A stretch of 64,000 nucleotides of DNA, taken from assembly GCA_951406725.2 (NCBI GenBank), contig OX597826.1, positions 61,442,001-61,506,000 on the forward strand, read 5' to 3'. Source of the stretch: Octopus vulgaris. Lineage: Eukaryota. The notes beneath the pieces were generated by a model. It had not been told where the DNA came from. It was given only the letters and a program-made list of their open reading frames with translations, and searched no databases. Positions 1-64,000 of this stretch are shown here, piece after piece (position 1 is the stretch's first letter; the number at the start of each line of letters is the position of its first letter). A program made the position numbers and the translations under genes.

Positions 1-1
1 G

Positions 2-2368
2 CATGGTCAGAAATTTAGGGACATACTCATCAAGAAATTTGATGAGAGGGAAGAGGAGCTTCAGACGTCAGACATAGAAGGTAGCTGGGAATTCCTACGG
101 GACAGCTTGTTGAGTGTCACAGACCAAGTTTGTGGATGGTGCAAAGTCCCTTCCAGACCTAGAATTACGTGGTGGTGGAATAGTGCAGTAGATAAAGCCA
201 TCTGTGAAAAGAGACGGGCCTGGAAAGCCTGGAAGGATGGGGGCAGCAGGGAACTGTACCAGATAGCCAAAAGGGAGGCTGGGCGGCAGGTATACATTGC
301 CAAAGATGTAGCAGAAAAGAAGAAGTTTGCCAATGTCCAGCGTCGCGAGGATCAAAGAGCTGAAGTATTTCGGATTGCCAGACAGTGTGTCAGAGAAAAT
401 AGCGATGTTATAGGAGAGAAATGTGTCCGCATGGATGATGGGGCACTTGCTTTTACTACTAGTGAAAAGAAAGAGGCTTGGAGAAGCCATTATGAAAGAC
501 TGCTAAATGAGGAGAATGAATGGGAGGAGGAGGAGAGCCTGCCAAATGTTGACCCAGTAGAGGGACCAGCTACCCGAATAGACAGCTCCCTTGTAGATAA
601 GGCAATTAAGGATATGAAACCAGGCAAAGCCCCTGGCCTATCAGGAATCACTGCTGAGATGCTTAAAACAGCTGGCTATGTGGGCCATGCCATAGTCACC
701 CGCATTGTAAACCAGGTAGTTCACAATGGAGCCATACCCAATGACTGGTGCAGCAGTACCATAGTCAACTGCTACAAGGGTAAGGGTGATGCTCTAGATA
801 GAAATAACTACAGAGGTATCAAACTGTTGGACCAGGTGATGAAGGTCTCAGAGAAGGTCATAACCAATCTCATTAGGGAGAGAATTTGTTTAGATGAAAT
901 GCAGTTCGGTTTTGTACCAGGTAGAAGCACCACTGATGCTATATTCCTGGTCCGACAACTGCAGGAGAAGTACCTAGCTAAAGATAAACCCCTCTACATA
1001 GCTTTTGTAGACTTGGAGAAAGCCTTTGACAGGGTTCCCCGTTCCCTTATCTGGTGGTCGATGCGGAAACTGGAGATTGAAGAATGGCTAATAAGGGCTG
1101 TACAGGCTCTATACAGAGAGGCTGTTAGCAAGGTTAGGATTGGCAACGAATATAGTGAAGAATTCCGAGTAGAAGTAGGTGTGCACCAGGGCTCAGCCCT
1201 CAGTCCCCTTTTGTTCATCATAGTCCTTCAGGCAATAACAGAGGAATTCAAAACGGGATGCCCCTGGGAGCTCCTCTATGCCGATGACCTAGCTCTCATA
1301 GCAGAATCACTACCGGAACTAGAAGAGAAATTTCGGGTATGGAAGCAAGGGTTGGAATCAAAGGGCCTTAGAATAAATGTAGCAAAGACCAAAGTATTAG
1401 TAAGCAGCAAGAGGTACTCAACACACATCCCCTCGGGTAGGTGGCCCTGCTCAACCTGTAAGAAAGGTACAGGTAGAAACTCCATAAGATGCACCCAATG
1501 TAAGTTATGGACACATAAGAGGTGCAGCAACATTAAAGGGAAATTAACAGATAAGATAGCTTTCATGTGCGGCAGATGCACAGGGACAATAGACACAACA
1601 GACACTCAGAAAACAGATTCCATCACACTCCAGGGAGAGAAACTAGAAGTAGTTGATAGTTTCCGCTACCTGGGAGACCAAGTTAGTAGCGGAGGTGGAT
1701 GCACAGAGAGTATCACCACTAGAATACGAATAGCCTGGGCAAAGTTCAGAAAGCTCCTACCCCTACTGGCAACAAAAGGCCTCTCCCTCAGAGCAAAAGG
1801 TAGATTGTATGATGCATGTGTGCGAACTGCCATGCTTCACGGTAATGAAACATGGGCTGTGACTGCAGAAGACATGCGTAGACTTGAAAGAAATGAAGCT
1901 AGCATGATCCGCTGGATGTGTAGTGTCAGTGTGCACGCAAAACAGAGTGTAAGTATCCTGAGAGAAATGCTGGATATAAGAAGCATCAGATGTGGTGTGC
2001 AAGAGCGACGCTTGCGATGGTATGGTCATGTGCTGCGGATGGATGAAGAGAGATGTGTGAAGAAGTGCCACTCCCAAACAGTTGAAGGTATCAGGGGGAG
2101 AGGTAGACCCAGGAAGACATGGGATGAGGTGGTCAAGCATGACCTCAGAGCATTGGGCCTCACTGAGGCAATGGCGAAGGACCGAGATCTCTGGAGATAT
2201 GCTGTGACTACAAAGACCCGGGCTGCTTTCTGCAGCAATTCCACATACCCCCTACCCATTCTAAGTATCCCGGATCCCCAAAGTACCCCGGATCCCCAAA
2301 GTACCCTGGATCCCCAAAATACCCCGATCCCCAAAGTACCCCGGACCTCGTTGCCCCCGTGCCGCTGA
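2..2368 (+). CDS. RTE-clade non-LTR retrotransposon ORF (RT + PHD-type zinc finger), 5' end outside window
   Basis: Frame is open from base 2. RT motifs YRGIKLL, QFGF, FVDLEKAFDRV, GVHQGSALSP, LLYADD, FRYLG. RTE-like C-terminus (RLRWYGHVLRM...RGRGRPRKTW). C4HC3 finger at 1448-1579. Confidence 0.95.
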   Translation, partial: HGQKFRDILIKKFDEREEELQTSDIEGSWEFLRDSLLSVTDQVCGWCKVPSRPRITWWWNSAVDKAICEKRRAWKAWKDGGSRELYQIAKREAGRQVYIAKDVAEKKKFANVQRREDQRAEVFRIARQCVRENSDVIGEKCVRMDDGALAFTTSEKKEAWRSHYERLLNEENEWEEEESLPNVDPVEGPATRIDSSLVDKAIKDMKPGKAPGLSGITAEMLKTAGYVGHAIVTRIVNQVVHNGAIPNDWCSSTIVNCYKGKGDALDRNNYRGIKLLDQVMKVSEKVITNLIRERICLDEMQFGFVPGRSTTDAIFLVRQLQEKYLAKDKPLYIAFVDLEKAFDRVPRSLIWWSMRKLEIEEWLIRAVQALYREAVSKVRIGNEYSEEFRVEVGVHQGSALSPLLFIIVLQAITEEFKTGCPWELLYADDLALIAESLPELEEKFRVWKQGLESKGLRINVAKTKVLVSSKRYSTHIPSGRWPCSTCKKGTGRNSIRCTQCKLWTHKRCSNIKGKLTDKIAFMCGRCTGTIDTTDTQKTDSITLQGEKLEVVDSFRYLGDQVSSGGGCTESITTRIRIAWAKFRKLLPLLATKGLSLRAKGRLYDACVRTAMLHGNETWAVTAEDMRRLERNEASMIRWMCSVSVHAKQSVSILREMLDIRSIRCGVQERRLRWYGHVLRMDEERCVKKCHSQTVEGIRGRGRPRKTWDEVVKHDLRALGLTEAMAKDRDLWRYAVTTKTRAAFCSNSTYPLPILSIPDPQSTPDPQSTLDPQNTPIPKVPRTSLPPCR
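2263..2346 (+). repeat. 18-bp tandem repeat (~4.5 copies) at the RTE ORF end
   Basis: CCCGGATCCCCAAAGTAC units, translated as PDPQST repeats. Confidence 0.85.
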
Positions 2369-2879
2369 CACGTTAAAATGCTCGAACCGATCGTGACGAT
2401 GCCGGACCCTCCGGCCCCTGTGCAGGTGGCACGTAAAAAGCACCCAATCCACTCACGGAGTGGTTGGCGTTAGGAAGGGCATCCAGCCGTAGAAACTCTG
2501 CCAGATTCAGACTGGAGCCTGGAGCGGCCCCTGGCTTCCCAGACCCGGTCAAACCGTCCAACCCGTGCTAGCGCGGAAAGCGGACGTTAAACGATGATGA
2601 TGATGATGATGATGATGATATATATAAAATGTACTGTTCGTTATGATATGTGGTTTGTCTGATGAATATGTTTGAGATATTTATGAACATATGAAACTAT
2701 TAGTGGCACTTAAAAACATGTATTGTGTCCTTTAGATAATATAAATACCCAAGCTATCTTCATATCAATCTCATTTTATTGTGGAACTCAATCTGGCTGA
2801 TTTCTATCAAAGGTACAAGATTTCATTAATTATAAGACAGTAAACAACTAGATTAGTATTTAATAAAATGTCAACTTAC

Positions 2880-3021
2880 CTGCACATGAAATCCATTTGT
2901 CCTATTGGCGAGAGTTTATGCAAGGTGAGATTCGGATTTAATTTCGACAGACAATTCCGATATTCATGGAGAGCATTCCCCATACAACCATTGATCGATG
3001 GTATAAGTGGAGAAATAGTAA
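2880..3021 (-). CDS. Orphan exon-2 paralog (copy A) of the Cys-rich secreted/GPI protein family
   Basis: ttcag acceptor and gtaagt donor, 142 nt, phase 1 to 2. Encodes TISPLIPSINGCMGNALHEYRNCLSKLNPNLTLHKLSPIGQMDFMC. Homologous to 22881-23028, and flanking intron is homologous too. Confidence 0.75.
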
Positions 3022-3799
3022 CTGAAATGTATAATGAGTAAATAATTATTTAAGAAATTAGTTGTAAGTATTTATGCGTTTAGTTATGTAATGTGTGTCT
3101 ATTTTGAGTCTGTTTGTGCATGAGTATGTGTGGCCAACGATTCGCTCTATTACTTTTAACATCTTAGCATTTACAGAACACTGTAGCATTACAATTGTGT
3201 GGTAATATTTGCAATAACATGGGTTTAGGTTCGATTCTATTGTGCACCACATTGAATCTATTTCAGTTGATCAATAAGTTTTGGTTATAGATTTTTTAAT
3301 CGAAAAGCAAAAACAATCTACTATCAGGAATTGTACACAGAAGCACGTATCCACCTCCACACATTTATACACTAGAGAAAATAAGCAAATTAAAAATAGG
3401 ATATTTAATTGTTATCTGGAGTTTTGTAGACTGCGGTTATGTCATGCAACTTTGTCGTAAAGACGAGGAGTAGGGTTCTCAATGATTGTGCCAATTAACT
3501 CATTAGTGCTGTACTGTGAATTCGGCCTACAAGGTAGTCAGGAGGAATGCCGACATTCTCAGTCTGTCAACCAGTCAAGAGAACAAGGATGGCTCAAAAT
3601 TCAACTGATCAGAATACCTGACGAGATGGCTTTGTTATGTACTTCAGATTATGTAATACATTTAACAACAAATAACTAGCAATACAAAGCTATAAAGTGA
3701 AACAAGTGTAGTATGTTTCCTACAAAATCTACACACACATATACATACACATCTATCTATCTGGCAGAGTGTAGATATATGTTTATTTATATGATAGCA

Positions 3800-4140
3800 G
3801 GTACAAATTGCATTCCATAAAATTTCGGACATTTTCAGGAGAGGCATTTATTAATTCCAAAGAAGTAGAAAACTCTAAACCCCTTCAATATAAGATCCTC
3901 TGACTTCAATGCACATATAATTCTCCAGTAACTTCGTGAAGGCTCCATGGAATTCCTCTAATGTTAGGGTATCGAGGACTCTTGTCACAGTCTTCTTCAC
4001 TTTCGAAATGATTGCCCTTGAGCTCTTCGTTCAGCAAGATCTAGAGTGCAAGGAGAGTGAGGGACAGTTTTGATGCCAATCTAGTTAATCAGAATGCTCA
4101 TCAGTGAGCAGCACAACATAGCAAACATAGGGGACAAACT
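3800..4140 (-). mobile_element. Degraded mariner 3' remnant
   Basis: Similar to the remnant at 57045-57400; no open frame. Confidence 0.4.
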
Positions 4141-4201
4141 TTGGTTTCTGATTTAGGCATCTCGTGGAGATAGAGTTAATCGATACGTAAGTCACCGAGT
4201 T

Positions 4202-4412
4202 TCATTTTGTAGCTAATCGCAAAAACGTATGATTCGAAACAGCAAGGGAAATGAAGGAGATATATGGAAGTGATTTTATACCAGATGAAGAAATACTGTT
4301 GATTGATCTGCATGTGTGAGACATTATATTATAGCCGTAGTTTTGCATTATTTTAGTAAACTTTTCTGGACACCTAAAGTCGGCCAGTTTTTCAATTCCC
4401 TCTGCCAAAAGT
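4202..4412 (-). CDS. Gene B exon 5 (terminal coding exon)
   Basis: ttttcag acceptor, phase 2 matches exon 4. Encodes (P)LLAEGIEKLADFRCPEKFTKIMQNYGYNIMSHTCRSINSISSSGIKSLPYISFISLAVSNHTFLRLATK*. Paralog of 62922-63123. Confidence 0.85.
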
Positions 4413-5340
4413 CTGAAAAGATAAAAATATCATCTTGAAGGTTCATTTTAGTTTTCACAAAGCACAAAAACAATAGGTAACTACATACAATTTGATACCA
4501 GAAAATTAGCAATGGATATTTAATGGGTAAATAAGATTACATATTTACAATGGAATTATAAAATTTTCAGTTTATTCTCCAGATATCACTTCCGGTTTTC
4601 ATTTTATAAAATATATCACAACTTTGAAAATTGGAAAATTCGATGAGGTATAAAATAAGAGGTGTAGAATATGTTTTCAAATACCCCTCACAATCTTTAT
4701 TTTCTACTTAATATATTTGGGAAAATGATAAATCAACTCTAATCTATCAAAAGCCAAATGTATTTTAATGAAAATTGTGTGCACTTTTTCGATAAGCTTT
4801 CTTATACGATTTTTCTCTGAATCCGTTTTCAGCTTCGATTTTTACATCAAAGGAAGCTGAAATCATTGATATGCCTGCACTAAATGATTCTTATTCATTT
4901 TGGATATCACCTGGAAAATGACCGCTTTTAGTGAAGCTATGGTATTCTGAAGATGCCGAATAGTCTCCCTTTCAGTAGTACTCCAAATGCGATTAAAATC
5001 TGACGAGTTCAGAGGCTACAAGTTCAGATATCGTATGTCAGGATATCGTAATGATATCCTGCCATTCATTCTTGGATTATGTAGGCTTTGTGAAATGGTG
5101 CTGAGTATTATTGAAACACGTATGGCATTTCACTGCGTACTTCACCCTGGTTTTAACAATTGTCCTTAGTATCTTAACGTATTCACCAACATAACTTCTA
5201 CCACCCTTACGATAAGACGTGTACATTTATATCTAACCTACTCCTGAACGCTCGACAAATGTAGAGAACGTTTTTCCACGTTCAATGTAGAGACGTTTTT
5301 AACTATATATGTACGCTTCTCTTTCTGCGTGCATATTAAG

Positions 5341-5428
5341 CATCTATCTATCTGTCTGTCTGTCTATCTGTCTGTCTGTCTGTCTATCTGTCTGTCTGTC
5401 TGTCTGTCTGTCCATCTGTCTGTCTGTG
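5341..5428. repeat. (TCTG/TCTA)n microsatellite
   Basis: Direct inspection. Confidence 0.9.
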
Positions 5429-5791
5429 TGGGTTTATCGACATGTAGTCCGCATGTTTTCGCAGGCATATATGAACAAGATATTCGCAGTGACACGTACA
5501 TCAGTATCCACAACGTGGATATTAACATTACAATTGTAATATGAAAATTTTTTTTCAAAAGTAACATGTTAATACTTAGCATATAGCATATTTATAACAT
5601 TTAGCATTTTACAGCATATATTATAGCGTATAGCATATTTATCATACTGCTCAGGAGAGATGGAAATCAACCCAAGTGAGATCCGATTATAGGGCGTTGA
5701 GGTTTGAGTCTAATTGCATTAACACTTTTCCACGTCTATCAATCATCACTGAAGCATCATTAAATAATCAAAACAAGTTTTCTCTACATAC

Positions 5792-5945
5792 GGACAATAT
5801 TTCCTGTTGTATTCTTCTCTTGTAATTATATTTTGTGCCTGCTGCATAAATAAGTTAGTCCCTTTCTCGAGGAGCTGCTGAAATCCCGATGATGTATTTG
5901 TTACTCTAGTATTTTGTATTAAACACGGCATGCCATCAAGTATAT
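5792..5945 (-). CDS. Gene B exon 4
   Basis: tttcag acceptor and gtatgt donor, 154 nt, phase 1 to 2. Encodes (D)ILDGMPCLIQNTRVTNTSSGFQQLLEKGTNLFMQQAQNIITREEYNRKYC(P). Confidence 0.85.
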
Positions 5946-6066
5946 CTGAAATAAATTGAAGTAAAATGTGCTATAAATTACTATTTTATTTACAGTTTCT
6001 TTAAATCATCTGTCTGTTTATAAGTATATTTGTCTATGTACATGTGTGTATTATGTCAGTGTGTTA

Positions 6067-6123
<57 letters not shown>

Positions 6124-8056
6124 CAGTGAATATTTCACAAGTGTAATAGAGAATATAGTATTTCAGATAAGTAAGAATTGCTGTTATAAAGATAGAAGGA
6201 ATGAGTGATGAGGTGGAGTAGTCTTTGCAACTTCCACTTTGCCAGTCTGTCGGAGAAGTAATTGTTTTTTAGGATTGTATCTATAGAGTTATTTTTTTAA
6301 TCTGACTGATATCAAAGAGCAACATCACTTATGATAGAGTTAACATGTATCAGGAATTCCATGCACAGAGAGAACGATGTGGGACATGTAATTAATCCTC
6401 GCCAATACCAAAGCTGAGTGTGAATGTATTAGATAAGTTAGAGCCACTTCATAGGGAATTTCCAGTACAGACATATAGTTTAGCCCGAAGTTTCTTAATT
6501 TGGAAACGGTCGACAACTACTCTCGATGAATAACAATATTTCTTCCAACGATCAACATTATTTTCTAATCGTAATGGATGTTGTTCAGCGGAAAGTGCAC
6601 TACTTGATACTAGTTAAGTAAAGAGTGCCAGACCAGGTGATCATTATTAACCATCACTGTTACGTTTGAGATGTGGGCGCAAAGGTCAACAATTTTCTGG
6701 CTACGTGAGACATGCGAAGATGTATGTTTATGAGGAAAGATTCAATAATTCTCATAGGTTGTATCACTTGATAACGGGTCAAGAATAAAGAACATTGATT
6801 TCAGAAACAGTCAGTTTAGAATTAGAAGACTCCTGTCCAATTTGCTAATTTGACATGACAAGAAATTAAAGTTGCATAGACTGTTGGTCATTAATTTGGG
6901 AAGGAATAATTAAACGATTATGTGATGAATCGATGTGATTAAAATATGTGGATTAGGAGATTATGTGATTGTATATAATGGAATGTGAGTTGCAAGACAT
7001 TTAGGTTAAAATTCCTGATATAGTTTCTTTGCTCTAAGCCACATCACTCGTGGACTTCGACTCGAACTCGAGAGTACAGTATGTCTTTCATTGAAGTTTT
7101 CGTAGCCACAGTCTGGGAGCAGCTGCACGATTTCCTAACCAACGTACAGAGTGCTTTTACGAGACATCAGTCGTAAGAAAGACCGTTGGCTCACAATCAG
7201 CTCATCCATCCTTTGACGAGGTTTGTTTTTATTCCTGTCTGGTGAACACAATACTCACCTCACCAGGTACACCTGGTGGGGCAGTTAGTTTAGTCAACGA
7301 CCACCCGAAGATGAAATAGGAAATTCCTGCTACTGGGATCAACTAACCTATTTATACCTGACCTCTTATATATATTGATTGGCTCGACCATCTGCTGCAA
7401 AGTTTAGCTGTGGAAATCTCAGGAAGAAACTGAATTTTCATTACAGCATTGAATGAAGATAATACAGAGAACAGCACAGCTACAATCTCTGAGTAGGACT
7501 AACTTTGATATAATAAACATAATAGCAAGCTTGCTATGTTGTGTTGAGAAAATACAAAAAAATTACTGTTTTTGACTGATCTGAAAATTTCAAGTTAACA
7601 CACGTCCAGAAAAACCTGTCCTGGTTTAATTTATGCGTGCAGTTTGTGAAATGTTTCTAGGAGTACCAGCAGTTCGAAATGCTCTTTTTTCAGTAAGTAA
7701 ACTCACGTCCCATTGCTGTAGCATGTATTTCTATGAATCGTTAAAACGTGGATGTGATATACCTCGATATAGCAAATGCTTTTAAAGAGGTTAATCATTC
7801 TTGTCTTTCTTAAACCCCTTATCCTCCTGGCTATTCACAAAACTCTCGAGCATCTAACTCATGAATTGTGCCGATCAGTATCTTTGTATATTTCTGGTAT
7901 GCACCCATACAAAAATATATTCCACCATACGCCATACTTCTCTACCCGATTTTGTCTCGTTACTTTTCACAATTTTATATGCAGTCAAAATTATTGTTAC
8001 CGGCATATTACCCAAATATATTACTTTCTACCGCGCTCGCAGAATTTGCATGCTTG

Positions 8057-8797
<741 letters not shown>

Positions 8798-11700
8798 TGA
8801 TTGATTGATTGATTGATTCTAGTTTCAGCTTATGAGCTGTGGCCATGCTGGGGCACCGCCATTTGGTGTTGCTACTTGGTTTCACTTCATGGAGGCTTTC
8901 TAGCAACTGCTATTTGGTGCATGAGAGAGTTCGATGCAGCTGCCCTCATCTGCCCCTCCTGCCGTGAAGTTGGTTCATCTGGGACACCTGACAGGAAGAG
9001 ATCCAGCTTCATTTTAAAGACATCTGTATCCACCCCATGCAGGTCTCTCAGGTTCTTCGGGGGATATTGAAGAGCTGTGGGCCTCGGAAGCCCAGGCTAT
9101 CACAGAATCTTGTCCTACATCTTGATGGCAGGTTTGGAGTCCTAGGCACCACGCAGTGGCGCCCAGTTCTGGCATTTGCGTAACTCTCGATGCCAAAGTT
9201 CAGGACACTTCCCTCCAGGATCTTCCAGATGTATATTATGGCATATCTTTCCCGCCTACGCTCCAGGGAATATAATTTTAATCTCTTGAGTCTTTCCCAG
9301 TAGCTTACATTCTGCATAGAGGCTATCTTCTTTGTGTAGCTTCGTTGGATCGCCTCAAGTTCTGTGATCAACTTGACACTGGATGGTGACCATAGCTGAG
9401 AGCAATAGTCAAAGTGGCTTAGGACAAGTGTCTTCCAGAGGACCATCATGGTTTCTTGTTCTCTTGTTCTAAAGGTTCTAAGAATCCATCCAGCCAGCCG
9501 TCTACATTTCATTGTCAGTTTAGCAACATGTACATGAAAGGTCGCGTCATCACTCATGTGAATACCCAGGTCACGCACTGATTGTGCCTCTGGGATTGCA
9601 ATCCCTCCGGGTCCAGTGTATTCATTGGGTGTTGCATTCAGTTTTGCATGCTGATAGTATAAAGCTTGAAACTTTCCAGCATTGAACTGCATGCTATTCT
9701 TTTCAGTCCACTTGTATATTTCGTCCAGCTCACATTGCAGGTGTTTAGTGTCCTCAGGGTTCTGTATTGCCTGTGAGACTTTTGTATCATCTGCATAACT
9801 TGTGATCGTGGCTCTCTGCGTGGCTGAGGGCATGTCTGAGAGGGCCATTATGAACAGTAGTGGTCCCAGAACAGTGCCCTGCGGAACACCGCTCACTATT
9901 TGTGTGTTAATGGAGGTGGCCCCATTGGCTACTACCACCTGACTTCTATCCTTCAGAAAGTCATGAAGCCATTCTCCCAGTTTTCCAACTATGTTGAGAT
10001 CACGCAGTTTGTGACATATCATTCCATGATCGACTTTATCAAAGGCCTTTGCAAAGTCGAGATATATCACTTCCACATTTGAGTGGTTGAGCAGCCGTTT
10101 CAGCACCCAGTCATAGTGTTGTAGGAGCTGAGTTAAACAGCTTCTCCCTGGTCGGAAACCATGTTGGGTGTCGGGCAGCAAGTCATTCTCTTCAAGGAAG
10201 GTGATCAGCTTCCTTCTGACTATTCGTTCCATGACCTTGCTGATGTGTGAGGTCAGAGAGATAGGTCTATAGTTCTTGGCTTCCGCTCTGCTACCTCCTT
10301 TATGAATGGGGCATATTTTACCTTCCTTCAGTTTTCCTGGAAGTTTGCCAGCTGCAAGGAAGCTCTGAAAGAGGAACTGCAGTGGTCTTGCTAGGACTCT
10401 CTTACATGCTTTTAGGAGGATTGCCGGGAATCCATCGGGGCCAGTAGCTGAGTCTGTTTTCATTTCATCTATAGCCTTGGTTACATCGTCTTCCTTTATA
10501 TCGATGTAATCTATCGTCGCCGCCTCTGATTTTATATCTGCAGTGGTAAAAAAGTCAGTTGGATTGGTGATTTGGAGATGCCCAAGGGGTGGAGTGAAAA
10601 CACTCTTGAATTGCTCATTCAGTATTTCACTTACCCTCATTGGTTTTCCTGTAAGTGTGCCATCCTTTTCAAGGAGTGGCCCTATTCTACAGTGCACTGT
10701 AGCTGTTTCTTTGGCATACCTGTAGAAAGCTCTGGGGTTAGATTTTATGTTTTCTATAGCCCAGGCTTCTTTGTCTGCTCTTTCTTTTTCATGGGAGAGT
10801 TGCAGACATTTTTCGATTTCCAACAGTTTTATTTTTAGGCGGGACTTTTCACTGCTTTCAATCTGTTTGTTTAGGCGATTTGAAAATTTCGTACGCCGTC
10901 TCATTAAAATTTTCCTCTCTCTGGCGATTTTGTTCTTGTGTACAGTGGCCTTTCTCTCTGGGACACATTTGTAGCATATGGCTTGCATTACAGACATGAA
11001 TTGTTGAAGTTTCACGTCGATGTCTGGCGAGGAGAGACATTCAGGCCAGTTTTGTTTGAGGATCTCTTTCTCAATTTGTTTCCAGTTTGCCTTATGGTAG
11101 TTCAAGCTGGAAAGATTTTGAGGGTTTCTTGTAGGCTGCATGTCCGTGCTCTCTTTTGGCCCGTACATGGTCAGCTCTATCATGTTGTGATCCGAGAGTA
11201 GTGTCGGTGTCACTTTCACATTATGGATGAGATCCATGTCATTTGTGAAGCAGAGATCCAGTGTGTTACCTGCCCTGGTTGGTTGGAGTATTACCTGCTC
11301 CATGTACAGGGTGTTGATGAGGTTCAGGAGGGACCTCGCCTGTCCTCGTTCACATCTTGTCATTCCTGGGAGAGAAAGGCCCTCGGGCCATCTGACATTG
11401 GGCAGATTGAAGTCTCCCATAAGAAGCACACCTATGTGTTGTTCTAATGTGGTTAGAATTTCTTCTATTTTTATAAGGCAGTCTTCGAACTTGCCCACAT
11501 GGCTTGGGGTATCTGGAGGGCGATATGTAGCACACACAACTACATCAAGTTGCCTAATATGTACAATTAGTGTGTCACACACCGAGTTTGAGTATGACAA
11601 GAGGACCTGGGGTGTGAGGTCCTCACGGATGTACATAGCAACACCTCCATGACTCCTTTCTTTCCTGTCGGTCCGTAGTACAGCATACTGTGGTATGTGT

Positions 11701-11947
11701 AACTCCGCATCTGCTATGTCCGGTTTCAGGTGCGTTTCTGTAAGTGCTATGCATAAGGCTTGATTGCATGCAACAAAGTCTCTCAGGAACGGGATCTTTG
11801 TCCTGTTACTGAGTGTTTGCAGTCCTCTGATGTTCAGTAGGAGTATCGAGGTGAGGTGTACGTTGTTGCCGGCGGTGTCCATCCTGTGTCTGTTTGCTGT
11901 GGTGGTCTGGTATATAGTGGGTAGTCCCACCTGCGGGCTTGGGTTTG

Positions 11948-11948
<1 letters not shown>
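8798..11948 (-). mobile_element. CR1/L2-group LINE, 5'-truncated just upstream of ORF2, inserted in (TA)n
   Basis: APE + RT ORF2, short 3' UTR ending in an (ATCA)n tail at 8798-8818, TA arrays on both sides. Confidence 0.92.
9048..11882 (-). CDS. LINE ORF2 (AP endonuclease + reverse transcriptase)
   Basis: From MDTAGNN: APE motifs NIRGL, LTETH, MGDFN, LDL, SDH; RT motifs [28 protein letters not shown] 1-bp frameshift near 9063 cuts off the last ~58 aa, which continue in another frame to a stop at 8887. Confidence 0.92.
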
Positions 11949-12203
<255 letters not shown>

Positions 12204-12477
12204 ATAAAAGTAAATATAATTTCTTATATATACTATTGGAATTTAAAGAAATACCCTTTGATTAAGGTGGCGTATTTAATAATATTTGTAATTATAAGGC
12301 AAAATATCAATTATGACTAATTATGAACAAAAAAAAAAAACAAAACAAGTAGTGAAGAAGGTATACTGATGGTCATACTTTGGACGACAGCTGTGAAACA
12401 GGAAAGCTGTCCGTTTGTATTACTTGACTAACAATGACGAGAGAAATAACCCTAACAAGAGGAAAACTAAATCTTAC

Positions 12478-12623
12478 CGTCTTCGTCTTCACACAGTTTC
12501 TCGCTGGCCTGGATCATATTCGAGATATTCACCCCAAGCATATCTGCGACTATGCTAACTTGATTACAACTTTTTAATTTGTCGAAGCAAGACTGTAATA
12601 CCAGTTTGTCATTTGATCCCATT
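12478..12623 (-). CDS. Gene B exon 3
   Basis: Polypyrimidine tract + ttctag acceptor, gtaaga donor, 146 nt, phase 2 to 1. Encodes (K)MGSNDKLVLQSCFDKLKSCNQVSIVADMLGVNISNMIQASEKLCEDED. Phases fit exons 2 and 4. Confidence 0.82.
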
Positions 12624-12658
12624 CTAGAAAAAGAAATAAATTTAGAAGACAGATGTAC

Positions 12659-12707
<49 letters not shown>

Positions 12708-12708
<1 letters not shown>

Positions 12709-13111
12709 TAGCAGCATAGCCCGGCGTTTCCCGGGTATGTAAGAGCCCCTAGTAGGCAACGACTAATCCCAATCTAGTCCTTTCCCTCTAGGGAACGAAG
12801 GCGCATGTGTAGGTTGCAATGTCTTCTCTTCACTCGAATACTTCTGTGTATACGATGTTCCTAGCTGTCCCTAGCTGTCGAGTTGTGCCCCCTAGACAGA
12901 AAATGTGTTGCATATAAAAAGCTTAGATTCTCGACCCCATGTCGAATTTATCAATTTTTTTTAGAACTGGGAGAATTTTTCAAAATTTTCGCTGCGTTAG
13001 TTTTGAATTATGACATTGGGCTATGTGTGTGTCAAGTTTCATCAGAATCGGTTGAAAACCGTGGTCAGGGTGAGGGTACAACCTGACAGACACACAGACA
13101 GACAAACTGCC

Positions 13112-13120
<9 letters not shown>
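12708..13120 (-). mobile_element. Non-autonomous Helitron
   Basis: Minus strand 5' TATATAAACGGCAGTTTGTCTGTCTG; 3' hairpin CCCGG-GAAACG-CCGGG followed by terminal CTAG|T. Confidence 0.75.
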
Positions 13121-13172
<52 letters not shown>

Positions 13173-13594
13173 TAGATAGATAGATACATACATACATACA
13201 TACATACATACATACATACATACATACATACATGTGTGTGCGAGTGCTTTTTAAATTCTATGTATGTTAAATGATATTTATCTCTCACTGGATGGAATAC
13301 CTTATTTGTTGACCCTACCAACAAAGAAACAGTAAACTATATGCTACTGAACCTCCTAGAACAAGTCACGAATATCTAAGCCTTTTCCAAATTTAATTAG
13401 GGTGCCTCTGAAGAAAAACAAACAATACCAAAGTAAGCTATCCCCAGAAACACTTTCCATTTTACAAGAATAAAAGCCAACCCAAAATAACGAGACTAAG
13501 ATGTAAGAAATTCACAGTCGAACATAAAATATATTTGTATTCCTATCATCAGCTACTCAAACAGATATTACAACGCTTTTTGTATGTGTAAATT

Positions 13595-14272
13595 TTTAAA
13601 GACTTAACCGGTTTCACAGATTTCTTTGATTTTCAAAGGGTGAGATAAAAAGACGTGGAGCTATGTTGCAACTGTATTGATTTTCTTTGGATTTCAAAGA
13701 TTCTCGTGTTTTTATTGAGAGGACACAGCTGAAATTAGAATCAGTTTTGGATACGTTTTGACTGGCCGAGTATGATCACGTGATTAGATTTAGAAACTTT
13801 TGTAAGTTTTCCGCTGTGTCCATTCTTGAATGTCAAGTGACGGTATCTTTGATGTCGTAAGTTAAAGCTGTCATGATTGAATGAATATGTCAATTGTCAA
13901 TCCCCCAAAATGAAGACTGTCTGAATTTTATGTCAAATGTGGTAGAAGAAGACCACGTGATTAGCCTTAGCAATTTTTTGTAGGTTCCCCGCTATGTCCA
14001 TGCGTTAATATTATGTTGCTATATGTTTTGCGCCGTAAATTTAAGCTGACACGGTTGAGTGAATATGTCTAGTTCCAGTTCCCGAAAGGGGCTCTCTAAC
14101 TCTGTGAAATGATTAAAGTGGACAGGAGTTGTTTCTATGGAGCCCAGTGGTTGTATAATTATGGTTTGTGTCTATGAACGCAGATACTATCAGAAGAAAG
14201 ACAGTTGCAACATAGCTGTGTCAACTTTTGAGAATCAGAGAAATTTGTGAAACAGGTTAAGTCATTAAAAAA
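13595..14272. repeat. Element with diverged inverted ends (13595-13675 / 14200-14272) and an internal ~178-bp direct repeat; probable Penelope-type remnant
   Basis: GACTTAACCGGTTTCACAGATTTCT...GCTATGTTGCAACTGT mirrored at the right end; CACGTGATTAG recurs at ~13777 and ~13954. Confidence 0.55.
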
Positions 14273-14578
14273 TTGAAAATAAAAAATCTAAACGAATCCC
14301 AGTACATTTTAACTTCACTTTTCTATATTTCTACCCGTGTGGAATAAAATAACTTTACACACACACACACACACACATATATATATTTATAATTATAATT
14401 TAGGGTATATAAGAGATACCTCCACGCTTGAAATAGCAGCCAAAACTTGACTCTAAAATCACATTAAATGTTCATACGGCACCAGGAGAGAAGACATTTG
14501 GTCTCCTAATTCTCCAGATCACGTGAGCATACGTGCATATATATGTATGTATAGTTCGTATATGTAAGTATTCGTATG

Positions 14579-14632
<54 letters not shown>

Positions 14633-14689
14633 ATATGTATATATGTTACTATCTGTGTATATTCCACAGATGAGGCAAAGCATTTCTTA

Positions 14690-15140
14690 TGCAAAGCCAG
14701 AAATCCGTGATTTGGAATTATCCAGTAATTTTTTTGCTAGTTTATCTTGTCCTTTTGTCTTCTCTCCTGGTGCTGATTGAACATTTGTTTTATATTCATG
14801 TTGGGTAAGGCTTGAGTCCTCATGATAGGGTAGATACCAACAGTTTGGGTAGGGCCATACATAGTTCAACAATGTTGTGATCTGAGAGTGCAGTTGGTGT
14901 CACCTTCACATTATGGATAAGGTCCACATTATTTGTGAAGCAGTTGTCCAATATGCTGTTTCCCCTGGTTGCTCCATGAACAGCATATTAATAATAGCTC
15001 TACATCATTTGATTTCATACAATGACATCCCACATAGGGTGTGGCCCTCTGATTATTTAACATGTGGGAAGTCGAAGTCACCTAGGAAGAATATGTTCAT
15101 GTTCTGATCTAGTTTTGTTAATACCTCTTCCATATACATA
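14690..15140 (-). mobile_element. Degraded APE-region fragment of a CR1/L2-group LINE
   Basis: Similar to 11050-11480 ([24 protein letters not shown]). Confidence 0.7.
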
Positions 15141-15150
15141 GACATACATA

Positions 15151-16005
15151 CAGGGGTTGGACAAAATAATAGAAACACCTACAAATTTCAAACAAATTTA
15201 TTTTAATACAGGGTAGGATCGCCTTTGACAGTAATTACAGCTTGAATTCTACGAGGTATGAACTCGTACAAAGTTTGAATTGTTTCCAAAGGAATTTTTG
15301 TCCATTCTTCAGCTAAAACAGTCTCTACTTCTTGTAGTGAGGATGGTGGAAGATATCGACTCCCTACTTGTTTTTCTAAAATGCACCATAAACGTTCAAT
15401 AATATTGAGATCTGGGGACTGTGGTGGCCAGATAAGATTTTCAGCTTCACTAGAATGTTCCACGTGCCATTCAGTAATAACTTTAGCTGTGTGAATTGGT
15501 GCATTATCACCCTGAAAGATTGCGTTTCTCTCCAGAAATAGTTCCGGAACCATAGGATGAATTTGGTCAGGTAAAATTCTTAAATAGTATTGACTATCAA
15601 TTCTGCCATGAAAGGAAACCATTGGGCCGGCAGATTTTCAAGATATAGCCACCCAGATCATCACAGATCTTCCTACATGTTTAACAGTTGGAAGAAGGCA
15701 GTCAGGGTTAAATACTTCTTTGGCTGGTGGTCGAAAATAAGGTAAAAGATGACTCGTCCGAGAAAATAACATTCTTTCGCTGCTCTAGGGACCAATTCTG
15801 TAGGGTTTTACGCCACTCTAAACGCTTTGCAACGCTTGTTTTTGAAAGTAGTTGTTTTCTGATTCCAGCCCTCTCATGAAATCTGGCTGTGTACAGCTCT
15901 CAGCGAACAGTTTTTTGGAAACTGGGTTCTCGAAGTGGTCATTAAGCTCTGCAGTAATTTTGGGAAATGTACTTTTGTTATAGTTTCTAATAATTTGCGT
16001 AAGAG
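15151..16005 (-). mobile_element. Tc1-like (DD34E) transposon, 3' part, degraded
   Basis: TA|CAGGGGTTGGACAAAATAA terminus; FQGDNAPIH...WPPQSPDLNIIERLW in ORF 15203-15622; FSDES motif upstream. Confidence 0.85.
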
Positions 16006-16018
16006 TCCGACGATCCGA

Positions 16019-16683
16019 ATCTCCGACATGTCATGTAATGTTATGGATTGTCCCTACCCCTCTGGCGAATCTCTGAAATATCATGTAATGCTATGGATTG
16101 GGTCTGCTCCTCTGGTGAATCCGTGACATGTCATGTAATGTTATGGAAGAACCCTGTCCCTCTGGCGAATACCCGACATGTCATGTAATGTTATGGGTTG
16201 GGTCTGCCCCTCTGGCGAATCTGTGAGATGCCATGTCATGTTATGGATTGACCCTGTCCCTCTGGCGAAGCTCCGACATGTCATGTAATGTTATGGATAA
16301 GGTCAGCCCCTCAGCGAATCCGTGATATATCATGCAATGTTATGGATTGGCCCTACCCCTCTGGCGAATCTCCGACATGTCATGTAATGCTATCGATTGG
16401 GTCTGCCCCTCTGGCGAATCCGTGACATGTCATGTAAAGTTATGGATTGACTCTACCCCTCTGGCCAATCTCTGAAATGTCATGTAATGTTATTGGTTGG
16501 GTCTGCCCCTCTGGCGAATCCATGCCATGTCATGTAATGTTATGGATTAGTCCTGCCCCTCTGGCGAATCTCCGACATGTCATGTAATGTCATGGATTGA
16601 GTCTGCCTTTCTGGCGAATCCCTGACATGTCTTGTAATGTTATTGATTGGCCCTGCCCTGGCAAATCCCCCCGACATGTAATG
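16019..16683. repeat. 50-bp tandem minisatellite, ~13 units, alternating A/B variants (100-bp dimer)
   Basis: ATCTCCGACATGTCATGTAATGTTATGGATTG..CCCTCTGGCGA at a 50-nt period; units alternate CCCT(A/G) and GGTCTG. Confidence 0.92.
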
Positions 16684-17610
16684 TCTTTTTGGCATTGAAC
16701 TTTGTGGAATTTCTGCCCACTTTTCATGCAACAATCGAAAGAATTCACCTGGCTCTATCTCGTATTCTCCAAAGATTTTCAATTCGGTTCATGTCTGGAG
16801 ATTTTCTCGACCAAGGAAGCTTTTTCATCCTATTTTCCGTTAGCCGTTGTTGATTCCTTTTCGCTGTGGAAGATGGTGCCCCATCTTCCATGAATAAAAA
16901 CTCATTTTTCGTTATGTTATTATGAGAATACATCGGAAGTAGTCCTTGCTTAAGTATTTCGATGTATTTTTCAGAAGTTATGGTTCCAATACATTCAATC
17001 AGCTCAGAACGACCATTGCTGGTGACAACTCTCCATACCGTTACAGAGATACCACCATGTTTCTCAGTTGGTTGGAGTCGTTTCAAATCAAATTCTTGAT
17101 TTAGAAGCCTCTAGACCCAACCACGTCCACTGTCTGAAAATAATGCAAATTCATCTGAGAAAACCACTCTATCCCAAAATGAACTGGATTTTTCTGGCAC
17201 ATCCTCATTTCTTTCTTTTCATGATATTAATTGGTTGAAGGAGAGGTTTTCTTCAAGCTTATGCAAATATATAACATACGTTCTTGGACTAACTTCTAGC
17301 TGTTTTGTAATATCAGAAGCCTTTGAACGGGGGTTCGTTTTCCACAATTCTCTTCAAACAGTGAAGCTTCCTTTCCAAGGGCCCAGGTCAGCCGGGACGA
17401 GAATCTGTTGATTCTTTTCCTTGGCTTTTGAATTGCACTATAATTCTATTTACAGTAGCAAGAGGAATTTGAAGATTTTCGGCAGTTTTTCGTTAGTAAA
17501 AACCTGTCTCAGATTGCCCAACAATACAACCTCTTTGGAAATCTGACAGTTCTGCTGAACTTTTTGTAAATGGCATGGTTACTCTTTGAAAATGTTTAAT
17601 ATGATGGCAC
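16684..17610 (-). mobile_element. Second Tc1-like transposase pseudogene
   Basis: PTEKHGGISVTVW, FMEDGAPSS, WSRKSPDMNRIENLW; frameshifted. Confidence 0.8.
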
Positions 17611-17639
17611 CTGGAATGAAAAAGAATAATTACATTTTA

Positions 17640-17830
17640 TGTTTGTCTGTCTGTGTTTTCCCCCCACCATCGATTAACAACTGATGATGGTGGATTTACA
17701 TCCTCATAACGGTTCAGCAAAAAGGGACTGATAGAATAAGTACTAAGCTTACAAAGAATAAGTCGTGTGGTTGATTTGTTCGACTAAAAAGCAATACTCA
17801 AATGACTGAAACAAGTAATAGAGTAAAAGA
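17640..17830 (+). mobile_element. SINE 3' portion
   Basis: GATAGAATAAGTACT...GATTTGTTCGACTAAA...AATGACTGAAACAAGTAA, same family as 52400-52605. Confidence 0.65.
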
Positions 17831-17974
17831 ACATATATACATAAGAGGTACTGAAAAGTTCCTAACTTTAAGGGTATCACGTAAAGTGTGGTTGGAGTCC
17901 CAACCTTCTGAGTTCTTTTACAGGGATTAGAAAAATTGAAGGGCCACTGCAATAAGCATGTGAGTCTGAGAATG

Positions 17975-20021
17975 GAATATGCCCCAACTATGCGAACCTG
18001 TTTGTGGGCTATGTTGAGGCGCAAATATTCTCTAGTTTCACTGGTCCCACTCCCGAACTATATGGCCGTTATATTGACGACAGTATCGGTGCCACCTCAC
18101 TCTCCCGCGAACGTCTAGACTCCTTCCTCTCTTTTGTCAAATCTTTCCATCCTGTCCTCCATTTGTCCTGCACTATCTCTGACACCTCTGTCTCCTTTCT
18201 TGACATTTCGGTCAGCATTCATCACTCCACTCTTACCACCTTCATCTACTACAAACACACAGACTCACACTCATACCTCAACTTCTCCTCCCCCGACCCC
18301 AAACACACCAAGCTTTCCATCCCCTATTCCCAATTCCTCCGTCTACGCAGGCTTTGTAGTGATGACCATGACTTTGGGACTCAGTCTCAACTCATGGCTC
18401 ACCACTTCATCCTACGTGGATATCCCCTCTCCACTATCCACACCGCCCTTGCCAGAGCACGTTCTGTGGACCGTGCATCTGCTCCCCCCCGAACCCACCC
18501 TGCAATATCTCGCCTCCCTTTTCCCCTCACCTACCACTCCACCCACTTACCTTCCCAACGCACCATTATCAGAGCTTTCCAGTCCGACCCGTCCACTTCA
18601 CACATCTTCCCTAACCGATCCCTCCCCTCCTTCAAACGAGCCCACAACCTACGAGACCTCTTGGTCCACAGCTTCTTCCCCAACCCTACCTCCCAACCTG
18701 GCTCGTTCCCCTGCTCCCGCCCACGCTGCCGCACTTACCCTTACCTCTCCAACACCACCCTTCTCACCGGCACCCATCATCGACCCTATCACATCACCGA
18801 CTCTTTCACCTGCACCCACACCAATATCCTCTATTGCATCTCCTGTTCTTTCTGCCATTCTCTGTATACCGGACAAACGGGACGCCGCTTGGCTGACCGG
18901 TTCGCGGAACACCTCCGAGACATCCGCCTCGGCAATGAGACCCCGGTCTCACGCCATTTCCGTTCTACTGGTCACTCTTTGCAACACATCCGTGTTCGGA
19001 TTGTCCTTGCACAGAAGCCATGCTGACTCCCGTCTGCGCCCTGAACAGGGATTAATCTTCTCTCTTCGTTCTTTTACGCCATTTGGGCTCAACTCTCCTC
19101 CACTCTTCATCTAACCTCCTCCCATTGCCTCTCTCCCCTCACTCCTACTTCCTCTCACCCAACTCTCCTCTCTTGCCTCGAATCCTACTTCTCTCCTCTC
19201 TCTTACTCTCTTTCTCTCTTTCTCTCTTCTCTCTTACTTTTTCACTCTCTCTTTCTCTCTTCTCTCAAACTCTCTTTCTCATCTCTCTCTTCTCTCTTAC
19301 ACTCTCTCCTCACATACCCACCTTCCCCTTCCCCCTTTATCGTCATACCTCCCCCATAAGCCCACCCCACCCCTACACATTCCTACTCCACCTTCCCTAT
19401 CCTTCCCATCCCCCCATCCTATCCCCTACACTCTCTCCCACATACCCCACCCCTAACCCCACCCTCTGCCTACTCACATACCCCAACTCTACTCCAACCC
19501 TCAGCCGAACCCACACCCCACCCATGCTTTCCCCACTCTCGCCTCCCCCACCCCCCAACAACATCACACTACACCATACTACATCATACAACATTACACA
19601 TCACAACACACCACCCCTACACCAGCACTGATCAATTCCCATCCCCACATTTTCACACCTACACATACATACACGTAAAAAAAAAAGTCCACCAGCCCTC
19701 TTTCACACCCACATACATACTCTCTTATACACACACACATCTTCGTGTTGGGGGTCATCTTTACTTTGTTATCTCCCCTACTTCTTCGCTCTCCTGTGTG
19801 ACCCTTCTGTCCGGCAGTCGCCATGATAGATCGGTAGCCACTAAACACATTTTCTCTCTCCTTGTTTCTCTCCTTGTTTTTTTTCTGTGTCCCTTTCTGT
19901 AGAAGAGCGTAGGCTCGAAATGTAAAAGACTTTTTCTATTCCTGAACGTTATACTAATACATCTGTTTGTTTTGTGTTGTGCGCCACCTGTCTTCGTCTT
20001 TTGTTTTTTTTCGTGAACTCT

Positions 20022-20025
<4 letters not shown>
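17975..20025 (+). mobile_element. Penelope-like element 3' part (RT C-terminus + GIY-YIG endonuclease, CT-rich spacer, pLTR with hammerhead variant)
   Basis: ORF 18004-19026: YGRYIDD, FLDISV, CxxxxC linker, ILYCISC..LYTGQT..RFAEH. Hammerhead-like motif at 19893-19928. Confidence 0.88.
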
Positions 20026-20055
<30 letters not shown>

Positions 20056-20058
<3 letters not shown>

Positions 20059-20390
20059 AGGTGCATGGCTCAGTGGTTAGAGCGTCGAACTTATGACCAT
20101 GGGGTTGTGGGTTTAGATCTCGGACCGGGCTGCGTGCTGTGTTCTTGAGCAAGACACTTTATTTCACGTTGCTCCAGTTCACTCAGCTGTAGAAATGAGT
20201 CGCGACGTCACTGGTGCCAAGCTGTATCGGCCCCTTTGCCTTTCCCTTGGATAACATGAGTGGTGTGGAGAGGGGAGGTCGGTATGCATGGGTGACTGCT
20301 GGTCTTCCATAAACAACTTTGCCCGGACTTGTGCTGAACTTTTGTGATGCAATTCCATAGTCATTCATGACTGAAGGGAGTCGTTACCCT
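20056..20390 (+). mobile_element. tRNA-derived SINE
   Basis: A box TGGCTCAGTGG, degenerate B box, conserved core TTGAGCAAGACACTTTATTTCAC...CAGTTCACTCAGCTG; flanked by (TA)n. Confidence 0.85.
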
Positions 20391-20391
20391 T

Positions 20392-20469
<78 letters not shown>

Positions 20470-20471
<2 letters not shown>

Positions 20472-21530
20472 CTAACTTTATGAAGAGCATCCAGCATGTA
20501 ACTAACTCCATCCACTTGAATATTTAAGTAACAACAGATTTCCTTAGCAAACACCCTAACAACTGACAATCGATTTTAGACACACAACTCTGGCTGGAGA
20601 CCAGGAGCAACAAGGTCCAGATCCTTCATTCCCACTATGCCAAACCCATGACCTCTAAATACGTCTACATGAACGCAGCTCTTGCAGATACTATCAAGTT
20701 CAGTATCCTAAAAGTGGACTTGTTAAATGTGATGATAAACGTATCATGCATGTGAGACCCAACGGAATTAGAAAGACACAACACTTCCTATCCATCGTAT
20801 CCAGTTGTCTAAGGACAGCCAAACAGATGGGATCAGAGTATACAAAGGATTCAAGGGTAAGTACAAGACCATAATAAAGAATGATGTAAATGGGATCTCC
20901 CGGCTATACAGGAGTAAATTGTGGAATAGCAAAGAAAGAACCTAAAAGATAGATAAAGCCAACTCATGGTATGACAACCGAGAATACCGGAATTTCATGT
21001 TCGTTTATGCTACCCCTGGAGGCGAATTAGCCTACCTTTTTAGGAAAATGTTAGATAAGATGAATCTACCAATTAAAGTTGTCAAAATATCAGGGACCCA
21101 AATAAAATCCTTGATCTGTAGAACACATCCATTTGAAAGAACCTCCTGAATGGATAGCAACTGTATAGTGTATAGGATAAACCCACAAATGAAGTGTAAG
21201 ACTGGGAATATAGTTTATAGTATTTGGTATACTAAGGGACGGTGCAGAAATAGAACAATGACATACGTTGAGGAGACAGCACGTAGCATAGGTGAGCAGA
21301 TAAGTGAACACTGGTGGGAGCTCAAGGAGGAGAAAAACTCGTCAGTGCCCTACCAACATGCTCAGTTAGAACACAGAAGCTTGGTTAATAACATAGAAGT
21401 TAAGATATTATAGACTTATAGAACAGACACGACACTCAGACAGACTACAGAAGTCACACATATAGCAGTAGGTAGATGGAGCCTCAACAGGAAATATGAA
21501 TGGAATAATAGCATCCCCACTCCACAACCT
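20470..21530 (+). mobile_element. Degraded Penelope-like element (same family as 35480-36340)
   Basis: ANSWYD, TPGGELAY, CKTGNIVYSI, TYVEETARSIGE GIY-YIG remnants with stops. Confidence 0.8.
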
Positions 21531-22494
21531 GATGACTAAAGACAAAATGAGAAGATAAAAATGGGACACATATACAAACAGTATAATACATAAACCCATA
21601 TACTCACACACGACACACATACACATACTAAAGACAGAATGAGAAAGAAAAAATAAGTAAAAGACACAAGTGCAAACAGTGTAGTAATCAAATCCATATA
21701 GACGCACACAAAACATAGACAGACGCGCGCGCACAAACACACAATAATGCGTAGATAGGGATACATGCCACAGTAAGACAAAACAGAACAAGAGAAGACA
21801 CGTGAGATAGAGTCGTTGAAGAGGCCAAGGGATGGGTGACGAAAGACCTTTGACAAAGAAAAATAATGATAATAAAATAAAGACCAAATATATAGTGCGT
21901 GTGTTTAATTAACAAACGATAATCACCCCCAAGTATAACAATATAATACAATATAATATATTACCATATGATATGATATAATCAATATCTATAAAGCTGA
22001 AATGTGAAAATGTTGTTTGATTTCCTGGTTATTTGTCTCATTTTGGGATGGGAACAGTTTAAGAGGTAGATGGGGTCGGATTGGCGCCAAAATTGACATA
22101 GGGGTAAAATGGGATAGGCAATGGTGTGAGCAGGATTGCAAGTCGCTCGAGGCTACCGTTTGGTTGCCATGGTGAGGAATATGGGAAAAATTGAGTTTTA
22201 TGGGATAGACAGGTTGCGCTGTTTGAATAATGGTGGCTTTTCGTGTTGCTACAGGGGCTAGAGGCGGTTATCTTTAATGTAATCTATAAAATGAAGAAGG
22301 CGAATGTTGATACAAATTGGATTTTTACGTATCCATTACATAAACCTTCCTCATTTAAGCATTTCATTACGTAAACATTTCGAAATGAATCTTTGATCAG
22401 AAACAATACAAGTAGTATTCAACATTTCTTTTGTTTCAGGTAATTGTTTCTGATTTAAACAAATTTTAAAATTTTGTTTGTTAACATGTTTGTT

Positions 22495-22700
22495 AACATG
22501 GCAGAACTATAACCACGCCGGATAGAAGGTTTAGCAGTATTTCTTCCGACTTATCCTTCTGAGTTCAAATTCCGCTAGAGTAGAATTTGCCTTTCGTTCT
22601 CTCCAGGTCGAAAAAATAAATACTAGTTGAACTCTACGATCGATGTAAGCAACTTCTCTCCTTCCCGGAAATTGCTGGCATCGTGCTAAAATTTGAAACA
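22495..22700 (+). mobile_element. Degraded SINE (same family as 57676)
   Basis: GGCAGAA...TTAGCAGTATTTC...TTCTGAGTTCAAATTCCGC. Confidence 0.65.
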
Positions 22701-22880
22701 AATATATTGTTTTGCATGATTATCATTAAGAAGAAAACAAATGTCAGACGTTTTAGTATTCTAGCTATCCTCATATTAATCTTATTTCATTGTGTAACTT
22801 ACTCTGCTTGACTTCTGGCTGAATTATAAAGCAATGAACAATTAATTGAATAATGAGTATTTAATAAAATGTCAAATTAC

Positions 22881-23028
22881 TTGCACATCAAATCCATCTG
22901 ACTTTTTATCGCTTCTGAAGTCATTTCTATTGAGACTGGGGCACTTAATTTCGCTGTACAATTCTGAAATTCACTTAAAGCTGTTTGCATACAACCATTG
23001 CTCAATGTTATCCACAGAAAAATAGTAA
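22881..23028 (-). CDS. Gene B exon 2 (end of signal peptide + first Cys segment)
   Basis: tttcag acceptor and gtaatt donor, 148 nt, phase 1 to 2. Encodes (V)TIFLWITLSNGCMQTALSEFQNCTAKLSAPVSIEMTSEAIKSQMDLMC. Confidence 0.87.
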
Positions 23029-23690
23029 CTGAAATATAGAATGAATAAGAAGTTATTTAAAGAAATAGTTATAAATATTTATGCTTTTAATTATGTAATG
23101 TGTGTCTGTTTTGTTTTGAGTGAGCTTATGCGTGTGTATACTTGGCCAACGATTTTTTAATTGTGTTTTCAAAGTTTTACGCAACATTGCAATATTATAC
23201 AGTATATGTGTGGTAATATTTGCAATAACGTGGGTTTAAGTTGGATACCATTGCGCAGCACCACGTTGAATAAATATCTTCTATTAGACCACCAAGTTCT
23301 ATTCATTCTTGGTGAGACTGGGATATTTAATTTCGCTGTACAATTCTGAAATTCACTTAAAGCTGTTTGCATACAACCATTGCTCAATGTTATCCACAGA
23401 AAAATAGTAACTGAAATATAGAATGGATAAGAAGTTATTTAAAGAAATAGTTATAAATATTTATGCGTTTAATTATGTAATGTGTGTCTTTTTTGAGCGA
23501 GCCTATGCGTGTGTATACTTGGCCACGATTTACATTATTGAGTTTTCAAACTCTTAGCATTTACACAAGATTACAAAATTATACAGTATATGTGTGGTAA
23601 TATTTGCAATAACGTGGGTTTAAGTTGGATTCCATTGCGCAGCACCACATTGAATAAATGCCTTCTACTAGACCGCCAGGTTGATCAATA
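22932..23690. repeat. 382-bp tandem duplication carrying a partial copy of exon 2 (23313-23410) and its acceptor
   Basis: GAGACTGG..TTAATTTCGCTGTACAATTCTGAAATTCAC...AATAGTAACTGAAAT occurs twice, 382 nt apart. Confidence 0.9.
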
Positions 23691-24471
23691 AACTGTAACA
23701 AAAATGTTGAATTGGAAGGCAGAAACAATCTGTAATCAGGAATTGTACACAGAAATATGTACCCACCTCCATACATTTATTTACTTGAACGAACAAGCAA
23801 TATAAAAATAAGAAAAGTTATCTGGGGTTCTGTACATTGCAGTTCTCTCGGGCAACTTTACTGTGGAAATGAATATTAGGTTTCCCAATGATTGTGCCAA
23901 TTAAATCAATAGTACTGTAATGGGAATTCGGCTTACAGGGTAGTAAGGAGGAATACCGGCTACATTCTCAGACTATCAACCAGTCAATAGAACCAGGATG
24001 TCTCAAAGTGCCTGATGAAATGGCTTGGTTATGTAATTGAGTTATGTTATACATCGAAGGACAAATAAATTGACATTCAATACAAACATGCGTTGCATAA
24101 TGTGAATAAAATCCACACACACATACATATATACATATCTATATCAAAGGTCCACAGATAAATACATGGAATTAAATAACTATATACATAAACAAAATAT
24201 AATAAATTATATTAAATTAAATTAATACAAAAAAAGAAAGAAATGAGAAAGTAAAGATAAAAACAAATTACTAAAATAAATAAAAGTAAGTTAAAAGAAC
24301 ATGATTAAACACGGGATGCTGATAATGTAAGTACCATACACATTCCCACACACACACTAATGATAAACACAGAGATATACGAATGCGCAAATAAAGACAC
24401 ATGCAACAGGAATACAAAATGGCAGAAAGTTAGGAAGGAGAGACACAAAAACGAAAGAAGAAAGCAAAGTA

Positions 24472-24511
24472 CTACTGATGAGGTCACAGAAGTGTGACGA
24501 AAGAGCTGTGG
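24472..24511 (+). ncRNA. Penelope-type minimal hammerhead motif (likely inactive triplet)
   Basis: CTA-CTGATGA-G-GTCACA-GAAG-TGTGAC-GAAA-GAGCTG-TGG. Confidence 0.6.
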
Positions 24512-24610
24512 CTGAAATACAATATAAAATAAAGCTGAAGCAAGTTGCCTAAACTGGCAACATGACCATCCCCAAATACAACAAATACACACACACGCAC
24601 GCACGCACAC

Positions 24611-24657
<47 letters not shown>

Positions 24658-25395
24658 ATATATATATATATACGTATGTATGTATCACGGAGCTACGGAG
24701 AGGTACTTGTATAGCAAGTGATTTGATCCGAGATCGTGTGCTGAAACATAAGCAATTGAAGCATTTATGAGCCATTTAAAAACACAGAAAACCCGTTAGA
24801 TTCACTTCGGTCGCGGTTTCAAAGCGACGAAAATATTTTGACAAATTAAATTTAAATGTTGAAGTGAATCTAACGGTTTTTGTGTGTTTTTAAATACCTT
24901 ATAAGCTTATATATAAGCTTATAAGCAAATTTTCAAGATTTGAAAGGTGAAAAGAAATTTTTTTAAATTGAGGAAGGGTAAAAAAGAAATTTACAATGTT
25001 TTTTTTTCAAAAAAATAATAATAAACATATATAAAGATAAAAAAATAAGTATACCGATACATTGTAGAGTCTTTATGTTTTTTGAGTTCAATAATAGTCC
25101 TTGGAAAAAATTCCTTGGAGGATTAAGATCCATGTGATTAAACGTGGTGCTTAGTTTAAGGTGTTTGTTAAATGAATGCCAAAACAGGAAATGGGGTAGG
25201 AGTTTGAAAAAGACATTGCGAATTTCTTTTTTCCCCTTCCTCAATTTAAAAAAAAAATTATTTTCACCTTTCAAATCTTGAAAATTTGCTTTGCAATGAA
25301 AACCGATTAGAGTTATTTTTAAAATTTTCCATACACCCATTTTTATTAAAATTTACCTTCAATTTAGCATTCTACCTTTTTATAATTTTTCCTCT

Positions 25396-25442
<47 letters not shown>

Positions 25443-25443
<1 letters not shown>

Positions 25444-26731
25444 CAGATAATCCCATAAGTTCTGTCCGATTTTACCTTTTTTAAAACTGAATGAAATTTA
25501 ATAGTATTTTAGAATGTCTAATGCGATTGAAAATTATTTTTTATGCATTTGTGTACATTTAAACTAATTAAATATTATTTTACAGAATAATAGAACCAAA
25601 CTTTCTTTGATTAAAACCCTTTCTAGCATGGAAGTATCCAAAGAGCATTTGAGGCACATAATGCTTTACGAACCCCCAAAAGGAAACTCTGCAGCCGAAG
25701 CGATTCGAAACATACACTCAGTTTATGGGAAAGAATGCTTGAATGAAAGAACTTGCAGAAGATGGTTTGCAAAATTCAGAAGTGGAGATTTCAGCCTTGA
25801 AGATGAAGATCGAACAGGACGTCCAGTTGAGTTTGATGATAATCTCCTTGAGGCATTACTTGAAAAAAATCCTGCATTATCAGTTGAAGAATTGACAATA
25901 AAGCTTAGCTCAAACCATACAACTGTTCATCATCATCTTCAACAACTTGGAAAGGTTCCTAAACTTGGAAAATGGGTACCTAATGAATTGTCCGAAAGCA
26001 ACCGCAAATACCGAGTTGAGATCTGCTCTTCTCTCCGTTCTCGCGAACTCATTTCACCCTTTTTGGATAGACCTGTGACTAGTGACGAAAAATGGATCTT
26101 CTATCGAAATGTTAAACGTCGTAAACAGTGGCTAGTTAAAAGGGAAAAGCTCCAGCACAACTGAGAAGGGAACTTCATGGGAAAAAGGTTCTTCTCTCTA
26201 TCTGGTGGGATTGCAAAGGAGTAATTCACTTTGAATTGTTACCACCTAATGCAACAATCAATGCTCAAGTCTACTGTCATCAATTAGAGCGTTTGAACCA
26301 AGCTTTGAAGAAAAAAAGACTCGCTTTAGTGAATCGAAAAGGAGTGATGTTTCATCAGGACATTGCGCGACCCAACACTGCAAAGATCACATCACAGAAG
26401 ATCGAAGAGCTTGGTTGGGAAAAAATTCCTCATCCACCTTATTCTCTCCGACCTTGCTCCTTCAGACTACCATTTGTGTCGTAGTTTACAGAATCATTTG
26501 GGGGACATAACTTTCGCAAGCCAGGAGGAGGTCGAAACTGACATTTCACAGTTCTTCGCTTCGATGCCAAAAGAGTTTTACATTGATGGGATTAAAAAGC
26601 TTGTAAATAGATGGAAGGAAGTCATAGATAATCAGGGAAAGTACATTGATGGTTAAATTTCAATTAAATATAACATCTGATCACTTGTTTTCGCTATTCA
26701 AAATTCGGACAGAACTTATGGGATGACCTGA
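25443..26731 (+). mobile_element. Full-length mariner (DD34D), 1289 bp, frameshifted transposase
   Basis: TIRs TCAGATAATCCCATAAGTTCTGTCCGA / TCGGACAGAACTTATGGGATGACCTGA with TA flanks. WVPNEL, TSDEKW, FHQD, DLAPSDY motifs across ORFs 25607-26656. Confidence 0.95.
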
Positions 26732-26751
26732 TATATATATTTATATATATA

Positions 26752-28040
26752 CATCGTGGGGAAGCAAAATTTACAATGAACGTTAAGTTGTTTTTGCTCA
26801 GCAGGTACTAAGTCATTTGGTGTGAAACCTATCATATATTGATGTCATAATAATACCTAACACTATTATCCTTACCTTTTCAGAAGCTTTTCCCATATGA
26901 GTAATCAAGAAAGCAAATGTCAAAGAGTGTGTGATTTGCTGAATGCACTCGTCACACCAAAGGAAATTTCAAGAATAGTTGGAGTGTCCATAAAGACTGC
27001 TTATAATGTAAAGAATAGAATGACTATAAGCAAAACTATTACGAGGAATTCTGGAAGTGGAGGAATCAACAAAAAACGTACCAAAGCTTTATTAAAGCTC
27101 TCAAATCCCAAATCCTAAAGGATCCAACCAAATCCATGAGAAAAATGGCGATTGAAATTGAGGTGGACAAAAAGACCATTAGAAATGCAGTAAAATATGA
27201 TTTGAGGTTAAAATTTTACACAAGAACACCAAAACACTTGTTGACAACAGCTATGAAGGAAAAGAGATTGGAAAGGTGCAAGAAAATTATTACATGGTTC
27301 AAGAAAAAGTCCTCCATTGTAACGATCTTTTCAGATGAAAAGATATTCACTGTCGATGCTGTTCTGAACTGCAGAAATGACAGATTTATCGCAAAATCTA
27401 TAGCTGAGGTTAAGGGGAAATTCAAAACAAAATATCCTGCTCAAGTTATGGCTGTTGGTGTTGTGGCTTCCGATAGAAAGAAAGTGCGTATAAAATTCTA
27501 CAAAGCTGATGAAAAGATCAATGTTAATACTTACTACAAGACTCTGAGATACGAGGTATTGCCATGGCTTAAAGCAAACTACCCAGATGGTAATTATGTA
27601 TGGATACAGGATGGTGCTCCAGCCCACACAGCTAGAAAAATACAAGATTTCTGCAAATCTAACTTTAGCAATTGTTTGGAGTCATGTTTATGGCCGCCTT
27701 CTAGCCCAGATCTAAACCCTATGAATTATGCTATTTGGGGGCGTTTTAGAACATGCTACCAATAGAACATCACACAGCAATGTCGACTCTCTTAAAGATA
27801 TTATTAAAGAAGAATGGGAGAAGTTGTCTCTCGAATATTTGAGGAACATTTGTGCAAGTTTCAGGAAGCGTGTGAAGGCATTTAGTGAGAAAGAAGGAGG
27901 ACACATATAATAAAAGCATTTTCTATTATGTAATTTTTCTTGGGGCAAATAAATTCTCATGACTTTCAATAAACTAATTGGTCATACACTGTCTTTCAAT
28001 TCCTGCCTCAAAATATTGTAAATTTTGCTTCCCCACCCTG
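26752..28040 (+). mobile_element. Full-length maT (DD37D) Tc1/mariner element, inactive
   Basis: TIRs CATCGTGGGGAAGCAAAATTTACAAT / ATTGTAAATTTTGCTTCCCCACCCTG with TA TSD. FSDEK, QDGAPAH then 37 residues to SPDLNPM-N (third Asp replaced by Asn). Two frameshifts. Confidence 0.92.
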
Positions 28041-28077
<37 letters not shown>

Positions 28078-28200
28078 TAATCCAAACAAGAAAACACAGA
28101 GCAAAAGAGAAAAAAAAGGAGAAAAAAAAGAGAAAAAAACACAGCAACGCAGGACGTGGAACAATTAAAGTATTGACGCTCAGGAAAGAAGGGAAGGAGG

Positions 28201-28235
28201 GTTTAACGTTTCGAGCGGAGCTCTTCGTCGGAAAC
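28201..28235 (-). ncRNA. Variant minimal hammerhead motif in a Penelope-type pLTR
   Basis: GTTT-CCGACGAA-GAGC-TCC-GCTC-GAAA-CG-TT-AAAC; stems I and II pair and stem III is the palindrome ACGT. Confidence 0.6.
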
Positions 28236-30309
28236 AAGGATAAGGAAAGATCCCAAGGAGGGAAGACAGAGGAGACAATATTTGAGCTGGTGGTGCTTAA
28301 GAGATCACATGTTGAAAGAACAGAATATGAAGGTAGTTGAAAAATGGTTTTATAATGCAAGAGAGTTCCCAAAAAAGGGAATGCCTGTGTGTGTGTGTGC
28401 AAGATGACAAGTGTGTTTGTGCGTGCGTGCGTGTGTGTGTGTGTGTGTGTGTTTTTGGTGAATAAGGTAATGACAAAGCCAGCTGTGGTGATGACTACTA
28501 GCTGTTTGTGTCAAGCTAGGTCAAAGCCAGGTCAAAAAAAAAAACAAAGGGCTATATGTGTCATGATATATATATATATATATGTCAAAATAAGCAACAA
28601 GGATATCCAGAGGTAATGCGGTATGATCGTTTAATGCAACTCCATTTAATTGAACAATGCAATCATTACATCAATTTAAAATGCAGAGCAATCTTCAGCC
28701 GCACAAAACCATAGAATTTAATTAAATTAGAACAGATGGACACATTAGTATAATTATACCTAAAATCTTCAGGAAGTTAAGGAGATAGACAAAGAACATG
28801 TACCTACAACAGCATAAAAGACTTAATTAATAAATTGCTATCCCTTTCTTAAAATGTTCCATCCTATTAATTTTGGTATTTATATTGGTTTTATACAAAT
28901 AGCCCTTCCAATTAAGTACTCCTAAGAAACTGTAATATCATTTATGGATTAACGCAAGTAACATTTGAAATCTATATTATACCTCTTAATTTAATATTAA
29001 TATATGGTTAGCTTGTCCTTTTAACAAAAAATATCTTTTCAACTAATACCGGGTTTCAGTCCTGATTATAGTAAACAATTTTTAGCTCACAAATTATAAT
29101 ACATTTTCTATAAATACTTGCTATTAGAGTTAATAAGGTATGAATATTTTATTATTTTATTAGTTTTTTTTTTGTGATTAGACTGTTTTTATTCCTTTTC
29201 CATGATTTTCTACCCTAACTGATCGTTTTTGTTGTTATTGTTATTTTTATAGCAGCCTTAAATAAATCTAATCCTTGTACCTCTATTAATTCATACTCAG
29301 CTTATGTAAGGTAATACTGGTATCTCTACAACTTAAAATTAGTTCAATTTTAATTAAATCAGTATTTTACTTCAGTTGTCCCCTCTTATTAAATACCAGT
29401 AAAATCCAATTGATCAATCTCCTTAAAAACCATATAATAAGTTAATATTTTAGATAAGTAATAAGTATATAAATATTAATCTATTTCTTTGCAATTTCCT
29501 TTTCCTCCCTCTGTTGTGGTAAAAATTCGGTACTTACTCAAAATATTCAAAGAAGTGGTATCCTTTTGTTAAAATTTTCATTCTTAATAATCTTCTTGAT
29601 TACGCAACCTTATACAGTATGACAATATTATTTGAAATGATCTTTAGAAATGATTTGATTTTTCTCTTTCTTAAATGGCTCTACCCTCCTGATCTTAGTA
29701 TTTATAAGGAACTTTATATAAATAAACTTTCCAAAAAAGTACCACTAAGAAACTATAAATATCATGTAGGGAGTAACAATAACTTCTGAAATCAATAATA
29801 TAACCCTTAATTTAAAAAAAAGATTAATTTAAAACAGAATTGTTCCATAACTTAGATATTCCTTTACCCGATACCAAACATCAGTCTTTTATAGATATTA
29901 GCTAAATAAGTAAATATTATTTTTAGTCTAATATATTTTGAATTATTATATTTTTTCTAAAAAATCTTCTCTATTGGTGAACAAGCTACATATACCTAAT
30001 CATAGTATTAGTAATTAAGCCATTTTGTTCCTTTTCTATGGTGTTCTGCCCTTGATTATTTTATTTTATAATAAGCCTTTATTTATTTATTTATTTATTT
30101 ATAAAATTTTTATAGAACATATTCTAATTTACCTATTGAATCAACTGTAATTAGTTAGAGTGAACAATTATTACTTTAATATATCTTATTAGTTAAATTG
30201 TAATAGGTTGTAAATATATATAGCTGTGTGTATGTGTATGTGTATATGTATATATATATGTGTATATGTATGTGTGTGTATCCATGTGTGTGTGTGTGCA
30301 TATATATAT

Positions 30310-31030
30310 AGTAGTAACAGAAAAGAGGAATTTCTATTATCCCCACGTGGTGAGTTGTAATGTATATAAGAAATTAAAAAAGGAAAATACGCACACTTAC
30401 ATAGTTTTAATATAATTTTTGATATATCGACCGGTTTCGCTATCGCTATTCATGGTATTATGTTTTACTTATTTGAATATATATTTTTTCTTAAGAAGAA
30501 ATTTTGTCCATGTTGTATGTGATGAAATTCACGAGTGAATGACTTCACAAGTGGATAAATAAAGGGAGGTAATTGGTTTTCGTTATTATTGTGAGTAAGG
30601 GAGATAACTGTTCAGCTTTCGGTAATGGGAGGGGAATATATATATGTGCAGATAGAGACAAGTTTCAAGAACCTTGTTTAGTGAGGGGATTTATGTACAG
30701 TGATTTAATCGTGAATTGAAATATGTAAAAAGATAAAAGTTGGTTATGCGTGCATATTAAGACGTATTTTGTATTTTTCAATGAAAAAAAGTTTCTTTAT
30801 TTAAATGTTCTAGTTGAGAGGTTGTGTCTTTGCACTGGTAGAAAGGGAAGGCTGAGAAATTTGGCTTCATGTCATCTGCACATTTTTCTATATGTTCATT
30901 GAGAAGAATTTGCCTGTATTGCGGGAAATGGATTTGCTCTTTATGTAGAGTGGTTCTCTTTCTCAAGGTCATACTCGTTTGTCCAATATAGTTGTGTCCG
31001 CAACCCGAGCAGGTTATTACACAAATGAAC
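30310..31030 (-). mobile_element. Penelope-like 3' fragment (GIY-YIG)
   Basis: VITCSGCGHNYIGQTSMTLRKRTTLHKEQI; same family as 55870-56880. Confidence 0.8.
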
Positions 31031-32164
31031 CGGTGTGTGACCAGCAGCTTTCCTCATGTCTCCGGAAATTATACCTACATTGTTATGGATGAATTCACCT
31101 TCTCTGGGAAGTTAACAACCTTTTTAAAAGCTTTTTATAAAACTGTGCATCATTAGAAAGCATTTTAAGTCTGCTTACAATTTGACTTTAAATTTCATAG
31201 AACTCACTCCTAATACTTCATGAGGATAATCAAACTCTCTAGGATGTCTGGAAAACATATATGTGATTTAGCTGATGACATTTGTATTTGCAGCAATATT
31301 TGCAGCTTCAAATAAAATTGCTCTTAGTATGAAACAATTGTACTAAACTACTAATCCATTCTTGTTGCTTTTTTCTTGGTTATAACCACCCCACATTATT
31401 TTATGGTTAATACCATAAAGAATTCTGGTGCATCTAAGTTAAGTACCATATTCATTTGAATTCATTGGAATTCACTTGAATCTTAATTGTTTTTGCTGAA
31501 AGTATATATATATATATGTGTGTGTGTGTGTATTCATATGTACGTTAAGGTATGTATATATGAATATTATTAACATTTTCAATTATTTATGATCTATTTA
31601 CAGTTAGTTTTACTCATTCGGTTTTCAATCAACCAACCGTAACCGAGACAAAGAAATTCAAATTTGTTAACCAATTAGATTTAGCTTATGATTAAAAATA
31701 ATCGCTCACCAATTCCCGATAGATTAAAACCACTAAAATATTAATATATAACGAATAATAAGGCTCATATAGCTTATCTTTTATCTCTTAATATATGAAC
31801 TTTTATTACGCAATATTCTGGGAAATTATATTATAAATATGTTGTAATATGTATGTATATTTTCGTTATGATGAAAAGAAAAAAAATCATATAGGTATTG
31901 GTGTATATTTGTACGTATGTATATATATGCATGTGTATGTATTTGTTGCCCACACACATGTACTTATATGTATGCAGGGATATAATGTAATAACTCTATA
32001 TTAACTGTATGATATATGAATATATTGACTGTGATTTTAAAATTAATAAGATTACATCTTTCATAAATATCGGTTTATATTATATTATAGTATACTATAT
32101 ATTTGAATTTCTTATACTATGTATTGTGAAGTGAAGAATACACAGAATCTAATAGTATTATTAA

Positions 32165-32279
<115 letters not shown>

Positions 32280-32604
32280 TTATGCGTGTAACTTGTTTCA
32301 TGTATATATTTTTGACTGTACTTTATAATCTCTGACGAGGCCTAGGGATATATATATATACACCTCATTTTCCATTGCCTACCACCTCAATACACTTGAC
32401 AATGAGTTACTAAACAATGAGTTACTAAACAGCTGTAAGTGATTTTAATAACTACTTGTATTCTTATCTTATATCTTATATGCATTTAATTTTATACTGT
32501 ATATATGTATATTATTATGGTTGTCGTTTTGATAAATAAATAAGTCAACATTTTAATATCCTAAAGCTGATGAACCAACTAATATGCTTCTCCATTTTCT
32601 TATT

Positions 32605-32655
<51 letters not shown>

Positions 32656-33359
32656 GACGGTCTTCTTTCAGTTTCCGTCTACCAAATTCACTCACAAAGC
32701 TTTGGTCAGCTCGACGCCTCGACGCTAATCGTTGAAAAGAATTTCATTAACAAATAATTCTCACGTACTCTCTGCACGCTAATGTTAGCTATTCAGGTAC
32801 TGCAAGTCACTGTGTCGGTCATGGAGACACCATGTTATTGTTGTTTAATCTCGATACTATTATTAAGATATGCAATTCATGGGAAATAATACAACGTGGT
32901 GCTAAACTAAAATCAATTTTTAAAAAATGAAAAAAGGTAAAACACAATTCAAAAGACTTGAAAATGAATGTGAATTAGCGAAGACAGAGAAAATATTATA
33001 GGAATAATTTTTACATATATCAAAAGAAAAATACGAAGGGAAATCAGAAAGTAGAGCGATTTTTAGTTGCATTATTCGTTGATTTACCCACCTGTATACG
33101 TGTGTGAATCTAAACATTAATGCAGAAAAGCTGTATTACTTTCTGACTCACGTTAGTATATTTAGTAAGTCCCAGTTCAAATGATTGCAAGTAGAAAATG
33201 TGTAAAATAATAATTTAAAACTGGAACTTTATATTGTTAACGTTTTGCTCCATAATTGCACAACGCTTAAGGTTTGCGATTATAAAGGATTAATAAAAAA
33301 TAACTAACTACATTAATTAATTATTTATAAGTATAATATTTTTTCTTTTTGCGTCCTTT

Positions 33360-33575
33360 TTAAAGCCCAGTCAGGCTCATGGGCCCGGTCTCCTTAGCTG
33401 GACGGGGCGCCAGTCCATCGCAGCGTTACTCATTTTTTTCCAGCTGAGTGGACTGGAACAACGTGAAATGAAGAGTTTTACTCGAGAACACAACGCGTCG
33501 GCCGGTCCAGGAATCGAAATCCCAATCTTACAATCATGATGCTGACACCTTAACCACTAAGCCACGAGCCTCTAC
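33360..33575 (-). mobile_element. tRNA-derived SINE in intron 1
   Basis: Minus strand GGCTCGTGGCTTAGTGGTTAAGG...TTCGATTCCTGGACCGG, plus core CAGTCCACTCAGCTG. Confidence 0.8.
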
Positions 33576-33617
33576 ATAAGCGTAATATAGAAAAAATAAA
33601 AATATATAACATCTTAC

Positions 33618-33651
33618 CAACAAATATGTATTGAGGCAAAACTCTGTTCAT
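33618..33651 (-). CDS. Gene B exon 1 (start codon; signal peptide N-terminus)
   Basis: aaaATG AAC AGA GTT TTG CCT CAA TAC ATA TTT GTT G|gtaaga. Phase 1 joins exon 2 to give MNRVLPQYIFVVTIFLWITLSNG-C. Total CDS 693 nt, 230 aa. Confidence 0.75.
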
Positions 33652-33704
33652 TTTCGATGGTCTTAGTTTGAGGAAAAAGCAAACAGCTTTGGTTGTGGCT
33701 AGGA

Positions 33705-33822
33705 AAGAGTGTATACTGTTGTGAAGATAAAGAGCTTATATGTAGGAACAGTATATATGTGAACAGTATTGAATTAAATTTATACCTTTACCTGTTCTGT
33801 ATTGTTTAAAATCTGATTGGCT
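33705..33822 (-). promoter_or_regulatory. Putative core promoter of gene B (CCAAT box + TATA-like + Inr-like)
   Basis: AGCCAATCAG at 33813-33822, TATAAG at 33735-33740, CACT ~30 nt downstream at ~33710, ATG at 33651. Confidence 0.6.
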
Positions 33823-34009
33823 ACCTTTAACGAGTTTTCTTTAATAGACAACAGCATCGCATTTGCTCAATACACTTAGAAACCCGTTTTTCGACAATGC
33901 ACAAAATTGAGAGGTGCAGCGCACATACATACATAATACATACATAATTACATACATACGTATATGTTATATAATTAATACATGAACACCAAAAGACGCC
34001 CTATATAAT

Positions 34010-34051
<42 letters not shown>

Positions 34052-34054
34052 TCT

Positions 34055-34445
34055 TTACTATTTTACTTGTTTCAGTCGTTTGGCTGTGGCCTTGCTGGGG
34101 CACCGCCTTTAGTCGAGCAAATCGACCCCAGGACTCATTCTTTGTAAGCCTAGTACTTATTCTATCGGTCTCTTTTGAAGAACCGCTAAGTTACGGGCAC
34201 GTAAACACACCAGCACCGGCTGTCAAGCGATGTTGGTGGGGGGGGGGACAAACACATATACACACATACACATATATATATATATATATACGACGGGCTT
34301 CTTTCAGTTTCCGTCTACCAAATCCACTCACAAGGATTTGGTCGGCCCGAGGCTATAGTATAAGACACTTGCCCAAGGTGCCACGTAGTGGGACTGAACA
34401 CGGAACCATGTGGTTGGTAAGAAAGCTACTTACCACCCAGCCACT
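34055..34445 (-). mobile_element. Bipartite tRNA-derived SINE (head 34290-34445, body 34055-34250) with internal microsatellite
   Basis: TGGCTGGGTGGTAAG / GTTCAGTCCC boxes; 3' end GGCGGTGCCCCAGCAAGGCCACAG shared with the LINE 3' UTR at 8838-8860. Confidence 0.8.
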
Positions 34446-34891
34446 TCTACAATAACTACATTTACCTACTCCTACAATAACGGAAAAATGCATTCACCCA
34501 CTGAACCAAGAACTGTTTAAATGAGGTTACTGGTCAATTGCTTTTACAAATAGATGGAAGTGATTATTTTAGAATTTCTTGTTAAGAATTAGCGTGAAGT
34601 TAAGAAGTTCGCTTCTGAACCACGTTCTTTTGGGTTCACTCCACGGCACCGCACCTTAAGCGAGTGTCTTTGGGCCGATTGATGCCGCTGCCAGGAGAGC
34701 GAAATTTTTGTAGTCGGAGTGTGTGTGGAACGGGTAAATTTCGGCGTAGATATGCTTCTTAGCTAGCTGATCCTTTGATTTAATAATTACTCAACGAGTA
34801 GTACTCTTTATTCCTTATAAATGTTCTTCTTGCATATAAATATATCTTACATCAATTATTCAAATACAAGAAAAATTATAATGAAATAAAA

Positions 34892-37392
34892 ATATTGTTA
34901 TATTTCGAAATGGTCATTTTGCTAGTTTAGCCTATAAAAACACACGCACTATATATTTGGTGTTATTTTGCTTCAGTGTTATTTATTTTTTACATTAATC
35001 TTAATCTTATTTCGGCCAGAGTTCTTTCGTCACACTCCTGTGACCGCATTAGTGGTCTTTTGTTTTCTTCTTTCTTATTTGTGTCTCTCTTTACCAACCG
35101 TCAGCCATTTTGTATTTCTATTGTATATCTTCATTTGCGCATGCCTATATCTCTATGTGCGTCTATGTTTATTTAGTGTGTGTGGGGGATGCCTGTAATA
35201 TTTGTATCTTCTGTTTATATACGTTCATGTAATTTGTTTTTGTTGCTTTTGTTTATTCTTATTTTGTTCATGTGTTTACATCCACTAATTATTATCATTA
35301 CGTATGCTTGTATGTATGTATAACGACAATACTAGTAATATTAATAATAATAGTAAATAAAAAAAATCTTTTAAATTAAACAAAAAAAAAACTTATATAG
35401 TTATTTATTTCTATTTGTTTATTTATCTGTGTATTTTATTTATTATGTTTTCGGTTTTGTTTATATTGTAACCAGTTTATGGGGATCCTCTACCGTCATA
35501 TGTTGTGGTGTGTGCTAGTGTTCCATTCCAGTTTCCTATTCAGGCTAGGTTTATCTTCTATTATGTGTATAGCTTCTGTAATTTGTCTGATTGTTGCATC
35601 TGTTCTATGTGCGGACAATATTTTAATTTCTATGTTGTTGATTGTTCCCCCGTATTCCTGTTCGGCGTGTTGGTACAGAATCGATGAGCTTTTACTTTCC
35701 TTAAGTCCTCTCCAATGAACATTTACCCGCTCTCCTATGCTTCTTGCCGTTTCCCCTACGTATGTCGTTGTCTTGTTACTGCATCGTCCCTCTATACATC
35801 TTATACTATAGATTACATTTCTGGCTTTACAGTAAGTTTGTGGGCTAAATCTACATACAGTACAGTACTTATCTGTACAGGGGGTTCTACTAAAAGGGTA
35901 GGTTCTACCGATTATAGATTTGATAGGGTTGCCTGGCTTTTCAACAACCTTAATCCTTAGCTTAAGTTTGTCTAGGGTCCTTCTAAAGCGGTACGCCAGT
36001 TCACCTCCAGGAGTGGTGTCAACGAACATGACACTCTGGTATTTATGGCTATCATACCAAGAGTTGGCCTTCCCTATTTTTTTTGTCCTTTCTATAGTGT
36101 TCCATGACTTGTTCCTATAGAGTGGGCAAATCCCATTCCTATCATTACATAATATATTATCAAATTTCTTCATGGCTCCTTTGTATACTCTGATCCTTTC
36201 TTTATGGCTGTAACCTGAGAACTGCATGCGGTGAATGAAATATTGTATTTGTCTCTTTAACTCTGTAGGCTTGCACATGCGTGATACATTTCTCATTATT
36301 CTGACGAGGTCTGCCATCAAAATATTGAATTTGGCATTGTCTGCAACCCTATCAAATCTATAATCGGTAGAACCTACCCTTTTAGTAGAACCCCCTGTAC
36401 AGATAAGTACTGTACTGTATGTAGATTTAGCCCACAAACTTACTGTAAAGCCAGAAATGTAGTCTATAGTATAAGATGTATAGAGGGACGATGCAGTAAC
36501 AAGACAACGACATACGTAGGGGAAACGGCAAGAAGCATAGGAAAGCGGGTAAATGTTCATTGGAGAGGACTTAAGGAAGGTAAAAGCTCATCGATTCTGT
36601 ACCAACACGCCGAACAGGAATACGGGGGCTCAATCAACAACATAGAAATTAAAATATTGTCCGCACATAGAACAGATGCAACAATCAGACAAATTACAGA
36701 AGCTATACACATAATAGAAGATAAATCTAGCCTGAATAGGAAACTGGAATGGAACACTAGCACACACCACAACATATGACGGTAGAGGATTCCCATAAAC
36801 TGGTTACAATATAAACAAAACCGAAAACATAATAAATAAAATTCACAGATAAATAAGCAAGTAGAAATAAATAACTATATAAGTTTTTTTTTGTTTAATT
36901 TAAAAGATTTTTTTATTTACTAGTATTATTATTATTATAACTAGTATTGTTGTTATACATACATACATACAGGCATACGTAATGATAATAATAATAAGTG
37001 GATGTAAAAACATGAACAAAATAAGTATAAACAAAAACAACAACAAAAACAAATTACATGAACGTATATAAACAGAAGATACAAATATTACAGGCATCCC
37101 CCACACACTAAATAAACATAGACGCACATAGAGATATAAGCATGCGCAAATAAAGACATACAATAAAAATACAAAATGGCTGACGGTTAGTAAAGAGAGA
37201 CACAAATAAGAAAGAAGAAAACAAAAGATCACTAATGCGGTCACAGGAGTGTGACGAAAGAACTCTGGCCGAAATAAGATTAAGATTAATGTAAAAAATA
37301 AATAACACTGAAGCAAAATAACACCAAATATTTTGTGCGTGTGTTTTTATTGGCTAAACTGGCAAAATGACCATTCCGAAATATAACAATAT
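34892..37392. mobile_element. Penelope-like insertion with ~1.04-kb inverted arms (34892-35932 / 36343-37392)
   Basis: Arms are reverse complements around a 410-bp spacer. The minus-strand ORF C-terminus has GIY-YIG (NVIYSIRC..TYVGETARSIGERVNVH..EAIHI). Degenerate hammerhead in each arm. Confidence 0.92.
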
Positions 37393-38414
37393 CTGTTTCA
37401 ACACACGACTTCACATCAAAAATCTTGCACAACAAATATAGAAATAAAAATAATACAAATTATAATATAAAAATATATAATACAATAAAAGAAATATTCA
37501 TTTAAGGATTGACTACATTTTACTTTGATAAAGAAATAAGCTACCTGATTTAGGTTTACAATTTTATATGTAAGGCGGTGAAACTGGGTCACTAACATCG
37601 TTTTTATTTTCTAGCTTTGAATTAACAAGTTTAATATTTCATGAGGTTATTCATTTATTCAGGTAATTCACCTATTCAGGGAATGTTCTTTTTTCTTCGT
37701 TTCTTACAAGCAAAGCTATTCGACTACAGGGAATGCTTTGTCAAAACAAAATGAATAGTTCAAACAATACATGTAGTAATGTATATTAATAAATATTGTT
37801 TTCACAATAAGTTTTAGGATTTTGCACAAAGTTTTCAGAAGAATCATTCTTGCAGCAGAAAACAATATTATTATTGCTTTTCTAAAAAAAAAGTTACTAA
37901 AATACTGACAAAAGATATATGCCATAAATATATTAGATCAACATAATTAAGCAACAGACAGCTAGATGAATTATTTGAATTCATTTTATTCAATTTATAA
38001 GACAAAAGATCACCAACCAAAGTTACTGCTGTTGATATCAAATTACAGTATTGTTTCTACCCGAGGAATTAGTAGTTTGTAACACATTGCCTTCTATGCA
38101 TTAAGTCTTCACGTTCAGTGTTTTAGTCACCTTCCTACAAAAAGATACCACGAAGAGGTACCAGAGAAAGCTTTCTCCTTAGACAATAGTCACACTATAT
38201 AATTGATAAGTTATTTCGTTGATTTCTTGCAATGATAATTAAACTTACAAGAATATGTCTAGTTAAGTTGACCGCTTGTTTCACTTCCAAAAAAGAAGTC
38301 ACTTACCATGTTGTATGAGCTGGAATAAACCCTATTACTCTTTATCTTCAACATAAGTTGTTTCTCAGTACTGTGTACATAGTGTATATAAAAATTTCTA
38401 GTAAAAGAGGTTTC

Positions 38415-38837
38415 GGATCTTTTCAGTTTGAACGGCAGTTTTTTCCTAGCGGTGTCATATGAAAGTGTCACCCATAATTATGACCCTGGTATCGATCTAT
38501 TGCATTTCAATCTATTTTAGGGTTAGGGTTAGGGTTAGGGGTGGGGGGAAGGGTATCTTTTTTTCTTCACAAATGTAAATAAACCCAATCTGTTTCTTAA
38601 ACGAAGGACATATTCATACGGCACAGAATGTTTTTTACCTCAATACGTCAGTGATTGGTTGAAATTGCAGAAATTGAAGAAAAAACAACAACAAATATCT
38701 TACAAACTATAGAATTTTCTCAATAAAGCCAAGAGAAAAAGATGTTTTATAAACACATTCTACCAGTATACGAAGTTTAAAATTTTTTAGTTACCTAGAA
38801 ATTATTTTAAAAACTGCCATTCAAACCGAAAAGATCC
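38415..38837. mobile_element. Merlin-like MITE with 8-bp TSD and internal (TTAGGG)4
   Basis: TIR GGATCTTTTCAGTTTGAACGGCAGTTTTT / AAAAACTGCCATTCAAACCGAAAAGATCC; perfect TSD GAGGTTTC (38407-38414, 38838-38845). Confidence 0.85.
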
Positions 38838-38889
38838 GAGGTTTCTCTGTGTGGTCTACTCAATTGTACTCTGAATCTAGGCTTATTTC

Positions 38890-39160
38890 ATGACTCACAA
38901 TCCGTAAGGTCGTGGGTTCCTTGCTGTGCGTTGTGTCCTCGAGCAAGACACTTTATTTCACATTACTCCAGTTCACTCAGTTGGCAGAAATGATTAGTAC
39001 CTGTATTTCAAAGGACCAGTCTTGTCACATTCTGTGTTACGCTGAATCTCCTTGAGAACTACGTTAAGGGTATATGTGAAGTGCTCAACTACTTGCACGT
39101 TAGGCCACTTGCACTAGCAGGGTGTTCCATTGATCGGATCAACTGGAACCCTCGTCAGTA
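38890..39160 (+). mobile_element. tRNA-derived SINE (same family as 41571)
   Basis: Core GAGCAAGACACTTTATTTCAC; tail GAGAACTACGTTAAGGG...GGAACCCTCGTC. Confidence 0.75.
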
Positions 39161-39905
39161 TTGTGTCAGCTACAAGAACGCAGAAACTAAACTGAGTTGT
39201 TGGTCCACAGAACTCTGGTAGATATGAACGAGATTACAGAAGTAATTGAACTCCCGGATGCGAGAAAACTAAATGTAACAGTGGAGGGGCGACCCATCAC
39301 TTGCTACGGGTGTGGACAGAAGGGGCATATGAAAAAGAAGTGTCTCCAAAGCCCAACTGAACCAAGCAACGAGGAAGAAATCCTGTCGGAACACGAGGAT
39401 GTAGCAGAAGCAGAAAATTTAAGTGAAGCAGAAACAACAGAGACCAAGGGAGAGTTCACTCAAGTGACCAGAATGTGAAATAAGGGCGACTCGTATCCGA
39501 AAGCTTCCAAAAGGAAGAGGAAAAAGAATTTTAAAAATAGCGGAGATAGAAAGTGACACATCTCAACAAAGCAACAAAAGGACTCCCAGCGTGCAGAAAA
39601 AGGAAGAAGAGCAGACCACGGATTGGAAGGTAGAATATTTTCTATTATACAAGTCAAATGAAGTGACTGAGAGAACACTATTGATAGAATTAAAGACGTA
39701 ATAGGAGTAACGTTACATGCATCCGAAGATAAATATATCTTAGGAGACATAAAGAGATTTAGTTTCTTGAAAAAAATATCACGGAGATACCATTCGTATA
39801 ACGCCAGAGAGGGTGAAGTATAAATATTTGTCCCAGTAGTAAGATATGAAGATATATACTTGGTTATGATAACATGAGTTACAGACTAATAATTAATTGA
39901 ATTGT
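39160..39905 (+). mobile_element. L1/Tx1-like ORF1 relic with CCHC zinc knuckle
   Basis: VTVEGRPITCYGCGQKGHMKKKC followed by acidic/basic low-complexity sequence. Confidence 0.7.
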
Positions 39906-40079
39906 AAAGAACAGTAAACGCAATTTCTTGAGGGTGGGGCTCAAGCAAGGACGTACATCCTCATTTTGTATATTTATCATTTTCATTCATCGTTATATGT
40001 TTTTTATCCCCACTTGTACTGTCTAGTCTGTCCTTCTATCGTCCTCACTGTGTTTCGGGCACTTGTGCCTAATACAGAA

Positions 40080-42110
40080 AAAGAACGCGTTTTGGTAGTC
40101 ACGTGTTGAATTGTTATCGTTCCAGATAGGTTATCCTTTGTTGAAGGTCCTCCCTAGCGGGGTTGCCGACTGTTGGAAATGTTAAACCGCTGTTGTATTG
40201 TTTGCTTTTGTTTTGTTTTCTCCCCTAGGGAGGCGAGAATAGCATGAGTAATGGAAGTGTTGCAAACACGGAGCGGGAGCTGCGCTTCAGTAGCAGGTTG
40301 AGACAATGTTGCAGCTAATATGAACCAACTTGAAGTCAAAGAAGCACATGTCCACTTTGAAATAGTTAGAAGCAGCAAGAAATTAATCCAAAGAGAGAGG
40401 TCAAGATTAAAATTGACCCAGCCGGAAGATATAGCAAGAAATAAAAAGGAAAAAAATGGTGGTTTATAGAACCCTATAACGAACAAGCAAGAAGATAGAA
40501 ATGACTAGCGAGGAAGCAACAGAAAAGTGCTTGAAAGATATAAGAAGGAATATTGAATTTTACTGCAGGGGATGAAAGTTTTGGCACAGTGGATGTGCGC
40601 TTCTCTACTGTGGAGGAGGTAGTAAAGTGCTCCACTGTAACATTGAAAACAGAAGAATGAGCACTCCTGCTAACATATCTCGGTAAACGAGTGGCGAGAG
40701 TGAGGATTGGCAGGGTGTCCTCTGAGATTAACGAGATGTGTCTGCTTGCAATTATCTTAATAAAAACAAAGAAGGATCCAGAAGTGCTACGGTTAAGCCG
40801 CACCAAACAACTGAACTGATGGGGATATGGCCTGGAAGTCATAATCCAGGCCACCTCACTGGACTTACAGGAAATTACCGAAGAGACAGAGTTACCAGAA
40901 GATGTGGAGCTGCGAGTGGTGGTGGAAGGAAGACCACTCACCTGCTACCGCTGCGGAAAGAAGGGCCACATAAAGGCGAATTGTCCCCTTCTTAACAACC
41001 AGGCACCAGCAGAGGAGATATAAAAAGAAAATAATACAGACTAGAAATTAAAGGAAAATACGGAAGAAGCAAATGTAGAGAGCAAAGATGGAGTAAAAGA
41101 AGTACAAAATAGAAAGAGGAAGAACATTCAAAAACCTTCACTCTGAAGAACGCAAAAAAGAAGAAGAAAAAGAAGGAAGTAACATACAAACCACACACTG
41201 TATATCACATTACGGCAAACACACAAGAACATCCCAGACGGCCCAGAATCTCCAGTTAAGTATACACATGCATGCACAGACAGCACAGCATCTCCAATCA
41301 AGTATACACAAGCACACACAGACGGCCCGGAATCTTCAGGTAGGCATACACAAGCAAACACAGACAGCACGGAGTCTCTAGTTGAATACACACAATCAGA
41401 CATACAAGCATTACAGAATAATTATAAACATAGGGCATATCTAACGGACTACTGGACGAGCGCTAAAATTGCGGAAAAAATTGCAAAATTGAAGTCGGTA
41501 ATAAGAATTGTAGAGGAGGACAATATACTCGCACCAGGCATGGATTGTATATTAATAGACATAAAAAATTGGAGGCGCAATGGCCCAGTGGTTAGGGCAG
41601 CGGACTCGCGGTCATAGGATCGCGGTTTCGATTCCCAGACCGGGCGTTGTGAGTGTTTATTGAGCGAAAACACCTAAAAGCTCCACGAGGCTCTGGCAGG
41701 GGATGGTGGTGATCCCTACTGTACTCTTTCACCACAACCTTCTCTCACTCTTACTTCCTGTTTCTGTTGTACCTGTATTTCAAGGGGCCGGCCTTGTCAC
41801 TCTCTGTGTCACGCTGAATATCCCCGAGAACTACGTTAAGGGTGCACGTGTCTGTGGAGTGCTCAGCCACTTACATGTTAATTTCACGAGCAGGCTGTTC
41901 CGTTGATTCGGATCAACCGTAACCCTGATCGTCGTAACCGACGGAGTGCTTCCAGACATAAAAAATTACGAAAAATTAAAGGCAAGCTTTGACGATGATT
42001 TTAACCTACTAGGACGGGAGGTAAGGTATGATTATCAGCCACCTGTGATGGAATTTGAACAATTGACACCATACTTTACATATTAAGATAAATTAATTTG
42101 ATAAACGTTG
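40080..42110 (+). mobile_element. Second L1/Tx1-like ORF1 element (degraded), no RT seen, interrupted by a SINE
   Basis: VVVEGRRPLTCYRCGKKGHIKANCP at ~40915-40990; internal ~33-bp repeats at 41215-41405; A-rich end. Confidence 0.7.
41571..41953 (+). mobile_element. Young full-length tRNA-derived SINE with 14-bp TSD
   Basis: A box TGGCCCAGTGG, B-box-like GTTTCGATTCC; TSD AGACATAAAAAATT at 41557-41570 and 41954-41967. Confidence 0.93.
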
Positions 42111-42149
42111 GTATAAAAAAAATAGAAAAAATATAGTTATATATATTTT

Positions 42150-42437
42150 TTTATTACCTACAAGGGGCTAAACATAGAGGGGACAAATAAGGACAGACAA
42201 ACGGATTAAGTCGATTACATCGACCCCAGTGCGTAACTGGTACTTAATTTATCGACCCCGAAAGGATGAAAGGCAAAGTCAACCTCGGCGGAATTTGAAC
42301 TCAGAACGTAACGGCGATCGAAAAACCTATTTCTTTACTACCCACAAGGGGCTAAAAACAGAAGGGACAAACAAGGAAAGACAAACGGATTAAGTCGATT
42401 ATATCGATCCCAGTGCGTAATTGGTACTTGATTTAAC
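42150..42437 (-). mobile_element. Two tandem or nested truncated SINE copies
   Basis: CAAGGGGCTAAA..GGACAAA..ACGGATTAAGTCGATTA repeated; same family as 57676-58022. Confidence 0.75.
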
Positions 42438-42479
42438 CTCTGCTGCGTAATTTATATATTCAATGTGTGTCAAGGATAT

Positions 42480-43562
42480 AAAAGTGGCGACAAGATATTC
42501 GAAGTTTGTGTCGGACGTTTAGATTCTTTTTTGGTACGAAAGCAAAGAAAAAAACCCATTAACATGGAAGATTGGTTGGCACGCGGGGTGCAGATGCAAC
42601 AACAACAACAACACCAGCAGTTACAACAGCTACAACGACAGCAACAACAACAATATCAACAGTTACTGAAAATAATGCTTAAGAAGTCTAAAAATACTTC
42701 AGGTTCGTTCTTGTCAGACAGCGTAGCAAATTCAATTGGAGAATTTATTTATAACCCAGTATAAGGTACTACTTTTTCTATATATTTTAGAAGATGCGAA
42801 GAAATATTTAAAGAAGAATGTAAAAAACTGGAACGACGAGAAGAAGGTTCGACTAGTTTTAAGAAAGTTATCCCCTGCCGAACAAGAAAAATACTGTAAC
42901 CAAGTGAGATTCGTTTCGATGAAACAGTTAATTTGTTATCGAGAATTTTCAGTGAATGAAGTTCCCTGTTCAATACTCGTTGGCAATATTTAAATTTACG
43001 TAAATCCTCGAGTATAGTCCGCCCTTGAGTATAATACGCAGGGGATTTTTAAGGGGCTGTACCTCTGAAAAGCCTAAACCTTGTGTATAATACCCCTTCT
43101 CTAACTTGAGTCAAAGAGGTCTATCTAACGTCCTTGGTTTGTAAAACTGTATACGGTAACGTCCTTTATTATTATTGTATATATAACATAATACAAACAT
43201 GTAGCATTTTTGTGCATTTTGTTTGCAGAAAATAAAGAAATAACAGTAATAAAGTTTAATAAATGTTGCTTACTGCAAGTTATGGAGGATTCTTTTATGA
43301 CTTCATTGCTTTCAGGTTTAGCTTAAGGTATTTTCACGCCCGACATCACAAAATGCGTCTGAATAAACATAGCCAGACAGCAAATAGAGACTCGGACATT
43401 GCTTAGAAAATAACTTTTATTTTTAACCTCGTATATAGTACGCACTAAGGATTTTGACATTTAAATTTTGGGGAAAACTGCGGATTATACACGAGGATTT
43501 ACGGTAGTTAAAAAAGATGAAGATTTCGTCACCTATGCTGGGGTCATTAATAGAGAGTGTTT
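42480..43562 (+). mobile_element. Gypsy LTR-retrotransposon gag fragment, interrupted by a MITE
   Basis: PBS-like TGGCGACAAG; poly-Q gag N-terminus, SIGEFIYNP, YFRRCEEIF, KKVRLVLRKL, SSLFNTRW; resumes after the MITE as KKDEDFVTYAGVINREC. Confidence 0.75.
42999..43504. mobile_element. Tc2/pogo-like MITE
   Basis: TA|CGTAAATCCTCGAGTATAGTCCGC ... GCGGATTATACACGAGGATTTACGG|TA. Confidence 0.8.
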
Positions 43563-44690
43563 TGGTAGTGTTTTGGTATATATATACGTACAAACACACA
43601 CACAGATGAACATAAACACACATACACTTGTATCATTGCATATATAATCATACGTATATATATACGTGTATATATAGAAAAAAAGGGGAAGGGAGAATTG
43701 AGTAGATGAAGAATGAAGTAATAAAATTTTTGATGATCATTTTAGGAAGAGAGAGAGAGAGAGAAAGAGAAAGAGAAAGAGAGGAAGAAGATAGATTGAT
43801 AGAGACATACATGCATACACATCTACATATGTTGAGGCATACACTTCCAGAAAAGCTTTCGTCAACACTATACGCTATACATTATCGTTAATCTGTTTCA
43901 TAATCGGTTTCGTATGAGGAGGAGGAGAGTAAGAAGAGGAAGTGGGTAGGAGGGGGATAGGTTAAGAGGAGGAGAGAATAAGAGGAGATGTCAAACCGGG
44001 TCTTTATTAACCAGAAATGAAAAGGAAATCGCCCTTTTCTTCTCATATAAATCGTCATACACAACGTTAAATTTTGTTTGAATGAACGTCATAATTGTCG
44101 TCACATTTCTACAGTAAGCATTGCAATATGGCTTAGGTTTAAGCATCTAGTCACTTCTTCACTTCTCAGCTGAAATATTTTTTACATAATCAATGCGATT
44201 TCTATATATAATCTGTTTCATAATCGGTTTCGTATAAGGAGGAGGAGAGTAAGAAGGGGATGTGGGTAGGAGGGGGGATAGGTTAAGGTGGAGGGAGAGG
44301 TTAAGAGGAGGGAGAAAATAAGAGGAGGATTAACGGATTAAGCACATATTCTCTCACTTCATTTCTCTTGTCTTAAAATTTTAATACTCAATCACCTGGA
44401 TTTTTGGAACGATGGTGCGGTTACATTCTAGCCTTAGCCACCGTCTTCTGGGTAGACACACACCAGGTGGGAAGCTTAATGTGAATTCAGATCGATTCAT
44501 TGACACCGCTCTTGCTTTATTTACATCCGTAAATTAGCGTTTCAGTAAAAGAAACAGACAGAATAAGTACCGCGCGCTTAACCCCACCACCAAAAAAAAA
44601 AAGTACTAGGTTTCATTTGTTCGACTAAATCCATCAAGGCAGTACCTCAGCATGGTTGCTGTCCAATGACTGAAATGAGTAAAAAATAAA

Positions 44691-45191
44691 CGATGGAATA
44701 ATGTATTCTATGCACTCGCAAACGTATCTCTACATTTCATTAACAATATATATATGATATATATGATAGATCGTTAGCTACTACACACTTCTTTTCTCCC
44801 CTTTTTTCTCTCCTTCCTTTTATTTTTTCTGTGTACCTTTCTGTAGAAGAGCGTAGGCTCGAAACGTAAAATACTTTTTCTATTCCTGAGCGCTATACTA
44901 ATACATCTGTTTGTTTGTACACCACCTGCCTTCCTCTTTTGTTTATTTTCGTAAACTTTCCCTTTATATATATATATATATATATTTAACAATTCGTGAT
45001 GTGTTCAGAATCAGTTCTGCTGAGGATCATAAGACGTAAGTTAAATGTGAAATCACGGTGATACAGAACTAAATTCATTTTTTAAATATCTTGCTTTGAA
45101 GAACTGCATTTAGGTATGATTAATGTAATTTTGGTAGTAATGACTTTGTCCCCCTTAGTGTGAGGCATTTATGTGTATTAATGTCCTCTAT

Positions 45192-45223
<32 letters not shown>

Positions 45224-46122
45224 CGTTGCAGAAGGTCATGAGGAGATAAATTTACGCGGCAGGACGTCAACCTGTAATTATGCTAAACATTCAACCACAT
45301 CTCACAGTATCATATTCTATTGGACGCATCTATTGTACACAAAAGCACACACACACAAATGCACAAACACACGTACTCGCGCCCACAATAACCTGATTTT
45401 ATTTCTGTATACGCTAGCAACAGCAGACCAAACAAGATCGAAAAAAAAAAAAAAAAATAGAAATAGAAAAGCAACAAGAACCATAAAGATTTCATCTTTT
45501 TTTTTTAATATTTTGTCTTTCAGAATAGTAAATAAGAAATAGTGTAGTTCTATATTTTAGAGATGAAGAATTATGTACATTATTCACATTCGACGGAAAT
45601 TTGTCCTCATCTTGTTTCGATGGAATAATGTAATCTATGCACTCGCAAACGTATCTCTACATTTCATTAACAATATATATATGATATATATGATAGATCG
45701 TTAGCTACTACACACTTCTTTTCTCCCCTTTTTTCTCTCCTTGTTTCTCTCCTTGTTTTTTTTCTGTGTACCTTTCTGTAGAAGAGCGTAGGCTCGAAAC
45801 GTAAAATACTTTTTCTATTTCTGACCGCTATACTAATACATCCTTTTGTTTGTACACCACCTGCCTTCCTCTTTTGTTTATTTTCGTAAACTTTCCCTTT
45901 ATATATATATATATATTTAACAATTCATGATGTGTTCAGAATCAGTTCTGCTGAGGATCATAAGACGTAAGTTAAATGTGAAATCACGGTGATACAGAAC
46001 TAAATTCATTTTTTAAATATCTTGCTTTGAAGAACTGCATTTAGGTATGATTAATGTAATTTTGGTAGTAATGACTTTGTCCCCCTTAGTGTGAGGCATT
46101 TATGTGTATTAATGCCCTCTAT

Positions 46123-46165
<43 letters not shown>

Positions 46166-47170
46166 GTTGCAAAAGGTCATGAGGAGATAAATTTACGCGG
46201 CAGGACGTCAACCTGTAATTATGCTAAACATTCAACCACACCTCACAGTATCTTATTCTATTGGACGCATCTATTGTACACAAAAGCACACACAAATGCA
46301 CAAACACACGTACTCGCGCCCACAATAACCTGATTTTATTTCTGTATACGCTAGCAACAGCAGACCAAACAAGATCAAAAAAAAGAAAAGAAATAGAAAA
46401 GCAACAAGAACCATAAAGATTACATCTTTTTTTTTAATATTTTGTCTTTCAGAATAGTAAATAAGAAATAGTGTAGTTCTATATTTAAGAGATGAAGAAT
46501 TATGTACATTATTCACATTCGACGGAAATTTGTCCTCATCTTGTTTCGATGGAATAATGTAATCTATGCACTCGCAAACGTATCTCTACATTTCATTAAC
46601 AATATATATATGATATATATGATAGATCGTTAGCTACTACACACTTCTTTTCTCCCCTTTTTTCTCTCCTTGTTTCTCTCCTTGTTTTTTTTTTCTGTGT
46701 ACCTTTCTGTAGAAGAGCGTAGGCTCGAAACGTAAAATACTTTTTCTATTCCTGAGCGCTATACAAATACATCTGTTTGTTTGTACACCACCTGCCTTCT
46801 TCATTTGTTTATTTTCGTAAACTTTCCCTTTATATATATATATACAGAAATAAAATCAGGTTATTGTGGGCGCGAGTACGTGTGTTTGTGCATTTGTGTG
46901 TGTACACAAAAGCACACACACACAAATGCACAAACACACGTACTCGCGCCCACAATAACCTGATTTAATTCTGTATACGCTAGCAACAACAGACCAAAGG
47001 AGACCGAAAAAAAAAAGAAATAGAAAAGCAGCAAGAACCATAAAGATATCATTTTTTTTTTAGTATTTTGTCTTTCAGAATAGTGAATAAGAAATAGTGT
47101 AGTTCTATATTTAAGATGAAGAATTATGTACATTATTTACATTCGACGGAAAATTGTCCTCATCTTGTTT
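44691..47170. repeat. ~928-bp tandem triplication; third unit rearranged with an internal inversion
   Basis: CGATGGAATAATGTA(T/A)TCTATGCACTCGC at 44691, 45618 and 46547; each unit has a hammerhead-variant motif. Confidence 0.92.
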
Positions 47171-49540
47171 GTTGTTAACACAACGTTTCGGCTTCTTCAG
47201 GTGTTTTGGAGAAATTTCGTACCTGGGTTATCATTCCTAAGGTTTTTTCGATGTTATTCTTATTGTTCAGGTCACTGTTTGGAATCTAACTCGGAATCTT
47301 GGGGTTAGTAGCCCGCGCTCTTATCCATTGCGCCATATGCCCGTGGGTAATTATGGAGTGAATTTTAGGGCTTATAAATCTAATATTTTCCCATCTGCTG
47401 CTCATATCTGCACTCAGTCTGCTTAGGAGATTGTTGTGTCCTAGCATATGTGCTGCTTCTTTTAGTTTTTGTATTTCCCCCTGGTGTTCTCTGTCTATTA
47501 TTTTAACTTCATCCCACAGGGGGAGGTGGTCTCCATTTTTCCATACATGATCAGCTATACCCGATTTATAAATATCTACTGGTGTCACAGCTTTGTGATG
47601 TTCGTCTACTCTTATTTTGAGGGGGCGGCATGTTTCGCCTTTGTATAACCTGCCACAGCTACATGGGATGGGTACACGCAGTTTTTGGTCATATTCTCTT
47701 CTAATGGTGGTTTTACTCGAAGGAGATATTTGCAAAGTGTTGTATTACTCTTGAATACTGTCCTGATGTCATGTGGGCCGCATATATTTCGTATCTTTTC
47801 GGAGAGGCCTTTCACATAGGGTAGACAGACTATGGACAGTGTATTGGCATCATCCTCTCTCTTCTTCATAATTGGAGTGGATAGTATACTTTTGGGGTAG
47901 TTGTTGCTTAACAGATTGTTATTGAGCTTGATCATTTCTTCGTGGTGTATATCACGATTGCTACTTATATTCTTTGCACGATGTTTTAGGCACTGAGCAA
48001 TCCCTCTCTTTACACTATATGGATAGTGGGAATTGAATTTGAGGTATCGTCCAGTAAAGGTCGGCTTGCGGTATACGGATGTCCTGAATCCATACTTGGT
48101 GTGTGTTATTAATACGTTCAGGAATGCCAGCTGATTGTCTGTTTCCTTTTCCATTGTGAACTGTATGGATGGCTTTATTGAGTTCACATGATTTAACAGC
48201 ACTTGGACATCTTCCTGGTAGGGCCATAGTATAAATGTGTCATCAACATATCGTAGCCGTAGTGTTGGTTTTAGTGGTGTTGGGGCTAAAGCCAAATTAT
48301 CAAAGTATTCCATGTATATATTGGCTATTACCGATGATAATGGCGAACCCATAGCTAAACCCTCTTGTTATCGATATATATCAGTGTCCATACTGAAGTA
48401 GGTAGTTTCTACACAGAAGGTCAACATTTCCATCAAGTTTCTTTTTGGTATGCTAGTGCGTTCTTTTAGATGGGCGTCTGTCACTAGTTTTTCTTGTATC
48501 ACCGATAGTGCTTCACCAATTGGGACTTTGGTGAACATGCTTATCACATCTAGACTCACCATCTGGTTGGATTCAATGGGGGTATCCTTGATCAATTCTG
48601 TGAAGTGGGTGGAATTCTTCACGTACGATGTTGACTTTCCTGCTAATGGACTGATTATATCCAGAAGGAAACGGCTCAGTGGATGACATGCTGAACCTCT
48701 ACAGCTCACTATAGGTCTTAATGGAATACCATCCTTGTGAATCTTAGGGAGACCGTACATGTGTGGTAGTTTACTGTGGTGTTGAGTCAATTGTGTAAAG
48801 TGATCCTTGTTCTTGATGTGTTACAACTTTCTCTCTGTAGCTACCATCACTTTTAAGACTTTTAAGACTTTAAAGAATTTTTCCGAGTAATCAGACTTGT
48901 TCATCACCACTGCAGCATTTCTCTTGTCTGATGTAAGTATTATGTTGGAATTGTCACTCTGTAGTCTTTTGATAGCGAACTTTTCTTCCTTAGTGATGTT
49001 TGGTTTAGGAAGTTTTGCTTTTTCTAGTACCTGTCTCACATTCCACCTTAGTTCATCTCCCTGAGCTTTTGGTATCTTTATGGCTATCTCTTCAATAGGG
49101 ACTATTATATCCAAGTATGGAATACGCTTGATGGTTGTCGCAAATTTGAGACTTTTGTTCAGTACTGCTTCTTCAGAGCTTTCTAGATGTCGGCTACTTA
49201 CATTAATTACTGCTTTCACAGGTGGGTGACGGATTTCAGTCTTCATTCTCTGACCTTTGAGTTTCATCAACTTCTTAATCTGGCGTGTCTTCACCATTTC
49301 AAATTCTTTCATGTACGACTTTTCCAGATCTTGTTAGATTCTCTTTCTATCATCATCTCTGGTTATTTTCCTAAATAATGAAGATAAACTCTCTTTGATT
49401 TCGTTATTTAGTTGATATTTTTTCCAACAGTTGTAATGGATCCTCTCACGGACGAGGGCATGTCCCGCCTTTTCCACACAGTATATAGCCACAACACACC
49501 GTAGGTAATCCCAAACAAGCCTACTTACCTCCATTTTCAC
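47120..49540 (-). mobile_element. Near-complete Penelope-like element (RT + GIY-YIG), frameshifted
   Basis: MYGLPKIHK..PLRPIVS, SLDVISMFT, MGSPLS, RYVDDTF, FLNV, LYKGETCR..RVDEH..KEAAH across ORFs 47286-49312. Confidence 0.93.
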
Positions 49541-49838
49541 TTTTAATCTTTAACTTAGCCCCCATCTTATTTTCAGGATCACAATCATTTAATACTACAT
49601 ATATAAACATACTAGCGGATACATGTATGTGTGTATAAATGTGTGTACAGGTATTTTATGTATGCATGTATTTGTATGTGGGTATATGTAAATACATATA
49701 TATGTGTGTATGTGTGTGTGTGTGTATGTGTATATACACATATATATGTGCGTATGTATGTATGTGTGCGTGCATTTGTATATACAATTATATATGAATG
49801 AGTGTGTACATACATACATACATACATACATACATACA

Positions 49839-49900
<62 letters not shown>

Positions 49901-49944
49901 CGTATGTATGTATGTATGCATGTATAAATATATATACATAGGCC

Positions 49945-50103
49945 TAGAAATGGCTGAGTGGTAAGTAGCTTGCTTACGAACCACATGGTTCCGGGTTCAG
50001 TCCCACTGCGTGGCACCTTGGGCAAGTGTCTTCTACTATAGCTTCGGGCCGACCAAAGCCTTGTGAGTTGATTTGGTAGACAGAAACTGAAAGACGGCCG
50101 TCG
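49945..50103 (+). mobile_element. tRNA-derived SINE head
   Basis: TGGCTGAGTGGTAAG, GGTTCAGTCCC, core CCTTGGGCAAGTGTCTT. Confidence 0.85.
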
Positions 50104-50105
50104 TA

Positions 50106-52371
<2,266 letters not shown>

Positions 52372-52399
52372 CATAAAAATATATGTATGTATGTGTATG

Positions 52400-52601
52400 C
52401 ATATTTTTGCGTGTCTGTGTTTGTCCCCCACATCGCTTGACAACCGATGCTGGAGTGTTTACGTCCCCGTAACTTAGTGGTTCTGCAAAAGAACCGATAG
52501 AATAGGTACTAGGCTTACAAAGAATAAGTCCTGGGGTCGATTTGCTCGACTAAAGGTGGTGCTCCAGTATGGCCACAGTCAAATGACTGAAACAAGTAAA
52601 A

Positions 52602-52605
<4 letters not shown>
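52400..52605 (+). mobile_element. SINE body/3' part
   Basis: GCTTGACAACCGATGCTGG...GGTGCTCCAGTATGGCCACAGTCAAATGACTGAAACAAG. Confidence 0.8.
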
Positions 52606-52636
<31 letters not shown>

Positions 52637-52663
52637 TTTTTATATAAAAAAATATATATAAAG

Positions 52664-52703
<40 letters not shown>

Positions 52704-52738
52704 GTATAAATAAATATATAGGAATAAATATATATATA

Positions 52739-53989
52739 TCGGGTTGGCAACTAAGTTCCTGCCGTTTTTTAAAATTTAAATCTTTTAAAAGGCTTAATAA
52801 AAAATAACAACTAATTAATCAACAATGTATTCACCCTTGTTGTTTACAACTTTTTCCTAACGTTCAACAGAATGTTCAGTACCTCGTTGGTAGAAATCAC
52901 CCAATTTCATCTCGTAAAATTGATCTAGCTCTCAATTCTGCGTCAGTATTGAACGAAACTCAGCGCATAGAACGAAAGAGGTGGAAATCCGTTGGTGCCA
53001 AATTAGGAGAGTACGTCGGGTGTTGCAGCACTTCCCAACCATGCGTTTGAGTGGCTTCTTTGGTCATATTGGTAATATGAGGGCGGGCGTTGTCGTACAG
53101 CAGAAGAACTCCATGCTGCCGATTAGGTCTTTTCTCTTGAATACCCGTGTTGAGTCCTTCCATCTGTTGAACATAGAGTTCCGCGTTGACCGTTTGGTTC
53201 CGCTCAAGCAATTCGTAATGGATGATTCCTTCCCAGTCCCATCATACACACAACATAGTTTTACGCAGATTAAGAACTTGTTTCATGCGCGGTGTCTCTT
53301 GTTTACCGGAGCTAGGCCATTCCTTACGCTGCTTCATATTGATGTACAGGCACCATTTTAGTCGTCAGTAACGATTCGGTAAAGAAATTGTTGTTTGGGT
53401 CCATGAGTTGAGCGGTGACGAGCAAGGAAACCAGCGGAGATTGTGGCTCGTTGATTTTTGTTGTTGTAACTTAAAGCATACAGAACCCATGCTCCATTCT
53501 TCTGAACCTTTCCCATCAAGTGAAGATGCTTCTCTATAGCAGTGTGGGAGCATTCTATATTCTCTGCCAGTGCCCTTATCGTTTGATGAGAATTTTCGTG
53601 CAAAAGTTGGTTTAATCGCTCTTCAACAAATTCAACTGGACGGCCAGAACAAGGTGCGTCTTTGAGATCAACATTTTCATATTTGAACTTCGCATACCAA
53701 TCACGAGCGGTTCTTTCAGCTATGGCACCCTCTCCATACACAGCACACATGTCGCGAGCACCTGTTGCGGCCTTATAACTTTGATTAAAAGCAAAAGAAG
53801 GTGTCGAAAATGCTAGTTTTTCTTCACTTGACGTTCCATTTTAATGATGTGAAAATAAAAATTAACTAGAATTAACTAGAAAAAAAAGCAACAAATCAAA
53901 TAGATTCCAAAATGATTAAAAATAGAATTCTCGAAAAAAAATAGATTCCAAAATTTAAAAAGGCGGCGGGAAGTTAGTTACCAACCCAA
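52739..53989 (-). mobile_element. Full-length mariner, degraded
   Basis: TIRs TCGGGTTGGCAACTAAGTTCCTGCCG / CGGCGGGAAGTTAGTTACCAACCCAA; WVLYAL, VTDD, YDNARPH, YSPNLAPTDF. Confidence 0.92.
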
Positions 53990-54132
53990 TATAAATACAT
54001 ATGTATAAATAAACATATATATATATATATATTAATAGACACACACATATATAGATAAATATATCTAAAAATATAAATATGTATATAAATATATATATAC
54101 ATATAAATATGTATATATATATATATATATAT

Positions 54133-54653
54133 ATCACAATCAAGGAACGGCCATAATAGGCCATTCACCCACTAGAAATAACAGCCAAAGCTTCAACCGC
54201 AAAATAACATTAATTCCGTAAACCAGGAGAAAATTAAAAAACATTTACCCTGTAATTTCTTATACGATGCACCGTTTCATCTACTGTTTAATGGTAAACT
54301 AACCTGATTAAATTAAATCAAGCCAATCTTCCATAGGCCCTTAGATTCGTCAGTAAGAAATAGCCAGATCGGAACAGATATTTTCACGAGGCATTTCTGT
54401 GAAAATATCTGTTCGATCTGGCTATTTCTTACTGACGAATCTAAGGGCCTATGGAAGATTGGCTTGATTTAATTTAATCAGGTTAGTTTACCATTAAACA
54501 GTAGATGACACGGTGCATCGTATAAGAAATTACAGGGTAAATGTTTTTTTAATTTTCTCCTGGTTTACGGAATTAATGTTATTTTGCAGTTGAAGCTTTG
54601 GCTGTTATTTCTAGTGGGTGAATGGCCTATTATGGCTGTTCCTTGATTGTGAT
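54133..54653. repeat. Near-perfect palindrome, ~255-bp arms, 11-bp spacer (inverted Penelope-type pLTR)
   Basis: 54133-54387 is the reverse complement of 54399-54653 with few mismatches. Confidence 0.93.
54256..54360 (-). ncRNA. Type I hammerhead motif with large loop II
   Basis: TTTCTTA-CTGACGA-ATCTA...TAGAT-GAAA-CGGTGCATCG-TA-TAAGAAA. The mirror copy at 54425-54529 (+) has GAAA changed to GACA. Confidence 0.72.
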
Positions 54654-54752
54654 GTTGAACTTAAAAATGGTCTATGACTATTTAATTTTTTCCCACTAGG
54701 CCGCTGGTGGCAAAAAAAATTCTACAAAATTTTTGCCACCCTATATTGATTG

Positions 54753-54788
<36 letters not shown>

Positions 54789-54929
54789 TATATATATATA
54801 TATATATATATCAACAATTGAGGGTAAAATTAATTAATTAATCAATTTCACCAAGTGTTCAGTATGTAAAAGGACCATTTAAGGCGAATTCAAAATATTA
54901 CATTATATAATTATATAAATTATATAATG

Positions 54930-54981
<52 letters not shown>

Positions 54982-55085
54982 TATATAAATATATGTGTGT
55001 AAATATATATATAAATATATATATATATATAAGATATATATGTGTAAATATATATATAAATATATATATAAAAAATATAAAATAT

Positions 55086-55136
<51 letters not shown>

Positions 55137-55170
55137 ATGTATAAATATGTGGCAATTATTTAGTAGACAT

Positions 55171-55231
55171 GATAAAACTCCGAGTTTCGAATGTTGGGGC
55201 GGAAATCCACGCCGGCATCTCATCAGTTATC
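55171..55231 (-). ncRNA. Type I hammerhead motif with canonical core
   Basis: GATAA-CTGATGA-GATG...CATTC-GAAA-CTCGGAG-TT-TTATC. Confidence 0.72.
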
Positions 55232-55869
55232 GGGTCATCGAGCAAAATGCTATGACAATGACCGTTAAACAAAAGGAAATTACTGTGTGAAAAACCGTTA
55301 AGACAAAAGAGCTATTAGAATAACCGCTAATTAAGGGGAGGGAGTAAAGGTAAGAGAGTAAAAATATTCATAGTAATCGCGTAAGCGCGCATGTCCATAC
55401 ATACACATGCGCGCCCGCACACCTACGTACATGTACCTATATGTATATACTCATTCACCCTCACTTGAAGCACACACATTCACCAAAAAATGTATACATA
55501 TCCGCATACACGCTCGCACGCACACACGCGCGCACAAAAAGGTTCATACACACATCTATACATGCACATGCACAAGAAAAAACAGGGCTAAAGGCAAAAA
55601 TGCAGAAAAGAGTGTAAAAAATAAGCAATAAGTGTAAAACACGTCTATATACGCATATACTCGCATGCACGCACACACGTCTATATACACACAAACCCAC
55701 GCACGTCTATATACGCACATGTACATACGCATGCATACACACACACAGACACGTCTACACACTTACCTAAATACTCATATACATACATAAATACATACGT
55801 ACATACATATATAAATACATACGCACATACATGTATGCATGCATACATATGTACATACATGCATGCATG

Positions 55870-56880
55870 GAATTAAGCGTTCCAAGAAATTAGATATAAA
55901 GACACTAAGGACAACAGAACATAACACCACACCTCATCTCAAAACACTCTTTCTACCAGACACTATTGTACAAATCCTTTTTGCCAATGAGGCATGCAAT
56001 TCTTCCTTTACTATCTTGAAACCCAAAGATGAACAACATCCTGAAAGCACATAAATTCATCAAATGCAAAAAGCAACACAAATCGCTAAAGAGACTTCTA
56101 ACAAATGCAAAGCTTTACACAACAACCACGAAACCAACGGTTAAAATATGTGGACGCCCAAACCGTGAAACATGCCCCAACCTACTTCAAGGCTCGGATT
56201 TCCTTTCCATACAAGGAGAGGGGTTCACAATTAAAAGCAACTTCACTTGTGCCTCTGAGAATCTAATTTATGTAATAACCTGCTCGGGTTGTGGACATAA
56301 CTATATAGGACAGACGAGTATGGCATTGAGACGGAGAACCCATCTGCATAAAGAGCAGATCCTTTAAGTGAACACATAGAGAGATGTGCAGGTAACAATT
56401 TCAAATTTTTTCCCTTCTACCAGTGCAAAGTTACCATCTCTATACAAAAGCGTTTAAATAAAGTAAAACTTATCGAAAAATACAGAGCACGTCTAAAAAT
56501 GCACGCATAACCAACGTTGATCTTTATACACATTTTAATTCACGATTGTATACCCATCACTGTACATATTTTCCCCACTACTCTAGCTATATATATATTT
56601 TTCCTCCCCACCGAAAGATGAAAATTATCCCCCCTGTCCACAAGAATAACGATCACCAATTATTTTCCCTTAGATTTTTCTACTTGTTGAATCATTTATT
56701 CATAAATACAACATACAAGGACAAAAAATTTTTCTTAAGAAATTCATAATTAAAATAATTTTAACGCCATGATTAGCGAAAGCGAAACCGGTCGACAGAC
56801 ACAATATAAAATATATTAAAAAATATATTAGAACTATGTAAAGCGTGTGCATTTACCTTCTTTAATTTCTTATATATATC
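55870..56880 (+). mobile_element. Penelope-like 3' fragment (GIY-YIG)
   Basis: ORF 56029-56367: NFTCASENLIYVITCSGCGHNYIGQT..RTHLH. Confidence 0.85.
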
Positions 56881-57044
56881 TATTATATAGCTGAATTTTC
56901 CTTATATGAATACATACACAGAGACATATGTATATTAAATGATTCTTTAGACACATGGGAATCACAATTGAAGGCAAAGTGCTCAATAATATCTGGAAGA
57001 ATGTAGATACATGCTCGTTTAAATGATATCTGATACATGGCTAG

Positions 57045-58110
57045 TTATACAAGGTGCATTAAGTTAGTCTTCAGACTTTGTTAATTACAAAGAAGTACAA
57101 AACTGTAATCTCCTTCAAAGTAAGATCATCTGACCTCAGTGCTCTAGAAGTACTCCACCCACTTCGTTAAGGATCCATAGAATTCCTCCAAAGTGAAGAT
57201 GTCGAGGGCCCGTGTCACAACCTCCTTCATCTTCAAAACGACTGACACCGAGGTTCGCGTTCAGCTTGGTAAATAAACAAAAGTCGCAGGGAACAAGGTA
57301 TAGATTGTAGGTAAGGTGAGGGATAATTTTGATGCCCATTTCTTTCGAGTAGTTGGCTACCAGGATGTCCAGCACTGAAATACTGAGAACAAACTTCGAA
57401 CAAATTTTGAGTATGTTCAGATCTTCATGTTCAGCTCTTTAGCACAGAGTTGCCACACCAACTCCAGGCTGAATGCTTATAGTCTTGATAGACACAGGAT
57501 GTTCTTCATCCAGAAAAATTGCAAATCTCCTCCATCATATCTGATGTTCTGAAATCCCTCTTCCTCCCACACCACTTATTGTCTCTCACCTCCTCTCTAC
57601 CGCGATCGATCCTCTTATACAAACAAAATGTTAATCTATAAGGAGGCTTGAGCACTTCATAAGTTTATTTTTATAAGGTAGCGAGCTGGCAGAATCGTTA
57701 GCACGCCGAGCGAAATGCTTAGCGGTATTACGTCTGCCGCTACGTTCTGAGTTCAAATTCCAGCGAGGTCGACTTTGCCTTACATCCTTTCGGTGTCGAT
57801 TAAATAAGTACCTATTTCTTTACTACCCACAAGGGGCTAAACACAGAAGGGACAAACAAGGACAGACAAACGGATTAAGTCGATCATATCGATCCCAGTG
57901 CGTAACTGGTACTTATTTAATCGACCAGTTACTCACTGGGGTTGATATAATCGACTTAATCCGTTTGTCTGTCCTTGTTTGTCCCCTCTGTGTGTAGCCC
58001 CTTGTTGGCAGTAAAGAAATAAGTTTCTTTTGCATTTTTCTCAGTGCAACGCAAAACCTTACTGCATAGCCAGTTTCCAAACGTCCCAAAAGCAAACTAA
58101 TCACTGTAAA
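57045..58110 (-). mobile_element. Degraded mariner remnant interrupted by a SINE
   Basis: IIPHLTYNLYLVPCDFCLFTKL (degenerate HPPYSPDLAPCDF) and an N-terminal YAVRFCVAL segment. Confidence 0.6.
57676..58022 (+). mobile_element. SINE containing an inverted copy of its own 3' end
   Basis: Head GCGAGCTGGCAGAATCGTTAGCA..GAGTTCAAATTCC; 57812-57923 is antisense to 57925-58022. Confidence 0.8.
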
Positions 58111-58489
58111 CTAGTCAGATGTGATATGCAGTGCTTAGTAAGGTGTGTTCAAGGTGCTGTTGGAGCTGTTACCTCCAGTCTGGAGTAACAGCATTTGGTA
58201 GGTCAGCTTATTATATGTGTAGTTATGATATATTTAAATTACAATAAAGTCTGGAATGCACATCGTACCTCTTTCGAATCTCGAAATAATTTCCTTTCAT
58301 TCTGCACTGAAAAGTTTCCGACGCAACTCCCCAACACTACAACTAATTCATCCCCACTCCACCGTCTTATTTCCCCTTCCTTCACTTTTCCTTTTTTTAT
58401 TCTATCCATCTAAAAGTCAACTTATTCCTTCACTATCCTTCTTTTATTTCCCCCTTGCCCTTCTTTTCCCCTTGCCCCTCTGATATACA

Positions 58490-59690
58490 TCAGAGATTCA
58501 GCAACACCAACAAGCATACATGAATGGAAATAGAGCACTCAAACATGTCTGGAACTCTTTCTCTGCTGGATTTCCAAGTCATGATCGCAGAGAAGGGCTC
58601 CATCTATACTATCTTTCTAATGAAAATAGCCAGTAGGAACCTATTCAAGCACTACGAATCAGCCCTGCTCACCAGAGCCCAATCCGTATGCGTACAAAAT
58701 GAAACCACACGCATAAGCAGTGATGCAGTGACACAGCTGGCAAAACTTCCAACACCAAACTGTCCCTCAAGAACTTAATACATAGCGTAGCGTCTGCCCC
58801 CCTTCCTCCATCAGCTTTAACCAAACGACCGCTTCTAAAAATTACCAAAGTGAGTAAACCACATAAAGGTCCATGATCTCAATTCTGAAATGTATTTTCT
58901 TAAACTTCCTTATTTTGGCGGCATATACGAACAGAGCCCTGGTCTGCTGATGGGATCTAACCCCTCAGCACTGATGGTCAACACACACATGGACTAGCTG
59001 GAGACACCTGCCTCATGCGTCTTTTTCTCGGTATACGTTGATGATATTCTGAAGCCCCAGAAGGAAGAAATCGGCTATACAATATGCGATCGGCAGGGAA
59101 AGCCTCAATATACAGGAGCACAGAAGCCCATTCCTGAGAAGGTTTCTGTCTAGGAATAATACCATAGATAATATTAACCAATTGCCCCAACAATAACTTC
59201 AAAACTTGCTCGAGGGCCTATGTGGTATACGAAGTATTCTGAAATACATGTGGGGCATTCTACATTGACAGCACAAGCGAATAAAAGAAAATATACGGAC
59301 AGACACTTCAATCGCAATACACCAAATGATGTGCCAGACCCAGGATTTCAATGTCTCCACCACAGCCACTCAACGCAGCAGAAGCAGTCTAAAAATTATG
59401 GAGGCCCTCATTTTCAACGAACTGAGACCAGCCATAAAACGGGAAGGTACTGCACGAAGCAGACTAGTTACCATAGCACACCAGTGCATGTTAACTTCCT
59501 CCCGTCTTCTTTCACTCTCCTTCATCTCCAGGCATCTGATCAACGATCTTTCCATCCCTGTTCTGAAGAAGTGGTTATAAGCTCTGAATATAGAAATATA
59601 AGATAAAACTATAACTTTGTTTTTTTTATGTTTCTTTTTGTAGTTTAGTTTATATCTTCTGGCATTGTTCCAGCGTTACCCAACAAATTG
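58490..59690 (+). mobile_element. Highly degraded Penelope-like element
   Basis: LSLLDF thumb remnant and LKIMEALIFNELRPAI GIY-YIG C-terminus. Confidence 0.6.
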
Positions 59691-59801
59691 CTGTATATGT
59701 ATGTATGGTTGAAATTTACAGAAAAACAAAAGACGGAGGCAGGTGTATAAACAAGTATGTATGTACGTATATACATATAATTACACATGTGTGTATGTAT
59801 G

Positions 59802-61175
<1,374 letters not shown>

Positions 61176-61196
61176 TATGATATAATATATATATAT

Positions 61197-61260
<64 letters not shown>

Positions 61261-61799
61261 GACATAGATAGATTGAAACGTGCATGCACACATTTGTTTA
61301 AGTATGCACTTCCAGAAAAAGCTTTCGTCAATACTATACACTTGTGGTAAGTGAACTCATCCCGGATAAAAAATATCAAGTGCTTTAGGATAATTTGTGG
61401 TAGCTTTTATGCCATGATTCACTGTTTTACCAGTCATTTTAACGCTGTGCAAAGTGAAGCGACCAACCTGTCAAAGTGGCATTTATTGCTCTTTTCACCT
61501 CTTGCAAATCGTCATATACACCATTAGCTTTTGGTTGAATGAACATCGTAGTTGTCATATTCTCACAATAAACATTGCAATAGGGTTTAAATTTTTTGCC
61601 TTTGTCAGACCTTTGTATAGAACAACAATTTTAAGTTAAAATAGTATTGCGTCTTCTTTCTTTTTCATTACTACATGATGTCAAAAAGGCTGAAGGTATG
61701 CCATGCGATAAGAAGTACTGTAATTTAGTAGCTAGATCCGAGTCAGTTAAGTTGTTGCGGCCACAAACAACGTGGTCTGGTAGTTGAAAACAATTACAT

Positions 61800-62150
61800 A
61801 GAGGTACAGAGTAAGAGGAAGAAGAAGGTAAGAAGAGGGAGACCGTAAGAGGAGGGAGAAGGTAAGAGAAGTGAGAGGGTAAGAGGAAGGAAAAGGTAAG
61901 AGGAGGGAGTGAGAAAATAAGAGGAGGGAGAGAGTAAGAAAATAAGAGGAGGGAGAGAGTAAGAAGAGGGAGAGCATGAGTAAAGGGAGGGAGTAAGATG
62001 ATTTAGAGCGCAGGAGGAGGGAAAGAGTAAGAGGAGTGATAGGTAGGAGAGGCAGAGGATTAGTAATAGGAGTGTAAGTGTAAGAAGAGTGAGAGGGTGA
62101 GTGGAGAGAGAGGATAAGGAAAGGAGGAGTTTAAAAGTAAGAGAGTGGAG
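61800..62150. repeat. Purine-rich low-complexity tract (AAGAGGAGGGAG-like)
   Basis: Direct inspection. Confidence 0.8.
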
Positions 62151-62921
62151 ATGTGTATCCTAAGGCTTCCATTCATGCAAATAAAGGTATGGTCACTGAT
62201 ACTTTTTCAAGAAGAACGAAGGCTATGGACTGAGCCACTCCTTTCTAACTAAAATTGCTTTTGATACAGCCACATCTGACGGACCATCCAGTGCTGTGGA
62301 CATAAGCACTCTTCGATATTTACACATGCCATTGATGTAATAAAATCTACAAAGGTTAGGATGAGCACAAGGGTTTCTTCTAAACTTCTAAAAAGACATT
62401 TCAAATTCTTGCAGATCGACGAAGGCTATAGAAACTGCAACATGTTCCGAACTTAGAAAACACCAAGTCGCAGCCACTCTTTCCAGAAATGCGAAAGCTA
62501 TGGAGACAACAACTCCTTTCTGAACAAACGATTAAACAGAAACCACGACAACAACAACAAAACAAAAACAACAACAAAAACAAACAAACAATAACTGTAA
62601 TATTTATGACATTTATTTTCTTATAACAAATCAGGATCTCTTTTGAGGAGAAGAATTACTGTATACTTTTGGTGGGCTGGGTAAGAATAAAAAGGATTGT
62701 AGGTGATTATATAAATCTAGTTATTGATTAGTATGTTAAGGATCTTCGGAAATATTGAATGCAAAGTCTATTTAAAAGGCAAGCAAGCAATTTATCTAAC
62801 TCAGCACATGATTATTACTTTAATAACAATAATAATGATAGTAAATAGTTTCTGATTTAGGTACGAAACTATAAACTTTGTGGAAATGGGGTTAATCGAT
62901 GAATAAGTAATTGAAATTTAT

Positions 62922-63123
62922 TTAGCTAACAATAAGAAGTAAGATGAGAAACACCAAGGAAAGGAAGGAGATATTTGGAAGTGGTTTTATACCAGATGAA
63001 TCAATTTTGTTGATTGATCTACATGTGTCAGACATCATATCATAGCCGTATTCTTGAAGTACTTTAGTAAACTCTTTGGAGCACTTAAAGTCGGCCAGCT
63101 TTTCAATTCCCTCTTTCAAAAGT
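62922..63123 (-). CDS. Terminal exon of upstream paralog (gene C) with GPI-anchor-type C-terminus
   Basis: poly-T + gcag acceptor, phase 2. Encodes LLKEGIEKLADFKCSKEFTKVLQEYGYDMMSDTCRSINKIDSSGIKPLPNISFLSLVFLILLLIVS*. Intron 63140-63665 is homologous to 4420-4990. Confidence 0.87.
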
Positions 63124-63719
63124 CTGCAAAAAAAAAAAAAAAAAAAAATTAACATCTTGATGTACCAAATCTCGAAGTGATACAAAAAATAACGACAACA
63201 ATATGTAATTAAGTACAACTTGAAACGAGAGACTGAGCAATGTATATTTAATGTTTAAAATACGCATTTCTATAAAAGAATTATAAAATTTTCAGTTTAT
63301 TCTTCAGATATCACTTCTAGTTGTCAGTTCATTAAATATATCACAACATTGATATATTCTGTCAGATATTCAACAAAACGTGTGGAATTCATTAGAAAGT
63401 ACAGGTTGTGAGGAATGTTTGAAGACATATTTGGTAAATTAATAACGCAACACGAGTCTGTCAAAAACGTAACTGTGTATTTTTTCGATAAACTTTTATA
63501 AGAATTTTCTATGAATCCATTTTCAGCTTCTATGTTTGCTTCAATGCGAGATAAGAATCATTGATTTGTCTGTAATAAATAGTTGATTGACAATGGTCGC
63601 TTTCAGTGAAGCTGTGGTATTGTAAAAATGTCGAATTGTCTACCTTTCTACAATACTCTAAATGTTGTGATCTCTGGGAATAAAATTGACTTTGAACTCT
63701 GCTGTGCACTAAGTTTTAA

Positions 63720-64000
63720 CGTTCTAGCTCACTTCCGCTGTTTACAGCAGAGGTTGGAAGAAAGGTGAATCGCGTGTGATCGTTGCATTGACCATGATAT
63801 AGAAAGCTGTCATGGTGATACCTGCTCAGAGGCCTATGCAAAGTTGCAGAGAGTGTATTAGCTAATACCCAGAAGGGCTCGATGTGAATCACGACTATAA
63901 GATACCCGCTTTTGGTTAAACTGCACCGCAAAATGTGGGAGTAGTTAGGAATCTAAATCGGAGGAGACAGACTCTCACACGCACAACTTCAGTTATATAT
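63720..64000 (-). mobile_element. Possible Helitron-type 5' end
   Basis: Minus strand TATATAACTGAAGTTGTGCGTGTG..GTCTGTCT resembles the Helitron-like starts at ~13115 and ~21987; no clear 3' hairpin. Confidence 0.35.

Follow-up and report, generated by a model that had tools for sequence, protein, structure and literature searches.

Three tandem ten-cysteine units in Octopus vulgaris are probably spliced into one 622-residue frame through a donor in the ancestral last exon

The window analysed here is a 64-kb stretch of Octopus vulgaris DNA (contig OX597826.1, positions 61,442,001 to 61,506,000), which we searched together with 100 kb per side, 264 kb altogether. The search returned a cluster of five units, arranged D, C, B, A, Z. 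Two of them, C and D, are genes of one unit each whose tails are intact, while B, A and Z form one gene, a chain of 13 exons (B1–B5, A2–A5 and Z2–Z5) with a computed length of 1,869 nt and 622 aa and no internal stop. Each of the three units has 10 Cys, and the chain preserves the frame and the full set of 30, so that the computed product has one signal peptide, three 10-Cys units, one predicted GPI tail and Ser/Thr/Pro-rich linkers. The features of this gene, with one control from paralog C, are as follows.

33618–33651, minus strand: unit B exon 1, coding part (MNRVLPQYIFV, first half of the gene's only signal peptide), ending in phase 1; same as the P0003 N-terminus
22881–23028, minus strand: unit B exon 2, with the intact signal half TIFLWITLSNG and the first Cys segment
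12478–12623, minus strand: unit B exon 3
5792–5945, minus strand: unit B exon 4; in runs X1, X2 and X12 the loose end found behind 4412 is the 3′ end of this exon
4282–4412, minus strand: unit B exon 5, the 131-nt part retained in the mRNA; contig pieces stop at 4282 in 4/4 runs
4276–4281, minus strand: latent phase-1 donor GTATAA within the ancestral last exon, in the Gly codon of S-S-G
4202–4281, minus strand: vestigial GPI-type tail of unit B, frameshifted, with TGA at 4204–4202, now intronic
3022–4281, minus strand: new 1,260-nt intron made up of the old tail with a short 3′ flank, a repeat remnant and the 3′ part of an intron-1 copy
3847–4035, minus strand: dispersed repeat remnant in the B–A intron
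3022–3756, minus strand: intron-1 homology contributing the acceptor, 72% identical to 23410–24142
2880–3021, minus strand: unit A exon 2, its former signal half now the linker TISPLIPSING
Left of the window, G000:C13:61435924 down to 61415411: A exons 3–5 and Z exons 2–5
62922–63123, minus strand: last exon of paralog C, a single-unit gene serving as control; its tail is intact and it too has the latent donor, at 62993

The exon at 3021–2880 (142 nt, minus strand, CAG acceptor, GTAAGT donor) had been described in the initial annotation as a further copy of exon 2 lying soon after the gene B stop with no exon 1 in between, and both statements hold: it begins 1,181 nt beyond the TGA. At the other junction, Z exon 2 lies 1.9 kb past the last exon of unit A (G000:C13:61428271-61428141, donor TTG|GTAAAA), again without an exon 1. 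Neither gap contains a trace of exon 1, either in a peptide scan at 6/10 identity or in a DNA comparison, on the same strand, with the exon-1 regions of B and C; the B–A gap gave one weak match to these regions, on the opposite strand (E 0.024 versus 6e-44 for the B-versus-C control). The annotation had also pointed to the left of the window as the place where exons 3–5 of copy A should end in an intact GPI signal. The exons are present there and carry no internal stops in frame, but the tail on A is frameshifted and the intact tail is found on Z. Two candidate readings were thereby rejected: copy A as a lone pseudo-exon, given the A and Z exons left of the window, and an intact tail on copy A, whose tail is degraded, with a one-base deletion just behind the donor.

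The tail of gene B had likewise been called frameshifted, which we confirmed: an extra base is present near 4247 and, by alignment, a second one further on. Its best 15-residue hydropathy is 1.35, with three charged residues in the last 15, versus 3.25 in C, 2.85 in Z and 2.71 in D, where the intact tails have no charged residue in the last 15. The frameshift in the A tail lies at a different place from that in B. By sequence pattern and hydropathy, the chain as a whole combines an N-terminal signal peptide with C-terminal small residues, a spacer and an uncharged hydrophobic tail, and the three-unit protein is predicted to be GPI-anchored. At the other end of the repeated unit, exon 2 of A begins TISPLIPSING where B and C read TIFLWITLSNG, and its Cys segment, frame and both splice sites are intact, in accordance with the initial description. 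Erosion of the signal half is mild in Z, with a hydropathy of 0.48 versus 0.43 in single-unit D, a measure that does not by itself separate the two.

Exon 5 of B reads CTG|GTATAA at 4282, a phase-1 donor, and the acceptor at 3021 is also phase 1, so the two sites match in phase as proposed. The same latent donor had been noticed in paralog C; we found it there and in Z, and it is absent at that place in D. Judged from sequence, the latent donor is ancestral. Donor strength was assessed against the other donors of the gene. A public model of C, CAI9732000.1, joins the same latent donor at 62993 to an alternative last exon (61634–61776) that encodes no hydrophobic tail.

Four of the 24 listed public runs, drawn from four studies, were examined for the splice that the annotation predicted between 4282 and 3021. 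We presume these runs to be RNA, although none is recorded as such, and their data are assembled contigs that carry no strand, ends or levels, contig depth being a poor measure of the last. Contigs of all four contain the joint, which skips 1,260 nt between GT and AG. The short side of the joint measures 131 letters in X2, 120 in X6, 131 in X12 and 30 in X1; under a bridging rule of 31 letters three of the four runs pass and X1 falls one letter below. In X2, X6 and X12 the contig crosses the joint unbroken. One X1 contig runs from A2 to the Z tail, the 334 and 593 letters between its pieces being exactly the summed exon lengths, and the A5/Z2 joint is read across by a loose end in X12. No contig spanning exon 1 to the tail was seen in the four runs, and the 5′ link rests on gene models. 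Since the joint itself is present in run contigs, a chance phase match of 4282 and 3021 was rejected. The run contigs skip introns precisely. A retrocopy was rejected as well: the assembly gave four matches at the DNA level and 15 at the protein level, all within this cluster, and none of them is a processed copy.

These same data bear on whether B is instead mainly a gene of its own, producing a secreted protein with a broken tail, with the joined form as a minor read-through or an assembly chimera. GTATAA is far from the donor consensus, the main model of C does not use this donor, a contig crossing from one gene to the next is not proof of one transcript, and X1 has an unspliced contig (3924–4311) that covers the donor. 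The depth of that contig is, however, 5.2 versus 133–162 for the spliced X1 contigs, and it looks like background, since other intronic contigs are similarly low at 2–5. The unbroken passage of the joint in X2, X6 and X12, the retention of 30 Cys in frame, and a linker conserved in three species also speak against a separate B gene, which we regard as very improbable as the main form. A minor B-only transcript may exist beside the joined one, in keeping with the unspliced X1 contig and with AATAAA at 3852 and 3787 in the B–A intron.

The joined form can also be followed through public gene models, all of them uncharacterised. The chain is identical to CAI9731999.1 (O. vulgaris) over residues 1–589, after which that model omits the tail. 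XP_029644460.1 (LOC115218675, O. sinensis) lacks the N-terminus but contains the tail as well as both joints, and XP_014771027.1 (LOC106869700, O. bimaculoides) has both joints and the linker VTMSPQIPSSNG. The predicted junction peptide SINSISSSVTISPLIPSINGCMG is present in CAI9731999.1 and XP_029644460.1, with the orthologous linker in O. bimaculoides. Because the O. bimaculoides linker shares the S-P-x-I-P change, this change predates the species split, and because the joints stand in models of all three Octopus species, the fusion is an old one, already annotated in each of them. None of the models reaches the complete 622 aa with signal and tail together. Between O. vulgaris and O. bimaculoides, orthologous units share 66–73% identity. 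A second O. bimaculoides isoform, XP_014771028.1 (P0002), has two units, with the B–A joint and no A–Z joint; its last exon is closest to Z5 (54/66 aligned positions versus 37/62 for A5), and the isoform is likely an A4-to-Z5 skip, to judge from this alignment.

Taken together, we hold with good confidence that splicing from a donor in the ancestral last exon joins B, A and Z in a single frame of 622 aa, with a predicted layout of one signal peptide, three helical 10-Cys domains and one GPI anchor, and that the joints likely go back to one junction that was later copied. The interpretation put forward in the initial annotation is thus supported, as far as a transcript joining B to the next copy is concerned, and neither of the outcomes that it had named as refuting was observed; A proved to be the middle one of three units, and the data do not imply that it was once a separate gene. 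A broader proposal, that the Gly codon in the small-residue patch before the GPI signal acts as a built-in phase-1 donor by which octopods stack one-, two- and three-unit surface proteins from one cluster through alternative splicing, is speculative and we consider it rather unlikely; in its favour are the modelled two-unit O. bimaculoides isoform, which has a tail, and the model of C that leaves its tail out by way of this donor. If it were true, the locus would show, with its fossils intact, how single-domain GPI proteins can in general become multi-domain ones.

To see how the joints may have arisen, we compared the two new introns, which share one order: the tail, a repeat in the same orientation, and a remnant of the 3′ part of intron 1. 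The content of the B–A gap was largely as first described. The intron-1 homology is there (3021–3756 versus 23410–24142, 72%) and the repeat is dispersed (40 of the 40 scored matches among 477 candidates), but the name mariner, which reflects a likeness of motifs, found no confirmation in Pfam, where a 72-aa decayed related copy of the repeat matched no transposase family. An overlapping piece of the same repeat family lies in the A–Z intron in the same orientation, and within the 264 kb the piece has one other copy at E<1e-5 and one more distant, partial one. The intron-1 remnants of A and Z are 66.5% identical to each other, and 72% and 69% identical, respectively, to intron 1 of B. Behind the donor, C and Z share 434 nt that include ATTAAA and AATAAA, which we infer to be poly(A) signals; in B and A the homology to this 3′ flank ends at 107–153 nt, before either hexamer.

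These breakpoints fit a sequence of events in which a rearrangement would first have placed a block starting in intron 1 about 110–150 nt behind the donor of the upstream unit. Since such a block starts in intron 1 close behind the donor, the C/Z-type hexamers and the downstream exon 1 are both absent. Transcription would then have run on, and the pre-existing weak phase-1 donor would have met a phase-1 acceptor, so that stop and tail were spliced out. Unequal crossing-over likely copied a unit together with its junction, taking two units to three, and the tails and signal halves would have decayed afterwards under relaxed selection. Because the new introns share breakpoints and a repeat remnant, a junction made once and later copied with a unit appears likely from the sequence comparison. 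Two results speak against it: the intron-1 remnants of A and Z are no closer to each other than to intron 1 of B, and the tree described below does not separate the order of the units.

An alternative history begins with three complete neighbour genes, B, A and Z, fused one by one as two independent deletions took away first exons, promoters and poly(A) signals. The cluster does contain two complete paralogs of one unit, C and D, and the three units are about equally distant from one another (50–51% among B, A and Z), with B resembling C (60%) more than it resembles A or Z. Yet two independent deletions are unlikely to give matching flank ends, intron-1 remnants that resemble each other and one repeat family with a shared orientation, and we consider this history improbable. 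In a tree of 15 rows, from which P0009 and duplicate isoforms were left out, units group by position across species (A in 97/100), and the deep forks among A, Z and B/C are left unseparated. For the first junction, a deletion between two genes is indistinguishable in these data from a partial duplication within one gene; either may have occurred, with equal fit, and because the partial duplication fits equally, it does not follow that A was formerly a separate gene.

A further possibility concerns the order of events: tail loss would have come before the fusion, which selection would then have favoured as a rescue of membrane anchoring. Unit Z does supply the fused protein with a tail. However, B and A carry different frameshifts, so if the junction was copied these frameshifts must post-date it and tail decay would follow fusion; we give the rescue almost no credence and retain the single, copied junction as the preferred reading.

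Repeated-domain surface proteins are common, and the steps by which their domains were joined are usually erased. Here a single cluster of 150 kb, for which three species have orthologs, still preserves the former stop codons, the remains of the tails and signal halves, the breakpoints, and sister genes that are not fused, which makes the system tractable for following how a weak donor becomes constitutive and in which order sorting signals decay. A review describes tandem genomic duplication that activates a latent splice site as an established route of intron gain, imprecise where coding nucleotides are removed (PMC3443670), and another source reports that domain repeats commonly arise by internal duplication (PMC1553488). 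The octopus gene resembles the former route in that duplication would have activated a latent splice site and coding nucleotides are removed. It differs in that the donor lies in a terminal exon and the new intron takes with it a stop codon and a sorting signal, joining whole domains, and this at two junctions. The finding is implicit in public models and its mechanism is of a known kind, with no new mechanism or function shown; its value lies in an unusually complete fossil record at two junctions, and in a correction to the public models, all of which lack part of the protein.

The fold of a single unit was modelled from a nine-row alignment and is all-helical, with a pLDDT of 67; a 600-aa single-sequence fold reached a pLDDT of 37 and was discarded as unusable. 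Foldseek returned no match at E≤0.001 for the single-unit model, the best VIA-align hit had Z 4.0 (rmsd 3.7, 105 aligned) with none at Z≥5, and the best E in a PDB sequence search was 0.065. On this model no structural relative can be named, which does not imply a new fold. Pfam gave no DUF19 or DUF1397 match at E≤1 in P0001–P0008 or P0010, and no family at its cut-off. The nearest clusters by language-model features in the Atlas were an unnamed arthropod cluster (0.92), a nematode cluster named DUF19 (0.91) and a DUF1397 cluster (0.90), with only three of the ten best matches agreeing on family, and UniRef names some family members DUF19. Members of DUF19 (PF01579, T20D4.11-like), DUF1397 (PF07165, 27 kDa haemolymph protein) and CPG4 (PF15481) are similar in size to the octopus unit; in the eight family proteins scanned, however, Pfam gave no match to any of the three at E≤1, and sequence relatives were found only in octopods. 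It resembles the DUF19/DUF1397 clusters, and its membership in them is not established by this sequence comparison.

A full HMMER scan gave seven matches, of which six are octopod family members, including one single-unit Argonauta protein, and the seventh (P0009, a fish HMG repeat protein) was judged spurious and dropped from the alignment and tree. P0010, the single-unit relative from Argonauta hians, has 10 Cys and a hydrophobic tail and is named after O. sinensis LOC115218302, a name that may point to a more distant paralog, one not among the matches of the genome search. A literature search for this octopus gene family and its RefSeq/LOC ids, with supplementary tables outside its reach, found no paper.

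An architectural analogy is offered by Ly6/uPAR proteins, which one source describes as single-domain 10-Cys proteins, often GPI-anchored and encoded in gene clusters, with some members (uPAR, C4.4A, CD177) carrying repeated domains that are joined at phase-1 introns, the GPI signal lying in the last exon (PMC6600238). The octopus gene shares the single-to-multi-domain layout, with a predicted GPI tail, and the phase-1 introns. The units themselves differ: LU domains have a three-finger beta fold and two exons, whereas the octopus unit is predicted to be all-helical and has four exons, and with no Pfam LU match and a helical model it is not placed in Ly6/uPAR. As to role, we tentatively suggest that the three-unit protein perhaps binds surfaces as its single-unit paralogs would, in a multivalent form or with longer reach.

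Several further repeats and partial copies lie in and near the window. The segment 22329–23834 contains a truncated second exon-2 copy of unit B at 23410, which has an identical acceptor but lacks a donor; within it, 22329–23298 is 91.7% identical to the exon-2 region of paralog C (99.3% over 23000–23298), which suggests, by sequence, conversion or insertion from C. On the plus strand, intron 1 of unit B contains at about 25640–26660 a decayed, near-full-length transposase, presumably mariner-like by its motifs, and intron 2 of unit A contains at 1–2400 an element that we take to be LINE-like from its YADD reverse-transcriptase motif. A 50-nt minisatellite occupies 16016–16684 and a tandem of about 927 nt at 95% occupies 44691–47170, while 34892–35932 and 37392–36343 form a 1.05-kb inverted pair (95.6%) and 50104–51493 and 59810–61176 a 1.39-kb direct pair (96.5%). 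Immediately upstream of exon 4 of paralog C lies a second exon-4-like segment (G000:C13:61509674-61509889).
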